Positions 1 to 64,000 of a stretch of DNA of 64,000 nt are shown piece after piece; positions within the stretch are counted from its first letter, which is position 1, and each line of letters opens with the position of its first letter. The translations under genes and the position numbers were made by a program. Origin of the DNA: an uncultured Bacteroidales bacterium (GTDB lineage: Bacteria; Bacteroidota; Bacteroidia; Bacteroidales; JAGOPY01); the NCBI GenBank assembly GCA_964371595.1, contig CAYJNJ010000003.1, positions 21,094 through 85,093 on the forward strand, given 5' to 3'. The notes under the pieces are model-generated. The model ran no database searches. It was given only the letters and a program-made list of their open reading frames with translations, and was not told the DNA's origin.

Positions 1-1230
1 GGGATCATGGTCAGCCAGGGATGGGACGACCATGACCGTTCCGGAAAGTACGCTGCACACGACTTTGCCATGAATTACCTCAAAGGCTGTGACCGCAATT
101 CGGTGCTGATCACTTTCGGCGATAACGATACCTTCCCTTTATGGTACGTCCAGGAAGTTGAAGGATTCAGGACCGATGTGAGGGTGCTCAATCATATGCT
201 GGCATCCGGCCACTGGTACGTTCAGCAGATGTTCTCAAAAGTTTATGAGTCCGATCCTTTGCCTTTCTTCCTGAAAAAGGAGCAATATGGCAATGGTGTC
301 AATAATTACATCCCCATTTATGAGCATCCCAGCCTTGAGGGCAAATATACCGAGCTTTCGGAACTGATAAACTTTGTCGCACTGGATGATGACCGTTCGA
401 AAATATCGGTGGGAGCAGGGAAGAAGATCAATTACTTCCCGTCAAAAAAGGTCAGGCTCACGGTTGATGCCCGCAAATGTGTCGAGAACGGCATCGTCCC
501 TGCCTCGATGGCCGATAAGATCGTGCCTTATATCGAATGGGAGATCTCGCAGAATGCCCTGTTCAAGAACGATTTGGCCGTCCTCGATTTCCTGGCAGCC
601 AACGACTGGGAAAGGGCGCTGTACACAGCAAATCCTTCCAGCCTGGCCGGTTTCCTTGGCATCGACGAGTACCTGCACCAGGAAGGGATGGTGTATAAGT
701 TCATGCCGGTGAAAGCCGAGAATTATTACCAGGGCCTTGGTGGCGTCAATCCCGAAAAGACCTACGAAGTTTTCACGAACTGCAGATGGGGTAATCTGAA
801 CAGTCCGGACGTGAATGTCGACCGGGAGAGCGAGCGGAACAGCCGTCTTCCGAGACAGAACTATCTCAGGGCGGCGGAATGCTTCCTGGCAAGAGGCGAA
901 AAGGAAAAAGCCATTGATTTGCTCGATGTGTGCATCCAGTATTTCCCGGATAATAAGATCCCGTACGATATGATGATGATCCCATTTGCCGAGATCTATT
1001 ACGGTGCCGGGGCGAAAGAAAAAGCCAATGCCGTGATTTCAAAGCTGATCGAAATTTACGCCGATGATCTGAGGTACTACAAAGGGCTTAAGGCTTCGTT
1101 TGCCGATAAGGTTTATGCCACCGATATCGACCGGAACAAACGGATCCTGCGCAACCTCTCACAATTAGCTAAATTGAACGGAGAAGAAGAGCTTTCGGCG
1201 AGGGCGGATGAAGCGGGAGCGGGGATTTAA
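1..1230 (+). CDS. C-terminal part of a DUF2723 / GT117-like membrane glycosyltransferase-family protein (gene starts upstream of window)
   Basis: Frame is open from base 1. The motif FGDNDTFPLWYVQEVEGFRTDVRVLN is what I recall as the DUF2723 hallmark. The C-terminal region is helical and TPR-like. Confidence 0.55.
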   Translation, partial: GIMVSQGWDDHDRSGKYAAHDFAMNYLKGCDRNSVLITFGDNDTFPLWYVQEVEGFRTDVRVLNHMLASGHWYVQQMFSKVYESDPLPFFLKKEQYGNGVNNYIPIYEHPSLEGKYTELSELINFVALDDDRSKISVGAGKKINYFPSKKVRLTVDARKCVENGIVPASMADKIVPYIEWEISQNALFKNDLAVLDFLAANDWERALYTANPSSLAGFLGIDEYLHQEGMVYKFMPVKAENYYQGLGGVNPEKTYEVFTNCRWGNLNSPDVNVDRESERNSRLPRQNYLRAAECFLARGEKEKAIDLLDVCIQYFPDNKIPYDMMMIPFAEIYYGAGAKEKANAVISKLIEIYADDLRYYKGLKASFADKVYATDIDRNKRILRNLSQLAKLNGEEELSARADEAGAGI

Positions 1231-1264
1231 AGATTGGACGATTTGGCGATTTGGCGATTTATGC

Positions 1265-1397
1265 CTTTTTATTGCCACAAAAGCACGGAAACACTAAATT
1301 ACACTAAGGTTAGTGACTTAATAATCAGATTTTTTTGTGATATTTTGTGTTTTTGTGTTTTCGTGGCATCATTGATAAACCTGACTTTTCAGAATGA
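1265..1397. repeat. Copy 1 of a ~132-bp direct repeat; internally an imperfect hairpin (TGCCACAAAAGCACGGAAACAC ... GTGTTTTTGTGTTTTCGTGGCA)
   Basis: Near-identical to 2123..2254 when read side by side (a few substitutions, one 1-nt indel). The arms are visible by eye. Confidence 0.85.
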
Positions 1398-1459
1398 TGA
1401 TATTGTTTTTTATTCAGCCTGAATTTGCATATTCCGGACGAATGCAGAAACTTTCAGTT

Positions 1460-1467
1460 TACCTTTG
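1460..1467 (+). promoter_or_regulatory. Bacteroidota-type -7 box (TACCTTTG = TAnnTTTG) upstream of the toxin-antitoxin pair
   Basis: Exact match to the TAnnTTTG consensus, 15 nt before ATG 1482. Confidence 0.4.
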
Positions 1468-1481
1468 TAAAAATCCAAACA

Positions 1482-1697
1482 ATGGAAATTTTAAAAATTG
1501 AAATATTAAATCCCAAAGCGAAGGCAATCCTGAAAAACCTTGCTGATTTAAAACTGATCAGCATTAAAAAAGAGTTGAAAAAATCCGAAATCAGGGCCAT
1601 TCTTTCCAAACTCAGGCAATACCCGGATTTAGTACCATCTGCAGATGATATTGCAAGTGAAGTTGATACTATCAGGAAAACGAGATATGGCATCTAA
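1482..1697 (+). CDS. Putative antitoxin (small protein upstream of and overlapping the PIN toxin)
   Basis: 71-aa ORF from ATG 1482; the track's TTG-1425 extension is unlikely. Its stop overlaps the PIN gene start by 11 nt. No family recognised; the call is by position only. Confidence 0.4.
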   Translation: MEILKIEILNPKAKAILKNLADLKLISIKKELKKSEIRAILSKLRQYPDLVPSADDIASEVDTIRKTRYGI

Positions 1698-2103
1698 AAA
1701 ACTGAAAATCATCCTGGATACAAATATCCTAGTCAGTTTTTTGATTACAAAGGAATATGAGAAACTTGATAATAAAATCTTCTCCGGAAAGATCATACTC
1801 CTCTTTTCAGATGAATTAATTGATGAATTTATCTCAGTTGTTCAAAGGCCAAAATTTATGAAGCTTTTTTCTCCGGATAATATTGATATTCTAGTCAATT
1901 TTTTCCTTGATGATGGTTTGTTAATTGATATAGAGTCTAATATAGATCTTTGCAGAGACAAAAAAGATAATTTTTTATTAAATCTTGCATTAGACGGAAA
2001 AGCTGATTATTTAATTACTGGCGACAAGGACCTGCTCATACTTTCCTCAATTGGTGGTGCCAAAATCATTACAATGTCAGAATTTTTACTTCTTATCAAA
2101 TGA
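1687..2103 (+). CDS. PIN-domain toxin (PIN_3 / TIGR00305-like)
   Basis: KIILDTNILVSFL at the N-terminus, then SDELIDEF, CRDKKDNFLLNLA and YLITGDKDLL. This is the acidic-residue pattern of PIN toxins. Start chosen at MASKK (1687). Confidence 0.7.
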   Translation: MASKKLKIILDTNILVSFLITKEYEKLDNKIFSGKIILLFSDELIDEFISVVQRPKFMKLFSPDNIDILVNFFLDDGLLIDIESNIDLCRDKKDNFLLNLALDGKADYLITGDKDLLILSSIGGAKIITMSEFLLLIK

Positions 2104-2122
2104 GAATTTGCAACCGCACCTC

Positions 2123-2254
2123 CTTTTTATTGCCACAAAAACACGGAAACACTAAATTACACTAAGGTTAATGACTTAATAATCAGATTTTTTGTGATAT
2201 TTTGTGTTTTTGTGTTTTCGTGGCATCATTGATAAACCTGACTTTTCAGAATGA
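2123..2254. repeat. Copy 2 of the ~132-bp direct repeat / hairpin element
   Basis: Aligns with 1265..1397 along its whole length. Confidence 0.85.
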
Positions 2255-2294
2255 ATTCCTTTCCTATTGATAAATGTTCAATGCATGCATTGGA

Positions 2295-3092
2295 TCATTT
2301 AGCCGTCTTTTTCCTGTAGATCAGGAAAAGGCCGGCTGCACCTATCAAAATGAATGGGATACTCAGCAGTTGTCCCATGTTGAGTGCCATATGGCTTTCA
2401 AAATCAACCTGGGGCTCTTTGAGAAATTCTATGAAAAACCGGACCCCGAAAACAAGGAGCAGGAAAAGGCTGATGAGCGTGCCTTCTTTCGGCTTTCCGT
2501 TCTTCCTGTAATAAATGAACATCAACAGGGCGAAGATCAGTAAATAGGCAAGTCCTTCATATATCTGCGTCGGATGGCGGGGCAGCTTCAGCTTATCGGA
2601 ATTTTCATAGATGAAGCCCCAGGGAAGCGAGGTCTCCCGTCCGTAGATCTCCGAATTGGCCAGGTTCCCCATCCTTATGAAAAAGCCGGCCAGCGCCGTG
2701 ACTGTAGCGATCCGGTCCATGCTCCACCAGTAAGAGATCTTGTTCTTCCTGGAAAAAATATAAACGGCGATAAGAATAGCGATCGCAGCCCCGTGGCTGG
2801 CAAGCCCGCCTTCCCAGATCTTTAATATCTCTAAAGGGTGGCTGAGGTAATACGCCGGTTCGTAAAACAGGCAATGACCCAGCCGGGCGCCGATTACCGT
2901 GGCAATGACCATATAGGTTGTCAGCTGATCGAGCAGTTTTACCGGGACCTTCTCCTTTTTGAAGAATTTCAGCATGATGAAATAGCCGATGGCAAAGCCG
3001 AGTGCGAAAAGTACCCCGTACCAGCGTACGGCAAATCTGCCGACACTGAAAATTTCAGGATCAGCGGCCCAGGTAATTGAAGTGATGAGCAT
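2295..3092 (-). CDS. lgt: Prolipoprotein diacylglyceryl transferase
   Basis: GRFAVRWYG, LASHGAAIAI and RHPTQIYE motifs; polytopic membrane protein of typical size. Confidence 0.85.
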   Translation of the reverse strand: MLITSITWAADPEIFSVGRFAVRWYGVLFALGFAIGYFIMLKFFKKEKVPVKLLDQLTTYMVIATVIGARLGHCLFYEPAYYLSHPLEILKIWEGGLASHGAAIAILIAVYIFSRKNKISYWWSMDRIATVTALAGFFIRMGNLANSEIYGRETSLPWGFIYENSDKLKLPRHPTQIYEGLAYLLIFALLMFIYYRKNGKPKEGTLISLFLLLVFGVRFFIEFLKEPQVDFESHMALNMGQLLSIPFILIGAAGLFLIYRKKTAK

Positions 3093-3165
3093 AGATGTTG
3101 ATGATTTAATGATTAATTTTTAATGCTAATTTTTAATGTTTAATGGCCAAAAGTAAACAATTCTG

Positions 3166-4293
3166 TTACTGATTCCCGGTTCTTGCTGTAAGCAGTGAAA
3201 TCCTTTCTTTGAGGAGATCTACTTCCGGATCGAAATTAAAATAACCGCTTACCTGTTGGCCTGCTTTAATTGCTTCAACCAGGTCGAAATGCCGCTGGTC
3301 CATCTTCAAAAATAATCCGCCTGAAGATAGATAATCAGCAAGGTATTCCTGCTCGGTCTGCCCGGGGGTGGGAACCAGCACGGCGGTCCTTCCCAGGGCA
3401 GCGAGGTCCATCAGGGTGGAATATCCTGGACGGCAAATGATGACTTTCGCAGCTTTTATCATCTGCCTGAGCTCTCCATCCACTACGTGGTTTATCATTT
3501 TTACACCCTGGAAAGCTGGATTTTTAACCGGTTCGCCCGGCAAACCACGGAGGATAATGACATCCTTTGCCTTTGTCCGTTGAATTTCTTCCAGGATTAT
3601 ATTTTCCAGGATGCCCCGCTGTGGCTCGGGACCGGAAAGGAGTACCAGCACTTCGGGGCCCGGTAAATCCGGTTTGTCATCAGCACCATCTCCCGAAAAC
3701 CTCGACAAGAGCCCCAGGAAATAACCGTTTCGTGGAAGTGGATATTTATGCCCGAGATCACCGGAAAGGTTGCTTTCTCCCGGCAAATCCGGCACCCAGC
3801 ATTCATCATATTTCTTTATAAACCACCCGTGAAACCTGTGAAGCAAAGGTTCCAGCCATTCCATCCTTCGTGGCGCTTTGATCATGAGCTGGTGGGTCAT
3901 ATACACCGAATAGGCCCGGTGGGACCAGAGCCCGAAACGGTTGTCGGAGATCACCACATCGATTTGGTATTCCCTGATGATCTTTTTCAGCCGCCGGTGC
4001 TCCTTGCAGATACCAAAAAGCAGGGCAGGGGATTGCAATACCATCGCCATCGCCATATTTCCTCCCCGGGGATAAGAAACCTTCACACCGGGAAACCTGA
4101 CCAATTCCAAATCCGGAAAATACCCTTGAAAAAAATCAAAAGACCTGCCATCGGCAGCGAGGATAACATTATGGTGATTATCGAGCAAAGCCTTGATAAC
4201 AGGCACACATCGGGTGGCATGGCCAATGCCCCAATCGAGCGGGCAGACTAAAATCGTAAGAAAATTTTTGACCAAGCGGGTATTTTTTGCCAA
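3166..4293 (-). CDS. Glycosyltransferase, MurG/GT28-like (UDP-sugar dependent) family
   Basis: N-terminal GIGHATRC loop, two Rossmann-like halves, C-terminal RPGYSTLMD...TEQE pattern typical of GT-B enzymes. Confidence 0.55.
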   Translation of the reverse strand: MAKNTRLVKNFLTILVCPLDWGIGHATRCVPVIKALLDNHHNVILAADGRSFDFFQGYFPDLELVRFPGVKVSYPRGGNMAMAMVLQSPALLFGICKEHRRLKKIIREYQIDVVISDNRFGLWSHRAYSVYMTHQLMIKAPRRMEWLEPLLHRFHGWFIKKYDECWVPDLPGESNLSGDLGHKYPLPRNGYFLGLLSRFSGDGADDKPDLPGPEVLVLLSGPEPQRGILENIILEEIQRTKAKDVIILRGLPGEPVKNPAFQGVKMINHVVDGELRQMIKAAKVIICRPGYSTLMDLAALGRTAVLVPTPGQTEQEYLADYLSSGGLFLKMDQRHFDLVEAIKAGQQVSGYFNFDPEVDLLKERISLLTARTGNQ

Positions 4294-4326
4294 ACAAAGG
4301 TATTAATAAAGAAAAACCCAGGTTTT

Positions 4327-5433
4327 ATGTTGAAAGAAGGATCATTAATTTACGAGATTGCCCTGACCCTTATCCCGAAGATCGGTGATGTGCAGGGTAA
4401 AAAACTGGTGGCTTATTGTGGTGGAGTTGAAGCCGTATTCAGGGAGAAAAGGAAAAACCTGCTGAAAATCCCCGGCGTGGGGCAATCCATTGCCAATTCG
4501 CTCAACCGGAAGGAGGTATTTGCCCGGGCGGAGAAAGAGATGGGATTTATCAGGCAGTACCAGGTCAGCCCGCTTTTCTACCTTGACCCGGACTACCCCG
4601 ACAGGCTGAAGCATTGCGAAGACGGGCCGATGCTGCTGTACTTCAAAGGTAAGGCCCATCTTAGCCAGAAGCGGATCCTGAGCATTGTCGGGACCCGCAT
4701 GCCGACCGATTACGGAAAGCAGCTCTGCGGGCAGATCGTCCAGGGGCTGGCCGAGCAGGGCGTCCTGATCGTGAGCGGCCTGGCCTATGGCGTTGACACT
4801 GCGGCGCACCGGGCTTCGCTGGCTGCCGGGCTGCCCACGGTGGGGGTGCTTGCCCACGGCCTCGACCAGATCTACCCGTTTGTAAACCGCCCGCTGGCTG
4901 AGAAAATGGTCGGAAACGGCGGACTGCTGACAGAGTTTACCAGCCAGACAAAGCTGAACCGCGACTATTTCCCTCGGCGCAACCGGATCATCGCGGGAAT
5001 GGCGGATGCAACGCTGGTGATCGAATCGGCTCTGAAAGGCGGGGCGCTGATCACGGCGGAAATAGCTAACTCTTACAGCCGCGACGTGTTCGCCATCCCC
5101 GGCAGGACCACCGATCCGAAATCAAGCGGCTGCAACCAGCTTATCAAAAGCAATAAGGCCGGCCTTGTGCAATCCGCTGAGGATATCTGCTTCATGATGG
5201 GCTGGGACCAGTCGCCGCACCCGGTGCATGTGCAGCAGAAGCTGTTCACCGAAATGAGCGAAGAGGAAAGGAAGATCTTCAGTATTATCGAATCATCCAA
5301 AGAAACCGATATCGATGGGATCTACCTCAACTCCGGCATGACTGCGAGCAAAGTGGCGGCAATATTGCTGAAACTGGAATTCGACGGGCTGGTAAGGAGC
5401 CTTCCCGGGAAGCGATACAAAGCGAACGGGTAG
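4327..5433 (+). CDS. dprA: DNA-processing protein DprA (Smf)
   Basis: GLAYGVDTAAHRASL and RNRIIAGMADATLVIESALKGGALITA core, with a C-terminal winged-helix-like tail. Confidence 0.85.
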   Translation: MLKEGSLIYEIALTLIPKIGDVQGKKLVAYCGGVEAVFREKRKNLLKIPGVGQSIANSLNRKEVFARAEKEMGFIRQYQVSPLFYLDPDYPDRLKHCEDGPMLLYFKGKAHLSQKRILSIVGTRMPTDYGKQLCGQIVQGLAEQGVLIVSGLAYGVDTAAHRASLAAGLPTVGVLAHGLDQIYPFVNRPLAEKMVGNGGLLTEFTSQTKLNRDYFPRRNRIIAGMADATLVIESALKGGALITAEIANSYSRDVFAIPGRTTDPKSSGCNQLIKSNKAGLVQSAEDICFMMGWDQSPHPVHVQQKLFTEMSEEERKIFSIIESSKETDIDGIYLNSGMTASKVAAILLKLEFDGLVRSLPGKRYKANG

Positions 5434-5435
5434 CG

Positions 5436-6119
5436 CTAAAATTTTTCGTCGTTCTTTGCTTCTAACTGCATGCGGACAGCGGCAATGATCAGTGAGATGC
5501 CAATGATCGTGGCCCCGATGAAGAATGCCAGGAGCATCCTGTAATCCTTTGTCAGCAGGCAAAAATCATACAGGGCATGGAAAAAGATCGCTGCAGCAAG
5601 GCCCGTCATGGAATCGATCACCCTCATCCGCCTGAATTTACCCATCCCGATGAAAAAGCCCATCATGACCCCGAAAATGACATTGGCCGGCCCTGCAGTC
5701 AGTGCATTGACGCTGCTTACGGTCAGGTGGGGGATATTGATAAAATAAAGGATATTGTTCATGGTAGCAAAACCCATCGAGATCATCACGCCAAAAATGA
5801 TCCCGTCTAATGGTGTCCTGAATCCTTCTTTCGGGTAGATATATCCCTTGAGGACCGTATATTTCCCAAGTTCTGCAAAAAAGGCCATGATCACCAGGGC
5901 ATAGAACAAGACCCGCCTGATATTGCTGAGCCTGTCAAGTTCAAGGTATGAGGCGGTCAATTGCACTACCAGCACGAGGACTATACTGAACATTCCCCAT
6001 AAAAATGCCTTGAAAAGGAGGGAAATTGCCGGATTTGATAATTTGTGCCGCAGGAAAAGATAAACCAGGAAGGCTATCATTGGCGGCACAATGAACGAAA
6101 TGAACATGAGGAACCCCAT
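5436..6119 (-). CDS. PrsW-family intramembrane metalloprotease
   Basis: Polytopic protein. AELGK, GFATMNNILY and FFHALYDF resemble the PrsW E-x-x-K / GFA..N / H...D motifs. Confidence 0.5.
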   Translation of the reverse strand: MGFLMFISFIVPPMIAFLVYLFLRHKLSNPAISLLFKAFLWGMFSIVLVLVVQLTASYLELDRLSNIRRVLFYALVIMAFFAELGKYTVLKGYIYPKEGFRTPLDGIIFGVMISMGFATMNNILYFINIPHLTVSSVNALTAGPANVIFGVMMGFFIGMGKFRRMRVIDSMTGLAAAIFFHALYDFCLLTKDYRMLLAFFIGATIIGISLIIAAVRMQLEAKNDEKF

Positions 6120-6184
6120 ACGTCGTAAGATATTGGAAATTCAAAGTTAACATTATTTGTAATTTTACAAAATAATTTAATCTG

Positions 6185-7111
6185 ATGACCGGAATCGTAA
6201 CCCGCTCCACGGGGAGCTGGCACATGGTGACCCTTGAGAGCGGACTTGCATTGCCCTGCAAGCTTAAAGGCAATTTCCGGCTGAAAGGGATAAGGACTAC
6301 CAACCCGGTCGCAGTGGGCGATAAAGTGGAGGTTGAGATGAGTGATGATAATGAAATGGGGGTCATTAACCGCATCTTCGAGCGTAACAACTACATCATC
6401 CGCAAAGCCACCAAATTATCCAAGGAATCGCATATCATCGCGGCCAATATCGATCAGCTTTTATTGATCGCCACCCTGGCGTTTCCACGGACTTCCACCG
6501 GTTTCATCGACCGGATGCTGGTGACTTCGGAAGCCTACCATATACCTGCGATTATCGTATTCAACAAAATTGACCTCTATATCGACGAACTGATCCCCTG
6601 GCTTGAAGAAACGGAGAAGATCTACACCGATACCGGTTATCCCTGCCTGCGGGTATCGGCTAAAACCGGGCAGGGGCTGGACCGGCTGACGGAAGTGCTG
6701 AAAGGCAAGGTCAGCCTGATTTCCGGGCATTCGGGAGTGGGGAAATCCAGCCTGATCAACAAGCTGCAGCCGGGGCTTAACCTGAAAATCAAGGAAATTT
6801 CGACTTACCACCTGAAAGGGCAGCATGCCACAACTTTTCCTGAAATGCATCGTTTATCATTTGGCGGGTATGTCATCGACACCCCCGGCATCAAGGAATT
6901 CGGGCTCACTAATTTCGACCAGGGTGAAGTGGCGGAGAGGTTCCCGGAAATGCGCGCCCTGATGCACCTTTGCCGATACAGTAACTGCACGCATTCCCAT
7001 GAACCGGACTGCGCCGTTATCAGGGCAAAAGATGAAGGCAAAATTCATCCGTCACGATATGCTAATTATCTAAGTATTTTTAACGGAAATGACTGGAATG
7101 AAGATAAGTAA
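6185..7111 (+). CDS. rsgA: Ribosome small-subunit-dependent GTPase A
   Basis: Circularly permuted GTPase motifs (NIDQLLLI, FNKIDL, GHSGVGKSSLINKL, DTPGIKEF) and a Zn knuckle CRYSNCTHSHEPDCAV. Confidence 0.85.
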   Translation: MTGIVTRSTGSWHMVTLESGLALPCKLKGNFRLKGIRTTNPVAVGDKVEVEMSDDNEMGVINRIFERNNYIIRKATKLSKESHIIAANIDQLLLIATLAFPRTSTGFIDRMLVTSEAYHIPAIIVFNKIDLYIDELIPWLEETEKIYTDTGYPCLRVSAKTGQGLDRLTEVLKGKVSLISGHSGVGKSSLINKLQPGLNLKIKEISTYHLKGQHATTFPEMHRLSFGGYVIDTPGIKEFGLTNFDQGEVAERFPEMRALMHLCRYSNCTHSHEPDCAVIRAKDEGKIHPSRYANYLSIFNGNDWNEDK

Positions 7112-7126
7112 AACAGATTTAACACA

Positions 7127-7795
7127 TTGCAGATGATAGCCAAAGAAATAGCTACTTACGATATCCTCCCGCTTACGGTCCACGACACCATCGCCTTTGC
7201 CATGAATGCGCTGGATGAATACCGCGTCAACCATCTCCCGCTCGTCAATGAAAGGGAATTGCTGGGACTGGTTTCGGAATTCGATCTTGTCAACCATCCG
7301 GACCAGGCCGATACCGTCGGTAATATAAAGCTTTCCCTTCCTAATGCCTCTGTTGAGTCGCAGCAGCATGTTTTTGATGTGATGAAGATGATGACGGAAA
7401 TGAAACTATCGGTTCTGCCCGTGGTCGATCAGCGCAATATTTATTCAGGGCTGAGCACCCCGCAAAACCTCGGTCGTTTCCTGACACTGAATATTTCCGT
7501 TTTGAATCCCGGCGGGATCATAATCCTGGAAGTGGCAGAAAATAATTATTCTATGGCTGAGATCTCAAAGATCGTCGAATCCAATGATGCCAGGATCATC
7601 GGGGCTTTCTTCACCACCCGGACCGATTCGACCCTCATCGACCTTACCCTGAAGATCAATAATATCGACCTTAATCCTGTTATCCAGACTTTTGAAAGAT
7701 ATAATTATACCATCAAAGCCACTTTCGCTGAAAAAGATGACCTGGATGACCTGAAAGAGCGCTACGACGCCCTTATGCACTATCTTAACATCTGA
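7127..7795 (+). CDS. CBS-domain pair protein
   Basis: Two CBS-like repeats (HLPLVNERELLGLVSEFDL; LSVLPVVDQRNIYSGL) followed by a small C-terminal domain. Confidence 0.5.
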   Translation: MQMIAKEIATYDILPLTVHDTIAFAMNALDEYRVNHLPLVNERELLGLVSEFDLVNHPDQADTVGNIKLSLPNASVESQQHVFDVMKMMTEMKLSVLPVVDQRNIYSGLSTPQNLGRFLTLNISVLNPGGIIILEVAENNYSMAEISKIVESNDARIIGAFFTTRTDSTLIDLTLKINNIDLNPVIQTFERYNYTIKATFAEKDDLDDLKERYDALMHYLNI

Positions 7796-7837
7796 AAACA
7801 TTACTCTTTGGGTTACGGGAAAACCATATTCCGGCAA

Positions 7838-9259
7838 ATGACCTTATTACCGGGTCTTTTCCTGTTGTTGCTGCAGGCTTCCGTTGGATTTGCACAGGAA
7901 GAAGGCATTGCAGCGGGTCATGATTTTTCTACCCGGATCGATTCGGTCAGACTACTCGGGAACAAGGTCACCAAAGACCGGATCCTGCTGCGTGAAATTA
8001 CTTTCCTGCCGGGGGATGTCATGACAGCCAGCCGGCTCGACACCCTGATGGCCCGCTCCAGGGAAAACCTGCTGAATACCTCCCTTTTCAATTTCGTGGA
8101 TATCAGGAGATACTTTCCGGGCAGCGACAGCACAGCCTGCGTGGTCGAGGTGAAAGTCACCGAGCGCTGGTATATCTGGCCTACACCTATCCTGAAGATC
8201 TCCGACCGGAATTTCAATGTCTGGTGGGAGACTAAAGACCTGAGCCGCCTGAGCTATGGATTTTATATCGACTGGCGGAATTTCAGGGGAAGGAGGGAGA
8301 ACCTGGTCATGAAGCTGCAGTGGGGATATAACCGCGTGGCCCAGTTGCAATACCTGATCCCGCTCCTGAACAGGGACCAGACCATCGGACTGGGGTTTGG
8401 ATTTGGCTATAGCCGGCAGAAAGAAACCGCCTTCCAGACCATGTACAATAAGCAGGACTTTTACAAGGATACCACAGGCTTTTCCAGGGAAGAATTCTCC
8501 GCTTACGGGCAACTGGTGATCCGCCGGAATATTTATATCACCCACCAGTTTTTTCTATCGTATGATCATCATAATTTTTCTGACAGCCTGATTGCTGAAA
8601 ACATAAATTTTACAGCCGATAGTTCAACTAAAGTACAATACCTGTCATTTCATTATGTTTTCAAGGATGACCACCGCGATTTCAAGCCTTACCCGCTGAA
8701 AGGCTGGTATGCCGATTTTGAGTTGCTGAAGTACGGTCTCTGGACTTTCCGTGAGAATACGCTGAACACCTTCCACCTGATGGCGACATTCAGGAAATAC
8801 TGGCAGGTCCATCCACGCATCTATGTGGCTACAGGGGTGAATGGCAAGGTTTCCACCGGCCTGCAGCCCTATTTCATCATTCGAGGGATCGGATATGACA
8901 GGGATGTAGTCCGCGCTTACGAATATTATCTTGTCGATGCGCAGCATTTCGGGATACTGAAAAGCAATATCAAGTTTGCCATTATTCCCAACCAGGTAAA
9001 AAAGATCAACTTTATCAGGACTGAAAAGTTCAGTAAGATATATTATGCCCTTTACCTGAATATTTTTGCCGATGCCGGTTATGGGATATATAACCAGGAT
9101 TTCGGGCAGGAAACCAATGACCTGCAGAATGCCTTCCTTTTTGGGTACGGTGCCGGCCTTGATTTCGTGACCTATTATGATGTCGTTGTAAGGTTCGAGT
9201 TTTCGGCCAATTTACTGAATGAGACCGGGTTTTTCCTGCATTTCAGGGCACCGATATGA
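7838..9259 (+). CDS. BamA/D15-like outer-membrane protein with POTRA domain
   Basis: Signal peptide from ATG 7838, a POTRA-like segment (IDSVRLLGNKVTKDRILLREI), and a beta-barrel-like C-terminus ending HFRAPI. Confidence 0.5.
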   Translation: MTLLPGLFLLLLQASVGFAQEEGIAAGHDFSTRIDSVRLLGNKVTKDRILLREITFLPGDVMTASRLDTLMARSRENLLNTSLFNFVDIRRYFPGSDSTACVVEVKVTERWYIWPTPILKISDRNFNVWWETKDLSRLSYGFYIDWRNFRGRRENLVMKLQWGYNRVAQLQYLIPLLNRDQTIGLGFGFGYSRQKETAFQTMYNKQDFYKDTTGFSREEFSAYGQLVIRRNIYITHQFFLSYDHHNFSDSLIAENINFTADSSTKVQYLSFHYVFKDDHRDFKPYPLKGWYADFELLKYGLWTFRENTLNTFHLMATFRKYWQVHPRIYVATGVNGKVSTGLQPYFIIRGIGYDRDVVRAYEYYLVDAQHFGILKSNIKFAIIPNQVKKINFIRTEKFSKIYYALYLNIFADAGYGIYNQDFGQETNDLQNAFLFGYGAGLDFVTYYDVVVRFEFSANLLNETGFFLHFRAPI

Positions 9260-9288
9260 TTCTCGCTTCCTGTTGATTATTTAATAAC

Positions 9289-9296
9289 TACTTTTG
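9289..9296 (+). promoter_or_regulatory. -7 box TACTTTTG upstream of nadK
   Basis: Matches TAnnTTTG, 28 nt before ATG 9324. Confidence 0.4.
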
Positions 9297-9323
9297 CAGC
9301 AAAGAATTAAAAATTCCCTTATC

Positions 9324-10202
9324 ATGGTGATAGCATTGTTTGGACGAACGGTTTCCCCGGATAACTTCAAATATGTTCAGCGTGTGATTGATAAACTGGT
9401 CCTGAAAAATTGCGCGTTGACTGTTTATCAGCCTTTTTTCGAATCACTGCACGACCAGGTGATGTTTCCTGCAGAGATCGGGTTATTTAATGATTCCGAA
9501 GGAATTGCCGGCCAGGTTGATTATTTTTTCTCTATTGGCGGCGACGGGACCATACTCGATGCACTGACCTTTGTAAGGGATTCGGGCATCCCCATCATGG
9601 GGATAAACATTGGCCGGCTCGGTTTTTTATCCAGTATTTCAAAAGATGAGATCCTCCCGGCTATTGATAAAGTGTTAGACGGGGATTACCAGATTGACTC
9701 CCGCGCCCTGATCCGGCTCAGCCGGCCCAAAGACCTTTTCGGTGGTCTGAATTATGCCCTCAACGAACTGACAATCACCCGGAAAGACACGACCAGCCTG
9801 ATCGTCCTGCATGTCTACATCGATGATATGTTCATGACTTCTTACTGGGCCGACGGCCTGATCGTGGCCACGCCAACCGGCTCAACCGCATACTCGCTGA
9901 GCAGCGGCGGACCGATACTTACGCCGGGTTCCGAGAATTTTGTCCTGACACCGATCGCACCGCACAATTTAACCGTCAGGCCTGTCGTTATACCTGACAA
10001 ATCAAAGATACGGATCATCGTGGAAGGCCGGGAGGACCAGTTCCTGATGAGCCTTGATTCCAGGAAAGCCATTATTTATTCCAACTTTGAGCTGATTGTG
10101 GAAAAAGAAGATTTCAAGATTAACCTTTTACAGATGCCGGGAAGGAACTTCTTTATGACCATCAGGGAAAAGCTGAAATGGGGTTTGGATTCGCGTAACT
10201 GA
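9324..10202 (+). CDS. nadK: NAD kinase
   Basis: GGDGTILD, NELTI and ADGLIVATPTGSTAYSLSSGGPI. Start chosen at MVIALFG rather than the track's TTG 9294. Confidence 0.85.
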   Translation: MVIALFGRTVSPDNFKYVQRVIDKLVLKNCALTVYQPFFESLHDQVMFPAEIGLFNDSEGIAGQVDYFFSIGGDGTILDALTFVRDSGIPIMGINIGRLGFLSSISKDEILPAIDKVLDGDYQIDSRALIRLSRPKDLFGGLNYALNELTITRKDTTSLIVLHVYIDDMFMTSYWADGLIVATPTGSTAYSLSSGGPILTPGSENFVLTPIAPHNLTVRPVVIPDKSKIRIIVEGREDQFLMSLDSRKAIIYSNFELIVEKEDFKINLLQMPGRNFFMTIREKLKWGLDSRN

Positions 10203-10232
10203 TCCTCTGGTCATTTCTTTGAAAAAAAATGA

Positions 10233-10240
10233 TATTTTTG
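10233..10240 (+). promoter_or_regulatory. -7 box TATTTTTG upstream of the DUF6089-like gene
   Basis: Matches TAnnTTTG, 17 nt before ATG 10257. Confidence 0.4.
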
Positions 10241-10256
10241 CGTCCTGCACGAAAAA

Positions 10257-11066
10257 ATGAAGAAACTTTTATTAACACTGGCAATTGCCATTTTTAGTTT
10301 GACCGGTTTTTCCCAGACGGCTGAGGTGGGTTTGCTTGGCGGCTTGTCGTATTACCTGGGCGACCTGAACCCGGGGATACATTTCCTGGGGTCAAGGCCG
10401 GCATGGGGTGCAGTTGGCCGGGTAAACCTCGACAACAGGTGGGTTGCAAGGGCAAGCTTTGTCCGTGCCCGGGTCAAAGGCGATGATTCAAAGGGAAATG
10501 CCTATGAACAGCGCGGGCTAAAATTCGAAACGAGGCTTACTGATATCGCACTCACCGCGGAATTTAATTTCTTCGATTATTTCACGGGCAGCCGGAAAAA
10601 CCTTATGACACCATACATCTTTGGCGGAATCGGGATGGTTATTTATGATCCCAGGGCTGATGGGGTAAGCCTCAGGAGCCTTGGCACCGAAGGGCAGAAC
10701 GTTGGTTTTGAAGGTAGAAAACCTTACAGCCGTATAGCTTTTACCATACCTTTCGGAGTAGGCTTCAAATACAGCCTCAACCGCCGGATTTGCTTCTCAG
10801 GGGAATGGGGATTAAGGAAGGCTTTCACCGATTATATTGATGATGTCAGCACTACTTATTACCTTGATGGTGCCAGCATTGATCCGAACAACGCAGAGCA
10901 GGTACTGTCGGATCCCACCTTTCAGCATAAACCAATGCAGGAGAGGGGCAACCCGGCTACTGACGACTGGTATTGCTTTGCGGGGGTCAACCTGACTTAT
11001 AAGTTCCGGTTATACAATAAAAACAAGTGTCCGAATAATTTCGGCCCGGTAGAAGATGATAAATGA
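10257..11066 (+). CDS. DUF6089-like outer-membrane beta-barrel protein
   Basis: Signal peptide and GLLGGLSYYLGDLNP near the N-terminus. It sits between nadK and uppS, as I recall for this family. Confidence 0.45.
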   Translation: MKKLLLTLAIAIFSLTGFSQTAEVGLLGGLSYYLGDLNPGIHFLGSRPAWGAVGRVNLDNRWVARASFVRARVKGDDSKGNAYEQRGLKFETRLTDIALTAEFNFFDYFTGSRKNLMTPYIFGGIGMVIYDPRADGVSLRSLGTEGQNVGFEGRKPYSRIAFTIPFGVGFKYSLNRRICFSGEWGLRKAFTDYIDDVSTTYYLDGASIDPNNAEQVLSDPTFQHKPMQERGNPATDDWYCFAGVNLTYKFRLYNKNKCPNNFGPVEDDK

Positions 11067-11099
11067 TCACTTAAACCAACTGCAGGCGCAAAAAAGGCA

Positions 11100-11855
11100 A
11101 TGAGCTTTAAAGAAAAACTTGATCTGGAAAATTTGCCGAACCACATTGCTGTCATTATGGATGGCAATGGAAGGTGGGCAAAGCAACAGGGAAAGCCAAG
11201 GACTTTCGGCCATAAGCATGGGGTGACTTCGGTCAGGGAAGCGGCCGAAGCTGCTGCCGAGATCGGCGTTAAATACCTTACCCTCTATGCTTTTTCCACC
11301 GAAAACTGGAACCGGCCTAAATTTGAGGTCGATGCGCTGATGCATTTGCTTTTACAGACCATCAACAAGGAAACAAAAACCCTGAATAAGAACAATATAC
11401 GGCTCAATGCCATTGGAAACCTGGCTTCCTTGCCGGAAAGCACCCAGAGGCAACTTGCACAGACCATGGAAAACACCTCTGGCAACAACCGGATGACACT
11501 TACCCTGGCCTTGAGTTATAGTTCCCGCTGGGAGATCCTTGAAGCAGTGAAAAGTTTAGCCGGGGATCTTGCGAAAAACAAGATCAGCCTTGATGATATT
11601 ACGGCAGATTCCTTTTCGAAGCGGCTGCCTTCCTATCCGCTGCCGGATCCGGAATTGCTTATCAGGACCAGCGGCGAGTATCGCGTCAGTAATTTTTTGC
11701 TATGGCAGATTGCCTATTCTGAATTATTCTTCTGCGATAAGTTCTGGCCTGATTTCAGAAAAGAAGACCTGTTTGAAGCGATTTATAATTACCAGCATCG
11801 GGAAAGGCGTTTTGGAAAGACGAGTGACCAGATCAGGAAAAATGAAAAAGGATGA
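11100..11855 (+). CDS. uppS: Isoprenyl transferase (undecaprenyl diphosphate synthase)
   Basis: HIAVIMDGNGRWA, YAFSTENWNRP, RTSGEYRVSNFLLWQIAYSELFF. Confidence 0.9.
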   Translation: MSFKEKLDLENLPNHIAVIMDGNGRWAKQQGKPRTFGHKHGVTSVREAAEAAAEIGVKYLTLYAFSTENWNRPKFEVDALMHLLLQTINKETKTLNKNNIRLNAIGNLASLPESTQRQLAQTMENTSGNNRMTLTLALSYSSRWEILEAVKSLAGDLAKNKISLDDITADSFSKRLPSYPLPDPELLIRTSGEYRVSNFLLWQIAYSELFFCDKFWPDFRKEDLFEAIYNYQHRERRFGKTSDQIRKNEKG

Positions 11856-14539
11856 TAATCAGAAGAATGATTCCTGTAAAGTATACTAATTCAGCCCTGG
11901 CCGGTTCTGCCGTTATCCATCGGATTGCCTTCCTGTCCCTGCTTTTTACCTTATTCTTTGCCGGTACGGTCAACGCCCAGGTATCGATCGGAACTTCAAA
12001 TGTAGTCGATTATACCCGCCCCATTGAATATGAAATCGGCGGCATTACGGTTACCGGTGCCGAATACCTCGACCAGGCGGTACTCGTCATGCTTGCCGGA
12101 CTGAATGTCGGGGAAAAGGTCACGATACCAGGGGAAGAAATTACCAAATCCTTGAGAAAGCTCTGGGACCAGGGACTTTTTGAAGATCTCGGAATTTATA
12201 TCACAGATATTAAAGGTGATTTGGTATTCCTGGAATTACGGCTGAAAGAAAGGCCCAGGCTCACCAAATTCTCCCTGAAAGGCATTAATAAGACCGAGGC
12301 TGATAACATCCGTGAAAAATTGAACCTCACCAGGGGCGATGTAGTTACGGAAAGTCTGCTCATGAGCGCCAAGCACAGGATAAAAGAGCATTTCAGGGAT
12401 AAAGGGTTCCTTGATACGGAAGTCGATATTAAGCAAATTGCCGATACCACCCGTCCCAACAATGTCATCCTCGAGATCGACATAAATAAAAATAACAGGC
12501 TGAGGATCAACAAAATCCTTATTTATGGCAACAAGGAGCTAACGGCCCAGAAGATCAAGAACAGCATGAAAGAGACCAAGGAGATGGGCAAGTTCGAGCC
12601 GCTCAATGATATTGAACTTGCTTTGCTCTATGACCTGCGCGAGCTTTTCCGGCTGAACCCGCAGGGAATTGTCGATTCCACAATGGCGCACCTGAACCGG
12701 ACCGTTAAGATCAGGATCTTCAAGCCTTCCCGTTTTATCCGCAATAAGTACGAGGAAGATATTGTAAAGGTGATCGATAAATATAACAGCCTCGGCTACA
12801 GGGACGCCATGGTCGTCAAAGATTCCCTTTACAGGAATGATGAAAAATCACTGAACCTCGCCCTGACCATCGATGAGGGGGTAAAATATTATTTCAGGAA
12901 TATCACCTGGGTCGGGAATACAAAATACACTGCCGCTCAACTGAATGCTGTGCTGCGCATCAACAAAGGTGATGTGTATAACCGGGAACTGCTTGAGACC
13001 AATCTTTCTTTTAACCCGAATGAGACCGATGTCAGCTCTTTATACCTCGATGATGGCTACCTGTTCTTCTCGGCAGATCCCGTTGAAATCAATGTAGAAA
13101 AGGACTCGATCGACATTGAAGTCCGCATCCGGGAAGGCAAGCAGGCCAGGATCAACAAAGTGATGATCAGCGGGAATACCAAGACCAACGACCATGTTGT
13201 GGTCAGGGAATTAAGGACCAGGCCTGGCCAGCTTTTCAGCCGCAGCGATATCATCAGGACCACCCGTGAGCTTGCGCAGCTAAGGTATTTCGACCCGGAG
13301 AAGATTGTCCCGGATATCGTTCCAAATGCTGCCGACGGGACTGTCGATATCACCTATAAAGTTGAAGAGACCTCTTCCGACCAGATCGAGCTGAGCGGGG
13401 GATGGGGATACGGCAGGATCATTGGTACACTGGGACTTTCTTTCAATAATTTTTCCTTAAAGAATGTTTTCACCCCGGGAGCCTGGAAGCCGGTTCCTTC
13501 GGGTGATGGCCAGAAGCTGAGCCTCAGGCTGCAATCATACGGAAAAGGTTACCTCAGCTACAGCGCTTCATTTACGGAACCCTGGCTGGGCGGACGGAAA
13601 GCCAATGCATTCAGTGTCACCTACTGGCATTCCCTTTATTCTAACGGGAAATCCAAAAACGACCCGCTCAGGTCTGAGTTTATCATTAACGGTCTGACAG
13701 TTGGTCTTGGCAAAAGGCTGACCTGGCCCGATGATTATTTTACCCTTTACCAGGCTATTACCCTACAGCGATACGACCTTTACAATTATTCTCAAATCTT
13801 CCTGTTTGGCTCGGGCACCGGAGTTTACAATAATTTCAATTATAATATCATTTTTGGAAGAAGTTCGATCAGCCAGCCGATCTACCCGACTTTCGGCTCT
13901 GATGTGAACGTTTCCCTTGAGTTAACACCGCCGTATTCACTGTTTAATAATGCGGATTACACGGCTATGAGCGCCGAAGATAAATACCGCTGGATTGAAT
14001 ACCATAAATGGAAGATCAACGCGACCTTCTTTACGGAAATTTTCCCCAAGGCAGTGATCATGACAAGGGCAAAGCTGGGGTTCCTCGGCACTTACAACCA
14101 GGAACTGGGCATCACGCCGTTTGAGAGGTTCTACCTCGGTGGCGACGGGCTGTCGGGCTATAACAACCTCGATGGGCGTGAAATTGTAGGTATGAGGGGT
14201 TATATGAATGAAACCATCACGCCGGGCTATTTCTACAGCAAGAATATCGGGGGTACCATCTATACAAAATATACGCTGGAACTGCGTTACCCGCTTTCAC
14301 TCAATCCAAGCGCCACCATCTTTGCCATGGCTTTCGTGGAAGGCGGTAATTCATGGTTCAATTTTGCCGATTTTAACCCGTTCTCCGTTTACCGGTCTGC
14401 AGGCTTTGGCCTGAGGGTCTTCCTTCCGATGTTCGGCCTGCTGGGTCTCGACTGGGGCTACGGATTTGACGATGTGCCAGGTATCCCTGCGGCTAACGGA
14501 TCACAATTCCACTTTTCAATTAATTCTTCAATCGATTAG
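11852..14539 (+). CDS. bamA: Outer membrane protein assembly factor BamA
   Basis: 895 aa with a signal peptide, POTRA-length repeats and a long C-terminal barrel. ATGA overlap with uppS; followed by two skp/ompH genes. Confidence 0.85.
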   Translation: MIIRRMIPVKYTNSALAGSAVIHRIAFLSLLFTLFFAGTVNAQVSIGTSNVVDYTRPIEYEIGGITVTGAEYLDQAVLVMLAGLNVGEKVTIPGEEITKSLRKLWDQGLFEDLGIYITDIKGDLVFLELRLKERPRLTKFSLKGINKTEADNIREKLNLTRGDVVTESLLMSAKHRIKEHFRDKGFLDTEVDIKQIADTTRPNNVILEIDINKNNRLRINKILIYGNKELTAQKIKNSMKETKEMGKFEPLNDIELALLYDLRELFRLNPQGIVDSTMAHLNRTVKIRIFKPSRFIRNKYEEDIVKVIDKYNSLGYRDAMVVKDSLYRNDEKSLNLALTIDEGVKYYFRNITWVGNTKYTAAQLNAVLRINKGDVYNRELLETNLSFNPNETDVSSLYLDDGYLFFSADPVEINVEKDSIDIEVRIREGKQARINKVMISGNTKTNDHVVVRELRTRPGQLFSRSDIIRTTRELAQLRYFDPEKIVPDIVPNAADGTVDITYKVEETSSDQIELSGGWGYGRIIGTLGLSFNNFSLKNVFTPGAWKPVPSGDGQKLSLRLQSYGKGYLSYSASFTEPWLGGRKANAFSVTYWHSLYSNGKSKNDPLRSEFIINGLTVGLGKRLTWPDDYFTLYQAITLQRYDLYNYSQIFLFGSGTGVYNNFNYNIIFGRSSISQPIYPTFGSDVNVSLELTPPYSLFNNADYTAMSAEDKYRWIEYHKWKINATFFTEIFPKAVIMTRAKLGFLGTYNQELGITPFERFYLGGDGLSGYNNLDGREIVGMRGYMNETITPGYFYSKNIGGTIYTKYTLELRYPLSLNPSATIFAMAFVEGGNSWFNFADFNPFSVYRSAGFGLRVFLPMFGLLGLDWGYGFDDVPGIPAANGSQFHFSINSSID

Positions 14540-14611
14540 CATTCACAAAATAATGGCAGGTTTTTTGCAATTACTAGCTGTTCATTTTAAATTATAAAGG
14601 AGGAAATCACC

Positions 14612-15322
14612 ATGAAAAAAATCATCCTGATCACAACATTGTTAATGATCGTATCTCTTTCCGGCATCAGCCAGAAGTACGCTTTCGTCGACACAGACTA
14701 TATCCTGAACAATATTCCGGAATACACCGATGCACAGGCTTTGCTGGATGACCTTTCAGCCGAGTGGCAGAAAGAGATCGAGGCTAAGTTCCAGGAAATT
14801 GATAAATTATACAGGGAATACCAGGCTGAATCTATCTTATTGCCCGAAGACCTTAAGAAACAAAAGGAAAATGAAATCATTCAAAAAGAAAGGGAAGCCA
14901 AGGAATTGCAGAAGAAACGCTTCGGCAAGGATGGGGACCTCTTCAAGAAAAGAATAGAGCTGGTCCAGCCGATCCAGGAAAAGATATTCAATGCTATCCA
15001 GGACATGGCCGTGACCCGGAATTACGCCTTCATTTTTGATAAAGCATCGGGCGCTTCATTGCTTTTTGCCGACTCAAAATATGATCTCAGCGATGATGTG
15101 TTGGATGAAATTGGTACGGTAATGCAAACCGTAAGGAGGGAAAGCCGCCAGCGGCAAACTGTTCAGCTGGGATCAAGCACCACCACGGGCACAGGCGCGC
15201 AGCCGGGCCAGATGGTGCCATCTCCAAGACCTGCCGGGGCCACCGGAACGTCTTATGACAAAACCGGGACAAATACTTTGAATGATCCGATGCCACCCCC
15301 ACCCGGCGAAAAAAAGAAATGA
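14612..15322 (+). CDS. OmpH/Skp-family periplasmic chaperone with low-complexity P/G/T-rich tail
   Basis: Signal peptide and a long K/E-rich coiled-coil core, in the position after bamA. Confidence 0.7.
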   Translation: MKKIILITTLLMIVSLSGISQKYAFVDTDYILNNIPEYTDAQALLDDLSAEWQKEIEAKFQEIDKLYREYQAESILLPEDLKKQKENEIIQKEREAKELQKKRFGKDGDLFKKRIELVQPIQEKIFNAIQDMAVTRNYAFIFDKASGASLLFADSKYDLSDDVLDEIGTVMQTVRRESRQRQTVQLGSSTTTGTGAQPGQMVPSPRPAGATGTSYDKTGTNTLNDPMPPPPGEKKK

Positions 15323-15342
15323 TGAGAAAATAAAAAATTCCC

Positions 15343-15350
15343 TATATTTG
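15343..15350 (+). promoter_or_regulatory. -7 box TATATTTG upstream of the second skp-like gene
   Basis: Matches TAnnTTTG, 32 nt before ATG 15382. Confidence 0.4.
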
Positions 15351-15381
15351 TCGATCTTAAAAATTATTAATCATATTTCAG

Positions 15382-15894
15382 ATGAAAAACATTCTAAGAC
15401 CCCTCCTGGTGATCATGTTTTGTGCAGTAATGAGCATTGGATTCAGCCAGGCTAATGCGAAATTAGGTTATATCGATTCCAATGAATTGCTTGAAATGAT
15501 GCCGGGAAAGGATTCTATCCAGAATGCAATCCAGGATTATGGTAAGTCGCTTGAAACACAGCTTCAGACCATGTACGGCGAGTACCAGACCAAGCTCCAG
15601 GATTACCAGGCCAACGCCCGCACCATGTCGGATATTATCCGCCAGACCAAGGAAAAGGAACTTGCAGACCTGGAATCACGTATCCAGACTTTCCAGCAGC
15701 AAGCCGATACCGACCTGCAGGAAAAACAGGTTGAACTTTTGCAGCCGCTCCTGGATAAAGCAAAGAATGCCATTAATACCGTCGCCAAAGAAAATGGCTA
15801 CACTTATATTTTTGATATAGGTACCGGCGCATTTCTCTATTATGAAAAGGGAGACAATATCCTCCCCCTCGTTAAGGCCAAACTGGGATTATAA
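15382..15894 (+). CDS. OmpH/Skp-family periplasmic chaperone
   Basis: 170 aa with a signal peptide, GYIDSNELL start and a coiled-coil core. Confidence 0.75.
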   Translation: MKNILRPLLVIMFCAVMSIGFSQANAKLGYIDSNELLEMMPGKDSIQNAIQDYGKSLETQLQTMYGEYQTKLQDYQANARTMSDIIRQTKEKELADLESRIQTFQQQADTDLQEKQVELLQPLLDKAKNAINTVAKENGYTYIFDIGTGAFLYYEKGDNILPLVKAKLGL

Positions 15895-15914
15895 TATAAA
15901 TTAAACCCATTTTC

Positions 15915-15950
15915 AAACCGCTTTCAATTAACTTTGGAGCGGTTTTTTTG
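15915..15950 (+). terminator. Rho-independent terminator after the skp genes
   Basis: AAACCGCT ... AGCGGTTT stem followed by a T-run. Confidence 0.6.
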
Positions 15951-16007
15951 TTTATTCAAGGTCCTAATTCAAAATTCAACATTCAACATTCAAAATTTGA
16001 AATTCCC

Positions 16008-16394
16008 ATGTCTTATTATTTCAGCAAAACAATTCATGCTTCTTTTGAAGAGGCAATCCAGCGTGCTACAGATGCGCTGAAGACCGAAGGTTTCGGTGTC
16101 CTTACAGAAATCAGGATCCACGAAAAGTTAAAAGAAAAGCTCGGGGTAGATTTTCAGAGATATACCATTCTCGGTGCGTGCAACCCGGCTTTTGCCTATA
16201 AAGCCCTCCAGGCGGAGAACAAGATCGGGACGATGCTGCCCTGCAATGTGATCGTCCAGGATCTGGGAGATGACAATATCGAAATTGCTGCAGTCAATCC
16301 GATCGAATCCATGAAAGCCATCGAAAATCCGGGGCTGGGAAAAGTTGCAACCCAGGTAACGGAAATGCTGAAAAATGTGATAGAAAGCCTTTAA
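16008..16394 (+). CDS. DUF302 domain protein
   Basis: The sequence MSYYFSKTI..FEEAIQRATDALKTEGFGVLTEI..LGACNP..A..MLPCNVIV is typical of DUF302. Start moved to ATG 16008. Confidence 0.7.
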   Translation: MSYYFSKTIHASFEEAIQRATDALKTEGFGVLTEIRIHEKLKEKLGVDFQRYTILGACNPAFAYKALQAENKIGTMLPCNVIVQDLGDDNIEIAAVNPIESMKAIENPGLGKVATQVTEMLKNVIESL

Positions 16395-16400
16395 TAGCAT

Positions 16401-16477
16401 AGAGCTTAGGGCTTAGGGCTTAGGGCTTAGAGTTTGTTGATATTACCCCCTACTCTACGCCCTACGCCCTACGCCCT
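16401..16477. repeat. Stutter-palindrome: (GCTTAGG)x3-4 arm and (CGCCCTA)x3 arm; likely bidirectional terminator between convergent genes
   Basis: The tandem heptamers can be read directly. The arms are reverse-complementary except one position per unit. Confidence 0.7.
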
Positions 16478-16992
16478 CAAAGCTTATACCACTCCGCGTA
16501 CATGTTATAGCTCCCTGCAATTCTCTGTATTTCCCCTTCGGAAAGGCCTTTGTCGATTGATTTGATCTTTCTGGCCGGGGTGCCTGCATAAACACTGCCT
16601 GCCTCAACCACCGTGCCTTTGGTTACCAACGCACCGGCTGCAATTATGCTGTTGCTCTCAACCACCACATGGTCCATGATGATTGCCCCCATTCCGATCA
16701 GTACATTGTCGTGGAGGGTGCAGCCATGTACAATAGCATTGTGCGCAATGGAGACATTGTTTCCAATGTTGACAGGCGCCTGGCGATAGGTGCAGTGGAT
16801 GATCACACCATCCTGGATATTGACATTGTTCCCGATCCGGATATAATGCACATCGCCGCGCACCACGGCATTGAACCACACGCTGCAGTCGTTTCCAAGC
16901 ACTACATCCCCGATCACCGTGGCCGTATCGGCCAGGAAACACCGTTTCCCGATGTTCGGAATAATGCCTTTCACTGCTTTTACCAGGGACAT
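16477..16992 (-). CDS. Gamma-carbonic-anhydrase-like hexapeptide-repeat protein (YrdA/PaaY family)
   Basis: 171 aa with left-handed beta-helix hexapeptide repeats: IGDVVLGNDCSVWFNAVVRGDV..IRIGNNVNIQDG. Confidence 0.75.
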   Translation of the reverse strand: MSLVKAVKGIIPNIGKRCFLADTATVIGDVVLGNDCSVWFNAVVRGDVHYIRIGNNVNIQDGVIIHCTYRQAPVNIGNNVSIAHNAIVHGCTLHDNVLIGMGAIIMDHVVVESNSIIAAGALVTKGTVVEAGSVYAGTPARKIKSIDKGLSEGEIQRIAGSYNMYAEWYKL

Positions 16993-17004
16993 AGCAATTC
17001 GTTT

Positions 17005-18615
17005 TTAATAATCTGTTAGCCCGTTCTCAGGCAAAATGTGATTCTCATTTTGCTTAGGATGAGGATAATCGATGGAATAATGCAGACCCCGGCTTTCTTT
17101 CCTGGCCAGTGCCATTTTTATGATAAGGTAACCTATGTTGATGATATTACGCAGCTCACATAATTTAAAAGTCAGGATCGATTTATTATAAAGATCTTCG
17201 GTTTCACGGTAGATGATCTGGAGCCTGTCGAATGCCCTCTGCAAACGCAGGTCCGACCTTACAATACCGACATAGCTGGTCATGATGGCCTGTACTTCTT
17301 TCAGGCTCTGGGTGATCAAAACCATTTCTTCGTTCAGGATCATCCCCTCGGCATTCCAGTCGGGCACATCATGGTTGATCTCTAAATGGCGCATTAAAGC
17401 ACCGGAATCTAGGGCAGCCCGGTGTGAGAAGACTGCTGATTCAAGAAGGGAATTCGAAGCCAGCCGGTTAGCCCCATGAAGTCCTGTCGATGCACATTCA
17501 CCTGTTGCATAAAGATGTTTTATGGAGCTGCGGGCATATTCATCCACTTTGATCCCGCCGCAGGTGTAATGAGCCCCGGGTACAACGGGGATCATTTCCT
17601 TCGTGATATTGATCCCGAGGGTAAGGCACTTGGCATAAATCGTCGGGAAATGCTGGATGAGTTCATTGGGGTCGAGGTGGCGGCAATCCAGGCTTACAAA
17701 ATCATCCCCCGATATTTTCATCTCGTTGTCAATAGCGCGGGCCACGATATCACGCGGGGCCAGCGACCCGCGCTCATCATATTTATGCATGAACTCCTGG
17801 CCTGTCCTGGTTTTCAGGATCGCACCGAATCCCCTGAGCGCTTCAGTGATCAGGAAAGAAGGCTTCTCATCAGGATTGTAAAGTGTGGTAGGATGGAACT
17901 GGATGAATTCCATGTTCTCAACCACGCCTTTGGCTCGGTAAACCATGGCAATGCCGTCGCCGGTGGCAATTTCGGGATTGGTGGTATTGCCATATACCTG
18001 GCCTGCACCGCCCGTAGCCAGCAGGGTAACTTTTGAAAGTATCGTATGGATTTCCTTTGTCTCCGGGTTCAGGACGTAAGCCCCGTAACAGGTGATATCG
18101 TGCGTCCGCCGGTTGATTTCGATGCCCAGGTGGTGCTGGGTGATCAGGTCGACCGTAAAATGATTTTCGAGGATATCTATATTGGGATGATTCTTGACTT
18201 TGCTCAGCAAGGCACGCTCGATCTCCGCTCCCGTCTGGTCCTTGTAATGCAGCACCCTGAATTCCGAATGCCCGCCTTCCTTATGCAGATCAAAGCGGCC
18301 CGTATCTTTCTTGTCGAATTCCACGCCCCATTCCACGAGTTCCTTTACCCTTTCCGTCGATTCGGTAATGGCTATGCGTACGATGTCAGGGTTGCACAGG
18401 TCATCACCGGCATTCATCGTATCAATGATATGCTTGGCATAAGTATCAGGGTTATACATCACGGCGGCAATGCCACCCTGGGCATATTTCGTCGCTGTTT
18501 CATCAGCCTTTGCCTTGGTGATGATAAGGACTTTCCCATGATCCGCAACCTTCAGTGCGTAACTCAGCCCGGCAATGCCCGACCCGATAACCAGGAAATC
18601 AACTATTTTGCGCAT
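17005..18615 (-). CDS. nadB: L-aspartate oxidase
   Basis: FAD-binding VIGSGIAGL, HYTCGGIKVD, GANRLASNSLLE and RKESRGLHY motifs. Confidence 0.9.
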   Translation of the reverse strand: MRKIVDFLVIGSGIAGLSYALKVADHGKVLIITKAKADETATKYAQGGIAAVMYNPDTYAKHIIDTMNAGDDLCNPDIVRIAITESTERVKELVEWGVEFDKKDTGRFDLHKEGGHSEFRVLHYKDQTGAEIERALLSKVKNHPNIDILENHFTVDLITQHHLGIEINRRTHDITCYGAYVLNPETKEIHTILSKVTLLATGGAGQVYGNTTNPEIATGDGIAMVYRAKGVVENMEFIQFHPTTLYNPDEKPSFLITEALRGFGAILKTRTGQEFMHKYDERGSLAPRDIVARAIDNEMKISGDDFVSLDCRHLDPNELIQHFPTIYAKCLTLGINITKEMIPVVPGAHYTCGGIKVDEYARSSIKHLYATGECASTGLHGANRLASNSLLESAVFSHRAALDSGALMRHLEINHDVPDWNAEGMILNEEMVLITQSLKEVQAIMTSYVGIVRSDLRLQRAFDRLQIIYRETEDLYNKSILTFKLCELRNIINIGYLIIKMALARKESRGLHYSIDYPHPKQNENHILPENGLTDY

Positions 18616-18618
18616 TAC

Positions 18619-18706
18619 TTCTATTGTTTCATTGTTCTAGTGTTCTATTGTTCGATTGTTCTAATGTCAGGTTACACAATAACAATCGATCTATTGAACA
18701 ATCGAG
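18619..18706. repeat. Stutter-palindrome built from ATTGTTC words and their complement GAACAAT
   Basis: Left arm has ATTGTT(C/T) x4-5, right arm has ACAAT / GAACAATCGA x3. Lies between the sucB stop and the nadB start. Confidence 0.65.
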
Positions 18707-18720
18707 CCTTAGATCAGGGC

Positions 18721-20028
18721 TTATAAATTCAATAATTTAGCAACAGGATCACTCCCATCAAACATCATTTTCGCCGGATCCTCCAGCATCTCTTTAACTT
18801 TCACCAGGAAGCTGACCGATTCACGGCCGTCGATGATCCGGTGGTCATAGGATAGCGCTACGTACATGATGGGATGGATCTCCACCTGTCCGTTAACCGC
18901 AACCGGTCGCTCGACGATGTTGTGCATGCCCAGGATAGCGCTCTGCGGCGGGTTCAGTATCGGTGTGGAAAGCATCGAGCCGAATACCCCGCCGTTTGTG
19001 ATCGTGAATGTGCCGCCTTTCATCTCGTCCAGGCTGATCTTGTTATCCCTGGCTTTCGTTGCCAGTTCCTTTATCTTCAGTTCTATTTCAACTATCGTCA
19101 TCTGGTCAGCATTCCTGAGAACGGGTACCATCAGGCCTTTCGGCGTGCTTACTGCTATCCCGATATCGGCATATTTAAAATAAATGACTTCATCCCCGTC
19201 GATCTGGGCGTTTACCTGCGGGAATTGCTGCAGGGCTACGGTGACGGCTTTTGTGAAAAAAGACATGAATCCCAGTGAAATGCCATGCTTTTCTTTGAAA
19301 AAGTCTTTGTATTGCTGCCTGATCTTCATGATCGGGGTCATGTTCACTTCATTAAAGGTGGTCAGCATGGCTGTTTCATTCTTAACCGAAACAAGCCTTT
19401 CCGCCAGCTTCAATCGTAATGTCGACATTTTTTGGCGTTCTGTTTCCCTGCTACCAAACTGTCGTCCCTGGCGGGACTCCCTGTTTCCCTGCATCCCCGC
19501 TTCCCCGCTACCATTCTGTCGTCCCTGGCGGGACTCCGCGAAATTGCTTTTCTCTTCCAGTATAAAGCTTACATCACTTTTTGAGAAGCGGTAGTTTTTG
19601 ATGAATTCCACGAATTCCTGCTCGCTCATGTTGCTGGCTTCGAGGAGTTTTTGAGCCAGGGGAGAAAGGTGGGGCCTGATTTCAGCAACGGGCTCAGGCG
19701 ATTTTGCCGGTACCGGCTCTGCTTTTTTATCCACTACGGGAGAAGCAACCGCAACAGGGGCCTCAGTTTTGGCTTTTGAAACTGACGCTTTGCCGTCGGT
19801 TTCAATTTTAGCTACCACCGATCCGACATCAACTGTCGCCCCTTTGGCTGTAATGATCTTTATAATGCCAGATTGTTCAGCACTGATGCTCAGCGTGGCT
19901 TTGTCGGAGTCAATCTCGGCGATTTCCTGGTCTTTCTCTACATAAGAGCCGTCTTCCACCAGCCAGTTGGCTAGCTGCACTTCGCTGATCGACTCTCCCG
20001 GGCTGGGAACTTTAACCTCTATGATCAT
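18721..20028 (-). CDS. sucB: 2-oxoglutarate dehydrogenase E2 (dihydrolipoyllysine-residue succinyltransferase)
   Basis: Lipoyl domain ([11 protein letters not shown]), E3-binding domain ([10 protein letters not shown]), catalytic [11 protein letters not shown]. Contains an unusual repeat in the linker (see findings). Confidence 0.85.
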
Positions 20029-20038
20029 ATGGTAAGGC

Positions 20039-22897
20039 TTATTTGCTTTCTAATTTTTTCACTGCGGATATTGAACTTGATTTGATTGGCACACCGGTCT
20101 TCTCGAGCTGTTTTTCGAAGGTTTTCCAGCGGTTCCCGATGCATATCATGCGGCATTCTTCGGCCACTTTCGGACAATCGCAACTGCTGAAGGTCTTTTC
20201 AATGATCTTGCGCTGCCTGATCTCGTGAAACTGCGGTGAGCCGGTAGCGGGGCTCCCGCTGGCAGGCCGGGCGATCAGCCGCAGGCTAAACTCCTGCATC
20301 TGATTTTGTATAAACGTCCAGGAACCCATGTTGGCCGGTTCCTCCTGTGTCCAGAGGAGGTCAGCGGCTTTCGGGTATTTTGCCATCAGCTTCCTTACCT
20401 GGTTCAGGGGGAAAGGATGTAATTGCTCGATACGCACAATCGCCGTGTTGTCTGCATGGATCTTCTCTTTCTCTTCGAGGAGGTCATAATAAACTTTGCC
20501 TGTGCAGAATACGACTTTTTCAATTTTTTTGGGATCGGCTGCCTCATCGTCGATCACTTCACGGAAGCCCCCGGTGGATAACTCTTTCAGTGGCGAAACA
20601 CAGCGCGGGTGGCGGAGCAGGCTTTTCGGGGTGAATACGATCAGCGGCTTCCTGAAATCACGGTGAAGCTGCCGGCGGAGAAGGTGGAAGAAATTGGCCG
20701 GTGTGGTCACATTGGCTATCTGCATATTGTATTCCGCGCTGAGGATGAGAAACCGTTCAATCCGGGCGCTGGAGTGCTCCGGCCCCTGGCCTTCATAGCC
20801 ATGGGGAAGCAGGACTACCAGGTGGTTCATCACATTCCACTTGTCTTCGGCACTGCAGATGAACTGGTCGAAAATGACCTGTGTCGTATTGGCAAAATCA
20901 CCGAACTGGGCCTCCCAGATGGTCAGCGTATCCGGTGTAGCCAGTGCATAGCCGTAATCAAACCCTAATACTCCGTATTCCGAAAGGGGGGAGTTATAGA
21001 TCTCGAATCGCGCCTGCTTATCGCTGATATGGCTTAGAGGGTAGAATTCTTTTTCGGAATCCTCGATCTTCAGCACAGCATGGCGATGGGAAAAGGTCCC
21101 GCGGATCGAGTCCTGGCCACTGATGCGGACAGGAAAGCCTTCTTCGAGCAAGGTGCCGTATGCCAGCAATTCACCCATGGCCCAGTCGACCACACCGGTC
21201 TTTTCGATCATCTCCAGGCGGGTTTCCTGCAATTTTACCAGTTTGCGGAAATAATTCTCGCCCTCCGGAACATGGGCTATTTTCCGGCCGATGGCCTTCA
21301 GCTTTTTAAGTTCAACTCCGGTGATCGGCGAGGTCTCAAAATCTTCTGGTTTTGCTTTGCGGATGTGTTCCCATGTACTGCTCAAAAACGAACTGATATG
21401 GGCCTTTTCGATCTTTTGCGATTCTTCAAGGCCCAGTTCAAGCGTATCCTGAACTTTGGTATCACGCATATCAAAGAAGGAGGCATCCAGCAAACCTTTT
21501 TCCAGCAGTTGCTTCCGGTAGATCTCCATCGGGGAGGGGTGCTGTTCGATGATACTGTATAGGATTGGCTGAGTGAACCGTGGCTCGTCGCCTTCATTGT
21601 GGCCGTATTTACGGTAACAAAGTATGTCGATGAATACATCGCGCTGGAATTTGGCCCTGAACTCCATAGCCAGCTGGACGGCAGCCACGATAGCCTCGGC
21701 ATCATCTCCATTCACATGAAAAACGGGTGACTGGACCACTTTGGCCACATCAGTGCAATAGGTGCTGGAACGGGCATCCAGGTAATTGGTCGTAAAGCCG
21801 AGCTGGTTATTGACGACAAGGTGGATAGTCCCGCCGGTCTTGTAACCCGGAAGTTGCGACATCTGCATCACTTCATAGACCACGCCCTGCCCGGCGATCG
21901 ATGCGTCGCCGTGGATCAGGATGGCGGCGATCCGGTTGAAATCACCTTTATAATCTTTATCGGCATGGGCCCTGACGATGCCTTCCACTACAGGCCCGAC
22001 AGCTTCGAGATGAGAAGGGTTCGGGGCCAGTGTCAGTTTCATCTTTTTCCCGGTGGTAGTCGACCTTTCCACGGTATAGCCGAGGTGGTATTTCACATCA
22101 CCCAGGAGGGTTTCATCATCATATTTCATACCCCTGAACTCGCTGAAGATCTCTTTGTAAGGCTTTTTCAGAATGTTGGCCAGCACATTCAGCCTTCCGC
22201 GGTGCGGCATGCCGATCACAAATTCTTCGGTGCCAAGCAGGGCGCCCTTTTCCATTATAGCGTCCAAAGCCGGAATCAATGCTTCCGCTCCCTCAAGGGA
22301 AAATCTTTTTTGGCCTGGAAATTTTTTGTGGATGAATTTCTCAAAGAGGACTGCCCTGGCCAGGTCGCGGTAGATATATTTCCGGTCGTCAAGGGTGAAC
22401 GGATAGGTATTTTTCGACTGTTCCATCCTGTTCTGCAGCCAGTAGCGGATTTCAGGGTTCCGGACATAGAAAAATTCGGCGCCGATCGACTGGCAATAGG
22501 TTTGCTGGAGATGGCCGACTATTTCTTTAAGGCTTGCTTTGCCAATGCCGATCTCATGCCCGGCTTCAAAAGTCCGTGACAGGTCATCAGCCGATAATCC
22601 GAAATTTTCAAGGTCAAGGGTGGGAGAGTACTTCCTGCGTGTCCTGACAGGGTTTGTGGGGGTGAAAAGGTGGCCACGCTGCCGGTAAGCATTAATGAGG
22701 TTTATCACCTTGAATTCGGAAGGATAAACGGTACTTTCGGCTTTTTTTGCAGGTGGATAATTCTTGCGGGCAAACTCGAACCCTTCAAAGAACTGTCTCC
22801 AGCCCTCATCCACCGAATCCGGGTTTTCCAGGAACATTTTATATTGTGATTCCACCACTGCAGGATCCGCAGCATGGAGATATGAAAACCTGTCCAT
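20039..22897 (-). CDS. sucA: 2-oxoglutarate dehydrogenase E1 component
   Basis: 952 aa with [25 protein letters not shown] and [22 protein letters not shown]. Confidence 0.9.
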
Positions 22898-22956
22898 AAA
22901 TAGCTATTAATAAGACGATGCTGCAAAGATACACTGATTCTTTAACTCGTCGGAGT

Positions 22957-22996
22957 ACAAAAAAAGAGAGTGCCCCGATTTTAGGGACACCCTCTT
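22957..22996 (-). terminator. Rho-independent terminator downstream of the ferredoxin gene
   Basis: AGAGAGTGCCCC / GGGACACCCTCT stem (two mismatches), with a T-run on the minus strand. Confidence 0.55.
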
Positions 22997-23016
22997 TTTC
23001 TTAAATGTTCAGAAGT

Positions 23017-23184
23017 TTATGCCGGTTCAATTGCATCAACCGGGCAGACGTCTGCACAGGAACCACAGTCGGTGCAGATATCAGGATCAATCACATAGAT
23101 ATCACCTTCAGAAATTGCTTCAACCGGGCACTCGTCGATGCAGGTGCCGCAAGCCGTACAGTCATCAGTTATTTTGTAAGCCAT
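23017..23184 (-). CDS. 2x[4Fe-4S] ferredoxin (55 aa; absent from the supplied ORF track)
   Basis: My minus-strand translation is MAYKITDDCTACGTCIDECPVEAISEGDIYVIDPDICTDCGSCADVCPVDAIEPA. It has two CxxCxxCxxxCP motifs. Confidence 0.8.
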   Translation of the reverse strand: MAYKITDDCTACGTCIDECPVEAISEGDIYVIDPDICTDCGSCADVCPVDAIEPA

Positions 23185-23353
23185 TTTGTTGTGTTTTAAA
23201 AAGTTTGTTTATCAATGCACTATGCAAATGTAGTTTTTTCATATATAAACAATAAATTTTATGGAGGAAAAATTAAATTTATAGTAAATCTAAATAATTT
23301 CAGACCTCACCCCCTGGCCTCCTCTCGGATCGTTAACCTCATCCGCTAAGAGG

Positions 23354-23495
23354 ATGTCTCAAAATGCTTCTTTTTACCACAAAGTCGCACAAAGTACGTC
23401 ACTAAGTCGCACAAAGTATTTGATTACCAGATCAGAACCTTAGTGCGCCTTCGTGAATTCCTTCGTGCTCCTTTGTGGTTAAGAACTGTTGAGAC
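23354..23495. repeat. Long imperfect hairpin of the CCACAAAG...CTTTGTGG repeat family
   Basis: Left arm is TGTCTCAAAATGCTTCTTTTTACCACAAAG. The right arm, reverse-complemented, is TGTCTCAACAGTTCTTAACCACAAAG. CACAAAG/CACTAAG words are shared with the 1265/2123 repeats. Confidence 0.65.
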
Positions 23496-23603
23496 AGCCT
23501 CGATCTGGATGCCTATAATCCTGTGGGGATTTAATTTGAATAGAATTAATTATCTTAGCCAACCAGATGATTTAGCTTCATAATTCACCAAACCATTCAT
23601 CTC

Positions 23604-24836
23604 ATGCCGAAATTATTTCGATTATTTGTGAAAATATTACCCAGGTTGTTTGTCATTTCACTTTCTGTCATCCCAATCTCCATCTTTTCTCAAACCCTTG
23701 ATGTTCCCGGCTACATCATTACCCTTGAAAACGATACCATTTATGGATATTTTAACAACCGGAGTGAAGCACGGAATTTCAAGCGCTGTGAATTCAGCAC
23801 AAATCTTAAAGGTGATCCGGTTGTATATAACCCGGGTGCAATTGTCGGTTATAGGATAAACGACAGCAAATATTATATCTCCAAAGTTCTTTACAATTCA
23901 GATACCCTGTTTGTCGAATACCTGGTAAACGGGGTGACTGATCTATATTATTACAAAGACTTTGAAGGGCCTCATTACCTGGTCGAAAACGATGAAAAAG
24001 TTCTGGAACTGACGAATTACGGTGATGTTTTTTATGAAAAAGATGATAAAAAGAAAAGGGTATCTAAGGATCAACGTACCGGCATGCTGAACTATTACTT
24101 TTCCGATTGTATTCAGATTCAGCCTGAAATAGAAGACATGAATTTAAGCCATAAATCGCTGATCAGGCTTACAAAAGATTATCATCAATACACTTGCAGG
24201 GATGGGGAGGAGTGTATTGTTTATGAAAAACCATTGCCTGCGATCAGGTTAGGCCTTGCACCAGTTATTGGATTTTTTTCATCTTCTTATAACGTTAAAG
24301 ATGATCCGTACCTCGATGAGTTTGTTTTTAATAATGATCAATACCCTGTATTTGGGTTATCTATCAGCCTTAATCCGCAACGGTTCAGTGATAATTTCTT
24401 CGTTCACCTGGAAGCAATTTTAGGGCATTTCTCAACTGTTGGAAAAGATGATTTCACTTACTATTATAAAACCGAATATCACACGGTTTACCTGGATTAC
24501 GATTTTCTGAAAATGATGTTACCGGTCAGCTACAGCATTCCGACGGGCAGGTTAAGACCGGATTTCGTTGTTGGAGGTGGAATGATACGGACCTTTAATC
24601 CTGATGTCAATCGAACTATCGAAGTAGTTGGTGAATCAAGTTATGAAATAGAGCATGAAATGCCACGTATCAATAAATGGTATGCCAGTATATTTGCGCG
24701 AATTGGTGCGAGTTATCATTTCAATAAAAGGAATTACCTGTTCCTCAATGCTGGTTGTGAAATCTCTTCCGGCATGAGCCTGGAATATGCAACATATATG
24801 AATTCGTTCAGCATCCATTCGGGCTTTTACTTTTAA
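23604..24836 (+). CDS. Hypothetical secreted / outer-membrane protein
   Basis: N-terminal hydrophobic signal-like segment, beta-rich C-terminal half ending SGFYF. No family recognised. Confidence 0.3.
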   Translation: MPKLFRLFVKILPRLFVISLSVIPISIFSQTLDVPGYIITLENDTIYGYFNNRSEARNFKRCEFSTNLKGDPVVYNPGAIVGYRINDSKYYISKVLYNSDTLFVEYLVNGVTDLYYYKDFEGPHYLVENDEKVLELTNYGDVFYEKDDKKKRVSKDQRTGMLNYYFSDCIQIQPEIEDMNLSHKSLIRLTKDYHQYTCRDGEECIVYEKPLPAIRLGLAPVIGFFSSSYNVKDDPYLDEFVFNNDQYPVFGLSISLNPQRFSDNFFVHLEAILGHFSTVGKDDFTYYYKTEYHTVYLDYDFLKMMLPVSYSIPTGRLRPDFVVGGGMIRTFNPDVNRTIEVVGESSYEIEHEMPRINKWYASIFARIGASYHFNKRNYLFLNAGCEISSGMSLEYATYMNSFSIHSGFYF

Positions 24837-24942
24837 AAACCGAATATCGAATATCGTCTGATCGCTCTTTCGCCCGATTATTTAGACTGTTTCTTTTTAT
24901 CATTTTTATGGGATTTATACTGTCCGGCTTAGGTAAAACTCG

Positions 24943-24950
24943 TAATTTTG
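24943..24950 (+). promoter_or_regulatory. -7 box TAATTTTG upstream of korA
   Basis: Matches TAnnTTTG, 21 nt before ATG 24971. Confidence 0.4.
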
Positions 24951-24970
24951 CCCGTTAAACTCAGAAGCTA

Positions 24971-26821
24971 ATGGAGAATAAGAATCATAAGATCATTGAG
25001 CTGGAACACGTTGTGGTGAAGCTTGCCGGTGATTCCGGCGACGGGATGCAGCTCAGTGGTTCACAATTTTCAGACACTACAGCTATTGAAGGTCATGACC
25101 TGGCTACTTTTCCTGATTATCCTGCCGAGATCAGGGCTCCGCAAGGAACTGTTGCAGGCGTTTCAGGTTTTCAACTGCATTTTGGCCACATCAATATAGA
25201 AACCCCTGGTGACCTTGCCGATGTGCTTATCGCCCTCAATCCGGCTGCCCTCAAAGTAAATATGAAGTGGGTCAAGCCGGGTGCAACAATAATTGTTGAT
25301 GTTGATAGCTTTGAGCCAAAAGATATTGAGAAAGCCGGCTATGAAAATAACCCTCTCGAGGACAAGACCCTTGACGGGCATAAAGTAATCAAAGCTCCAA
25401 TTACCAGCCTGACCCGGACCACATGCCTTGAACTGGGAATTGATGCTAAATCAGCCGACAGGGCTAAAAACCAGTTTGCCCTCGGGATGCTTTATTATAT
25501 GTTCCATAAGGATATAGACCTGGCTACAAAATTCCTGGACCAGAAATTTGCGAAAAAAGAAATAGTTGCTGCTACCAATAAGGCAGTGCTTGAGGCAGGT
25601 TACCATTTCGCTGAAAATCTGCAGGAATTTGATATCACCTATAGGATCAAGCCCAGCGATGATATGAAAGGCCGATACCGCAGCATCAACGGAAATACTG
25701 CCGCTGCCTGGGGACTGATGGCCGCTGCTGAGAAATCCGGTCTTGAGCTTTTCCTTGGTTCCTACCCGATTACTCCTGCAACGGAAATTCTCCAGGAACT
25801 GGCCCATCAAAAACAACTCGGTGTAAAAACCCTGCAGGCGGAGGATGAGATAGCAGGTATCAATAGCGCTATTGGCGCTGCCTTTGCAGGTAAGCTTGCT
25901 GCTACATCAACTTCAGGCCCTGGACTGGCCCTGAAAAGTGAAGCAATTGGCCTGGCAGTGATCACAGAACTGCCGCTTGTAATCATTGATGTACAACGTG
26001 GAGGTCCTTCAACTGGTTTACCTACCAAGCCGGAGCAATCAGACCTGATGCAGGCGATCTTCGGCAGAAATGGTGAAAGCCCTGTTGTCGTTATGGCAGC
26101 AAGCACCCCGGCAAATTGCTTCGACTATGCTTTCATGGCTGCGAAAATCGCCGTGGAGCACATGGTGCCAGTTATCCTGCTTACCGATGGCTACCTGGCC
26201 AACGGTTCGGAATTGTGGAAAGTAGTGAAGATGGCAGACCTGCCGAAGATCACACCGCGACTTGTTAAAGATAACGATCCTGATTACAGGCCTTACCTGC
26301 GTGATCCCGAAACGCTGGCCCGTTCCTGGGCGGTCCCTGGCCAGGAAGGGCTCAGGCACCGCATCGGAGGCCTTGAAAAAGAAGACGTGACCGGGACCGT
26401 ATCGCATGACCCGATGAACCACCAGAAAATGGTCGGCCAGCGGCAGGAAAAAGTTTACAGGGTCGCTAATGCAGTCCCGGAACTCGAAGTATATGGCGAG
26501 AAAACAGGTGATGTGCTGGTCGTTGGCTGGGGAGGGACATACGGGCATCTTATTTCTGCCGTTAAAGACCTCCAAACGGAAGGCCACAGCATCAGCCTTG
26601 CCCATTTCCATTATATCTACCCGCTGCCGAAAAACACGGAAGATGTCCTGAAAGGTTTTAAAAAGATTGTTGTCTGCGAATTGAATAACGGCCAGTTCAT
26701 TTACTGGTTACGCTCGATTTTCCCGCAGTTCCAATATCTCACCTATCATAAAGTACAGGGATTGCCTTTCCTGATCAATGAGCTGAAAAATAAATTTACT
26801 GAAATTCTGAAAGAACACTGA
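24971..26821 (+). CDS. korA: 2-oxoglutarate (2-oxoacid):ferredoxin oxidoreductase, alpha subunit
   Basis: 616 aa. Gamma-like N-terminal domain (AGDSGDGMQLSG) fused to an alpha domain (GSYPITPATEI). Paired with a TPP-binding beta subunit. Confidence 0.8.
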   Translation: MENKNHKIIELEHVVVKLAGDSGDGMQLSGSQFSDTTAIEGHDLATFPDYPAEIRAPQGTVAGVSGFQLHFGHINIETPGDLADVLIALNPAALKVNMKWVKPGATIIVDVDSFEPKDIEKAGYENNPLEDKTLDGHKVIKAPITSLTRTTCLELGIDAKSADRAKNQFALGMLYYMFHKDIDLATKFLDQKFAKKEIVAATNKAVLEAGYHFAENLQEFDITYRIKPSDDMKGRYRSINGNTAAAWGLMAAAEKSGLELFLGSYPITPATEILQELAHQKQLGVKTLQAEDEIAGINSAIGAAFAGKLAATSTSGPGLALKSEAIGLAVITELPLVIIDVQRGGPSTGLPTKPEQSDLMQAIFGRNGESPVVVMAASTPANCFDYAFMAAKIAVEHMVPVILLTDGYLANGSELWKVVKMADLPKITPRLVKDNDPDYRPYLRDPETLARSWAVPGQEGLRHRIGGLEKEDVTGTVSHDPMNHQKMVGQRQEKVYRVANAVPELEVYGEKTGDVLVVGWGGTYGHLISAVKDLQTEGHSISLAHFHYIYPLPKNTEDVLKGFKKIVVCELNNGQFIYWLRSIFPQFQYLTYHKVQGLPFLINELKNKFTEILKEH

Positions 26822-26822
26822 T

Positions 26823-27857
26823 ATGACGACAGGAGATTCAAGCCAGGTAATGAACGTGATCACAAGGGAAGACCTTAAATCCCCGGGACCGGTTAAATGG
26901 TGTGCGGGATGCGGCGATTATGCCATACTCGCTTCAGTAAATTCGGTCCTTGTCGAATTAGGCGGAAGAAAAGAAGACATTGTATTCGTCTCAGGGATCG
27001 GGTGTTCATCCCGCTTTCCTTATTACATCAATACCTACGGATTCCATAGCCTACACGGAAGAGGGGCCGCGATTGCCTCAGGCGTGAAGATTGCCAACCC
27101 CAAACTCCAGGTCTGGCATATCACCGGCGACGGTGACAGCATGGCCATCGGGGGAAACCACTTTATCCATACGATCCGGAGAAATATCGACATGAATATC
27201 GTGATCTTCAATAATAAGATCTATGGACTTACCAAGGGCCAGTATTCACCCACCTCACCAAGGGGGCTGGTCACAAAGACCTCGCCTGAAGGGGTAATAG
27301 AGAGCCCGTTCACACCGGGAGAGCTCGTGATGGGCTCACAGGGTACTTTCTTTGCCAGGGCGGTGGATACCGAGCCTAAAATGATGAAGGATGTGCTGAA
27401 AGCGGCTGCATTGCACAAAGGTACTTCCGTCGTAGAAATCCTTCAAAACTGCGTCATTTTCAATAATCATATCCACAACCAGATCACTAACAAGGAAACC
27501 AGGGATGATAATATTATCTACCTGGAGGCCGATCAGCCGATGATCTTCGGAAAGGACCGCGATAAAGGCCTGATGATGAAGAATAACAGGCTTCGCGTAG
27601 TTAAGCTTGGGGAGAACGGGATTACCGAAGATGACCTGCTTCGCCACGATCCGACCAATCCGGACGATATGACCCATTACACCCTTGTGAGAATGGGCTT
27701 GCCCGAATTCCCCGTAGCAATGGGTGTTATACGTTCATGCGATTGCAATGAGCCATATGACGAGCTGTATGAGAAGCAACTGGAAGCAGCCAAGGCCAAG
27801 AGCAGTATTAAATGCATGGATGACCTGATGAATTCCGGGAATGTGCTGGACTTGTAA
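26823..27857 (+). CDS. korB: 2-oxoglutarate (2-oxoacid):ferredoxin oxidoreductase, beta subunit
   Basis: WCAGCGDY and the TPP motif GDGDSMAIGGNH. Starts 2 nt after the korA stop. Confidence 0.8.
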   Translation: MTTGDSSQVMNVITREDLKSPGPVKWCAGCGDYAILASVNSVLVELGGRKEDIVFVSGIGCSSRFPYYINTYGFHSLHGRGAAIASGVKIANPKLQVWHITGDGDSMAIGGNHFIHTIRRNIDMNIVIFNNKIYGLTKGQYSPTSPRGLVTKTSPEGVIESPFTPGELVMGSQGTFFARAVDTEPKMMKDVLKAAALHKGTSVVEILQNCVIFNNHIHNQITNKETRDDNIIYLEADQPMIFGKDRDKGLMMKNNRLRVVKLGENGITEDDLLRHDPTNPDDMTHYTLVRMGLPEFPVAMGVIRSCDCNEPYDELYEKQLEAAKAKSSIKCMDDLMNSGNVLDL

Positions 27858-27879
27858 AAGCATTTGGTAACTTTGCCCC

Positions 27880-29214
27880 ATGCCCGGGGAATTCATTAAA
27901 TTTCTGGAAGATAATAAGCTGGCGGAAAAAACCAGCTGTGTGCTCCTTGCCGTCAGCGGGGGCATTGATTCTGTGGTAATGGCTGATTTGTTTCACAAGG
28001 CCGGCTATCATTTCGGCATTGCCCATGCTAATTTTCAACTGAGGGGCGAAGAATCAGGCAGGGACGAGCAGTTCATCAGAGAGCTGGCTGAAAAATACCG
28101 GGTGGAATTTTTTACCCGGGATTTCGATACGATAAAATATTCCCGGAAAAATAAGGTTTCTATCCAGGTTGCGGCAAGGGAACTCAGGTACGCCTGGTTT
28201 GAAGAGTTGTTGTTAAAGCACGGATACGACCGCCTTGCCACTGCTCATCACCTTGATGACCAGGTGGAGACATTCCTGATCAATATGACAAGGGGCACGG
28301 GCATTGCAGGCCTGCACGGTATTCCGGTCAGGCAGGGAAAGATCATCCGGCCAATGCTTTTCACCTCCAGGAAAGAGATTGAGGCCTATGCAATTGAAAA
28401 TGCGGTTGAATTTGTTGAAGATTCATCCAACCGTTCTGACAAGTACACCCGGAACCGGATCAGGCACAATGTCATACCGGAATTGGAAAAGATAAACCCT
28501 GCTTTCAGGCAGGCGCTTACGGAAACTATAAAGCATATCCGGGATGCCGAAACGGTATACAGAAATGCGATAGAAGAGAAACGATATTCGATATTCGAGG
28601 TGAGGGGTGATGTTGTTTCTGTTCCGGTCAGCAAATTCTACAGCCTTGAGCCTCTTGAAACCTGGGCCTATGAATTATTATCACCATTTGGGTTTAATCT
28701 TTCGAATGTGAATGATATAATCAGTCTGGAGGGCGCAATCCCGGGCAAGGAAGTTTTATCGGCAACCCATCGGCTGGTAAGGGATAGGGAGCATTTACTC
28801 ATCATCCCGGTGCAAAATCCTGGAGACGAAAAGAAGTATTCCATTTCCGCTTCTGACCTTCATCATGAATTACTGTCTCCTATCCATCTTACCTTCGAAA
28901 TTCTTGAAGAAACTCCTGAAAAATATGATGATCCTGCTATTTCAGCATACCTTGACCTGGAAAAGCTGGAATTCCCGCTGACATTACGAAAGTGGGGGAG
29001 AGGTGACTTTTTCTTCCCCTTAGGAATGGCAAAACCGAAGAAAATCAGCGATTTTTTTATCGACCTGAAATATTCAAAGTTTGATAAAGAAAATCAATGG
29101 CTCCTGTGCAGCGGTAATGATATCGTTTGGATTACCGGGAAGAGGATTGATGACAGGTTTAAGATTAATAAAGCAAGCAACAGGATTTTGAAAATCACTT
29201 TAATGCCTTGTTAA
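27880..29214 (+). CDS. tilS: tRNA(Ile)-lysidine synthetase
   Basis: PP-loop LLAVSGGIDSVVM, HHLDDQVET and the family-typical C-terminal domain. TAACTTTG sits at 27868-27875, just upstream. Confidence 0.85.
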   Translation: MPGEFIKFLEDNKLAEKTSCVLLAVSGGIDSVVMADLFHKAGYHFGIAHANFQLRGEESGRDEQFIRELAEKYRVEFFTRDFDTIKYSRKNKVSIQVAARELRYAWFEELLLKHGYDRLATAHHLDDQVETFLINMTRGTGIAGLHGIPVRQGKIIRPMLFTSRKEIEAYAIENAVEFVEDSSNRSDKYTRNRIRHNVIPELEKINPAFRQALTETIKHIRDAETVYRNAIEEKRYSIFEVRGDVVSVPVSKFYSLEPLETWAYELLSPFGFNLSNVNDIISLEGAIPGKEVLSATHRLVRDREHLLIIPVQNPGDEKKYSISASDLHHELLSPIHLTFEILEETPEKYDDPAISAYLDLEKLEFPLTLRKWGRGDFFFPLGMAKPKKISDFFIDLKYSKFDKENQWLLCSGNDIVWITGKRIDDRFKINKASNRILKITLMPC

Positions 29215-29263
29215 AATATGTTATAAATTAGACTTAGCCAACCCTTCACAACTCCTTATTTTA

Positions 29264-29271
29264 TACTTTTG
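29264..29271 (+). promoter_or_regulatory. -7 box TACTTTTG upstream of the dsbD-like gene
   Basis: Matches TAnnTTTG, 31 nt before ATG 29302. Confidence 0.4.
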
Positions 29272-29301
29272 TGGCCCTGTGAGAACGAATAATTTTTAGC
29301 A

Positions 29302-31764
29302 ATGAAGAAATCCGCTTTTTCAACCTTATTTTTATTCCTGGCATTGATATTGACCACAAATGCCCAGATCCTTCAGCCTGTTAAATGGTCGTTTGAATCA
29401 AAGCAGATCAACAATGAAGAATTTGAGCTGATCCTGAAAGCCTCGATGGATAAAGGATGGCATATTTACGGCATCGATATTCCCGAAGGCGGGCCCATTC
29501 CAACGTCTTTCAAATTCACGCCATCTACTGATTATGAAATGACAGGCAAACTGGAAACCCCTGTTCCTATTGAAAAATATGACAATGCCTTTGAGATGGA
29601 CCTGCGCTATTATGATGATAATGCGAAGTTTATCCAGAAGGTTAAAATGAAAGCGGACAAGCCGTTTAAAGTGAGCGGCGAACTGGAATACATGTCGTGT
29701 GATGACAGCAGGTGCCTGCCGCCGGAGTACGTGGAGTTCTCATTTGATCTGCCGGGGATTAAGGAAATAGCGACAGCTGATATTTTTCAGGATCCGCTGA
29801 AAAATATCCTTCAGCCTGTCAAATGGTCATTCGAAAAGAAACAGGTGAACGCGACTGAATTTGATCTGATCTTCAAAGCCCAAATCGAAGCAGGCTGGTA
29901 TATGTATGGAACATCTATCCCTGAAGGAGGGCCCAGGCCGGTGTCATTTAAGTTCAACCCGGCTTCCAATTTTCAAATGGTTGACGGGCTGATCATTCCA
30001 AAGCCGGTAGAGAAATTTGACAGCCTTGAACAAATGGTGCTTCCATCTTATAAGAAAGAAGCAACATTTATACAAAGGATCAGGATAAACTCTGATGTGC
30101 CTTATAATGTGACGGGGGAGCTGGAATTTTGTGCCTGCAATGACCGCAGTTGCCTGCCGCCGGAATATATTGAGTTTACCTTTGATCTGCCAGCCGGCAA
30201 GTCTCAAATTACCAGTGGTGAGCAAGTTTCATCAAACGCTGGAACTTCTCCTGGTGGAGATGTTGTTGATACCGCTGAAGATTCCAAAGATGCTGAGAAC
30301 GACAACTCCCTCTGGTCATTTTTCTTCCTTGCCATGGGAATCGGGTTCATCGGGCTGCTCACACCCTGTGTTTACCCAATGATCCCCATGACGGTGACTT
30401 TCTTCATGAATGCCAGCCAGAACAAGCTGAAGGCAAAATCGCAGGCGGTCTTCTTCGGCCTTTCGATCATTTTTATTTACACCGTTATTGGTATCCTGGT
30501 TTCGGTTTTATTTGGTGCCGATACGATCAAGCAGGTCAGTGAGCACTGGCTTACCAATATTGTATTTTTTGCACTGTTCGCTTTCTTTGCCGCATCTTTT
30601 TTCGGGATGTTCGAACTGGTGCTCCCGGCCTGGCTCACCAACAAATCGGATGCCCAGGCCGACAAAGGCGGGTACATCGGTGCGTTTTTCATGGCGCTCA
30701 CGCTGGTGCTGGTGTCCTTCTCCTGTACCGCGCCCTTTGTAGGCGGTATCCTCGTGGAAGCTGCCACCGGCGAGGTCCTCAAGCCAACCATCGGGATGTT
30801 CGGCTTTTCGATGGCATTCGGGATCGTCTTCACTATCCTTGCCCTTTTCCCGTCATGGCTCAATAAAATGCCCAAATCCGGCGGTTGGCTGAACTCGGTA
30901 AAAGTCGTCCTGGCTTTCCTGATCCTTGCCATCGGTATGAAATACCTGAACGTTCCCAACCAGGCCCTGGGCTGGGGGATGACCCGCGAAGTCTTTATTG
31001 CCGTCTGGATCGTCCTGTTCGTTTTACTCGGATTTTACCTGCTGGGTAAGATCAAATTCTCTCACGACAGCCCCGTCGAGCACATTTCCGTGCCACGGCT
31101 TTTCCTGGTGCTGATAGCTTTCTCTTTTGCCATTTACCTGGTTCCCGGACTGTTCGGCGCCCCGCTGAAAGCTGTTTCGGGTTACTTGCCGTCTGAAACT
31201 TCCTGGGACCTTGACGAAATTATCCGCGAAAGCACCAGTAACCTCAGCGGTACAAGCCCAGGGAGCCATAAACCTGCCGGACTGTGCGACGAGCCTAAAT
31301 ATGCCGACCTCTTTGAGCTGCCCCATGGCCTGGTGGGTTACTTTGATTATGAGCAGGGACTTGCCTGTGCAAAAAAGCTGAATAAGCCCGTTTTCCTTGA
31401 TATTAAGGGCCATGCGTGCACGAATTGCAAGGTCATGGAGAAAAATGTCTGGTCGGACCCGGAAGTACTGAAAAGATTGCAGGATGAATATGTCATTATC
31501 GCACTTTATGTCGATGACAATTATGAATTACCTGAAAATGAATGGGTAACTTCCACGTTCGATGGTAAGGTGAAAAAGACGATCGGCCGGAAAAATACTG
31601 ATTTCCAGATCACCCGCTTTGGGGTTAATGCCCAGCCCTATTACGTCCTCCTGGACCATGACGGCAAAGAGCTTACAGAATCTGTCGGCTTTGAGCGTGA
31701 CATTGACAAATACGTTGGCTTCCTGGACAGAGGCGTGGAAGAGTTTCGAAATAAAAGAAAATGA
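29302..31764 (+). CDS. DsbD-like thiol:disulfide interchange protein with tandem-duplicated N-terminal domain
   Basis: Two homologous N-terminal modules (ILQPVKWSFE...GGP.P.SFKF...C....CLPPEY.EF.FDLP). CcdA-type TM core (LTPCVYPMIP, SFSCTAPFV). C-terminal thioredoxin fold with CTNC. Confidence 0.75.
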   Translation: MKKSAFSTLFLFLALILTTNAQILQPVKWSFESKQINNEEFELILKASMDKGWHIYGIDIPEGGPIPTSFKFTPSTDYEMTGKLETPVPIEKYDNAFEMDLRYYDDNAKFIQKVKMKADKPFKVSGELEYMSCDDSRCLPPEYVEFSFDLPGIKEIATADIFQDPLKNILQPVKWSFEKKQVNATEFDLIFKAQIEAGWYMYGTSIPEGGPRPVSFKFNPASNFQMVDGLIIPKPVEKFDSLEQMVLPSYKKEATFIQRIRINSDVPYNVTGELEFCACNDRSCLPPEYIEFTFDLPAGKSQITSGEQVSSNAGTSPGGDVVDTAEDSKDAENDNSLWSFFFLAMGIGFIGLLTPCVYPMIPMTVTFFMNASQNKLKAKSQAVFFGLSIIFIYTVIGILVSVLFGADTIKQVSEHWLTNIVFFALFAFFAASFFGMFELVLPAWLTNKSDAQADKGGYIGAFFMALTLVLVSFSCTAPFVGGILVEAATGEVLKPTIGMFGFSMAFGIVFTILALFPSWLNKMPKSGGWLNSVKVVLAFLILAIGMKYLNVPNQALGWGMTREVFIAVWIVLFVLLGFYLLGKIKFSHDSPVEHISVPRLFLVLIAFSFAIYLVPGLFGAPLKAVSGYLPSETSWDLDEIIRESTSNLSGTSPGSHKPAGLCDEPKYADLFELPHGLVGYFDYEQGLACAKKLNKPVFLDIKGHACTNCKVMEKNVWSDPEVLKRLQDEYVIIALYVDDNYELPENEWVTSTFDGKVKKTIGRKNTDFQITRFGVNAQPYYVLLDHDGKELTESVGFERDIDKYVGFLDRGVEEFRNKRK

Positions 31765-33524
31765 TGGTGAGCAAATTCTATAGAGAATTATTTTCCCTTG
31801 CCGCAATTATATTCCTTCTGGCGCAGATACCATCCTTGCATTCCCAGGCCTTTGAAGAAACCGGGCTGTTTTTTCCCGGTGCCGGCAGGTGCGACCTCTC
31901 CTGGTGCGATTTCGACAATGATCATGATCTTGATGTCCTGCTCACGGGCCGTGGGACAGGTGAACAGAGGATGACCGTATTATATCGTAATGATGAAGGT
32001 TCCTTTACTGAAATTTCTGCTTCTTTTGTTCCGGTTGATGAAAGTTCATCTGCCTGGGGCGATTATGATGCAGATGGAGATAAGGACCTTTTGCTTTCCG
32101 GAAATTCTGACGCGGGTGATATTACCCGGATTTACCGCAACGATGCGGGTGTTTTCACGGAAATTGACCCGGGTATACCCGGCATTCAGCAGGGTGTCGT
32201 AATTTGGGTTGATATTGATAATGATAATGACCTCGATATTTTCCTCAGTGGAAGCTGGATCACAGAAATTTATATGAACAGCGGGGGGGCTTTTACGGAC
32301 GCTGGCCAGAATTTCGGTTATTTTTCAGGGAGCGCGGCTAATTTCGGCGATTATGACAATGACGGGGACCTGGATTTGCTGATCAATGGCGACAGCGGGG
32401 CAGGGGCGGTTACAAGGATTTTTTCCAATGAAGAGGGCAGCTTTATTGATTCAGGAATCGTATTCCCGGGATTGATGGCCGGCACAACCGATTTTGTTGA
32501 CTATGACCTTGACGGTGACCTTGATGTTGCGATATCCGGCAATAATGATGCCCTGGAATCAAATTTTTATCTCTTTAAAAACACTGACAAGCAATTTGAG
32601 ATTGTTTATGCAGGAATTGACGGTTTTGCGCTAGGTGATTCAGATTGGGGCGATTATGACAATGACGGCGACCCGGACATGCTGATGTCAGGTAAGGCCA
32701 CCGGTTGCGGTGCCATAGTTTCCGGGATCTACCGGAATGAGGGCGATGATGTGTTTACAAAGATTCCGCAGGAACTGACGACAGCTACCCGCTGTGCCCT
32801 GGCATGGGCAGATTACGACAACGACGGTGACCTGGATTTCCTGATCTCAGGGTTGAATGCAGTCGAAGTTCCTTTTGCAAAGCTGTACCGCAACACATCG
32901 GGGAGTAATGAATTTGCAGCAAATAGTGCACCGGCAGCCCCTGTTGACCTCTTTTCGGATACTGATGGAGAAGAGGTTGTTCTCAACTGGTCGGCAGCAA
33001 GTGACGCACAAACCCCCGCTGCCGGATTAAGCTATAATTTCAGGCTTGGTACCCGGCCAGGTGCTAATGACCTGGTATCCCCGATGGCTGATCTGGCATT
33101 TGGATACCGGATGGTTACTTCTCCTGGCAATGCAGGCCAGAATACTGCTGTCGCAATTAGCGGCCTGGATGCAGGAACCTATTACTGGAGCGTCCAGGCT
33201 ATCGACCAGGCTTTCGAAGGATCGGTCTTTTCTGAAGAGCAAAGCTTCACAATTTCTACCACTAGTATTAATGAAAATAACATTACCGCCGGAGATTTCT
33301 TCGTCTATCCCAATCCGGCAATTGACCAGCTTACTATTCAATTTGATGAGAGCAATCCTTCCGGAGAAATTGTGATTTCAGATCTTTGCGGCAAAATCTT
33401 TTTTACCGGACCGGTAAAGCAATCGCTTGTGAATATTAATGTCTGTAATTTAAAACCAGGTACTTATCTTCTTTTTGTTACAAAAAATAAAATTGAAAGA
33501 AGAACTCTGGTAATTAAATTATAG
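31761..33524 (+). CDS. FG-GAP/VCBS-repeat protein with T9SS C-terminal sorting domain
   Basis: Repeated W(G/A)DYDNDGDLD calcium-binding-like motifs. The C-terminal FFVYPNPAIDQLTIQF...GTYLLFV segment is typical of Por/T9SS sorting domains. Confidence 0.65.
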   Translation: MMVSKFYRELFSLAAIIFLLAQIPSLHSQAFEETGLFFPGAGRCDLSWCDFDNDHDLDVLLTGRGTGEQRMTVLYRNDEGSFTEISASFVPVDESSSAWGDYDADGDKDLLLSGNSDAGDITRIYRNDAGVFTEIDPGIPGIQQGVVIWVDIDNDNDLDIFLSGSWITEIYMNSGGAFTDAGQNFGYFSGSAANFGDYDNDGDLDLLINGDSGAGAVTRIFSNEEGSFIDSGIVFPGLMAGTTDFVDYDLDGDLDVAISGNNDALESNFYLFKNTDKQFEIVYAGIDGFALGDSDWGDYDNDGDPDMLMSGKATGCGAIVSGIYRNEGDDVFTKIPQELTTATRCALAWADYDNDGDLDFLISGLNAVEVPFAKLYRNTSGSNEFAANSAPAAPVDLFSDTDGEEVVLNWSAASDAQTPAAGLSYNFRLGTRPGANDLVSPMADLAFGYRMVTSPGNAGQNTAVAISGLDAGTYYWSVQAIDQAFEGSVFSEEQSFTISTTSINENNITAGDFFVYPNPAIDQLTIQFDESNPSGEIVISDLCGKIFFTGPVKQSLVNINVCNLKPGTYLLFVTKNKIERRTLVIKL

Positions 33525-33532
33525 ACTAAAAA

Positions 33533-33619
33533 AATCCGTGATAATCCGTCGCATCCGTGTAATCCGTGTTCTATATCAAGGAACACGAATGACGCGAATG
33601 TAACGAATGACCACGGATC
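33533..33619. repeat. Stutter-palindrome from ATCCGTG words and CGAATG/CACGGAT words; between convergent genes
   Basis: Outer (ATCCGTG/CACGGAT) and inner (CGTGTTC/GAACACG) parts pair perfectly. The middle pairs only partly. Confidence 0.65.
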
Positions 33620-33654
33620 CGATTAAATAAAGCAGTGGCATCAGCAGTTGAAGA

Positions 33655-35025
33655 TCATTTCATCTGATCTGCATAAAATCCATAGAAATAAACGATCGTC
33701 TCAATCCCTTTGAGGAACTGGTTCAGAGGATAGTTCTCGTTCGGCGAATGGATCGCATCAGATTCGAGGCCGAAGCCCATAAGTATAGATTTAATGCCAA
33801 GCTTTTCTTCGAAAGTGGAGATGATCGGGATACTGCCGCCACTTCTTACAGGGACGGGCATTTTACCGAAAGATTTCTCATACGCTTTTTCTGCTGCCAG
33901 ATATGCCGGCATATCAGTAGGGGAAACATAGCCCTGCCCGCCGTGCAAAGCCGTAACTTTCACTTTCACATAAGGCGGTGCAATGGCCTTGAAATGCACT
34001 TCGAACAGCTTGCCGATCTTGAGGTGGTCCTGGTTTGGGACCAGCCGCATGGAGATTTTTGCCCAGGCTTTCGACGGGATCACCGTTTTAGCGCCTTCGC
34101 CCGTATAGCCACCCCATATCCCGTTGATATCAAGAGTTGGCCTGATGCCGGTCCTTTCGGGTGTGGTATATCCTTCTTCACCGCAAATTTCATCAATATC
34201 CAGCGATTTCTTGTATGCATCCAAATTAAATGGCGCTTTTGCCATCTTTTTCCTCTCCTCCATACTAAGCTCCATCACATCGTCATAGAAACCGGGAATG
34301 GTGATGCGTTGCTTATCATCTTTCAGTGAAGCGATCATCGAAACCAGGATGTTGGCCGGGTTAGCCACAGCCCCTCCGAAAAGTCCGGAATGAAGGTCTT
34401 TATTCGGGCCGGTGACTTCCACTTCCATATAGCTCAATCCGCGTAAACCACTTGTAATGGAAGGGATATCCGGGGCAATCATGGAAGTGTCGGAAACCAG
34501 GATAATGTCGGCTTTCAGCATGCTCTTATAATCGTCGCAGAACTTGCCCAGGTTAACTGAGCCGACTTCTTCCTCGCCTTCGATCATGAATTTGACATTA
34601 CATGGCAAAGTGCCTGATCTGACAAGATACTCGAATGCTTTAGCCTGCATGAACGATTGGCCTTTATCATCGTCTGCACCGCGGGCAAATATTTTTCCGT
34701 CGCGGATGGCCGGCTCAAAAGGCGGGGTATTCCATAGCTCGACCGGGTCGACCGGCATCACATCATAATGGGCATAAACCAGGACGGTAGGTTTGGCAGG
34801 ATCAATGATCTTTTCACCAAATACGACCGGGTTACCGGCGGTAGGGATGATTTCCGCCTTGTCGGCACCGGCTTTCAGCAGGGTTTCCTTCCAGTATTCT
34901 GCTGCTTTGACCATGTCTTCCTTATGGGAAGTTTCAGAGCTTATCGACGGTATCCGGATCAATCTGAACAATTCTTCTAAAAATCTATCCTGGTTCTTAA
35001 GGATGTAAGTTTTAATATCTTCCAT
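33655..35025 (-). CDS. M20-family dipeptidase / metallohydrolase
   Basis: HYDVMPVD, ARGADDDKGQ and IEGEEEVGS metal-ligand motifs. Confidence 0.75.
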   Translation of the reverse strand: MEDIKTYILKNQDRFLEELFRLIRIPSISSETSHKEDMVKAAEYWKETLLKAGADKAEIIPTAGNPVVFGEKIIDPAKPTVLVYAHYDVMPVDPVELWNTPPFEPAIRDGKIFARGADDDKGQSFMQAKAFEYLVRSGTLPCNVKFMIEGEEEVGSVNLGKFCDDYKSMLKADIILVSDTSMIAPDIPSITSGLRGLSYMEVEVTGPNKDLHSGLFGGAVANPANILVSMIASLKDDKQRITIPGFYDDVMELSMEERKKMAKAPFNLDAYKKSLDIDEICGEEGYTTPERTGIRPTLDINGIWGGYTGEGAKTVIPSKAWAKISMRLVPNQDHLKIGKLFEVHFKAIAPPYVKVKVTALHGGQGYVSPTDMPAYLAAEKAYEKSFGKMPVPVRSGGSIPIISTFEEKLGIKSILMGFGLESDAIHSPNENYPLNQFLKGIETIVYFYGFYADQMK

Positions 35026-35191
35026 GATGTTGTTTATAATGTTTGATAAATAATTAAGCTAAACGATAAATATAAAAATTTAAACTGAAAAGCTGGTAAA
35101 ATATTGTAAACAGGCCTGATCATTGTAAATACGGAACGAATAAGAACTGGCCGATAAAAAATGAGCAGGTCGAAATCGATTTAATTTTATT

Positions 35192-35199
35192 TATATTTG
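35192..35199 (+). promoter_or_regulatory. -7 box TATATTTG upstream of the choice-of-anchor-L gene
   Basis: Matches TAnnTTTG, 65 nt before ATG 35264. Confidence 0.35.
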
Positions 35200-35263
35200 C
35201 ACTTTACGGGTAGTCACATCCTGTTAATATCGAAGAATCAAACGCTTATAAATATTCTCACTG

Positions 35264-38146
35264 ATGAAAAAACTATACTCCATCAAGTGGTTCGTGTTAC
35301 TGCTATCTGTCTTTCTTTCAGGCAGTTTCATCTCCTTCCAGGCTAAAGCTGATACACTACATGTTTCCAGCAGCATTACTCCCGAGCAAATGGTCCAGGA
35401 AATCCTGGTAGGCGGCGGAGTTGTCACAAGTAATATCACCTACACAGGTAATAATATCTCCAGGGGGAAATTCTGGGGTGGGCCAGGTAGTATTGGTATA
35501 TCCGATGGGATTATTCTCACTTCAGGCAATGTAACAATTGCCCCGGGGCCCAACAACGCAGGAGGTGATGGCGCTGATTCAGGGCAGCCCGGAGATCCTG
35601 ACCTTACCGCTATTGCAGGGGTTTCAACTTTCGATGCCTGTGTGCTTGAGTTTGATTTTATCCCGCAATCAAATAAGGTTTCATTCAAGTATGTCTTTGG
35701 CTCTGAGGAATACCACGAATATGTCAATCAGTATAACGATGCATTTGGATTCTTTATCAGTGGGCCCGGGATAGATGGTCCTTATTCAAATAACAGTGAA
35801 AATATTGCATTGATCCCGCTAACGAGCATTCCTGTTACGATTAATAATGTCAATTGCGGGAATCCTTATAATTGCAGTACAAGCTGTGAGAATTGCGTTT
35901 TTTTTGTAAATAATCCACAGGGACAGCATTTTACTGAGTATGACGCATTTACAACTGTCCTAAGGGCTTGGGCCAATGTCATCCCCTGTGAGACGTATCA
36001 CATTAAACTGGCTATTGGCGATGGAATAGATCATGTTTACGATTCAGGGGTTTTTTTAGAAGCAAACAGTTTCTCCAGTGTCGGGATCTCCTCAGAGCCG
36101 GAATTTTCCGCCCCTGATTTTGAATTTGCCATTGAAGGTTGCAATAATGTGGATATCCTTTTTACACTTTCCGTGCAGCCGGATGCCGACTTCTGGATGC
36201 CGCTAAATGTGGGCGGTTCAGCAACGAATGGAGTGGATTATGTGGAAATTAATGACTCTGTCTTTTTCCCGCAGGGTTTCACCGAATCTTGGATCAGCAT
36301 CACAACCATTGCCGATGCTACTGCCGAATGGTTTGAAAATATACGCCTGGTCTACAATTCTTCACTTTGTGATGTGGATTATGATACGATTACCATCCAG
36401 CTTAAGGATTACCAGCTTGCCCTGGATATGACACCGGATACCACCATCAATTGTGCCACCCAGGCCACGATCGGGATCGAAGGGTTCAATGGCTTCGGAC
36501 CTTACCATACCGTCTGGAGTACGGGCGATACCACCCAGTATATCTCTGTCAGCCCTCTGATCACAACCACATATTACGCTACGGTTTTCGCACTATGCGA
36601 TTCCTCAACGGTCGACAGCATTACTGTTTATGTCGACGGGCCGGAATCCAATGCAGGTGTCGATGTCAGTATTCCTTACGGGACAAGCACTACGCTTGAC
36701 GGTTCTGCAAGCCAGGGATCAGGTGATTATACGTATAGCTGGGAACCGGCTGCATTTTTAATCAATCCGAATATTGCTGACCCGCTAACGATCATTATGG
36801 ACCAAACCACGCAGTTTACCCTTACTGTTACCGATATGGCCGGCATGTGCCAGGACATTGACCAGATGTTGCTAACGGTTACCGGTGGCATGCTGAATGT
36901 GGGACCGGTTGCCACTCCGGGTTCAGTCTGCCCGGGTGAAAGCTCACAGCTGAATTCATATGCAGGCGGCGGTTCAGGGTCTTATACCTATTTGTGGTCT
37001 TCAGTCCCGGTTGGGTTCAGTTCCGACCTGCAAAATCCGATAGTTCAACCTAATGTAACTACTACATATACCATTTTAGTCAATGATGGATATACCACCG
37101 TAACCGGAAATGTCACGGTCATTGTAGACCCGCTGCCATTGCCCGAGGCCGGTGAAAATGATACAATTTATCATGGGACCTACGGTTACCTGTTCGGTTC
37201 TGCATCACAGGGCTCCGGTATTTACAGTTATAGCTGGGAACCCGCTGAAAAACTGATCAATCCATTTGCACAGAATCCCAGCACAGTTAAATTGTATGAA
37301 ACGACCCTCTTCAGGTTAACGGTAACTGATAATATTACCGGTTGTGTAAGTTATGGGGAAGATCTTGCCACTGTAGTAGTGAACGGCGGCCCCCTGGCAG
37401 TTACAGCAGAAGTCACCGACCCGCTGATATGCGGTGGCGGCTCTACCCAGCTACATGCCCTGCCCAGCGGCGGAAACCCGGTGTATACTTACTCTTGGAC
37501 TTCCGATCCCCCGGGCTTTACTTCCACTGAAAGTGATCCGATCATTACTCCAGAAGGAAATACGACGTATCATGTTGTTGTGAATGATGGGTTTAATACT
37601 ACCGAATCACAGGTTAACGTTGTGGTTTCCCAGCTTCCTTATGTAAGTCTTGGCGCCGATGCCACTGTTTGTCCCCTGGATAGCATTGTACTGTCTGCCG
37701 GCAATCCCGGGCTGTCATATTACTGGTCTAATGGTTCTGTCGGGCAAACTATTACCATCGGAACGACCGGTATCGGATTTGACCTGAAAACGATCTGGGT
37801 CGAGGTGGAAAATGAGGAAGGCTGCGTGGGAACCGATACCATCAGGGTCATCTTCGATTTTGCCCAGTGCTTTGGCGTGGATGAAGCAGATAATAATGAC
37901 CACTTCTATATTTATCCAAATCCGACAAGCGGAAAAACCCAGTTTGAATGGGAAGGCATTTTTGGTAATGTTGAGCTTAAAGTTACTGACCTGGCGGGAA
38001 ATACAATCCACAGCCAGTTTATACAAACACCGGCATCCGGTGAATATAAAGGCTCTTTCAACCTTGATGGAAATCCAAAAGGTATTTATCTCCTCAGGCT
38101 GATAGGTGAAGAAAAGGTTTTAGTACGAAAGATTTTATTGCAGTAG
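35264..38146 (+). CDS. Choice-of-anchor-L domain surface protein with repeated modules and T9SS C-terminal sorting domain
   Basis: N-terminal ITPEQMVQEILVGGGV...LEFDFIPQSNKVSFKYVFGSEEY...NDAFGFFISGPGI. Four modules carry the (S/G)GSG.Y.Y.W motif. C-terminal FYIYPNPTSGKTQFEW...GIYLLRL. Confidence 0.6.
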   Translation: MKKLYSIKWFVLLLSVFLSGSFISFQAKADTLHVSSSITPEQMVQEILVGGGVVTSNITYTGNNISRGKFWGGPGSIGISDGIILTSGNVTIAPGPNNAGGDGADSGQPGDPDLTAIAGVSTFDACVLEFDFIPQSNKVSFKYVFGSEEYHEYVNQYNDAFGFFISGPGIDGPYSNNSENIALIPLTSIPVTINNVNCGNPYNCSTSCENCVFFVNNPQGQHFTEYDAFTTVLRAWANVIPCETYHIKLAIGDGIDHVYDSGVFLEANSFSSVGISSEPEFSAPDFEFAIEGCNNVDILFTLSVQPDADFWMPLNVGGSATNGVDYVEINDSVFFPQGFTESWISITTIADATAEWFENIRLVYNSSLCDVDYDTITIQLKDYQLALDMTPDTTINCATQATIGIEGFNGFGPYHTVWSTGDTTQYISVSPLITTTYYATVFALCDSSTVDSITVYVDGPESNAGVDVSIPYGTSTTLDGSASQGSGDYTYSWEPAAFLINPNIADPLTIIMDQTTQFTLTVTDMAGMCQDIDQMLLTVTGGMLNVGPVATPGSVCPGESSQLNSYAGGGSGSYTYLWSSVPVGFSSDLQNPIVQPNVTTTYTILVNDGYTTVTGNVTVIVDPLPLPEAGENDTIYHGTYGYLFGSASQGSGIYSYSWEPAEKLINPFAQNPSTVKLYETTLFRLTVTDNITGCVSYGEDLATVVVNGGPLAVTAEVTDPLICGGGSTQLHALPSGGNPVYTYSWTSDPPGFTSTESDPIITPEGNTTYHVVVNDGFNTTESQVNVVVSQLPYVSLGADATVCPLDSIVLSAGNPGLSYYWSNGSVGQTITIGTTGIGFDLKTIWVEVENEEGCVGTDTIRVIFDFAQCFGVDEADNNDHFYIYPNPTSGKTQFEWEGIFGNVELKVTDLAGNTIHSQFIQTPASGEYKGSFNLDGNPKGIYLLRLIGEEKVLVRKILLQ

Positions 38147-38158
38147 CCTGTCGGTATC

Positions 38159-39172
38159 ATGTCAAAAATCAAGGTTGCGATTAATGGATTTGGGAGGATT
38201 GGCAGGATCACTTTCCGGAAATTAATGGAAAATGATCGAATGGAAGTCATTGCTATAAACGACCTGGCGGACACTCCGACACTTGCCCACTTATTAAAGT
38301 ACGATTCAGTTCACGGACGTTATCCGGGAAAAGTGCTGAACAATACCGACCATCTCATTGTCGACGGGAAAAAGATACTGGTTTTTAACCAGGAAGACCC
38401 GGGTCAGCTACCCTGGAAAAAGCTGGGTATCGATGTGGTGATCGAATCTACCGGCAAGTTCGTTTCAAGGCACGATGCCATCAGGCATGTTACTGAGGCC
38501 GGGGCGCGCAAGGTGATCATCTCGGCACCGGCTAAAAATGAGAGTGAAGACGTAAAATATGTTGTGCTGGGGGTTAATGATGAGATCATCGACAGAAATG
38601 AGGTCATTATCTCCAACTCTTCCTGTACCACCAATAATGTCGCGCCCCTCATCATGATCCTTGATAAATTCTGGGGTATCGAACGGGCCTTCATTACAAC
38701 GGTCCATTCGTATACCCGGGATCAGAACCTGCTCGACGCACCCCATAAAGACCTGCGAAGGGCAAGGGCTGCCGCAACATCTATCGTCCCAACGACTACA
38801 GGTGCCGCAAAAGCCGCTACCCGCATATTTCCGCATCTGAAATCCAATCTGGGCGGCGCCGGGATCCGTGTCCCCGTTGCCGACGGCTCCCTCACCGACC
38901 TGACGTGTACCCTGAAGCATCCGGCTACAAGGGAACAGATCAACGAGAAATTTCTGGAAGCATCTGAAGGAAGCCTGAAAGGTATCCTCGAATATACCGA
39001 GGATCCGATCGTATCGGTAGATGTAATTGGAAACACCCATTCGGCTGTATTCGACGCCGGACTGACCGCTGTTCTCGGTGATAAGAACAAGCTCGTTAAA
39101 GTGGTCGCCTGGTATGATAATGAAATGGGATACGCATCAAGGCTTGTTGAACTGATAGAAAAATTTGTCTAA
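38159..39172 (+). CDS. gap: Glyceraldehyde-3-phosphate dehydrogenase, type I
   Basis: INGFGRIGR, SNSSCTTN catalytic cysteine, WYDNEMGY. Confidence 0.9.
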   Translation: MSKIKVAINGFGRIGRITFRKLMENDRMEVIAINDLADTPTLAHLLKYDSVHGRYPGKVLNNTDHLIVDGKKILVFNQEDPGQLPWKKLGIDVVIESTGKFVSRHDAIRHVTEAGARKVIISAPAKNESEDVKYVVLGVNDEIIDRNEVIISNSSCTTNNVAPLIMILDKFWGIERAFITTVHSYTRDQNLLDAPHKDLRRARAAATSIVPTTTGAAKAATRIFPHLKSNLGGAGIRVPVADGSLTDLTCTLKHPATREQINEKFLEASEGSLKGILEYTEDPIVSVDVIGNTHSAVFDAGLTAVLGDKNKLVKVVAWYDNEMGYASRLVELIEKFV

Positions 39173-39183
39173 CCAATTTGTTG

Positions 39184-39687
39184 ATGAATATCGTTTATCT
39201 CCTCCTGGGAAGTAATCTTAAAGATCGGTTAGCAGCATTACAGGCTGCCAGGGATGCGGTTTCGGAATCAATAGGTAAAATAGTAAAGGAATCGGCGATT
39301 TATGAATCGGAACCCTGGGGTTTCCATTCTGAAAACCAATTCCTAAACCAGGTGATTAAAGTGGAAACCCGTCATGATCCTTTTGAACTGATGGATATCA
39401 TCGGTGATATTGAATCCCGCCTGGGAAGGATCCGTAAATCGTCTGAAGAATATGTTTCCAGGATAATCGATATCGATATTCTTTTTTATAATAATGAGAT
39501 TATTAAAGATGATAAACTTATCATTCCGCATCCGAAAATCCAGGAAAGGATGTTTACATTGATCCCGCTGACGGAAATTGATAATACCCTTGTTCACCCC
39601 GGATATTTGAAATCAGTTGGCGAACTGGCGAAGGAATGCAGGGATACTTTACGTGTTTATCTTTACCAGCCGGATAACCAAGCCTGA
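39184..39687 (+). CDS. folK: 2-amino-4-hydroxy-6-hydroxymethyldihydropteridine diphosphokinase
   Basis: YESEPWGF, IDIDILFY and PHPKIQERMFTLIPL. Start at ATG 39184. Confidence 0.8.
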   Translation: MNIVYLLLGSNLKDRLAALQAARDAVSESIGKIVKESAIYESEPWGFHSENQFLNQVIKVETRHDPFELMDIIGDIESRLGRIRKSSEEYVSRIIDIDILFYNNEIIKDDKLIIPHPKIQERMFTLIPLTEIDNTLVHPGYLKSVGELAKECRDTLRVYLYQPDNQA

Positions 39688-40340
39688 TGAGAACAGATCT
39701 GAGGTATAATTTTATAGCCATCGAAGGCAATATAGGGGCAGGGAAAACCACCCTGGCCCAGAGAATGTCGGAAGATTTCAATGCCCGCCTGATCCTGGAA
39801 AGGTTCGAAGACAATTCGTTCCTGCCGAAATTTTATGAATTTCCTGAAATTTATGCGTTTCCACTGGAAATGTCGTTCCTGGCTGAGCGTTACCAGCAAT
39901 TAAAGGATAAGCTTGCAATGCAGGAGCTCTTTTCTTCATTTACCATTTCCGATTATATTATTGACAAATCCCTGATATTTGCAAGGAACAACCTGAAAAC
40001 CGATGAATTCAGCTTGTATTCCAGGTTGTTCCACATTATCAGCGCTTTTCTCCCCCGGCCTGACCTGCTCGTCTACCTTTACCTTGATATCCCCAAATTA
40101 AAGGATAATATAAAGAAAAGGGGAAGGGATTATGAGCAGTCTATCCAGCCGGAATATCTTGAAAATATCCAGGCGGGTTATATGAACCATTTCCGTTCGT
40201 TAAGCAACCAGCGGATATTGATCATAGACACTAATTCTGTCGATTTTTTACAGAACGATAAAGATTACCAGGCAATACTCAATCTTATTCATGCTGATTA
40301 CGATGTCGGCATTAACCGGGTGTTTTTATCTGAGAGATAA
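39687..40340 (+). CDS. Deoxynucleoside kinase
   Basis: P-loop IEGNIGAGKTTLA and the dNK-family layout (ERF...F, lid region RGRDYE). Confidence 0.75.
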   Translation: MRTDLRYNFIAIEGNIGAGKTTLAQRMSEDFNARLILERFEDNSFLPKFYEFPEIYAFPLEMSFLAERYQQLKDKLAMQELFSSFTISDYIIDKSLIFARNNLKTDEFSLYSRLFHIISAFLPRPDLLVYLYLDIPKLKDNIKKRGRDYEQSIQPEYLENIQAGYMNHFRSLSNQRILIIDTNSVDFLQNDKDYQAILNLIHADYDVGINRVFLSER

Positions 40341-40347
40341 AAAACCG

Positions 40348-40860
40348 CTATTTTGAAAATACGTAATCCTTGCTGCTTGCCTGGGTGTGGCAGGAAATGC
40401 ACATGCCTCCGAAAAGGTCAGATCCGCGTAGCTTTCCACCACTGCCGTCGTCTGCAATCGTTCCATCTGAATTTAACACGAACCATTCCCAGTCTCCGCC
40501 ATCCGTATTGAAATTGTTGCCACGTTTTGCAAGCCCGGTAAATTCATTTACAGTGGCACCCGGATTAGAGGAATGTTTTACAATGAGAGTGCCAACAGGA
40601 TAAACGCCATTGCTGGGATCCTGGCCATTTTTGAAATAAATCTCGCGGACCACGGTGCTGTCATTCCCGCCATGGCCTGAACCCAATGAGGGATCAGGTC
40701 CCTGGTTTGTAGCCTCAAGCGGCCAGCTCATGAAGCTTGTAAAGGTATTGTCGTCGGCGATAAACTCCTGGTTCACATCCTCATCCTCTTTACATGATTG
40801 AATCGTAACTGCCCCAAGGAATACCAGTGAGGCCATTGTAATCATTTTAGTCATTTTCAT
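40348..40860 (-). CDS. Cytochrome P460-like heme lipoprotein (last gene of the hvf-like operon)
   Basis: Lipobox VTIQSC. The C-terminal GDWEWFVLN...CISCHTQASSKDYVF carries a CxxCH heme motif in the context I recall for P460-family proteins. Starts 12 nt after the DUF2063 gene stop. Confidence 0.45.
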   Translation of the reverse strand: MKMTKMITMASLVFLGAVTIQSCKEDEDVNQEFIADDNTFTSFMSWPLEATNQGPDPSLGSGHGGNDSTVVREIYFKNGQDPSNGVYPVGTLIVKHSSNPGATVNEFTGLAKRGNNFNTDGGDWEWFVLNSDGTIADDGSGGKLRGSDLFGGMCISCHTQASSKDYVFSK

Positions 40861-40871
40861 AATTGTAAAAT

Positions 40872-41624
40872 TTAGTTTGTAAAACCTATTATTAACTTAC
40901 TGTTTAATGCGTTTTCAATGAATTTTATGGAATTTTCATAAACCATTTTTTCTTCCGGTAATCCAAAATCTTTTGCAGTCACTTTTATAAGCTCATCTAT
41001 TCCAACAGAATAGTTAGCCAAATGTTCAACCATCCTGGTGAAAAATGGCGATAAACCAGTGAAATGAACTTTCCCGCTTGCCGGTTCACGGTGCATGACC
41101 AGGTAGTAATTGCCCTTGTCATCCGGCTGGATCAGGCTGGCCTGCTTAAGGTGGACCGGGTAATTGAGGGCAATCAACCGGTATTCCGGATTGAGTACCA
41201 GCTTCCCATTTCCGAAAATATCGCGCTCCTGGTATTGTACTTGCCGGTCTTCCATCATATATAATTCTATTTCAATCCATTCCATCCATAATAGGTCCTG
41301 CAGAAACGGATATTTTACCAGTAACTGATGATTTGCTTCCACGATATATTCATAAAATTCCTTTGGCATAGTCCATACCTGTGGAGACTGGCATGGATGA
41401 TCCGCGAAAAATTCATGCGCCAGGCCGTCCCATTCTTCCTGGCTAAGCAAATTGCGTGTTAGCGGATAAGCGGAAGCCAGGCTGTCGTTGATGATATTGA
41501 ACACCAGCCTCCGGTAATGGCGGACCCTTTGATCATCCACGCCGGGAATATCCTGCAAAATGCCAGTACGGCAATAGTTTGCGAGTGCCGACTGTGCGGC
41601 GCCTGTATTTTGTTTAAGCAACAT
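40872..41624 (-). CDS. hvfC: DUF2063-type partner protein (HvfC/MbnC-like)
   Basis: 250 aa, overlapping the DUF692 gene by 11 nt. Size and position match the canonical partner of DUF692 enzymes. Family call is from recollection. Confidence 0.55.
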   Translation of the reverse strand: MLLKQNTGAAQSALANYCRTGILQDIPGVDDQRVRHYRRLVFNIINDSLASAYPLTRNLLSQEEWDGLAHEFFADHPCQSPQVWTMPKEFYEYIVEANHQLLVKYPFLQDLLWMEWIEIELYMMEDRQVQYQERDIFGNGKLVLNPEYRLIALNYPVHLKQASLIQPDDKGNYYLVMHREPASGKVHFTGLSPFFTRMVEHLANYSVGIDELIKVTAKDFGLPEEKMVYENSIKFIENALNSKLIIGFTN

Positions 41625-42444
41625 AAGAGGGTTCTTTAACCAGTGATCTTGTTTTTATTTCCCTGAGCATGTTAACTTCTTGCTGTAGCTCCTCAAGTTC
41701 AGGGATATTGAAATCTCTTTCCAGAAGGACCGGGACATCATGCCCAAGTTTTTTCATGGTAAATTCAAATAAATCATACACCGGGTCAATGATCGGCTGT
41801 CCATGCGTATCGATGATCAGGTCTTCGGATACTTTCTGGTGGCCGGCCATATGAATATATTTCACCCTTTCCATCGGGAGCCGGCTGATGAATTGCCTGG
41901 CATCGTAATGATGATTAAAGCTGTTAACGTAAACATTGTTTACATCAAGCAGAAGTTCGCAGTCAGATTCTTCCAGGATCGCATTAACGAAATCAATTTC
42001 CTTCATCTCGGCTGCGACTGATGTGTAATAACTTACAATCTCAATGGTCAGCCTGCGTTCCAGGAACTCCTGGACAGTCCTTATCCGTTGTGATACGTGC
42101 TTCACGGCATCACCGGTAAAGGGTACCGGAAGAAGGTCGTAAAGATGGGCGTTGTCACATTTGGCAAAGCTCAGATGCTCGGAGTACACACTGGCTCCCG
42201 TTTCATCCAGGAAGGATTTGATCTTGCCAAGGAAGTTGAAGTCAAGGTCATCGGGGCTGCCTATGGAAAGTGAAAGCCCGTGGGTAAAGAGCGGATATTT
42301 TTCCAGCGCTTTCCTGAATTCTTTCATCCAGTACCCCCCGATTCCTATCCAGTTCTCAGGGGCTACCTCGATGAAATCAGGGGTGAGTTTCTCACCCTGG
42401 AGAAACTCACCCGCAAAATCCCGGCGAAATCCAATGCCTACCAT
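41614..42444 (-). CDS. hvfB: DUF692 / MNIO (multinuclear non-heme iron oxidase) family enzyme (HvfB/MbnB-like)
   Basis: VGIGFRRDF, DFIEVAPENW, THGLSLSIGS, YSEHLSF, YIHMAGH, IIDTHGQPI and VLLERDFN match the TIM-barrel metal-ligand pattern I recall for DUF692. Start set at ATG 42444, 1 nt after the precursor stop. Confidence 0.75.
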   Translation of the reverse strand: MVGIGFRRDFAGEFLQGEKLTPDFIEVAPENWIGIGGYWMKEFRKALEKYPLFTHGLSLSIGSPDDLDFNFLGKIKSFLDETGASVYSEHLSFAKCDNAHLYDLLPVPFTGDAVKHVSQRIRTVQEFLERRLTIEIVSYYTSVAAEMKEIDFVNAILEESDCELLLDVNNVYVNSFNHHYDARQFISRLPMERVKYIHMAGHQKVSEDLIIDTHGQPIIDPVYDLFEFTMKKLGHDVPVLLERDFNIPELEELQQEVNMLREIKTRSLVKEPSYVA

Positions 42445-42445
42445 T

Positions 42446-42871
42446 TTATTCGTTCCCGCATTTGCCTTCACCACACTTAGCTTCAGTGCTCTTGCTGTCT
42501 TTTGCAGCAGAAACAGTATCAGCAGTTGCACCGGCCTTCATTTCTTTGGAATCGCCTTCTCCACACTTGCCTTCTCCACACTTACCTTCGCCGCATTTGG
42601 CCTCAGTCGATTTATCGTCGGCCTTTTTAGCGGCAGGTTCAGTTTTAGTATCTGCCGGAGCTTTCTTGGCATCTTCACCGCAGGTAAGCTCCAGCAGGAA
42701 ATTCCTGATACTGGTTTCAGACTGATTGAGAAGGTTTGCCCGCACTATTGATCCGGAACCCAGTACATTGAAGCGGAATAAGTCGCTTGAAGCTGCATTA
42801 AGATTTGCTGCTCCGAATACTGCACCGGCGATCAGGGTGCCGGCAACGATTGATTTTTTTGTGTTATTCAT
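42446..42871 (-). CDS. hvfA: HvfA-like Cys-Gly-repeat RiPP precursor (putative oxazolone/thioamide metallophore)
   Basis: 141 aa with signal peptide MNNTKKSIVAGTLIAGAVFGAANLNA, then TCGED, AKCGEGKCGEGKCGEG and AKCGEGKCGNE. That is six Cys, each followed by Gly. Confidence 0.65.
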   Translation of the reverse strand: MNNTKKSIVAGTLIAGAVFGAANLNAASSDLFRFNVLGSGSIVRANLLNQSETSIRNFLLELTCGEDAKKAPADTKTEPAAKKADDKSTEAKCGEGKCGEGKCGEGDSKEMKAGATADTVSAAKDSKSTEAKCGEGKCGNE

Positions 42872-43050
42872 TTTTTTAAGTATTTAAGTGATTAAATTTG
42901 TTTTCTGCCCGAACAGTAGACGAAGTGCCGCTTTCCTGACAAAAATGAATAAAATAATTTGATATAATTTATATGTTACTGATTTACAATACTATTCCTG
43001 TAAAAAAAAATTATTGATAAATTATGTTGTTTTAAAATTTCTGTTAAATC

Positions 43051-43608
43051 ATGACCGGATATAAAAGCAATCTGACACGTTGGGTACTGGATTATACCGA
43101 TGAGTTATACTCGTGGGCATATTATAAGGTGTCGGATGATGAGCTTGCAAAAGACCTTGTCCAGGATACTTTCCTGGCTGCGGCGGAGAAGGTTAAGGAA
43201 TTTAAAGGTGAAAGTTCCCCGAAGACCTGGCTTTTCTCCATCCTGAATTATAAAATCATTGATGTTTACCGGAAGAAAGTAAATAAGCCGATTACCCGCG
43301 AGCCATCAGGGTTTTTGGATTTTTTTGATGAAGAAGGGAGTTGGCAGCTTGAAAAACGACCGAAAGACTGGCATGACCAGGATGAAAACCTTTTTGATAA
43401 TGCAGAATTTCAGTTAGTGCTAAAATATTGTCTTGAAGCTTTGCCGGAAAAATGGAATACCTGCATCAGGTTGAAATACCTTACCGAAAAAAGTGGGGAT
43501 GAGATCTGTCAGGAAGTTGGATTGACGACGACTAATTTCTGGCAAATCATTCACAGGGCAAAACTCCAGTTAAGGGATTGCGTTGAAAAGAATTGGTTTC
43601 AAAATTGA
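43051..43608 (+). CDS. ECF-type RNA polymerase sigma-70 factor
   Basis: Region 2 is DLVQDTFLAAAEKVKEFKG..PKTWLFSILNYKIIDVYRK. Region 4 is EICQEVGLTTTNFWQIIHRAKLQLR. Confidence 0.8.
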   Translation: MTGYKSNLTRWVLDYTDELYSWAYYKVSDDELAKDLVQDTFLAAAEKVKEFKGESSPKTWLFSILNYKIIDVYRKKVNKPITREPSGFLDFFDEEGSWQLEKRPKDWHDQDENLFDNAEFQLVLKYCLEALPEKWNTCIRLKYLTEKSGDEICQEVGLTTTNFWQIIHRAKLQLRDCVEKNWFQN

Positions 43609-43616
43609 TGTGAGCG

Positions 43617-43880
43617 ATGAAAAAATTAATGCACATATTATTCCTTTCCTGCCTGAAAGCCACCGAGTTGATTGAAAAGAAGCTCTATTTCAAACTATCA
43701 TACAGGGAAAAAATGCAATTGAAAATGCACAAGATGATGTGTGATGCCTGCACCAATTATGAGCATCAGAGCACCATCCTTGATAAAGCGATGCAAAATC
43801 AGGCAAATCCCGAAAATCTTACCCTGGACCTTGACGCGTTCAAAAAGGATATCCTCAGAAAAATGGAGGAATCGAAATAA
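43617..43880 (+). CDS. Putative anti-sigma factor (zf-HC2-like)
   Basis: 87 aa, starts 8 nt after the sigma gene. HKMMCDAC matches the H-x3-C-x2-C anti-sigma motif. Confidence 0.5.
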   Translation: MKKLMHILFLSCLKATELIEKKLYFKLSYREKMQLKMHKMMCDACTNYEHQSTILDKAMQNQANPENLTLDLDAFKKDILRKMEESK

Positions 43881-43955
43881 TTTGTATCCCAGCTTGCAAC
43901 TGATAAATTTCTTTATTACAGGGATGTCAGGATCAGTCTGACTGACCGACAATTC

Positions 43956-44432
43956 ATGAAATTAAGTCAAATTTTAAAAATGATAAAAATGCAAGCAATT
44001 CAAATGTATCAAAAAGTTACCGGCAAATTGTCGAATTTACACGACCTTCCCTTATTATTATTCAGATTGATCCTGGCGGTAGGATTTTTTACCCCGGCCA
44101 TGATGAAATGGAAAAACATCGGCGGAATTGCCGAATGGTTTGGCAGCATGGGCATCCCGATGCCATTCCTGAACGCTTACCTTGCAGCCTCCACGGAAAT
44201 GGCTGCTGTAATTTTATTACCCCTGGGCCTTGCCACACGTTTTATTTCGATCCCTCTAATGTTCACTATGGTAGTAGCCGTTGTAACGGTCCATATTGGA
44301 AATGGATTTAATGCCGGCGACAATGGTTACGAGATCCCTCTCTATTATATGATCATGTTGGTTGCCCTTCTCATAAACGGCGCAGGCAAATTCAGCCTGG
44401 ATCACTTGATTTTGAGGAGGATAAAATCATAG
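43956..44432 (+). CDS. DoxX-family membrane protein
   Basis: Four predicted TM helices and LLLFRLILAVGFF..G..K at the start, typical DoxX size. Confidence 0.65.
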   Translation: MKLSQILKMIKMQAIQMYQKVTGKLSNLHDLPLLLFRLILAVGFFTPAMMKWKNIGGIAEWFGSMGIPMPFLNAYLAASTEMAAVILLPLGLATRFISIPLMFTMVVAVVTVHIGNGFNAGDNGYEIPLYYMIMLVALLINGAGKFSLDHLILRRIKS

Positions 44433-44458
44433 ATCGCTCTGCCTTTCCTGATTAATGA

Positions 44459-45655
44459 TCAGGGAAGGCCATCTTTCTGTATCAATGTTTTGCTTTTCAT
44501 TGAGACCAGTCCCAGCGACATAATCAGGCTGGTAGACAGTACTACTACAAATAACAATCCGGTATTGGCTTCAGGAATATTAAATTTCTCCGGGATACTT
44601 AGAAATAAAAGGATGCTGATCAACCCACGGGGACTGATAAATAATTCCGGGAGCAATGGAATTCTACCAATAAATTTTAAGTAAAAACTCCGCAAGAAAT
44701 AAACGATCAGAATAATATACAAGCCTATTTTTAATGTATCCAGATCATTTAACACACCTAATTCGATTATAAACCCAAAAATGACAAAAAAGAAAGTCCT
44801 TACCAGGAATGCACTTTCTGCCGACATCCTGTAAAGTTGATTAAGGTCGGTGTCGAAGCCCTTATACATAAAATATTTTTGAAATATTTTGTTTCGGATC
44901 TGATTGGCATTACTGAGGAAGAGACCAAATGCGAGGACTATAATAAGTGAAGGTAAATGCAATATCCTGCCTGCACCGTAAACGAGCACAATAATAGACA
45001 GGATAAGGAAAAATTTAACCTGATGTTTAAGCCTTCCTATGATGTAGAGCAAAAGCAGGCAAAAAATTGCGGAAACCATGATTATCAGAATAGTATCCCA
45101 TGCCAGGATCGCAAAAGAAGTAAAGTCTATGGTTTCGTTATACAGGAAGAAATTGAATGCGATGATACCTAAAATGTCTGAAAAGGATGATTCGTAAATG
45201 ACAAACTCTTTCTTACTGGCAGAAAGGTTAGCGACTGAGGGAATAGCAATTGCTGAGCTAATGATACTATAGGGTATTGCATTTATAATGCAATGGCTCC
45301 AGCCGGCTCCGCTGGCTATTTGGAAAATATATCCGATTACGGCTATCGTCGCTAATAAAATAAAAAGAGCGGCAAGAAATGATTTCAGTATAACTTTGTT
45401 CTTTTCCCGGTCCCATTTGAGCTCTAAAGATCCTTCAAGGACTATAAGAATTAGTCCGATTGACCCGAGGGCAGGAAGCAGGTTAAGAAAATTGAATGTT
45501 GGAAGGTTAAAATAATCAACTACCAGGCGGATGAGAATGCCCAATAGCAAAAGTAGCGGAACAGAAGGCAGTTTTGTCCGCCTTGCGATCATGTCGAATA
45601 AATAAGAAAAAATCACAAGGCTGCTCAAAATGATCAGCACAGTATAAGTCAGCAT
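44459..45655 (-). CDS. Cation:proton antiporter (Na+/H+ exchanger family)
   Basis: 398 aa, about 11-12 TM segments. N-terminal ...ARRTKLPSVPLLLLLGILI pattern is typical of CPA transporters. Confidence 0.6.
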   Translation of the reverse strand: MLTYTVLIILSSLVIFSYLFDMIARRTKLPSVPLLLLLGILIRLVVDYFNLPTFNFLNLLPALGSIGLILIVLEGSLELKWDREKNKVILKSFLAALFILLATIAVIGYIFQIASGAGWSHCIINAIPYSIISSAIAIPSVANLSASKKEFVIYESSFSDILGIIAFNFFLYNETIDFTSFAILAWDTILIIMVSAIFCLLLLYIIGRLKHQVKFFLILSIIVLVYGAGRILHLPSLIIVLAFGLFLSNANQIRNKIFQKYFMYKGFDTDLNQLYRMSAESAFLVRTFFFVIFGFIIELGVLNDLDTLKIGLYIILIVYFLRSFYLKFIGRIPLLPELFISPRGLISILLFLSIPEKFNIPEANTGLLFVVVLSTSLIMSLGLVSMKSKTLIQKDGLP

Positions 45656-45771
45656 TTTTATTATTTATTTAATGGCTAAAAATAATACCAAATGGAATTA
45701 TAATCATCCACAAGGCATACTTTAAATTGCACTTTAAAGTTACCTGATATACCATTTTATTCACGTTGATA

Positions 45772-45808
45772 TAAAAAAAAGAGGACGAGCTCTGATGAGT
45801 CGTCCTCT
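45772..45808 (-). terminator. Rho-independent terminator after the OmpA/TPR gene
   Basis: GAGGACGA...TCGTCCTC stem, with an 8-nt T-run on the minus strand. Confidence 0.65.
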
Positions 45809-45830
45809 TTTAAAACTATTTATTTTGTGA

Positions 45831-48446
45831 TTAGTTCACCAGGCTGGTGAAATTCGGATCTGCAAAGTATTTGATGAATTCCCTGTCGATCTTGGCTTCG
45901 GTTTTGTAAGAAGCATCCATCTGGATAGCTTTGCCGAGGTTTTCGAACAACATGCTGGTATTGTTTGTGCGTGATCCAAGGATTGCCATCAGGTAATGGG
46001 TGGCTGCGTTTGGCGGAGCACATGACAGTTGCTTTTCAGCAGGAGGATAATTCTTGGATGCAATGTAAGCAAGGGCTACATTGTAATCGCAGGTCTTATT
46101 GCCGAACTGGCTGAGGGCCTTGGCATAGTCTCCCTTATGAATGCTGATCACGCCCAGGTTGTAATTGGCGTCGCTTCCCAACTGGTTAGCCTTGATGAAG
46201 TGTTCTTCAGCTTTAACATAATCGCCTTCCAGGCCATAAACAATGCCGAGGTTGTTGTGGACCTCACCGCTGTTGGCATTCAGACTGGCAGCTTTTTCAA
46301 GATGTGCTTTGGCAGCTGACATTTCATTAAGTTCGATCTCGATTGCTCCGGCATTGGCATAACCCTTATAGCTGGTCGGGAACTGTGTGATAGCAGTTTT
46401 GTAAATGCCAAGACGTACTTTCTTGTCGGTCTGCAGTGAAGCGGCATACAGGAGTTCTTTCTCGTCGAGTGCTGATGGATTAGAAGTTGAGAGGGCGATG
46501 ATTTCCTCTTTGGTCCTCTTGGGCTCATAGCAGTTCACTACGATCTCAGCCCTTCTGAGAGGATAGAGGAGCTTGACATCGATTTCGGGGTAGATCTTGA
46601 TCATGTTCCTGATCTCTTCTTCCTTCTTTGCCGGTGTTCCTGCTGAGTTGATCACATTGAGGATACTGCTCTTTTCCTTGATATCGGAATTCTGCAGGCT
46701 GGTGATAAAGCCGTTCCAATCCGGTCCGTGGTGTACCAGGTTATACTGGATATCCTTGGCGGCATCTTTAATGGTCAGCTTGGTCTCTTTAGCTTTGATA
46801 AGGCCTTTGATCTTGTCGACCATATAACCTTCGGCAGCCTTTGTCCTCTTTTCAGACAGGCCCTGGTTAAAGGTTTCTTCACCTTCAGGTGATGCCCAGC
46901 CGTCGATATTGATGTCCTTGATCTTGTAACCAAGGGCAACAAAGTTGATCATATCCTGCAGGGCGGTTTTGTTGGCTTCTACTTTATTCAGAGGCACATT
47001 CCAGTTAAGATTGAATTTATTGACCTCGAAATAGATTTTAGCTTCCTTGGTGAGGATTGTTTCCAGGACATATCCGTGAGGAACAATAGATCCGGTCTGG
47101 TTGAAAACAAACTTCTGCGGGGTAATGATGGTGCCGTCGGCAATTTTGGTAGCCGGGAGCGAAACATTTTTCTTATAGTTTTCGAGGATCTTCTCTTTGG
47201 TCAGGTCGGCCGGTAAATCAGATTTCGGGATAAAGGCCACCGGTTCGATGAATAATTCGGTTGCACGGCAAGCTTCATCATAATCGACTACGGTTTCGTA
47301 TGTGAATGAGCCACCATCTTTTGAGATCACGATACCTTCGCCGCCAACTTCAGTTCCTTTAAGCAGGATTGGCTTCAGCGCGATGGTTTTTCCGTCGCAT
47401 ACGAGGTAAGGTTCAGCCCACATTGCGGCTTTCGGGTGGAAATAACCTTCCGGGAAGGTGCCGGTAACTTTGATGGCAACTTTCTCGCCATGAGCTTCCA
47501 GCGGATCAGGTTCAGCCTTGTAGATAACCTGGCTGTAATTCTTTTCCATCTTCTTCAACGGGTTCGATTCCACAAATTTGTAGGTCAAACCAACTGAAAA
47601 ATAGCTGTACATATCATTATATACCATCTGCTCGCCATTTTCCATGTTGTCGAGGAAGTCTCCATGCCTGAATTCGGGATTATGGCCGCCACCGGGATTT
47701 GTTGCACTACCACCGGTCAGCGTTTTAAACTGGAATTCAAGATTAGCATCTAACTGGGGAATGATATGGAATGCACCACCAATCCCACCGCTGATATGTG
47801 ATTTCCTGTTCCATCCGTCTTTAAATCCACCATGATAGCCTTTGTAATTCGCGAAAGGAAGGGCGCCTACAGGTGCAATGTCCTTGCCATCTTCCCATCG
47901 TAATGTGGCGGTACCGTCATCTTCAAAATAGTACCCTTCTGATGTCCATTCCGTAAAACCAAATCCGACGATGCCATAGACATCAACAAACCTGTCCGGG
48001 TTATAACCTGAGATCAGGTTGCTGAAATTTACAGTTCCTTCAAGGTTATAATCGAATAATTTAGCCCTGTAAAATATACCGTTGGCAAATCTTGGGTCAA
48101 GGGTCTGCATCCAGAAGACATTTTTCTTGCTCTGGCCATATAATTCACCAAAATTTAAACCGGCCCTGAGACCCCAGATCGGGTGAAACTGCCAGCCGAA
48201 ATTCCCGCCCCAGCCAAAACGCCAGTTGGAGATCGGTGATAGATACTTATTGATGACAACGTCAGTGTTTTGCTGTACTCCTGAAACGTGAAGGTTGATA
48301 AACCAATAGTTGTCAAAAGCTTCTTTTTTCTCTTTATGGGTCATTTTTTTCTCTGCCACTGTATCCTGGGCAAAAGTCAGGTTGGGCATAATGGCAAACA
48401 TCGTTACTATTACACAACTTACAAGTAATTGGTAAAATTTTCTCAT
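45831..48446 (-). CDS. OmpA-family protein with N-terminal beta-barrel-like region and C-terminal TPR repeats
   Basis: Signal peptide and an OmpA-like segment INIDGWASPEGEETFNQGLSEKRTKAAEGYM. TPR repeats include LGIVYGLEGDYVKAEEHFIKANQL. Confidence 0.65.
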   Translation of the reverse strand: MRKFYQLLVSCVIVTMFAIMPNLTFAQDTVAEKKMTHKEKKEAFDNYWFINLHVSGVQQNTDVVINKYLSPISNWRFGWGGNFGWQFHPIWGLRAGLNFGELYGQSKKNVFWMQTLDPRFANGIFYRAKLFDYNLEGTVNFSNLISGYNPDRFVDVYGIVGFGFTEWTSEGYYFEDDGTATLRWEDGKDIAPVGALPFANYKGYHGGFKDGWNRKSHISGGIGGAFHIIPQLDANLEFQFKTLTGGSATNPGGGHNPEFRHGDFLDNMENGEQMVYNDMYSYFSVGLTYKFVESNPLKKMEKNYSQVIYKAEPDPLEAHGEKVAIKVTGTFPEGYFHPKAAMWAEPYLVCDGKTIALKPILLKGTEVGGEGIVISKDGGSFTYETVVDYDEACRATELFIEPVAFIPKSDLPADLTKEKILENYKKNVSLPATKIADGTIITPQKFVFNQTGSIVPHGYVLETILTKEAKIYFEVNKFNLNWNVPLNKVEANKTALQDMINFVALGYKIKDINIDGWASPEGEETFNQGLSEKRTKAAEGYMVDKIKGLIKAKETKLTIKDAAKDIQYNLVHHGPDWNGFITSLQNSDIKEKSSILNVINSAGTPAKKEEEIRNMIKIYPEIDVKLLYPLRRAEIVVNCYEPKRTKEEIIALSTSNPSALDEKELLYAASLQTDKKVRLGIYKTAITQFPTSYKGYANAGAIEIELNEMSAAKAHLEKAASLNANSGEVHNNLGIVYGLEGDYVKAEEHFIKANQLGSDANYNLGVISIHKGDYAKALSQFGNKTCDYNVALAYIASKNYPPAEKQLSCAPPNAATHYLMAILGSRTNNTSMLFENLGKAIQMDASYKTEAKIDREFIKYFADPNFTSLVN

Positions 48447-48495
48447 ATAAGTAAAATTTAAAGTTAATCCGCTGTAATTGGCTTTATACTATATG

Positions 48496-48503
48496 CAAAG
48501 ATA
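48496..48503 (-). promoter_or_regulatory. -7 box TATCTTTG (minus strand) upstream of the OmpA/TPR gene
   Basis: Reverse complement of CAAAGATA. Matches TAnnTTTG about 50 nt before the start at 48446. Confidence 0.35.
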
Positions 48504-48668
48504 GAAAGATATCATAATAATCCAAACTAGTACCTGCTTAATAATTTATCTCCTGATTTCTCTGGGTTAGTTATCGTTTATTCATTAACAAAGGTAAATT
48601 TATTTATTAGCAATGTCAATACGTAGATATAAAAAGATCGACAACCGGATGTTAATAAATATCCTGAT

Positions 48669-49376
48669 TTACGATCCCCAGCTTTCACGGTCAAGGCTCC
48701 GGTACTGGATAGCCTCGGCCAGGTGTTCGGTGAGGATTGGACTGCTGCCGTCAAGATCAGCTATGGTACGGGAAACTTTCAGGATACGGTTGTAGGCCCT
48801 GGCGGATAAATTGATCCTTTCCATGGCATTCTTCAGCAGGATGTGTCCTTCTTCCCCGATCGCACAGATGGCATGCAGCTTTTTAGAAGGGATCTGCGCA
48901 TTGCAATGGACGCCATGGCTACCTTTAAAGCGCTGTTCCTGGATTTTCCTTGCCCTGATCACCCTCTCCCTGATCGTGCCGCTGCTTTCCGAACTATTGA
49001 AATTGGTCAGCTCCCTGAACGGTACCGGGATCACTTCGACATGAAGATCGATACGGTCCATAAGCGGGCCTGAGATCTTGTTCAGGTATTTCTGGACTAT
49101 TCCGGCAGAGCAGGCGCAATCCTGTGTGGGATGGTTGTAATAGCCGCAGGGACAGGGATTCATCGCTGCTACCAGCATGAAATTGGCCGGGAACTCTATC
49201 GCCGACCGGGCCCTGCTGATCGTGATCACGCGCTCTTCCATCGGCTGGCGCAATACCTCCAAAACTGAGCGCTTAAACTCCGGCAGTTCATCCAGGAACA
49301 GCACCCCGTTCTGCGCCAGCGATATCTCGCCGGGCTGCGGAAAGGACCCGCCGCCCACCAGGCCTGCATCAGTGAT
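48669..49376 (-). pseudogene. comM: 3' fragment of comM/yifB (Mg-chelatase-like AAA+ competence protein) truncated by prophage insertion
   Basis: GEISLAQNGVLFLDELPEF (Walker B), AAMNPCPCGY and a C-terminal Mg-chelatase-C-like tail. Similarity continues upstream to ITDAGLVGGGS, then is lost at about 49,377. The Walker A half is absent. Confidence 0.75.
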
Positions 49377-49399
49377 AAATATATTTGTTGTGGTAGGAT

Positions 49400-49654
49400 T
49401 TATGTTTTAGCAATGCGCCAGATCCTAACTACTTTTTCATCTCTACGGATAGTGAAAGCGAAATCTGGGTTATTCTTTGAAAATGTCTTTGAAGCTTGGT
49501 GAAGGGAAGAATATACACTTTTTGAATTATCACCTTTAGCTAGCCTAATAGAGAAACTATTACCAATTTTCATTTTGATAAATGGATATATGGATTCTTT
49601 ACCATTTGTCCTATTAGGAATAGGAATATTTTCTTCCATCTTAAATTTTTTCAT
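49400..49654 (-). CDS. Small conserved phage protein (IPxP...YPF...RIWR motif family), paralogue of 49983..50255
   Basis: NIPIPNRTNGKESIYPFIKMKIGNSFSI...VRIWRI aligns with the 90-aa ORF on the other strand. Confidence 0.5.
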   Translation of the reverse strand: MKKFKMEENIPIPNRTNGKESIYPFIKMKIGNSFSIRLAKGDNSKSVYSSLHQASKTFSKNNPDFAFTIRRDEKVVRIWRIAKT

Positions 49655-49752
49655 AATAAAAATTTTTAAATTTTATGATAAATGTATAAATAATTTTTTT
49701 ATTCCAATATATAGTAGTAATTTTATATGTATAAACTTTAAATATAAAAGAT

Positions 49753-49938
49753 ATGAAAAATGACATTAAACAATTAAAAACAAATTATTTGAAAATGAAA
49801 ACCGAAAAGGTTCTACCTTTAATAAAAAATTTACAAGAAGCGGAAAGAATCGCCTTAAAAATATATAAAGCGGAACTAAATTTTTCTAAATTAAAAGAAG
49901 TTGATTTTATATTAAGGTATTGTAAAAATGCAGCCTAA
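49753..49938 (+). CDS. Hypothetical small protein
   Basis: ORF only; coiled-coil-like K/E-rich sequence. Confidence 0.25.
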   Translation: MKNDIKQLKTNYLKMKTEKVLPLIKNLQEAERIALKIYKAELNFSKLKEVDFILRYCKNAA

Positions 49939-49949
49939 TAAAACATTGT

Positions 49950-49957
49950 TATATTTG
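49950..49957 (+). promoter_or_regulatory. Host-type -7 box TATATTTG inside the prophage, upstream of 49983
   Basis: Matches TAnnTTTG, 26 nt before the ATG. Confidence 0.35.
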
Positions 49958-49982
49958 CTTTTAAACTTTAACACTTATTAAT

Positions 49983-50255
49983 ATGAAAGATTCAAAACCA
50001 ATTAAAATTGAAAAGAATATTCCTTTACCTGGGAAAGTATCCAGTAAGGAAAGTAAGTATCCGTTTAGTAAAATGGAAATAAATGATAGTTTTGCCATAC
50101 CTTATTCAAAGGGTGGTTATGCTTCCCTTTATCAGGCAGTTAGAAAGTTTTCTAAAGAAAACACCGCTTATCAGTTTACTATTAGAAAAAACATCGAAGA
50201 AAATTGGATTAGGATTTGGAGAATTAAAGTTAAGCCAACTCCTGAAAAGAAATAA
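49983..50255 (+). CDS. Small conserved phage protein (IPxP...YPF...RIWR motif family)
   Basis: NIPLPGKVSSKESKYPFSKMEINDSFAI...IRIWRI. Paralogue of 49400..49654. Confidence 0.5.
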   Translation: MKDSKPIKIEKNIPLPGKVSSKESKYPFSKMEINDSFAIPYSKGGYASLYQAVRKFSKENTAYQFTIRKNIEENWIRIWRIKVKPTPEKK

Positions 50256-50308
50256 TTTCAAGTTCTGTTTATGTGGAGGTTGTTAAATAAACTTAAACTA
50301 TTAAAATT

Positions 50309-50548
50309 ATGAATTTGAAATTAATAATGGAAAAGGTTAAAAGAGACCTTGAAAAGAAAACTTGTCATGTTCATAAAAAACATGGTAAATTTAAAATAAC
50401 TGGAACTTCTGAAAAACCAAATATAGGAGTAGAAACTTGTTGTGATGAGTTTTTAGAACAGATTAAAAAAGATACTGGTTTCCTTTTAAAAAAAGAAGTT
50501 GAGAAGGAATTAGAGAAGGATATTAAAAACATCTTTAAGAAGTTATAA
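50309..50548 (+). CDS. Hypothetical protein
   Basis: 79-aa K/E-rich ORF in a compact same-strand gene series. Confidence 0.3.
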   Translation: MNLKLIMEKVKRDLEKKTCHVHKKHGKFKITGTSEKPNIGVETCCDEFLEQIKKDTGFLLKKEVEKELEKDIKNIFKKL

Positions 50549-50616
50549 ACTGATAGATATATCTTTTGAGGGTTTAGGTTCAATCTAAAACGATTTAATA
50601 AATAAAATCCAATAAA

Positions 50617-50805
50617 ATGATTGTAGCAACAGTAAAAACTAATGAGTTTGATCAACTTAGAGAGTTGATTGAAGATGCCATTATGGATTATAAAAATGAT
50701 ATGGGATTGAATCTTAAACACATATGTTATTCATCACATAAAAAATCAAGAATTTTTGGTGAGCCAGAAGAGGATGTTTATAGTGTTGTAATGATTTTTG
50801 AATAA
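50617..50805 (+). CDS. Small alpha/beta protein (Cse60/DUF4177-sized), paralogue of 54248..54442
   Basis: MIVATVKTNEF...LKHICYSSH...VYSVVMIFE aligns with MITVAAIKSENF...LKQITHSSH...IYTAMVIFE. Confidence 0.45.
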   Translation: MIVATVKTNEFDQLRELIEDAIMDYKNDMGLNLKHICYSSHKKSRIFGEPEEDVYSVVMIFE

Positions 50806-50864
50806 TTAATTTTCTTGGAATTCTAAACTACGCTTACTACATTTACGCCATAAACTTTAAAATT

Positions 50865-51473
50865 ATGGCTAAAATTAAAATTCCCAACGCGGAAGTTCAA
50901 AATTTACTCTCTGGAAAATCTATTCAGTATCCAAAGTACGCTACTCAGATTGTTAATCTAGCAAATCAAAACGCTCAAGGAACCAGACCAAAAATAGTTG
51001 GTCAATTATCTGACTTAATACAGCAGTTTGAAGGTAAGAATTTAGGTGAATGGGAGGAGTGGTATTTAGATCTACAACCAACTGCTATCGATGATGCAAC
51101 AGAAAAGATTTATAAAATGGTGGAGTTGTTGAAAGAAAGCATTGAAAAGATTGATAAGCAGATTGTTAAAAATTGGGTTGAAGATTTGGTTATAACTAAA
51201 ACATTTACTGGCCTTAAGTTTCAAGAAGCGATTTTAAAAAAGATAGCGGAAAAGAATAATACAACTTATAGACTATCAACTCCAATAGAAGAAAGTCAAG
51301 GAATTGATGGATATATCGGGGATAAGCCAGTAAGTATTAAGCCAATTACATATAAGGCAAAACTCGGATTGAATGAAAGTATTAAAATACCGATGATTTA
51401 TTACGATAAGAAGAAAACCGAGATTGTTGTTGAATATGATTTTGAGTTCAGAACAACTTTGTTTGATCAATAG
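50865..51473 (+). CDS. Type II restriction endonuclease, MjaI-like (tentative)
   Basis: YPKYATQIVNLANQNAQGTRPKIVGQLSDLI...WVEDLVITKTFTGLKFQEAILKKIA...IDGYIGDKPVSIKP resembles my memory of the Pfam RE_MjaI family. Convergent with a DNA methyltransferase, with a 26-nt 3' overlap. Confidence 0.5.
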   Translation: MAKIKIPNAEVQNLLSGKSIQYPKYATQIVNLANQNAQGTRPKIVGQLSDLIQQFEGKNLGEWEEWYLDLQPTAIDDATEKIYKMVELLKESIEKIDKQIVKNWVEDLVITKTFTGLKFQEAILKKIAEKNNTTYRLSTPIEESQGIDGYIGDKPVSIKPITYKAKLGLNESIKIPMIYYDKKKTEIVVEYDFEFRTTLFDQ

Positions 51474-52521
51474 TAGGTGATTCAATTAAAGGATCTTCAT
51501 AATAATCGACTTCGAAAGAATTATCTTTTCTAATGATTGTTTTTACGTAATTAATCAGTAATTCCTTTTCTTGATTAGTTATAACTGGAAACTTATAGTT
51601 TTGATTTATATGTTTAACAGCTTCTTTTGTAGATATATAACTTATATGATTCAATAATCTGGATTGGACTATTAAATTTAGATTGTGAATTAAATTAGAA
51701 GAATTCAATTGATCTGAAATATTATCCATTAAATGTGTATCAATATCAACGCCAATACTATTTCTTCCAGTTAATATTGCAGCTAATGAAGTTGTGCCTG
51801 TTCCTACGAATGGATCTAAAACAACATCTCCTTTTACAGAATACATATTTATTAATCTATAAGGCAACTCAAATGGGAATGCAGCACTACGCTCTCTACT
51901 ATTTTTATTATTTAAGACTTGTTTAACGCCTTTAAAATCCCAAACATCAGAAAACCAGATGTTTCTTTCTTCCCAAAAGAAAGAGCTTTCTCTTCTAAGT
52001 TGTTTATCGGCTTCACTTTTAAACTCCCTCTTGCTTCCTTTCCTGAAAATCAAAATGTGTTCATGTTCCAATGTCACATATGCACCAGCTGGCAACATTC
52101 CAGACCCCATGAATTTATTTGGACTATTGGTTTGTTTCCGCCAAATTATATTAGGTAGGTTGTTTAATCCTCTTTTCCTAAAATGATTAATGATTCTTGA
52201 ATGATTTGGATATAAGTAGAAATCATTGTTAATAGTTCTTGTGGCATCTCCAATATTAATACATATAAAAGATCCATCTTTAACTATCCTTATCATTTCA
52301 TCCCAAACTTTATCAAGCTCCTGGTGCATCAGTTCAAAAGCCTCATAACCTCTATTACTAGTTAATGATTTGGATATTTCTTGGTTCTGTTGTCCCATGA
52401 TATCATCCCACATTTCAATCATTGGGTATGGCGGTGATGTTATGATAAGATTAACAGATCCATCTAAAATGGACTTAATATCCTTAGAATTAATGAAATA
52501 GAATTTATGGGTGGTCAGCAT
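51448..52521 (-). CDS. Beta-class N4/N6 DNA methyltransferase (SPPY; probably m4C)
   Basis: Motif IV is LIITSPPYP near the N-terminus and motif I is LDPFVGTGTT near the C-terminus (PF01555-type order). Confidence 0.8.
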   Translation of the reverse strand: MLTTHKFYFINSKDIKSILDGSVNLIITSPPYPMIEMWDDIMGQQNQEISKSLTSNRGYEAFELMHQELDKVWDEMIRIVKDGSFICINIGDATRTINNDFYLYPNHSRIINHFRKRGLNNLPNIIWRKQTNSPNKFMGSGMLPAGAYVTLEHEHILIFRKGSKREFKSEADKQLRRESSFFWEERNIWFSDVWDFKGVKQVLNNKNSRERSAAFPFELPYRLINMYSVKGDVVLDPFVGTGTTSLAAILTGRNSIGVDIDTHLMDNISDQLNSSNLIHNLNLIVQSRLLNHISYISTKEAVKHINQNYKFPVITNQEKELLINYVKTIIRKDNSFEVDYYEDPLIESPTIDQTKLF

Positions 52522-52536
52522 ATAATAAGTTTAGGG

Positions 52537-52544
52537 CAAATATA
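52537..52544 (-). promoter_or_regulatory. Host-type -7 box TATATTTG (minus strand) upstream of the methyltransferase
   Basis: Reverse complement of CAAATATA, 16 nt before the start at 52521. Confidence 0.35.
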
Positions 52545-52638
52545 ACGATACGAATAGGATTGTGACTGTAAGCGTAAATATTTATTACCTATCTGGTTAA
52601 TATTTTTTATAACTTTCGCCTTATAAAATATAATCCTA

Positions 52639-53082
52639 ATGAGAACAATAGAAATAATTTATAGCATTATAACAATCTTGAGCTTAATAGGTGGAATACT
52701 AGCCTGGATTGCTAAATTGAAATGGAGTAAGGAATATAAGGAAGCTAAAGAAGCTCAAATTGAAGCTTTGAAACAACAGGTCCAAACATTTAAAGATTTC
52801 ACTTCTGATAAAGTAAAGGAGATATTTTTAGCTACTAAGGAAATACTTGAAATTAGGATAAAAGAACTTGAAGCAGAACTGATTAAGATTGAAACTGAGA
52901 AAAATAATGAAAAATTAGAGAGGGAAAGAATTGTAAGAAATTTAGAAGAAAAGTTAGCTAAAAATTCAATAGAATTAAATTATAAATTAGAACAGGAACT
53001 CAGTAAAATTATAAAATACTTTAAAGATGAAGATGAGAACATAGATGGTCCAAAAGGAATTGAACCTTCTGGAAAATTATAA
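52639..53082 (+). CDS. Single-pass membrane protein with long coiled coil (unknown function)
   Basis: N-terminal TM IIYSIITILSLIGGILAWIA, then heptad-like K/E/L sequence. Confidence 0.45.
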   Translation: MRTIEIIYSIITILSLIGGILAWIAKLKWSKEYKEAKEAQIEALKQQVQTFKDFTSDKVKEIFLATKEILEIRIKELEAELIKIETEKNNEKLERERIVRNLEEKLAKNSIELNYKLEQELSKIIKYFKDEDENIDGPKGIEPSGKL

Positions 53083-53121
53083 TAAAGAGATTATAGAATT
53101 TAGTTTAAGAATAATTTTATC

Positions 53122-53802
53122 ATGAAAAGAGTTAAACATATATATAAATCCACATACGAGTTTAGTGTAAAAGTTTGGACCATTTATAAGTGGAAGATTT
53201 ACACTGGGTTAATATGGGTCTTATTTTTTACTGGTATCTATCTTATTTATTACCTGTTCATAGATAGAAAAATAGTGAAGGAAGAAACTGATAAAATAAC
53301 TTTTCTAATTAGTTCATTTGGCGCTCTATTCGGTATACTTCAGCTCTTACTTAATTTTATATCAAATAAACTAACCTTCATTAAGAAATTAAGATATGAA
53401 GAATATGTAAAACTTAAAGAAGTTGTTGATGAGTTTAGTAATTATGTGATGGAGGATTTAGGGAATATAGAGAAATCGGGATATTTAAAAGGGAAAATTT
53501 ATAATAGTTGTCGTGAGTTCAAAGCAAGAATAGATACAGCTAATAAGTATGTTTTTCCTAATATAGCATCCCATCACACAGCCAGAAAAGTCGAACAAAA
53601 TTTACTATTAATATTACATGAAACAATGGGGTTTGATATTGAAAAGAATGACTTAGTAAGTGGAGAAGATGGGAAAGTGATAGATAGAAATCAATTATTA
53701 GTTTTAATTACTAATTGGGTTAATAATACCAGGCCATACATGGAAGAACTAAAAAAGGATAAAATAATTTTCTTTGAATACCTACAAAAGTTTATTTTTT
53801 AG
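53122..53802 (+). CDS. Two-TM membrane protein with cytoplasmic helical domain (unknown function)
   Basis: The TM segments are IYTGLIWVLFFTGIYLIYYLF and ITFLISSFGALFGILQLLLNFI. No family recognised. Confidence 0.45.
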   Translation: MKRVKHIYKSTYEFSVKVWTIYKWKIYTGLIWVLFFTGIYLIYYLFIDRKIVKEETDKITFLISSFGALFGILQLLLNFISNKLTFIKKLRYEEYVKLKEVVDEFSNYVMEDLGNIEKSGYLKGKIYNSCREFKARIDTANKYVFPNIASHHTARKVEQNLLLILHETMGFDIEKNDLVSGEDGKVIDRNQLLVLITNWVNNTRPYMEELKKDKIIFFEYLQKFIF

Positions 53803-53809
53803 CTAAGGG

Positions 53810-54133
53810 TTAGGTATGTAAACTCTCCCAACTTTCCCTTAAAGCGTCTGCTCTTGCTCTCATCCTATCTGCCCTTTGTTCATGACTAGCACAAACCATT
53901 TCAAGTTCTTCCTCGTTTTGGATAACCCAATATCCATCTACCCACATTTTGCTACCAATTAAACATTCATGATCTAAAATCATATCCTTAATAAGAAATC
54001 TAACATGCTCATTTGTGGCTCCACCACTTTCTAAACCACAGGCATCTCTAATAACACCTGATGTTTTTCTATTTTCAAATCCAAGGGCATGGACCGAAAG
54101 ATAATCCGAAATTCTTTGCTGTTCATCATTCAT
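53810..54133 (-). CDS. Hypothetical protein, compositionally atypical (more GC-rich than neighbours)
   Basis: 107-aa ORF with a possible winged-helix-like core and R/A-rich C-terminal helix (RADRMRARADALRESW). Confidence 0.4.
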   Translation of the reverse strand: MNDEQQRISDYLSVHALGFENRKTSGVIRDACGLESGGATNEHVRFLIKDMILDHECLIGSKMWVDGYWVIQNEEELEMVCASHEQRADRMRARADALRESWESLHT

Positions 54134-54247
54134 AATAAAAATATTTAGACGTAAAAATAGAACATAAATTATTAAAAATCAATAAACAGTAGTAAAATTC
54201 AAATAATTTATTATATTTTTACATCTAAATCAATAAAAATTAAAATT

Positions 54248-54442
54248 ATGATTACAGTTGCTGCTATTAAATCAGAAAATTTCCTTCATCTTACTCAGGA
54301 GGCTGAAAGAATAATTAATGAGAACGCCGCTAATGGATGGACGTTAAAACAAATTACTCATTCTTCGCATTTTCAAACATTTATAGATGAGGGCGCTCGT
54401 GAAATTTATACAGCTATGGTCATCTTTGAAAAAATGAAGTAA
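54248..54442 (+). CDS. Small alpha/beta protein, paralogue of 50617..50805
   Basis: See 50617..50805; roughly one third identical by eye over the full length. Confidence 0.45.
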   Translation: MITVAAIKSENFLHLTQEAERIINENAANGWTLKQITHSSHFQTFIDEGAREIYTAMVIFEKMK

Positions 54443-54461
54443 GCTTCATATATAAATTTAA

Positions 54462-54803
54462 TTGGACATCGACCTAATGAAAATGGTTATTGAAATTAGG
54501 AGTACTGACAGTGAAGATTGTATTGGTGGATATTACCAATCCACTCTCCATACGATTGAAGCATTTAGGATTGTAGAGCGGGCCAGCTGGTTTAATATTC
54601 AAGATGTTATATTTGATAGGATCTATTATGATAACGGGGATATTGTAATAATTATATTTTATCAGCTTTATTATAAACGAAAGGGATGGAATATTCGAAG
54701 GGCAGAACATTTGGGTAACGGGATCATTAATTTTTTACCAATTCAAGAACTTTTTGAAAAAGACCTCGATAATATAACATTAAATGTATATGAAGAACTA
54801 TAA
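54462..54803 (+). CDS. Hypothetical protein
   Basis: ORF only. The track start is TTG; ATG at 54477 is more likely. Confidence 0.3.
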   Translation: MDIDLMKMVIEIRSTDSEDCIGGYYQSTLHTIEAFRIVERASWFNIQDVIFDRIYYDNGDIVIIIFYQLYYKRKGWNIRRAEHLGNGIINFLPIQELFEKDLDNITLNVYEEL

Positions 54804-55002
54804 TTATAAACTCACATTTGGCGAAAAGGAATTTTATTTTAAATCACCTGAAGAAATGATTCACGTATATAATAAAAGGATAAAGATTGAACTAAATGAG
54901 AATGAATTAAAAAATATGAAATGTTATGTTGTTTATTATAATAAAGGGGTTGAAGAACTAACTGAATCCGATTATTTTGTAGTTGAACATTTATATTCTT
55001 AA
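54784..55002 (+). CDS. Hypothetical protein
   Basis: 72-aa ORF overlapping the previous ORF's end. Confidence 0.3.
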   Translation: MYMKNYNYKLTFGEKEFYFKSPEEMIHVYNKRIKIELNENELKNMKCYVVYYNKGVEELTESDYFVVEHLYS

Positions 55003-55160
55003 TCTAAATAAATAGCCTTCCTGGTTAACTCACCTATAGTTATATCATCGAAATCTAACATATTTAATAGGATTTGGTGTTCCCTTTTATTTAAGTTATG
55101 TTGTTTAACTAAATTTTCAATATGTTCAGTTAGTTCTTCAATCTCTTGTTGTGTTTTCAT
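54999..55160 (-). CDS. Hypothetical 53-aa protein (not in the ORF track)
   Basis: My translation is MKTQQEIEELTEHIENLVKQHNLNKREHQILLNMLDFDDITIGELTRKAIYLD. Last gene of the leftward operon, with a weak resemblance to the first helices of a LuxR/sigma region-4 HTH. Confidence 0.3.
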   Translation of the reverse strand: MKTQQEIEELTEHIENLVKQHNLNKREHQILLNMLDFDDITIGELTRKAIYLD

Positions 55161-55183
55161 ATTTATTTATTATTTTTTTAGAT

Positions 55184-55540
55184 TTATATCAATTCATTAA
55201 TTGATATAAATTCTAATTTCACTCCTTTTTTTCTTCCAATTAATTCATTAAATCCAAAAGCTGAGCCTCGTTTGAATAATTCTGATATATAAGGTAATGC
55301 TTTTATATATTTTTTTTCATCAAACTTTCGCCAATTTTTAAACATACTTTCCACTCCTTGTTGATAACAATCGTCTCTATAATCATTATCATAATAAAAA
55401 AAGTTATACATGAAATTAGTTGCTATCTTTAAAAACATATCTTCAGCTTTTTTAGTTAACATTCCTTTACCTTTTGAAAGTATAATTTCATATACTAATT
55501 CTGTATCATTAACATATAATTTTGGATTTTTTAATTTCAT
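55184..55540 (-). CDS. Sigma-70 region-2-like phage protein
   Basis: AEDMFLKIATNFMYNFFYYDNDYRDDCYQQGVESMFKNWRKFDEKKYIKALPYISELFKRG parallels the sigma region 2 pattern (..DL.QEG...L.KA..KFD....F.TYA...I...). Confidence 0.4.
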   Translation of the reverse strand: MKLKNPKLYVNDTELVYEIILSKGKGMLTKKAEDMFLKIATNFMYNFFYYDNDYRDDCYQQGVESMFKNWRKFDEKKYIKALPYISELFKRGSAFGFNELIGRKKGVKLEFISINELI

Positions 55541-55995
55541 TTCATTATTTTTATTTTTAATTTAATTGAGTATTCTGAATTATCAGCTTTAATACTACCA
55601 TCGAAAAATTCATTATTTAATGTGTTTATTTTTAATGTTGAGTTTAGTATAATTTGATATGGAAATCCAAATTTTGATAATTGAAAAAATAGGTTTTGAT
55701 TATTATATGTTCCACTATTAACTACTGGATCGTAATATGTTCCAATATTAAGTGCGGGTATAATAATACTAATAAAATTATCACTTAATGTGTCTTCTAT
55801 ATATATTTCACAATAATCACCATTAAAATTAAACCTATATGTAAATGAATTTAAATCTAAAGTATCACATATATTTTCACAATAATATAGCTTATTATCA
55901 TTTAAATAATTAGTATTAAAACTATCATCAGTTTCTTTCTGGCAACTAAATAAACCTATAATAAGCGTTAAAAAAATAATTTTAAGTGTTTTCAT
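55537..55995 (-). CDS. Phage-encoded lipoprotein
   Basis: Signal peptide plus lipobox (LIIGLFSC). Confidence 0.5.
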   Translation of the reverse strand: MKTLKIIFLTLIIGLFSCQKETDDSFNTNYLNDNKLYYCENICDTLDLNSFTYRFNFNGDYCEIYIEDTLSDNFISIIIPALNIGTYYDPVVNSGTYNNQNLFFQLSKFGFPYQIILNSTLKINTLNNEFFDGSIKADNSEYSIKLKIKIMK

Positions 55996-56058
55996 TGTTT
56001 TATTTATTTTTAATTAATTGATTATCGCTAATTTAACGATGTTTTATGAATAAAAAAA

Positions 56059-56274
56059 TTATTCGTCATTATAATTATAAAATTCAATATCATTTGGATC
56101 TACATCTTCATCTAAATCAAATTCACTAAAATCCTCATCAACATCATAAACATCCGTTAGATCTACTGTTGATAAATAATCTCTTACTATACAACAATCT
56201 TCATATTTTTCGGATTGTATTAATTGGTTTAAAAAACATTCCCATATTTCCCTTTTTTTAAGTATCATTTCCAT
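56059..56274 (-). CDS. Small protein with strongly acidic C-terminal half
   Basis: DLTDVYDVDEDFSEFDLDEDVDPNDIEFYNYNDE. Confidence 0.35.
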   Translation of the reverse strand: MEMILKKREIWECFLNQLIQSEKYEDCCIVRDYLSTVDLTDVYDVDEDFSEFDLDEDVDPNDIEFYNYNDE

Positions 56275-56286
56275 AGTGATTATTTT

Positions 56287-56796
56287 TTACATCTGAATGT
56301 TAATTTTTTGTTTTAAGTAATCCATATCTGGTATAAGCTTATCTTCCCAAGTTTCATCAAATGGTTTTTTCAACCAAGCTTTACCGTTAGTGAAAGTCGA
56401 ATTTTCAAAAACTAATAAATAGAATCCTAGATACTTTACCGTATCTTGCTTTCTTAAAATAAGATCTAGGACCCTATATAACTTTTCTTGTCCAGTCCTT
56501 AAACCAGCGTTATGTGTTTTATGATCCAGTAAAAAAAAGTTCTTATTATTTGTTGATAGGAAAGCGAAATCCAAATCACTTATTATCAATCCTGGCTTTT
56601 TCATATCCCTTAAAAGGAATGAAAAATATTCTTCTGCTTCGTGGTTATACCAATAACCTTCTGTTTTCTTTTCCATAATATATTTTTTATCTTTTTCTGT
56701 TAATTCTGATTTATGCTCATTTTGAATATATTTAGTACTTTTCAGTATATCATAATCATCTAAAAATGAGTCTAATTCATTATTTTCCATAGTCAT
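56287..56796 (-). CDS. Putative PD-(D/E)xK / VRR-NUC-like nuclease
   Basis: GLIISDLDFAF...FFLLDHKTHNAGLRTGQEKLYRVLD resembles the D...(D/E)xK...Q core. Overlaps the upstream methyltransferase ORF by 17 nt. Confidence 0.35.
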   Translation of the reverse strand: MTMENNELDSFLDDYDILKSTKYIQNEHKSELTEKDKKYIMEKKTEGYWYNHEAEEYFSFLLRDMKKPGLIISDLDFAFLSTNNKNFFLLDHKTHNAGLRTGQEKLYRVLDLILRKQDTVKYLGFYLLVFENSTFTNGKAWLKKPFDETWEDKLIPDMDYLKQKINIQM

Positions 56797-58039
56797 CTAT
56801 TCTTTTTTTGGAAATCATATAACTATCTTCTTCTAATTCAGCTCCAATACATTTTACTCCATTTATCATACAAGCAATAGCTGTTGTGCCGCCACCAATA
56901 AAAGGATCTACAACTACTTTTGGTTTAAATATTTTAACTATTTCATCAAATACATCAACTGTTTGACCCCATTCATGAAAATCCTTAGTTTCTTCATCTT
57001 TACTTTTAAAAACATCATTAAACCATTCATCTTGTTTGTGTTTATTTCCTTTATAGAAAAATAAAATTGGTTTATGTCCAGCAAATACGTTAACTGAAAA
57101 TACTTGAGATAAACCAGCTCCAGTATGAAGACAAGAGCCTATCCAATACCACTTCATACCACTATCAAGAACCCTATTAATAACTTCAGGAAGATAAGCG
57201 TGACCTGAATAAGCAATTAAGAATCCACCATCTTTAAGTTTCTTTTCAGCAAATTCACCAAGTTCTGACCAACAATTTATATAATCATAAGGATAAGGAG
57301 GATCAGTTAATATTAAATCAACTGAGTTATCTGGTATATCATCTAACACTATATTAAAATCACCTAATCTTAAATCAACTAATTCATTTTTAATAGTAAT
57401 TGATTTAGCATTTTCAATAAACTCTTGTTTAGCAGCTTCTTTCTTTTCAGTTTTAATTTCCTTTTCAGTCTCACCAGCTGTTTTTAAACCAGAAGCAATA
57501 TCAGCTAATTTTTCAGGTGCTTCTTTTTCAATCCTTTTAACTCTCCTAATAATTCCTTCACCTATTCCTAAAAATTCAGCCGCTTCTTTCTGTGAAATTT
57601 GAGCTGCGAGGGTCGGCCCTGGGGGCCCCCCACGTTTATTTTGGTTATGTCCTTTATTTTAATTAGCAATTTTTTTTGCAATTTAAGCCTTGCGGGTTTC
57701 GTTTAAATGCCTTCTTTTTAAGTTTAGTGATATAATCCATTTAAAAATATTAGGTGGATTTACTCTATTAAAAATAGGTTCAATCCCAGCTTTCTTACAA
57801 GCCTTATATCTATTCCTACCATCAATAATTTTTCCTTCATATAAATTAATTGGATTTAATAATCCATTTTCCTTTATATCTTCTACTAATGAATTGAAAT
57901 CATTATCATTCATCATAGGGAAAAAGTTTGCTAAATCGTGAAATTCATAATCAAGTTTTTTAGGTCCAAATATATCTTCCATTGTGACTTGATCAAACCA
58001 ATCTTTTAAATCTTCTATAGTTTCTTCATTTTTTATCAT
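56780..58039 (-). pseudogene. ParB-like nuclease domain - HTH - DPPY DNA methyltransferase fusion frame interrupted by two in-frame TAA codons
   Basis: ORFs 57683..58039 (GKIIDGRNRYKACKKAGIEP, RRHLNE) and 56780..57349 (LILTDPPYPY, VDPFIGGGTT) share one frame. The stretch between them translates to an HTH-like ISQKEAAEFLGIGEGIIRRVKRIEKEAPEKL. TAA stops lie at 57683-57685 and 57659-57661. Confidence 0.65.
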
Positions 58040-58043
58040 TTTC

Positions 58044-58487
58044 TTAGTTATTATTTTTTAATGAAGGATTAGTTTTTTTTATTAAATCCAACATAGCTTC
58101 AGCATTTTCTTTTGTTTTTGATTCAAACCATATCATCCAGGGATGATTAGGCATACAACATATAAAATCATCATATATTTTAGGTTTAGTATTTAGTGGA
58201 CAATTATAACAAGCTGCTTTATTATCATTTTTAGCTAAAAAATAATCACAATATCCACATCTACTAATAAGATGTTTTAATTCTGGTAAAGCATCATTTA
58301 ATCCTTCTATTGATCCATTATTATTTACAATATATTCCCATTTATTTAATACTAATTCATAAGCTTCTTGAAGTGTTGTGATTTCACTTTTATAATCGTC
58401 TTCAGCCCATTTTTCATATCCTACCCATTTTTCGGGAGTATTTTCTATATCTATTTCTTTTTTCTTTTTCTTATTAAACCATTTCAT
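58044..58487 (-). CDS. Cys-rich phage protein (putative metal-binding)
   Basis: CGYCDYF...CYNCPL...ICCMPNHPW. Confidence 0.35.
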   Translation of the reverse strand: MKWFNKKKKKEIDIENTPEKWVGYEKWAEDDYKSEITTLQEAYELVLNKWEYIVNNNGSIEGLNDALPELKHLISRCGYCDYFLAKNDNKAACYNCPLNTKPKIYDDFICCMPNHPWMIWFESKTKENAEAMLDLIKKTNPSLKNNN

Positions 58488-58499
58488 TTTAGTTATTGA

Positions 58500-58754
58500 T
58501 TATTTTTTAATGAAATGCTGATTAAATTCATCAACATCCATATCATATACTTCAGTGTTGTAATCGTTTTTATGCCTTAAATATTTCTTATCTTCTGCTA
58601 TAAAGTATGTTCCATCTACTATATCATAAAAATAAGTTTGACCCTCTATGAATATTATTAAATCTAATATATCAGTATGCTTTCCATCACCTAAATATTT
58701 TATACAGGTAACTGAATAATCATTAATACACATACATTCTTTAGTTTTATTCAT
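58500..58754 (-). CDS. Hypothetical protein
   Basis: ORF in the compact leftward operon. Confidence 0.3.
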   Translation of the reverse strand: MNKTKECMCINDYSVTCIKYLGDGKHTDILDLIIFIEGQTYFYDIVDGTYFIAEDKKYLRHKNDYNTEVYDMDVDEFNQHFIKK

Positions 58755-58762
58755 TTTTCTTA

Positions 58763-59101
58763 TTAATTAATGTTTTTAATAATTTCATCTATTAATTTTG
58801 TTCTTTTTAAGTTTTTATAAAAAGTACTTTCTTCATATAGATTTTTTGCTACACTAAAAGGCATGTTTAAATTATAACCACTTTTATTTGAATCCATAAT
58901 ATATACATATGGTTCATATTCCATATTAAACATTTTTATTATTTTAATATTTTCAGAATTTATACCATATTTTTTAAATAATTCATCTTCATAATAAGAT
59001 TCTAAAAATTGGTCAAAGAAGTAAAACGGACCATCTAATCCTACATTATAATAGTAATCATCATTTTTAATTACTTTCTTTTTTCCTTTAAACCATTTCA
59101 T
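58763..59101 (-). CDS. Hypothetical protein (shares the MKWF-Lys-rich N-terminus with 58044..58487)
   Basis: ORF. The first 14 nt are identical to those of the 58487 gene. Confidence 0.3.
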   Translation of the reverse strand: MKWFKGKKKVIKNDDYYYNVGLDGPFYFFDQFLESYYEDELFKKYGINSENIKIIKMFNMEYEPYVYIMDSNKSGYNLNMPFSVAKNLYEESTFYKNLKRTKLIDEIIKNIN

Positions 59102-59113
59102 TTTTATTTGGGG

Positions 59114-59263
59114 TTATTTTTTTGATTCTTCATCTAGCTTATCAAAGAAATCTGATAATGCCATTTTAATAATGGTGGTATAAGTGAATATACGCTTGGA
59201 TGCCTCGATTTCTAATCTATCTTTTATCCATCCATCTAATTTTATCAAATACTTTTTACTCAT
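59114..59263 (-). CDS. Ribbon-helix-helix (Arc/CopG-like) DNA-binding protein, 49 aa (not in the ORF track)
   Basis: My translation is MSKKYLIKLDGWIKDRLEIEASKRIFTYTTIIKMALSDFFDKLDEESKK. It has the beta-strand, helix, helix pattern of RHH proteins. Confidence 0.45.
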   Translation of the reverse strand: MSKKYLIKLDGWIKDRLEIEASKRIFTYTTIIKMALSDFFDKLDEESKK

Positions 59264-59282
59264 TTTATTTATTGGTTATTTT

Positions 59283-59489
59283 TTATTCACGCCAAGTATC
59301 ATAAATTTCTAATTCAAATTCTTCGTATGATATTTTATTTTCTATATAGGTTATTCTATTAATTATAACATTATTAGTTAAATTATCTTCTTCTTGTTTT
59401 CTAACAAAATCTAATAATTCTTCTAAAGTATTTATTATGATTTTAAAACTACCTGTGGATGTTGAACTATATGTAACATTAAATTCCAT
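59283..59489 (-). CDS. Hypothetical protein, first gene of the leftward operon
   Basis: 68-aa ORF adjacent to the control region. Confidence 0.3.
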   Translation of the reverse strand: MEFNVTYSSTSTGSFKIIINTLEELLDFVRKQEEDNLTNNVIINRITYIENKISYEEFELEIYDTWRE

Positions 59490-59935
59490 TTTATTTATTG
59501 ATTATTTTATATTAAATACACACTTTATATTCCGTATATATTAAATTGTTTTAGCCGAAAAGGTCTTTTTTGGAATTATTTTTAGTTCGGACCCTAATTT
59601 ATATTCAGCCTAAATAGTGTGTGAAATCCTGGCGAAAAATCGCGGGCCACTGGTCCTAAAATTTAAGAGAAAAAAAAGAAAAAAAAAAAGGCCACTGGTC
59701 CACTAGTCCAATAGTCATACAATCATTAAAAACACCTGTAATGTAATAGATATAGATATACTATGATCTGTGTTCCTATTTCGATTCAACGGCACCAAGG
59801 CTTTCCAGAGGGTAAAAAAATAATATAATTTATAATCAGCCTAAATAGTGTATAACTAACTATTATTCAATAATATATATAAATTAAGCTAATATTTTAG
59901 TGAAAAGCCATTTTTAATATATAATATATATTATT
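59490..59935. promoter_or_regulatory. Divergent control region of the prophage with two families of direct repeats and a long A-tract
   Basis: 446-bp non-coding gap between divergent operons. AATTTATA(T/A)TCAGCCTAAATAGTGT occurs at 59596-59620 and 59827-59851. GGCCACTGGTCC occurs at 59645-59656 and 59690-59701. Confidence 0.6.
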
Positions 59936-60160
59936 ATGACATCATCTCCAAATCAACGGGAATATGAAGCTAAAAAAAAGGAGTTAGAAAATGCACCAAA
60001 GTTTAGAAAATATATAATTGAATTAATAGAATATGATGAAGCACTTAAAACAAAATCACAATTAACTTGGGAAACATTTAAACACAGTAAAGCACAGAAA
60101 AAATGGAGAGAAAAGAAACACCAAAAAAATAATGAAGAAAACAATGACACCAGTACTTAG
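59936..60160 (+). CDS. Hypothetical basic protein
   Basis: 74-aa K/E-rich ORF, first gene of the rightward operon. Confidence 0.3.
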   Translation: MTSSPNQREYEAKKKELENAPKFRKYIIELIEYDEALKTKSQLTWETFKHSKAQKKWREKKHQKNNEENNDTST

Positions 60161-60296
60161 AAATTACATAGAAGAGATTGTAAAGATGTTCAATTTCACA
60201 AAGGAACAATGGGAATACTTAGATGGTATAGCCGAAGATCCACTAAAATTATATAAAGAACAAAATCAACAAAATACACCAGAAATCAATGAATAA
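60132..60296 (+). CDS. Hypothetical 54-aa protein (not in the ORF track)
   Basis: My translation begins MKKTMTPVLRNYIEEIVKMFNFTKEQWEYLDGIAEDPLKLYKEQ... Its stop overlaps the next gene's ATG. Confidence 0.3.
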   Translation: MKKTMTPVLRNYIEEIVKMFNFTKEQWEYLDGIAEDPLKLYKEQNQQNTPEINE

Positions 60297-60645
60297 AACA
60301 TATGATATAACCAATAGAATTTATTCTAATGGTTTATTAACTGATGAACTACTTAATAAGTATATTAAACAAAACATATTTGATTGTTTTATAAACCTAG
60401 AAGGAATAAAAATTAATAAAGATCTATTTAAAAAATCGGTTTTTATTATTAAAGGAAAGAAGTTTAATATAATCGAATTATATGAAGTAATTTATTATAC
60501 TCCCGAAGATTATAAAAGCGTGATGCAAATACCTAGAAATCACATAAGGATTAAATTAAAAAAGTACTCATCTCAAACATTAAATAATAATAAATCAAAA
60601 AATATAAAAATAAAATATTTAATATATAATGAAGGAAAATCCTAA
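60289..60645 (+). CDS. Hypothetical protein
   Basis: 118-aa ORF in the operon. Confidence 0.3.
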   Translation: MNKTYDITNRIYSNGLLTDELLNKYIKQNIFDCFINLEGIKINKDLFKKSVFIIKGKKFNIIELYEVIYYTPEDYKSVMQIPRNHIRIKLKKYSSQTLNNNKSKNIKIKYLIYNEGKS

Positions 60646-61276
60646 CTATTACTGGCAACCATATCATCAAACAGCACTACTACAATATATTACTTGTGTA
60701 TCAGCAACCACAAGTGGAATAACACAACATTATTTATTTAATAACATACTATACCAGCCATTATCACATATGGCTAGTCAAGCCTTATATTCAACAGGAG
60801 TACCAATGAGTGATAGTTATAAGGACTATATCAATGATATACTTATACACTTATACACTAAGATACTACCATCCATTGATATAGATAGAGCCTCAACATT
60901 CCTTCATTATGCTTATACATCATGTAGAAACTATATCATAAGTAACATAGTAATGAAGAAGAATAAGTTAGATTACACTGATGTAGATATAGAAGTAGTA
61001 TGTGATGTTAATAGTGATGATAATATAAACTACTGGGAAAAGTATTATGTAGTAAGGAAGGCTATACTATATGGTTTAGATGATATGATTAGAAAGGAAA
61101 AGATATTGAATAAGACTAATACTATATTCCTATTACTATTAAGACAATACTTATTTGATAATAACTTTAATCCAAATGGATTTAAAATATATGTAACTAA
61201 GATAATGAATATAAGGAACTCGACATTCACTGGTGTATGTTCTAGGTTAAGAATATCAACAAAGTTGTTTGAGTGA
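60629..61276 (+). CDS. Phage sigma-factor-like protein (region-2-like)
   Basis: LFNNILYQPLSHMASQAL...DYINDILIHLYTKILPSID..RASTFLHYAYTSCRNYIISNIV follows the ECF/sigma region 2 layout. Confidence 0.35.
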   Translation: MKENPNYYWQPYHQTALLQYITCVSATTSGITQHYLFNNILYQPLSHMASQALYSTGVPMSDSYKDYINDILIHLYTKILPSIDIDRASTFLHYAYTSCRNYIISNIVMKKNKLDYTDVDIEVVCDVNSDDNINYWEKYYVVRKAILYGLDDMIRKEKILNKTNTIFLLLLRQYLFDNNFNPNGFKIYVTKIMNIRNSTFTGVCSRLRISTKLFE

Positions 61277-61416
61277 TGTATTTAATGAATAAATAGTTAG
61301 CAATATATAAGGGGTGTGGGTAGCTAAAACATTAAAATCCCTACATACCCCCCTAACTAAAAGGAATTTACAATTTCTTGGATTCAAGGGGGGAATCAAA
61401 AAAGTAAAATATAAAA

Positions 61417-61683
61417 ATGAAAAAAATAAATTTAACAAAAGCAAAAAAGGATCTACACAACTTAAACGCTGATAATACAAGTTTTGAATTAATTGTAAAT
61501 AATATTCAACAGTATAATGATTTAATAGATAAGTATAATGATAACACAATAGGTCGTGATATTTATTTACTGTATCAACTCAATGGATTGGTTGTTAAAC
61601 AATTATCAGAACTGAAGAAACAAAATAAGAAAACAGGTGAAGATGATTCATTCGATAATTTTATGAATGATATGAAAAAATAA
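61417..61683 (+). CDS. Hypothetical protein; small terminase subunit candidate by position only
   Basis: 88-aa ORF upstream of the large terminase, with an acidic C-terminus (DDSFDNFMNDM). Confidence 0.2.
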   Translation: MKKINLTKAKKDLHNLNADNTSFELIVNNIQQYNDLIDKYNDNTIGRDIYLLYQLNGLVVKQLSELKKQNKKTGEDDSFDNFMNDMKK

Positions 61684-61694
61684 TTATTAAGAAA

Positions 61695-61901
61695 ATGATT
61701 AGAATGGGAAAAATGTTAATGAAAGAAGAATTAGATAAAATTAAATTCATTCCACCAACTGAAGATCAAATAGAAGAATGGTTAAAAAATAGATGGATTG
61801 AAAAAGTTAATGACGATGAAGTAGTGGAAATTATGGAAATAAAAAACTTACCATATTGTATTCTAACTGAATATGGAGTGGAAATGGTAACGAAAAAGTA
61901 A
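61695..61901 (+). CDS. Hypothetical protein
   Basis: ORF only. Confidence 0.25.
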   Translation: MIRMGKMLMKEELDKIKFIPPTEDQIEEWLKNRWIEKVNDDEVVEIMEIKNLPYCILTEYGVEMVTKK

Positions 61902-61910
61902 TTAACTATA

Positions 61911-62150
61911 ATGGAAATTATAAGTGATGAGTTGAAATTACTAACAAAATATTTTATTGAACTTGGTTATAAGTTTGAAAGAATTAATTCATATACAATT
62001 GAACCTAATGGTTTTACAAACTGGTATTTTGAAAGATGGGATAATCAATATGATAGTTTATTTTTTCCAAATTATAAGGATTTTATAAATTGGAAAAGAA
62101 CTTATTTAATAGATAGGATGTTGAAAAAAGAATGTCATGTAGTTGAATAA
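61911..62150 (+). CDS. Hypothetical protein
   Basis: ORF only; overlaps the terminase start by 8 nt. Confidence 0.25.
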   Translation: MEIISDELKLLTKYFIELGYKFERINSYTIEPNGFTNWYFERWDNQYDSLFFPNYKDFINWKRTYLIDRMLKKECHVVE

Positions 62151-63765
62151 TTTAGAAGTAGCAGTTAAATATGCTAATGATGTAATCAATGATATAATTC
62201 CTTCCTGTATTTATGTAAAGCAATCTGCACAACGTTTCTTAAATGATTTAGATAGTGATAGATATTTTTATAATTCAGAAGATGTTGATCACGTTGTTAA
62301 GTTTATAAATAAACTATACTTTACAAAAGAAGGCGAACCAGAACACTTTATTCTTGAGCCTTGGCAAACATTCATAGTTGCTAATATTTATGGTATATGT
62401 AAAAGAAGTAATGAATTTAGAAAGTATAGAAATGCTTATATAGAACTTGCCCGTAAAAATGGAAAATCAGAATTGGTAACAGTATTAGCAGTGTATCATT
62501 TATTATATGATAGTGATTCACAAGTTGTATTATCTGCTAATTCAAGGGATCAAATTAAGATAGTTGATTTTCCGAAAGTAAAACAATTTAGTGAACAGAT
62601 TGATCCAAAACAAAAACGCATAATTCATTATTATAATTCAATCCAATATGGTAGAAATAAATTAATAGTAACTGCTAGTGATCCAAGTAAACTTGATGGA
62701 TTGAATGCTTCATTTTGTTTAATAGATGAGTTACACGAAGCACCAGATAACAAGATGTATAATGTTATGAAATCTTCACAGGGATCAAGATTAGAACCTT
62801 TATTCATGACTATAACAACGGCTGGGTTTGATACTGAAAGTTTTTGTTATAGTATAAGAACCACATGTACAGAAATACTTTCAGGTGAAAAATCAGATGA
62901 AACACAATTTGCTATTATATATACTATTGATCCAGAAGATAAGATAGAAGATAAAGATATATGGTTAAAGGCTAATCCAAATTTAAATGTATCTGTTAGG
63001 TATGATGCTTTAGAAGAAGCAGTAAATAAGGCTGTAAATAATGAAAGTGAAAGAAGTGGTGTAGCTGTAAAGAATTTTAATTGTTGGATGAAAAGTAATA
63101 CAGCTGAAATATGGATTCCAGAAGTTTATATAAATAATTCAATGAAGGAATTATCATTTAATGATGATATGTTTAATGATATTGAATGTATTGTTGGTGT
63201 TGATTTATCATCAGTATCAGATATAACAGCTGTTTCATATATGTTTCCAGTTGATAATGTGTTCTATTTTATCAACGATTATTACATACCAGAATGTTCA
63301 GTATCAACAAACTATAATAGGGAAATGTATAAAGAGAGTGGACAGTTTGGCCATATAAATATAACAGAGGGAAATGTTGTAGATTACAATATAATACTTA
63401 AGGATATTCAAAAAAGAAATGAAATTCATGAAGTAAGATCTATTTATTACGATAAATATAATTCAACTCAATTTGCTATAAATGCTACTGATGTTGGTTT
63501 TTATATGCAACAATTTTCACAATTAGCTGGATCCTTAAATAAACCGTTAAAAGAATTTGAAAGACTTATAAAATCAAATAGAATAATAATACAAAGAAAT
63601 CCTATAACTAAATGGATGTTGAACAATGTTGTATTGAAGATAAATCAGATGGGTAATTATTCAATTGATAAAAGTTCAAAGAATAAAAAGATAGATGGTG
63701 TAGCAGCTATGATTGATTCATTAGGTGGATATATAACATCACCAAATTATTTTAATGTTTGGTAA
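62143..63765 (+). CDS. terL: Phage terminase large subunit (Terminase_1-like)
   Basis: 540 aa with Walker A-like ELARKNGKSE, Walker B-like FCLIDELHE and a C-terminal nuclease-like region (DKYNSTQF...IDGVAAMIDS). Confidence 0.8.
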   Translation: MNNLEVAVKYANDVINDIIPSCIYVKQSAQRFLNDLDSDRYFYNSEDVDHVVKFINKLYFTKEGEPEHFILEPWQTFIVANIYGICKRSNEFRKYRNAYIELARKNGKSELVTVLAVYHLLYDSDSQVVLSANSRDQIKIVDFPKVKQFSEQIDPKQKRIIHYYNSIQYGRNKLIVTASDPSKLDGLNASFCLIDELHEAPDNKMYNVMKSSQGSRLEPLFMTITTAGFDTESFCYSIRTTCTEILSGEKSDETQFAIIYTIDPEDKIEDKDIWLKANPNLNVSVRYDALEEAVNKAVNNESERSGVAVKNFNCWMKSNTAEIWIPEVYINNSMKELSFNDDMFNDIECIVGVDLSSVSDITAVSYMFPVDNVFYFINDYYIPECSVSTNYNREMYKESGQFGHINITEGNVVDYNIILKDIQKRNEIHEVRSIYYDKYNSTQFAINATDVGFYMQQFSQLAGSLNKPLKEFERLIKSNRIIIQRNPITKWMLNNVVLKINQMGNYSIDKSSKNKKIDGVAAMIDSLGGYITSPNYFNVW

Positions 63766-63810
63766 TAAATACATCGAAATAATGTATTTAATAAAAAGTA
63801 ATAAACTTAA

Positions 63811-64000
63811 ATGTCAATTTTAGATGTATTCAAAAGAAATAAGAAAATAGAAGAAAGAAGTTTTGATGAATGGACTAATCCAATAATAGGAACATTAAAT
63901 ATAAGTTCACCTACTTCATACACTTCAGTGAAGGCGATGAAACTTTCTACAGTTTATCGTTGTGTTAATTTGATTTCAGATTCGATTGCTTCAATGCCTA
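63811..64000 (+). CDS. Phage portal protein, HK97 family (5' part; runs off the window)
   Basis: My translation is MSILDVFKRNKKIEERSF...MKLSTVYRCVNLISDSIASMP. The (A/S)(T/A)VYRCV.LI...IASLP motif is typical of HK97-type portals. Confidence 0.6.
   Translation, partial: MSILDVFKRNKKIEERSFDEWTNPIIGTLNISSPTSYTSVKAMKLSTVYRCVNLISDSIASMP

What the first reader, a model, noticed from the sequence alone, without database searches (positions are those of the whole stretch)
42446..42871. Precursor peptide architecture: signal peptide plus six (K/T)CG sites in one lone site and two blocks
The translated peptide has an Sec-type leader (…AANLNAASS) and a ~50-residue non-repetitive segment. After that come, in order:
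- TCGED
- a K/A/E/T-rich spacer
- AKCGEGKCGEGKCGEG
- a second spacer
- AKCGEGKCGNE at the very C-terminus

Both Cys blocks are preceded by the same DKSTEAKCGEGKCG / DSKSTEAKCGEGKCG context. The core therefore looks like an internal duplication. At DNA level the blocks use different codons (for example ccacacttgcc versus ccacacttacc versus ccgcatttggc). That argues for selection on the peptide rather than a recent slippage event.

The number and spacing of modifiable Cys would set the metal stoichiometry of the mature product.
Basis: seen in the sequence. Interest (0 to 1): 0.55.

Follow-up and report, generated by a model that had tools for sequence, protein, structure and literature searches.

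The report
Copper-binding RiPP precursor (HvfA/captophorin) gene
This small gene encodes a secreted, cysteine-rich precursor peptide of the known HvfA/oxazolin ("captophorin") family of copper-binding modified peptides, found here in a Bacteroidales bacterium, so it is a clear but ordinary new member of a known family.

Summary
ORF 42446-42871 (-) encodes a 141-aa peptide with a Sec-type signal and exactly six Cys, all Cys-Gly: T-C64-G, KCG x3 (93/98/103) and KCG x2 (133/138) at the C-terminus.

It is an HvfA-family (Lys-Cys captophorin/oxazolin-type) precursor:
- It passes NCBIfam NF050137.
- hvfB (MNIO, 49% identical to FonB) and hvfC follow it directly.
- An ECF sigma, a ZAS-like anti-sigma and hvfX (DoxX) are transcribed divergently.

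More than 130 full-length homologues in Bacteroidota, Ignavibacteriota and Calditrichota share the design. The 1-2-2 block layout is commonest and 1-3-2 (this one) is second. The lone Cys-Gly and an N-terminal LGSGxxxR motif are invariant.

- The two blocks are an old, selection-maintained duplication (11 of 13 shared residues use different codons). However, units 2 and 3 of block 1 are a perfect 15-nt tandem repeat that the closest relative lacks, so that unit is recent slippage.
- The family's chemistry was reassigned in 2025-26 from oxazolone/thioamide to 5-thiooxazole.
- A fixed Cu stoichiometry is unproven.

I also found a conserved ECF-type promoter upstream of hvfA. Verdict: new member of a known kind, modest interest.

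The parts
42446..42871 (-). hvfA-like precursor gene (141 aa plus stop)
   Evidence: NF050137 KCGExKCG_twice scores 32.9 bits against a cut-off of 19.5. 133 homologues. dN/dS 0.15.
42785..42871 (-). Sec (SPase I-type) signal peptide, aa 1-26/29. n-region MNNTKK, h-region SIVAGTLIAGAVFGAA, c-region NLNA/ASS. There is no lipobox Cys.
   Evidence: Read from the sequence. The same n/h/c layout is conserved in all homologues. The cleavage position is uncertain by about 3 residues because no SignalP was run.
42683..42784 (-). Conserved N-terminal domain (aa 30-63) with the motif LF.F..LGSGxxxR..LL. G38 and R44 are invariant. A helix is predicted for aa 40-69.
   Evidence: Alignment A1. AlphaFold gives pLDDT 62-73 here only. 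A profile of this domain finds 170 clusters among 1.84 billion representative proteins, all small proteins with the domain at about aa 28-70.
42677..42691 (-). Lone site E-L-T-C64-G (Cys codon 42680-42682), a degenerate copy of the 5-mer motif
   Evidence: C64 and G65 are invariant in 70 sequences. At the first site, -3 is E/D in 100%, -2 is L/A/M in 97%, -1 is K in 63%, T in 13% and N in 13%, and +1 is G in 100%.
42617..42676 (-). Spacer 1 (aa 66-85), K/A/E/T/P-rich, predicted disordered
42554..42616 (-). Block 1: DKSTEA-KCGEG-KCGEG-KCGEG (Cys 93, 98, 103)
42554..42583 (-). Perfect 15-nt tandem duplication (AAGTGTGGAGAAGGC x2) encoding units 2 and 3 of block 1
   Evidence: TRF finds period 15, 2.4 copies, 95% match at 42554-42589. 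The two units are 15/15 identical. The unit is absent from the 87%-identical relative L001/L006.
42497..42553 (-). Spacer 2 (aa 107-125), predicted disordered
42449..42496 (-). Block 2: SKSTEA-KCGEG-KCG-NE (Cys 133, 138), at the C-terminus
   Evidence: The last Cys lies 2-3 residues from the C-terminus in 92 of 121 homologues.
42915..42941 (-). ECF-type promoter-like motif TGTCAGG-N15-CTACT, ending 43 nt upstream of the hvfA ATG
   Evidence: This is one of only two matches in the 64-kb window. The motif lies within 200 nt upstream of 29 of 68 related precursor genes, ending 37-61 nt before the ATG in 28 of the 29. About 0.8 loci would be expected from the background density.
41614..42444 (-). 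hvfB, an MNIO (DUF692) maturase. Its ATG is 2 nt after the hvfA stop.
   Evidence: NF003818 scores 393.5 against a cut-off of 360, and PF05114 gives 5e-98. It is 49% identical to FonB, with Arg-Arg (R7, R8) and LLERDFNIP conserved. PDB 3bww matches at 5e-73.
40872..41624 (-). hvfC, a PME1/DUF2063 partner protein with an RRE. It overlaps hvfB by 11 nt.
   Evidence: PF09836 scores 72.3 against 27.2 and PF22106 scores 37.9 against 27. NF050145 scores 132.3 against a cut-off of 142. PDB 3dee matches at 3e-4.
40348..40860 (-). Fourth gene of the operon: a cytochrome P460-like putative lipoprotein with CISCH (CxxCH)
   Evidence: PF16694 scores 28.7 against 27. The gene sits directly after hvfC in 6 of 80 related loci.
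43051..43608 (+). Divergent ECF sigma factor
   Evidence: TIGR02937 scores 84.9 against 42.9. A sigma gene lies next to hvf in 38 of 80 loci and.
43617..43880 (+). Small anti-sigma factor (87 aa) with an HxxxCxxC (ZAS-type) motif
   Evidence: NF052368 scores 48.8 against a cut-off of 50. The motif HKMMCDAC is visible in the sequence.
43956..44432 (+). hvfX (DoxX family)
   Evidence: NF050144 scores 125.9 against 80, and PF07681 matches. DoxX is present in 42 of 80 related loci.

Best explanation
The ORF is the precursor (HvfA-like, Lys-Cys captophorin type) of a ribosomally made, post-translationally modified copper-binding peptide.

Shown here:
- It is a conserved coding gene under purifying selection.
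- It carries a Sec-type signal, a conserved N-domain and six [E/D]-x-x-C-G sites.
- It heads an operon hvfA-hvfB-hvfC(-P460-like). An ECF sigma, a ZAS-like anti-sigma and hvfX are transcribed divergently.
- It is preceded by a conserved ECF-type promoter motif.

Inferred from characterised relatives (oxazolin, fontiphorin, gonophorin):
- In the cytoplasm the iron- and O2-dependent MNIO HvfB, together with its partner HvfC, oxidises each target Cys by four electrons (-4 Da). The product is a 5-thiooxazole formed with the carbonyl of the preceding residue (Lys, or Thr at site 64).
- The modified peptide is exported by Sec, and the signal peptide is removed.
- The largely disordered product, about 112-115 residues, binds Cu(I) in the periplasm through pairs of thiooxazoles. 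That gives up to three Cu if all six sites are converted and pair up.
- Expression is probably switched on by the neighbouring ECF sigma when its Cys-containing anti-sigma is inactivated by metal or thiol stress.

The architecture has two layers. The old layer is the lone site plus two KCGEGKCG blocks, each preceded by [ED]xK[STA]x[ED][AG]. The fast layer is gain and loss of 5-residue units by 15-nt slippage, which produced the third unit of block 1 in this genome.
For: - Family assignment: NF050137 scores above its cut-off. HvfB scores above the equivalog cut-off. HvfX scores above its cut-off. HvfC has both Pfam domains.
- HvfB is 49% identical to FonB, which was shown to install 5-thiooxazoles. 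The Arg-Arg and Asp-Phe residues that the authors link to Lys-Cys substrate selectivity are conserved (PMC13097082).
- 133 full-length homologues exist. A precursor lies directly upstream of hvfB in 68 of 80 genomes.
- All six Cys positions are invariant or >=90% conserved.
- 668 of 675 Cys in the family are followed by Gly.
- The lone site shares the -3 acid and the +1 Gly with canonical sites. FonBC tolerates Thr at the -1 position (PMC13097082).
- dN/dS is 0.15.
- Old duplication: 11 of 13 shared codons differ. Recent slippage: a perfect 15-nt tandem repeat that the closest relative lacks.
- The ECF-type motif is enriched upstream of precursors, in 29 of 68 loci. The sigma/anti-sigma pair is adjacent.
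- Chemistry and Cu binding of relatives: PMC11252979, PMC13097082, bioRxiv 10.64898/2026.06.05.730506 and 10.64898/2026.07.17.739211.
Against: - No member of this Bacteroidota/Ignavibacteriota subfamily has been characterised. Modification, export and Cu binding are all inferred.
- The H. influenzae-type HvfA equivalog model is not met (37.2 bits against 95; it matches only aa 70-140). HvfC is just below its NCBIfam cut-off (132.3 against 142).
- A FonA peptide with a single repeat was not modified in vitro, whereas a two-repeat peptide was (PMC13097082). The isolated site 64 may therefore stay unmodified.
- Cu binding of EGKCG peptides may be stochastic and aggregating rather than a fixed 1 Cu per pair (PMC13097082).
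- The promoter is a motif inference only, and the sigma-promoter pairing is untested.
- The N-domain is absent from 10 of the 68 relatives, including the Chryseobacterium-type ones. It therefore cannot be universally required.
Confidence: 0.82

Rival explanations
1. Only the five KCG sites in the two blocks are converted. The invariant lone E-L-T-C64-G is not a modification site. Instead it could anchor the substrate on the HvfBC complex, act as a free-thiol Cu ligand, or form an intermolecular disulfide at the end of the N-terminal helix.
For: - A single-repeat FonA peptide was not processed in vitro (PMC13097082).
- In H. influenzae HvfA the two N-terminal Cys outside the repeats are not modified and form a disulfide (PMC11252979).
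- At the lone site, -2 is Leu/Ala/Met rather than Gly/Ala, and -1 is variable, including Asp/Glu in about 6% of sequences. FonBC does not accept Glu at that position (PMC13097082).
- The commonest architecture, 1-2-2, has an odd number of sites.
Against: - The lone site keeps the two most conserved motif features: E/D at -3 and Gly at +1, both in 100% of sequences.
- In about 20 of 121 homologues the same position is extended into a 2-4-unit KCGEGKCG block. This suggests it is the same kind of site.
- FonBC tolerates Thr at -1 (PMC13097082).
Confidence: 0.3
2. The peptide is an unmodified, secreted Cys-rich metal-binding protein (metallothionein-like thiolate ligands). Under this reading the neighbouring hvfBC genes act on something else.
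For: Unmodified HvfA also binds copper to some extent (PMC11252979, discussion). Some family precursor genes occur without an adjacent MNIO gene (PMC12452194).
Against: - The stop of hvfA and the start of hvfB are 2 nt apart.
- The precursor-hvfB-hvfC order holds in 68 of 80 genomes.
- No other Cys-Gly repeat ORF exists in the window.
- All characterised EGKCG precursors are modified by their adjacent MNIO/PME1 pair (PMC11252979, PMC13097082).
Confidence: 0.05
3. The modified Cys become oxazolone/thioamide pairs as in methanobactin. This is what the NCBIfam family name and the original 2024 report state.
For: NCBIfam names and PMC11252979.
Against: - Oxazolin was reassigned to 5-thiooxazole by the original authors and by an independent group (bioRxiv 10.64898/2026.06.05.730506; PMC13097082).
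- The window's HvfB scores far below the MbnB model (47 bits against 325) and groups with HvfB, FonB and BufB.
Confidence: 0.05
4. The ORF is a spurious low-complexity reading frame generated by a DNA repeat.
For: The composition is low in complexity, and a 15-nt tandem repeat is present.
Against: - Only 30-36 nt are repetitive at the DNA level.
- The rest of the gene is conserved at the protein level, with saturated synonymous change.
- 133 homologues have a conserved non-repetitive N-domain.
Confidence: 0.01

Closest known systems
Oxazolin precursor HvfA of nontypeable Haemophilus influenzae (NTHI1441), with HvfB/HvfC/HvfX (PMC11252979; chemistry revised in bioRxiv 10.64898/2026.06.05.730506)
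   Same: Both have a Sec signal peptide, six Cys in (A/G)KCGEGKCG motifs towards the C-terminus, and an adjacent MNIO, DUF2063 partner and DoxX gene. Both are predicted to be disordered.
   Different: - HvfA is 95 aa with three equal AEGKCGEGKCG repeats (2-2-2). It has a 20-residue N region with two unmodified, disulfide-bonded Cys.
- The window peptide is 141 aa with a 1-3-2 layout, long K/A/E/T spacers and a conserved LGSGxxxR N-domain without a disulfide pair. It has an ECF sigma/anti-sigma pair next to it.
- The HvfA equivalog model is not met (37.2 bits against 95).
Fontiphorin precursor FonA with FonB/FonC from Fontimonas thermophila (Lys-Cys captophorin; PMC13097082)
   Same: Both have a block layout with a three-unit middle or first block (FonA is 2-3-2, seven sites). 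The maturases are 49% identical, with conserved selectivity residues. The N region after the signal peptide contains F...LG.G (FonA: VFQASDLGAGY).
   Different: - The N-region resemblance is not statistically supported: the profile scores -0.4 bits on FonA.
- FonA has no isolated site.
- FonA comes from Pseudomonadota.
Gonophorin precursor NgoA (Neisseria gonorrhoeae; PMC13097082)
   Same: It mixes isolated x-C-G sites (GSCGA, about 10 residues apart) with KCGEGKCG pairs, as the window peptide mixes a lone TCG with KCG blocks.
   Different: The sequence context differs (SAEGSCGA). NgoA lacks the LGSG N-domain. Site-by-site modification data for the isolated sites were not found in the text I read.
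Bufferins (Buf1/DUF2282 and Buf2) with BufB/BufC (PMC11626156, PMC12452194)
   Same: Both are Sec-exported, MNIO/PME1-modified, thiooxazole-containing periplasmic Cu-binding RiPPs. Bufferin gene clusters often carry sigma/anti-sigma and DoxX genes.
   Different: Bufferins are folded domains or Cys-Lys repeat proteins. The window precursor has no DUF2282 hit. The window's HvfB is below the BufB cut-off (270 against 310).
Methanobactin MbnA/MbnB/MbnC
   Same: The precursor Cys are oxidised by an MNIO plus a partner protein to give Cu(I)-binding heterocycles.
   Different: Methanobactin has a leader/core peptide without a Sec signal, oxazolone/thioamide chemistry, and is secreted as a small chalkophore. 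The MbnB model scores 47 bits against 325.

Membership tests
HvfA family / Lys-Cys captophorin (oxazolin-type) precursor | Repeated (E)(G/A)KCG 5-mers, typically as KCGExKCG pairs | tested here: met
   NF050137 KCGExKCG_twice scores 32.9 bits against a cut-off of 19.5, with 3 matched stretches. There are five KCG sites in two blocks.
HvfA family / Lys-Cys captophorin (oxazolin-type) precursor | N-terminal Sec signal peptide instead of a classical RiPP leader | tested here: met
   The n/h/c regions are visible and conserved in all homologues. This is heuristic only, and the cleavage site was not predicted with a dedicated tool.
HvfA family / Lys-Cys captophorin (oxazolin-type) precursor | Encoded next to an HvfB-type MNIO (DUF692) | tested here: met
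   NF003818 scores 393.5 against 360. PF05114 gives 5e-98. The gene starts 2 nt after the hvfA stop. It is 49% identical to FonB.
HvfA family / Lys-Cys captophorin (oxazolin-type) precursor | PME1 / DUF2063 (HvfC) partner protein | tested here: met
   PF09836 and PF22106 are both above their gathering scores. The NCBIfam equivalog NF050145 is slightly below its cut-off (132.3 against 142).
HvfA family / Lys-Cys captophorin (oxazolin-type) precursor | DoxX-type HvfX gene in the cluster (frequent, not obligatory) | tested here: met
   NF050144 scores 125.9 against 80.
HvfA family / Lys-Cys captophorin (oxazolin-type) precursor | Cys converted to 5-thiooxazole (-4 Da each, ~305 nm absorbance) by HvfBC | not testable with these tools
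   This needs co-expression and MS/UV/NMR. It is inferred from PMC13097082 and bioRxiv 10.64898/2026.06.05.730506.
HvfA family / Lys-Cys captophorin (oxazolin-type) precursor | Cu(I) binding by the mature peptide | not testable with these tools
   Inferred from PMC11252979 and PMC13097082.
HvfA equivalog (H. influenzae-type oxazolin, NF050188) | Full-length match above the curated cut-off | tested here: not met
   The score is 37.2 bits against a cut-off of 95, and only aa 70-140 match. The peptide belongs to the family but is not an orthologue-level equivalent.
Bufferin Buf1 (DUF2282) / BufB | DUF2282 domain in the precursor; BufB equivalog | tested here: not met
   The precursor has no Pfam hit. 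NF050167 scores 270.2 against 310.
Methanobactin (MbnA/MbnB) | MbnB equivalog; leader/core precursor without a Sec signal | tested here: not met
   TIGR04159 scores 47 against 325. The precursor has a Sec-type signal.

The most novel reading that the evidence does not exclude
The Bacteroidota/Ignavibacteriota/Calditrichota precursors may form a distinct captophorin subclass with three features:
- An invariant post-signal module acts as a retained, leader-like docking and priming element for HvfBC. It consists of the LGSGxxxR motif and a predicted helix that ends in an obligatory E-L-x-C-G site. The lone Cys would be the first, or a special, modification or metal site.
- Block size is tuned by 15-nt slippage.
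- The whole system is driven by a dedicated ECF sigma/ZAS anti-sigma switch. Its promoter motif also appears to be embedded, under synonymous-site constraint, in the sigma gene's own region 4.2 coding sequence.
Probability: 0.3. Interest if true: 0.45.

Novelty: new member of a known kind. Interest (0 to 1): 0.28.

Why it matters
The family matters because captophorins (oxazolin, bufferins, fontiphorin) are a recently recognised and very widespread bacterial way of handling copper. One of them is a virulence factor of H. influenzae. All characterised EGKCG members come from Pseudomonadota.

This locus is a clean example from Bacteroidales, an order not listed in the published taxonomic census (173 Bacteroidota clusters among about 21,000, none assigned to Bacteroidales).

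The comparative picture assembled here gives concrete, testable hypotheses about substrate recognition, site choice and regulation:
- an invariant lone Cys-Gly site
- a conserved N-domain
- unit gain and loss by slippage
- an ECF-type promoter

It does not change what is known about the chemistry or the kind of system.

Tried and rejected
1. Is the N-domain shared with characterised precursors? An HMM of aa 28-67 gave non-significant scores, no better than shuffled sequences, on FonA, HvfA and NgoA. On FonA the F...LG.G stretch alone scored -0.4 bits. The visual resemblance to FonA's VFQASDLGAGY is therefore unsupported.
2. Structure: AlphaFold with a 70-sequence alignment gave mean pLDDT 51. 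Only a moderate-confidence helix at aa 40-69 appeared, and the Cys blocks scored below 50. No fold search was run because the model is too poor.
3. Concerted evolution of the two blocks: the upstream contexts are more alike within a protein than between proteins (4.19 against 3.13 of 7, permutation p<2e-4). At the DNA level, however, the blocks are saturated with synonymous differences in the window and in 5 relatives. Recent gene conversion is therefore rejected. Shared ancestry or co-adaptation to the enzyme remains possible. The permutation test ignores phylogeny.
4. Sigma-70 and terminator consensus scans around the operon were no better than shuffles.
5. A second precursor in the window: none found.
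6. The exact genome: the best HvfB match in the GTDB species representatives is 91% (Bacteroidales MAG KA25), so the source species is not among them.
TRF was used instead.

Full report
**1. Observation**

The minus-strand ORF 42446-42871 starts with ATG, ends with TAA and encodes 141 aa. Its parts, in order, are:
- a positively charged N-terminus (MNNTKK)
- a 16-residue hydrophobic core
- a small-residue c-region (NLNA/ASS)
- a 34-37-residue non-repetitive segment
- the site ELT-C64-GED
- a K/A/E/T/P-rich spacer
- DKSTEA-KC93GEG-KC98GEG-KC103GEG
- a second spacer
- SKSTEA-KC133GEG-KC138G-NE-stop

There are exactly six Cys, each followed by Gly.

**2. It is a real gene**

A search of 5.8 billion proteins found 133 homologues at E<=1e-3. 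Nearly all are 120-155 aa and cover about the full query length. Where named, they come from Bacteroidales, Bacteroidota, Chlorobi/Ignavibacteria and Calditrichia MAGs. One, from Caldithrix abyssi, is already named "HvfA family oxazolone/thioamide-modified RiPP metallophore" by NCBI.

Against the 87%-identical relative, dN/dS is 0.15 with dS 0.56.

**3. Family assignment**

The precursor:
- passes NCBIfam domain model NF050137 (KCGExKCG_twice, 32.9 bits against 19.5)
- fails the H. influenzae-type equivalog NF050188 (37.2 against 95; only aa 70-140 match)

The neighbouring genes:
- Two nucleotides after the hvfA stop begins an MNIO. It passes the HvfB equivalog model (393.5 against 360) and PF05114. 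It is 49% identical to FonB, the fontiphorin maturase. The Arg-Arg pair and the LLERDFNIP segment align; these hold the residues that the authors link to catalysis and Lys-Cys substrate selectivity (PMC13097082).
- hvfC overlaps hvfB by 11 nt. It has PF09836 and PF22106 and is just under the NCBIfam cut-off.
- A cytochrome P460-like putative lipoprotein follows 12 nt later.
- An ECF sigma, an 87-aa anti-sigma with HxxxCxxC, and an HvfX/DoxX gene (125.9 against 80) are transcribed divergently.

**4. What is known about the family**

- H. influenzae HvfA (95 aa, signal peptide, three AEGKCGEGKCG repeats) is modified at six Cys by HvfBC. It binds about one Cu(I) per pair of modified Cys (PMC11252979).
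- The modification was first called oxazolone/thioamide. It was reassigned to 5-thiooxazole by two groups (PMC13097082; bioRxiv 10.64898/2026.06.05.730506; 10.64898/2026.07.17.739211).
- The class is now called captophorins.
- Censuses list about 2,000 Buf_EGKCG/oxazolin proteins, mostly from Pseudomonadota (PMC12452194). Among about 21,000 MNIO-PME1 clusters, 173 are from Bacteroidota, 2 from Ignavibacteriota and 1 from Calditrichota. None is assigned to the order Bacteroidales (PMC13097082 Table S3).

The kind of system is therefore known and already catalogued in this phylum, but no member of this phylum has been studied.

**5. Architecture across relatives**

Grouping Cys that lie 5 residues apart into blocks in 121 sequences gave these results:
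- The commonest layouts are 1-2-2 (41 sequences) and 1-3-2 (21, the window's type).
- 668 of 675 Cys are followed by Gly, and 619 are KCG.
- The last Cys lies 2-3 residues from the C-terminus in 92 of 121 sequences.

In a 70-sequence alignment:
- The invariant positions are G38 and R44 (motif LGSGxxxR), C64-G65 (the lone site), K92-C93-G94, K132, E135 and K137.
- The other block Cys-Gly pairs are >=90% conserved.

The lone site is therefore a family hallmark. It is a degenerate 5-mer. At the lone site, -3 is E/D in 100% of sequences and +1 is Gly in 100%, as at canonical sites. It differs at -2, where it has Leu/Ala/Met instead of Gly/Ala, and at -1, where it has K in 63%, T in 13% and N in 13% instead of K in 99%. 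In about 20 homologues the same position is expanded into a 2-4-unit KCGEGKCG block.

FonBC tolerates Thr at -1 but did not modify a one-repeat test peptide (PMC13097082). Whether C64 is converted therefore remains open.

**6. Genome-level survey**

A scan of GTDB species representatives with HvfB returned 80 loci. They come from Bacteroidales, Marinilabiliales, Flavobacteriales (including cultured Chryseobacterium, Wenyingzhuangia, Schleiferia and Flavobacterium), Hydrotalea, Sphingobacteriaceae and Ignavibacteriota/Chlorobiota. The best match is 91%, to a Bacteroidales MAG.
- 68 loci have a Cys-Gly precursor directly upstream of hvfB. These carry 3-11 Cys-Gly sites, with modes at 6 and 5.
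- 58 of the 68 have the LGSG-type N-motif. Ten lack it, including the Chryseobacterium-type precursors.

A profile of the N-domain alone finds 170 clusters at 50% identity among 1.84 billion representative proteins. All are small proteins with the domain right after the signal peptide. Essentially all carry Cys-Gly cores, apart from apparent truncations.

The N-domain profile does not detect the N regions of FonA, HvfA or NgoA.

AlphaFold predicts a moderately confident helix for aa 40-69 and disorder elsewhere.

**7. Duplication versus slippage**

The 14-residue contexts of the two blocks share 13 residues, and 11 of these use different codons. The same saturation is seen in five relatives. 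Both blocks follow a family-wide consensus, [ED]xK[STA]x[ED][AG]KCGEGKCG.

Within block 1 the picture differs. Units 2 and 3 are AAGTGTGGAGAAGGC repeated exactly (15/15 nt; TRF period 15 at 42554-42589). Several close relatives (73-87% identical) are exactly five residues shorter there. One other relative has the third unit with Ser in place of Cys. Unit number therefore changes quickly by 15-nt slippage, and the sixth Cys of this peptide is a recent or recurrently homogenised addition.

**8. Regulation**

Upstream of hvfA lies TGTCAGG-N15-CTACT (42941-42915, minus strand), which ends 43 nt before the ATG. The pattern TGT[CA]A[GA][GT]-N14-16-C[GT][AT]CT has these properties:
- It occurs only twice in the 64-kb window.
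- It lies within 200 nt upstream of 29 of 68 related precursor genes. The motif ends 37-61 nt before the ATG in 28 of those 29. About 0.8 loci would be expected from the background density.

It resembles ECF-type promoters, in particular a CGTCT-like -10 element; that comparison rests on my own knowledge. A sigma gene accompanies hvf in 38 of 80 loci, and a sigma/anti-sigma pair is seen in the contexts retrieved for individual homologues. I infer ECF-dependent, stress-induced transcription. This is untested.

**9. Mechanism and verdict**

The best explanation (confidence about 0.8) is a captophorin precursor with this pathway:
- cytoplasmic conversion of its Cys to 5-thiooxazoles by HvfBC
- Sec export and signal cleavage
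- periplasmic Cu(I) binding by pairs of heterocycles

The main open point is whether the lone site is modified. The stoichiometry idea is reasonable, but it is weakened by the wide variation in site number among close relatives and by the report that EGKCG peptides may bind Cu stochastically.

Novelty: a new member of a known kind. It belongs to a Bacteroidota/Ignavibacteriota subfamily with its own N-domain. NCBI's current models would already name the protein. Interest is modest.

Noticed in passing
window 43507-43533 (+), inside the ECF sigma gene 43051-43608: The second of the only two promoter-motif matches in the window (TGTCAGGAAGTTGGATTGACGACGACT) lies in the sigma gene's region 4.2 coding sequence (C-Q-E-V-G-L-T-T-T), about 110 nt upstream of the anti-sigma start. 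In 23 sigma genes next to hvf loci the codons here are TGT in 22/23, AAG in 15/15 (never AAA) and CAG in 7/8, and 16 of 23 match the full motif. This suggests synonymous-site constraint and possibly an internal autoregulated promoter. Phylogenetic non-independence was not controlled.
   Followed up: partly
window 40348-40860 (-): The fourth gene of the hvf operon starts 12 nt after hvfC. It encodes a 170-aa putative lipoprotein with a CxxCH haem motif (CISCH) and a weak cytochrome P460 Pfam hit (28.7 against 27). The same gene follows hvfC in 6 of 80 related loci, all Bacteroidales or Marinilabiliales-like. A P460-like gene is not among the accessory genes named in the parts of the published cluster surveys I read.
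   Followed up: partly
window 43617-43880 (+): The 87-aa anti-sigma factor has no obvious transmembrane segment and carries HKMMCDAC, an HxxxCxxC motif of the zinc-binding (ZAS) anti-sigma type. That fits a thiol- or metal-responsive switch. The ZAS interpretation rests on my own knowledge.
   Followed up: no
L001 3661-7823 (the same contig is held as L006): In the closest relative, the sigma-side operon carries extra redox genes between the anti-sigma and beyond DoxX: CMD/AhpD-like, DsrE, AhpC/redoxin, DoxX, thioredoxin and a pyridine-nucleotide disulfide oxidoreductase. A further copy of the promoter motif (TGTCAGGTTTAGCATTTTATCCGACT) lies just upstream of the DsrE gene. The window has only sigma, anti-sigma and DoxX.
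   Followed up: partly
L024, L027, L029 (Wenyingzhuangia); L051, L053, L054, L059, L062, L063, L066, L078 (Ignavibacteriota/Chlorobiota): Some related precursors are strikingly different. Wenyingzhuangia has 7-9 isolated sites in exact 10-residue repeats (AKDAKCGEAK...). The Ignavibacteriota/Chlorobiota ones have two 3-4-unit blocks separated by a poly-Glu/Gly spacer (GEEGEEGEE...).
   Followed up: no
L043, L045, L056, L061, L064, L069, L075 (Chryseobacterium and a Flavobacterium sp. MAG): These precursors lack the LGSGxxxR N-domain entirely. They begin their Cys-Gly sites about 15 residues after the signal peptide (IEAACG..., STEAACG...). They have a different conserved upstream DNA motif (GGTATTAATAT) instead of the ECF-type motif.
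   Followed up: no
window 35264-38146 (+): A 960-aa secreted repeat protein ends with a segment (...FYIYPNPTSGKT...LLLQ) that looks like a type IX secretion C-terminal sorting domain, consistent with a Bacteroidota origin. This was judged by eye only.
   Followed up: no

Follow-up and report, generated by a model that had tools for sequence, protein, structure and literature searches.

The window analysed here, a stretch of 64,000 nucleotides from an uncultured Bacteroidales bacterium (contig CAYJNJ010000003.1), consists of a host part and a prophage. From position 1 to ~49,400 it has roughly 45-50% GC and Bacteroidota-type genes (BamA, OmpH, T9SS Por_Secre_tail proteins, 2-oxoglutarate dehydrogenase); from ~49.5 kb to the window end it is a prophage of 22-31% GC, with TerL at 62143-63765 and the portal, protease, capsid and tail genes just past the window end. 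Megablast comparisons of the prophage with INPHARED phages and of the host part with E. coli returned no match. At the junction, the ORF at 48669-49358 (minus strand) encodes the C-terminal 229 aa of a ComM/Mg-chelatase-like ATPase, with the Pfam Mg_chelatase profile entered at position 91 of 207 and followed by Mg_chelatase_C; since the missing N-terminus is cut at the point where the AT-rich prophage begins (GC drop at ~49.4-49.6 kb), a comM-like gene appears to have been the insertion site of the prophage. At its left end the prophage carries an MjaI-family restriction endonuclease (50865-51473, plus strand; PF09568, E = 7e-68) and, convergent and slightly overlapping with it, a second N6_N4 DNA methyltransferase (51448-52521, minus strand; E = 6e-44); as judged from these matches, the two would form a type II R-M module carried beside the ParB-methyltransferase that is our subject. 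Beyond the window, GIY-YIG and HNH ORFs (12934-13476 and 17128-17445 of L004, another copy of the locus) lie scattered in the structural module, in the interval from portal to protease and among the head-tail genes; by their domains, they may be free-standing homing endonucleases.

The methylase gene lies within a tightly packed leftward operon of 13 minus-strand ORFs (54999-59489). As TAA ends 12 of these 13 ORFs (TGA ends the other), it is a functional stop here. Translation of the minus strand from 58039 to 56780 yields one 420-codon frame, without frameshift, confirming that it is interrupted by two in-frame TAA codons eight codons apart, as the initial annotation had described. The ORFs tracked in the window are 57683-58039 (118 aa, ATG start) and 56780-57349 (189 aa, GTG start); they are 333 bp apart, and there is no ATG, GTG or TTG within this gap of 111 codons. 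In the lines below, and throughout the text, the clean allele is that of a near-identical assembly described further on.

56780-58039, minus strand: ParB_N-HTH-beta-class N6/N4 DNA methyltransferase gene; 419 codons, intact, in the clean allele, split into ORFs of 118 aa and 189 aa in the window.
57683-57685, minus strand: in-frame TAA number 1, codon 119; TTA (Leu) in the clean allele, the differing base being window position 57684.
57659-57661, minus strand: in-frame TAA number 2, codon 127; TAT (Tyr) in the clean allele, the differing base being window position 57659; also present in the assembly contig NODE_672.

The conceptual protein read across both stops matches, in Pfam, N6_N4_Mtase at residues 240-411 (PF01555, 39.5 bits against a cut-off of 26.7) and ParB_N at residues 43-89 (PF02195, E = 2.5e-4, 21.4 bits, under the cut-off of 26.3). 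The DGRNRY motif of the ParB_N region lines up with the homologues, several of which, at full length, are themselves annotated with PF02195, and the ParB-like PHROGs 4715 and 12047 are hit with E = 8e-11 and 1e-9. In the methyltransferase part, D246-P-P-Y249 and DPF.GGGTT are invariant or nearly so across the homologue alignment, and the PDB relatives found are beta-class methyltransferases. The profiles phrog_21315, phrog_4715 and phrog_12047 span both stops without a break (residues 32-219), and a search of 5.8 billion proteins returned full-length single-chain homologues of ~400 aa by the hundreds, >100 of them covering ~90% of the conceptual protein, whose best database relative has 57% identity. 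The layout without frameshift that had been proposed from the sequence, a putative ParB domain, an HTH and a methyltransferase, is therefore borne out by PF01555 and DPPY, by the PHROG profiles and by the homologues; the latter hold Leu/Val/Ile and Met at the two stop positions, in agreement with the expectation that both stops occupy hydrophobic sites.

According to a survey, fusions of a ParB-CTPase-fold domain with an N6_N4 methyltransferase occur often in phages, with an enrichment in prophage regions (PNAS 2025, PMC12704722). The gene resembles the phage fusions of PHROG 67/4715/12047/21315 in its succession of a putative ParB_N (DGRNRY, RRHL), HTH, linker and beta-class methyltransferase, in its DPPY and C-terminal FxGxG motifs, and in its prophage setting; functionally it is undistinctive among them, its own oddity being a GC-rich palindrome in the linker. 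It is strongly supported that the gene, in its true form, is uninterrupted and encodes a ParB_N-HTH-N6/N4 DNA methyltransferase of 419 aa, predicted to belong to a common prophage fusion type. The role of the methylase is presumably orphan, self-protective or regulatory.

We retrieved the same locus from other assemblies via exact-protein matches of the neighbouring genes. The contig NODE_87 of ENA ERZ13693045 (356 kb, coverage 12.68x; loci L002, L004, L005, L008 and L009) is of the same strain: over 53,425 compared bases the window differs from it by 22 mismatches and 0 indels. These mismatches are very unevenly placed, as 18 of them fall in 57625-57697, 3 in 7455-7473 and 1 at 60325; the Poisson probability of 18 mismatches inside a given 73-nt segment is ~6e-44. 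At the two stop sites NODE_87 has TTA (Leu) and TAT (Tyr). The initial annotation had expected TTA behind each stop, one substitution away; this expectation holds for the first codon, which is TTA in the intact allele, and fails for the second, which is TAT. Both domains thus lie in one uninterrupted ORF in NODE_87 (419 aa; called as an intact product in loci L004, L005 and L009) and in the >100 homologues, while two TAA codons are found in the window as written; neither stop is present in the closest homologous gene (L001). A third version, in the Logan assembly of run ERR4863014 (L006, 2242 nt), also has a clean patch, and its contig terminates inside the GC-rich palindrome, which fits a coverage drop or a graph branching there in short-read data. 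The sense codons that were looked for at both stop positions, as the sign of a sequencing or assembly error, were therefore found in independent assemblies (NODE_87 and Logan), at the level of assembled contigs.

A fourth version is only partly broken. In the contig NODE_672 of ENA ERZ13692936 (59.5 kb, coverage 4.9x; loci L003, L007 and L010) exactly the nine substitutions nearest to the hairpin are present (57625-57659), and the sequence is clean at 57671-57697; the gene has the second TAA alone, which leaves a 126-aa ORF. The window's own version, a 97,926-nt NCBI contig, has all 18 substitutions. The patches of NODE_672 and of the window thus have one common start at the hairpin and unlike ends (35 nt vs 73 nt), and the broken versions are confined to the lower-quality assemblies, the 12.7x and Logan assemblies being clean. 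The lone difference at 60325 (A->T with respect to NODE_87, at a first codon position of the ORF 60289-60645) is also common to the window and NODE_672; its variant base, too, is the preceding base, and the difference may reflect a true SNP of the lineage or an error common to both contigs. Because they share the nine proximal substitutions and the 60325 SNP, the window and NODE_672 are not independent confirmations of either hypothesis, and a single read set or population may lie behind both. The features on which the comparison bears are the following.

57610-57631, no strand assigned: perfect 10-bp GC-rich inverted repeat, GGGTCGGCCC-TG-GGGCCGACCC in the clean allele; corresponds to L004 5468-5489.
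57625-57697, plus strand: patch of 18 substitutions, no indels, relative to the 12.7x assembly; spreads in the + direction from the hairpin.
57625-57659 and 57671-57697: the two halves of the patch, nine proximal substitutions common to NODE_672 and nine distal ones unique to the window.
7455-7473, plus strand: second cluster, of 3 transversions relative to the 12.7x assembly; starts 4 nt past a GGC (7449-7451).

The effect of the patch on the fit of the gene to its own family is small. With the family HMM the clean allele scores 490.5 bits and the window allele 486.7 bits; the gap is only ~4 bits because the patch falls in the variable linker, and this preference of the profile for the clean allele would on its own be weak evidence. 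The conserved Gln of the 'SQK/TQR' motif is kept in the clean allele and lost in the window.

The inverted repeat is 90% GC and contains GGC twice, at 57615-57617 and 57623-57625; as the mismatches begin at 57625, a GGC is present within 10 nt upstream of the first one. In the window copy the second arm of the repeat is altered at 57625, 57627 and 57628, these being the first three substitutions of the patch; all others follow them in the + direction. Within the 24.3 kb of prophage examined, of 28% GC, the palindrome is the only 22-mer with >=75% GC and the only GC-rich stem of >=9 bp, and as single-stranded DNA it folds with -11.9 kcal/mol (z = -3.5). An exact-pattern scan for the GC tract and its flank gave 0 matches in viral, GTDB-genome and JGI metagenome collections. 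In the coding sense the palindrome reads GSAPGPTL, within the ParB-HTH linker; the closest homologous gene (L001) lacks it. Read on the + strand, antisense to the gene, the palindrome has ACTTTTATAT after it and resembles an intrinsic terminator by its score. An antisense terminator, a protein binding site and a parS-like site are candidates for its role.

The substitutions of the patch have a definite pattern. In 12 of the 18 the window base equals the preceding + strand base (P = 5e-5 under a uniform null, P = 0.007 under a composition-weighted null). When both clusters are pooled the preceding base is matched in 14 of 21 (null mean 7.0, P = 0.0014), and one of the two preceding bases in 17 of 21 (P = 0.001); the same base-copying test on the clustered mismatches is not significant in the opposite reading direction. 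At three of the 18 patch sites, with the changes T->G, C->G and C->G, neither of these two bases is copied, a point against an artefact. Transversions account for 19 of all 22 differences (P = 1e-5, taking transitions to make up 60% of real SNPs) and for 15 of the 18 in the patch. Homopolymer smears (T8, C6, G5) are found in the window version and are missing from the clean allele. The cluster at 7455-7473 behaves alike: all three of its changes match one of the two preceding bases. In the product of the host gene at 7127-7795, a CBS-domain protein, they amount to I->S and V->G. This cluster is probably an artefact of the same type as the patch, which suggests that the window contig carries more such errors.

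A class of errors with these properties has been described for Illumina sequencing (Nakamura et al. 2011, NAR 39:e90; PMC3141275). Runs of consecutive miscalls begin at fixed starts in reads of one direction, and their triggers are an inverted repeat of >8 bp and a GGC within ~10 nt upstream; the miscalls equal the preceding reference base in 49-64% of cases, with a chance level of 25%. The cause given for these sequence-specific errors (SSE) is a lagging-strand dephasing that is itself sequence-specific, and the authors warn of false SNPs (PMC3141275). The likeness extends to each of these points: an inverted repeat of >8 bp and/or a GGC ~10 nt upstream is found both at the patch and at 7455; the patch is a sharp run of 18 substitutions with 0 gaps, a fixed start and one direction; and the preceding base is copied in 67% of the clustered mismatches (14/21; 17/21 for the two preceding bases), the null being 33%, as compared to 49-64% and 25% in PMC3141275. 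Our case is unlike the published one in that the errors are fixed in assembled contigs and not seen in mapped reads, and in that they extend over 73 nt, as against the 40-nt window analysed in that study.

These results are best accounted for by an artefact. As 18 of the 22 same-strain mismatches lie in 73 nt, with an SSE-like trigger, polarity and miscall pattern, a sequencing or assembly error is favoured, and it is very probable, in our judgement, that the two TAA codons are part of 73 nt of systematic base-calling errors, fixed when short reads of a metagenome were assembled at low coverage, and are not a property of the phage; that the stops are biological is very unlikely. Of the options offered in the initial annotation, that of a sequencing or assembly error is thus upheld by near-identical assemblies with sense codons and by the SSE signs of the substitutions. 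In the course of events that we propose, the hairpin/GGC element at 57610-57631 would stall extension in part of each cluster of + strand reads (lagging-strand dephasing), and calls downstream of the hairpin would flip to the preceding base or to G; at ~5x coverage, with a probable dip at the hairpin, dephased reads would be the only or the dominant assembly path, and the errors would enter the contigs over 35 nt in one assembly and over 73 nt in that of the window. What is seen directly is the clustering, nesting and polarity of the substitutions, the element at their start with its trigger features, the miscall signature, and a same-strain allele that is intact; it is from these that we infer the dephasing. 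The sequencing platform is presumably Illumina, and the errors would be carried by reads of one orientation. Against an artefact it can be said that an error density of 25% over 73 nt is unusual in having survived read quality control and assembly, and a very thin or one-sided coverage at the patch is therefore required. If the artefact reading is right, the proteins deposited with 118 aa and 189 aa, like that of 126 aa from NODE_672, are probably annotation artefacts.

The same patch could be a real allele, in which a hairpin-anchored tract of hypermutation or error-prone repair, or a short-patch gene conversion, has recently knocked out the ParB part in a sub-population, with the methyltransferase possibly re-initiated at GTG 57349. 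The stops are indeed present in two deposited contigs, in that of the window and partly in NODE_672, and the private SNP at 60325 is common to both, as it would be in a real lineage; the shared proximal substitutions and this SNP are equally expected from descent of a real allele, the nested patches of 35 nt and 73 nt could be recombinants of two such alleles, and the frame after the stops is fully kept, as for a very recent event. We nevertheless consider a real allele unlikely. Where the background divergence is ~1 isolated SNP per 53 kb, the 73 nt of the patch have 18 substitutions; the excess of transversions in the patch (15/18) speaks against it as well, and copying of the preceding base by two-thirds of the changes, in one direction, is a signature of the sequencer and not a known in vivo one. 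A similar mini-cluster follows another GGC in an unrelated host gene, and the stop-bearing versions occur only in lower-quality assemblies. With no canonical start between the second TAA and GTG 57349, the HTH region would be untranslated, and yet it has not decayed; the recent inactivation with re-initiation at this GTG that had been entertained in the initial annotation finds no support either, as not even all copies from the one strain share the stops. As to a donor for gene conversion, sliding the 111-nt region along the window and 21.6 kb of L004, on both strands, brought up no template repeat (the best non-self match, 51/111, is at chance level), and neither the patch nor the GC tract turned up a second time in repeat searches; the lack of a second copy argues against both a conversion donor and the template of a diversity-generating element (DGR) considered next. 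For the more specific proposal of a polar, hairpin-anchored hypermutation in vivo, for example by error-prone or dislocation-type synthesis from the GC-rich palindrome, we see a slim chance; if true, such a tract would yield nested mutated alleles in a natural population, switching the gene off.

In Bordetella phage BPP-1 retrohoming is anchored at an IMH and replaces variable lengths. A DGR-like variable region would have the GC tract as its initiation-of-mutagenic-homing end, with cDNA replacing a variable length 5' of the tract, and the patch is like DGR variable regions with a GC-rich IMH in that, on the coding strand, it is bounded at its 3' border by a GC-rich element, the variants differing in how far they extend from that border. 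It is unlike them in having neither a template repeat (none in the window and the 21.6 kb of L004) nor, among the called genes of the ~24 kb of prophage seen, a reverse-transcriptase Pfam match, and in its lack of adenine specificity: the clean allele has A at 2 of the 18 substituted bases on the coding strand. On the opposite strand it has A at 10 of 18 (8 being non-A), but the GC tract is then at the wrong (5') end. Moreover, the proximal half is identical in the two variants, unlike independent homing events, the target is an inter-domain linker and not a ligand-binding fold, and in-frame stops are normally avoided by DGR templates; mutagenic retrohoming is accordingly highly improbable. 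To a programmed recoding, in which the TAA codons would be read through, hopped or reassigned and the full-length fusion still made, we give hardly any credence. The frame is unbroken and homologous on both sides of the stops, and the context of the second stop, AAT-TAA-AAT, could by our reading in principle permit tRNA hopping; against these points, TAA is the working stop of 12 of the 13 operon ORFs, treating it as a sense codon for the most part fuses overlapping and antisense frames all over the window, and neither the same-strain copy of the gene nor the closest homologue has the stops. An Rfam scan of the whole window at the gathering threshold was without a match, and ARAGORN found in the window no tRNA and no suppressor tRNA. 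The regulated readthrough suggested earlier finds no stimulator in the RNA fold of a 161-nt stretch that surrounds the stops and reaches downstream of them (z = 0.12) and is at odds with TAA being the regular terminator of the neighbouring genes. Alternative genetic codes were ruled out on the ground that TAA terminates most neighbouring genes, and ribosomal hopping (GCT...GCT, AAT-TAA-AAT) was dropped, since a conserved helix would be lost through it and the strain has the gene without the stops.

If the two TAA codons are, as we think very probable, base-calling errors fixed in the assembly, the gene is ordinary and intact, and there is no recoding, readthrough or fresh pseudogenization to explain. 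More generally, in-frame stops in an otherwise well-kept frame of a MAG contig can represent a fixed sequence-specific sequencing error. The diagnostic signs are a dense cluster made only of substitutions, an abrupt onset at an inverted repeat rich in GC or at a GGC, a one-way spread, miscalls that copy the preceding base and an excess of transversions, all of which can be checked from the sequence and one related assembly.
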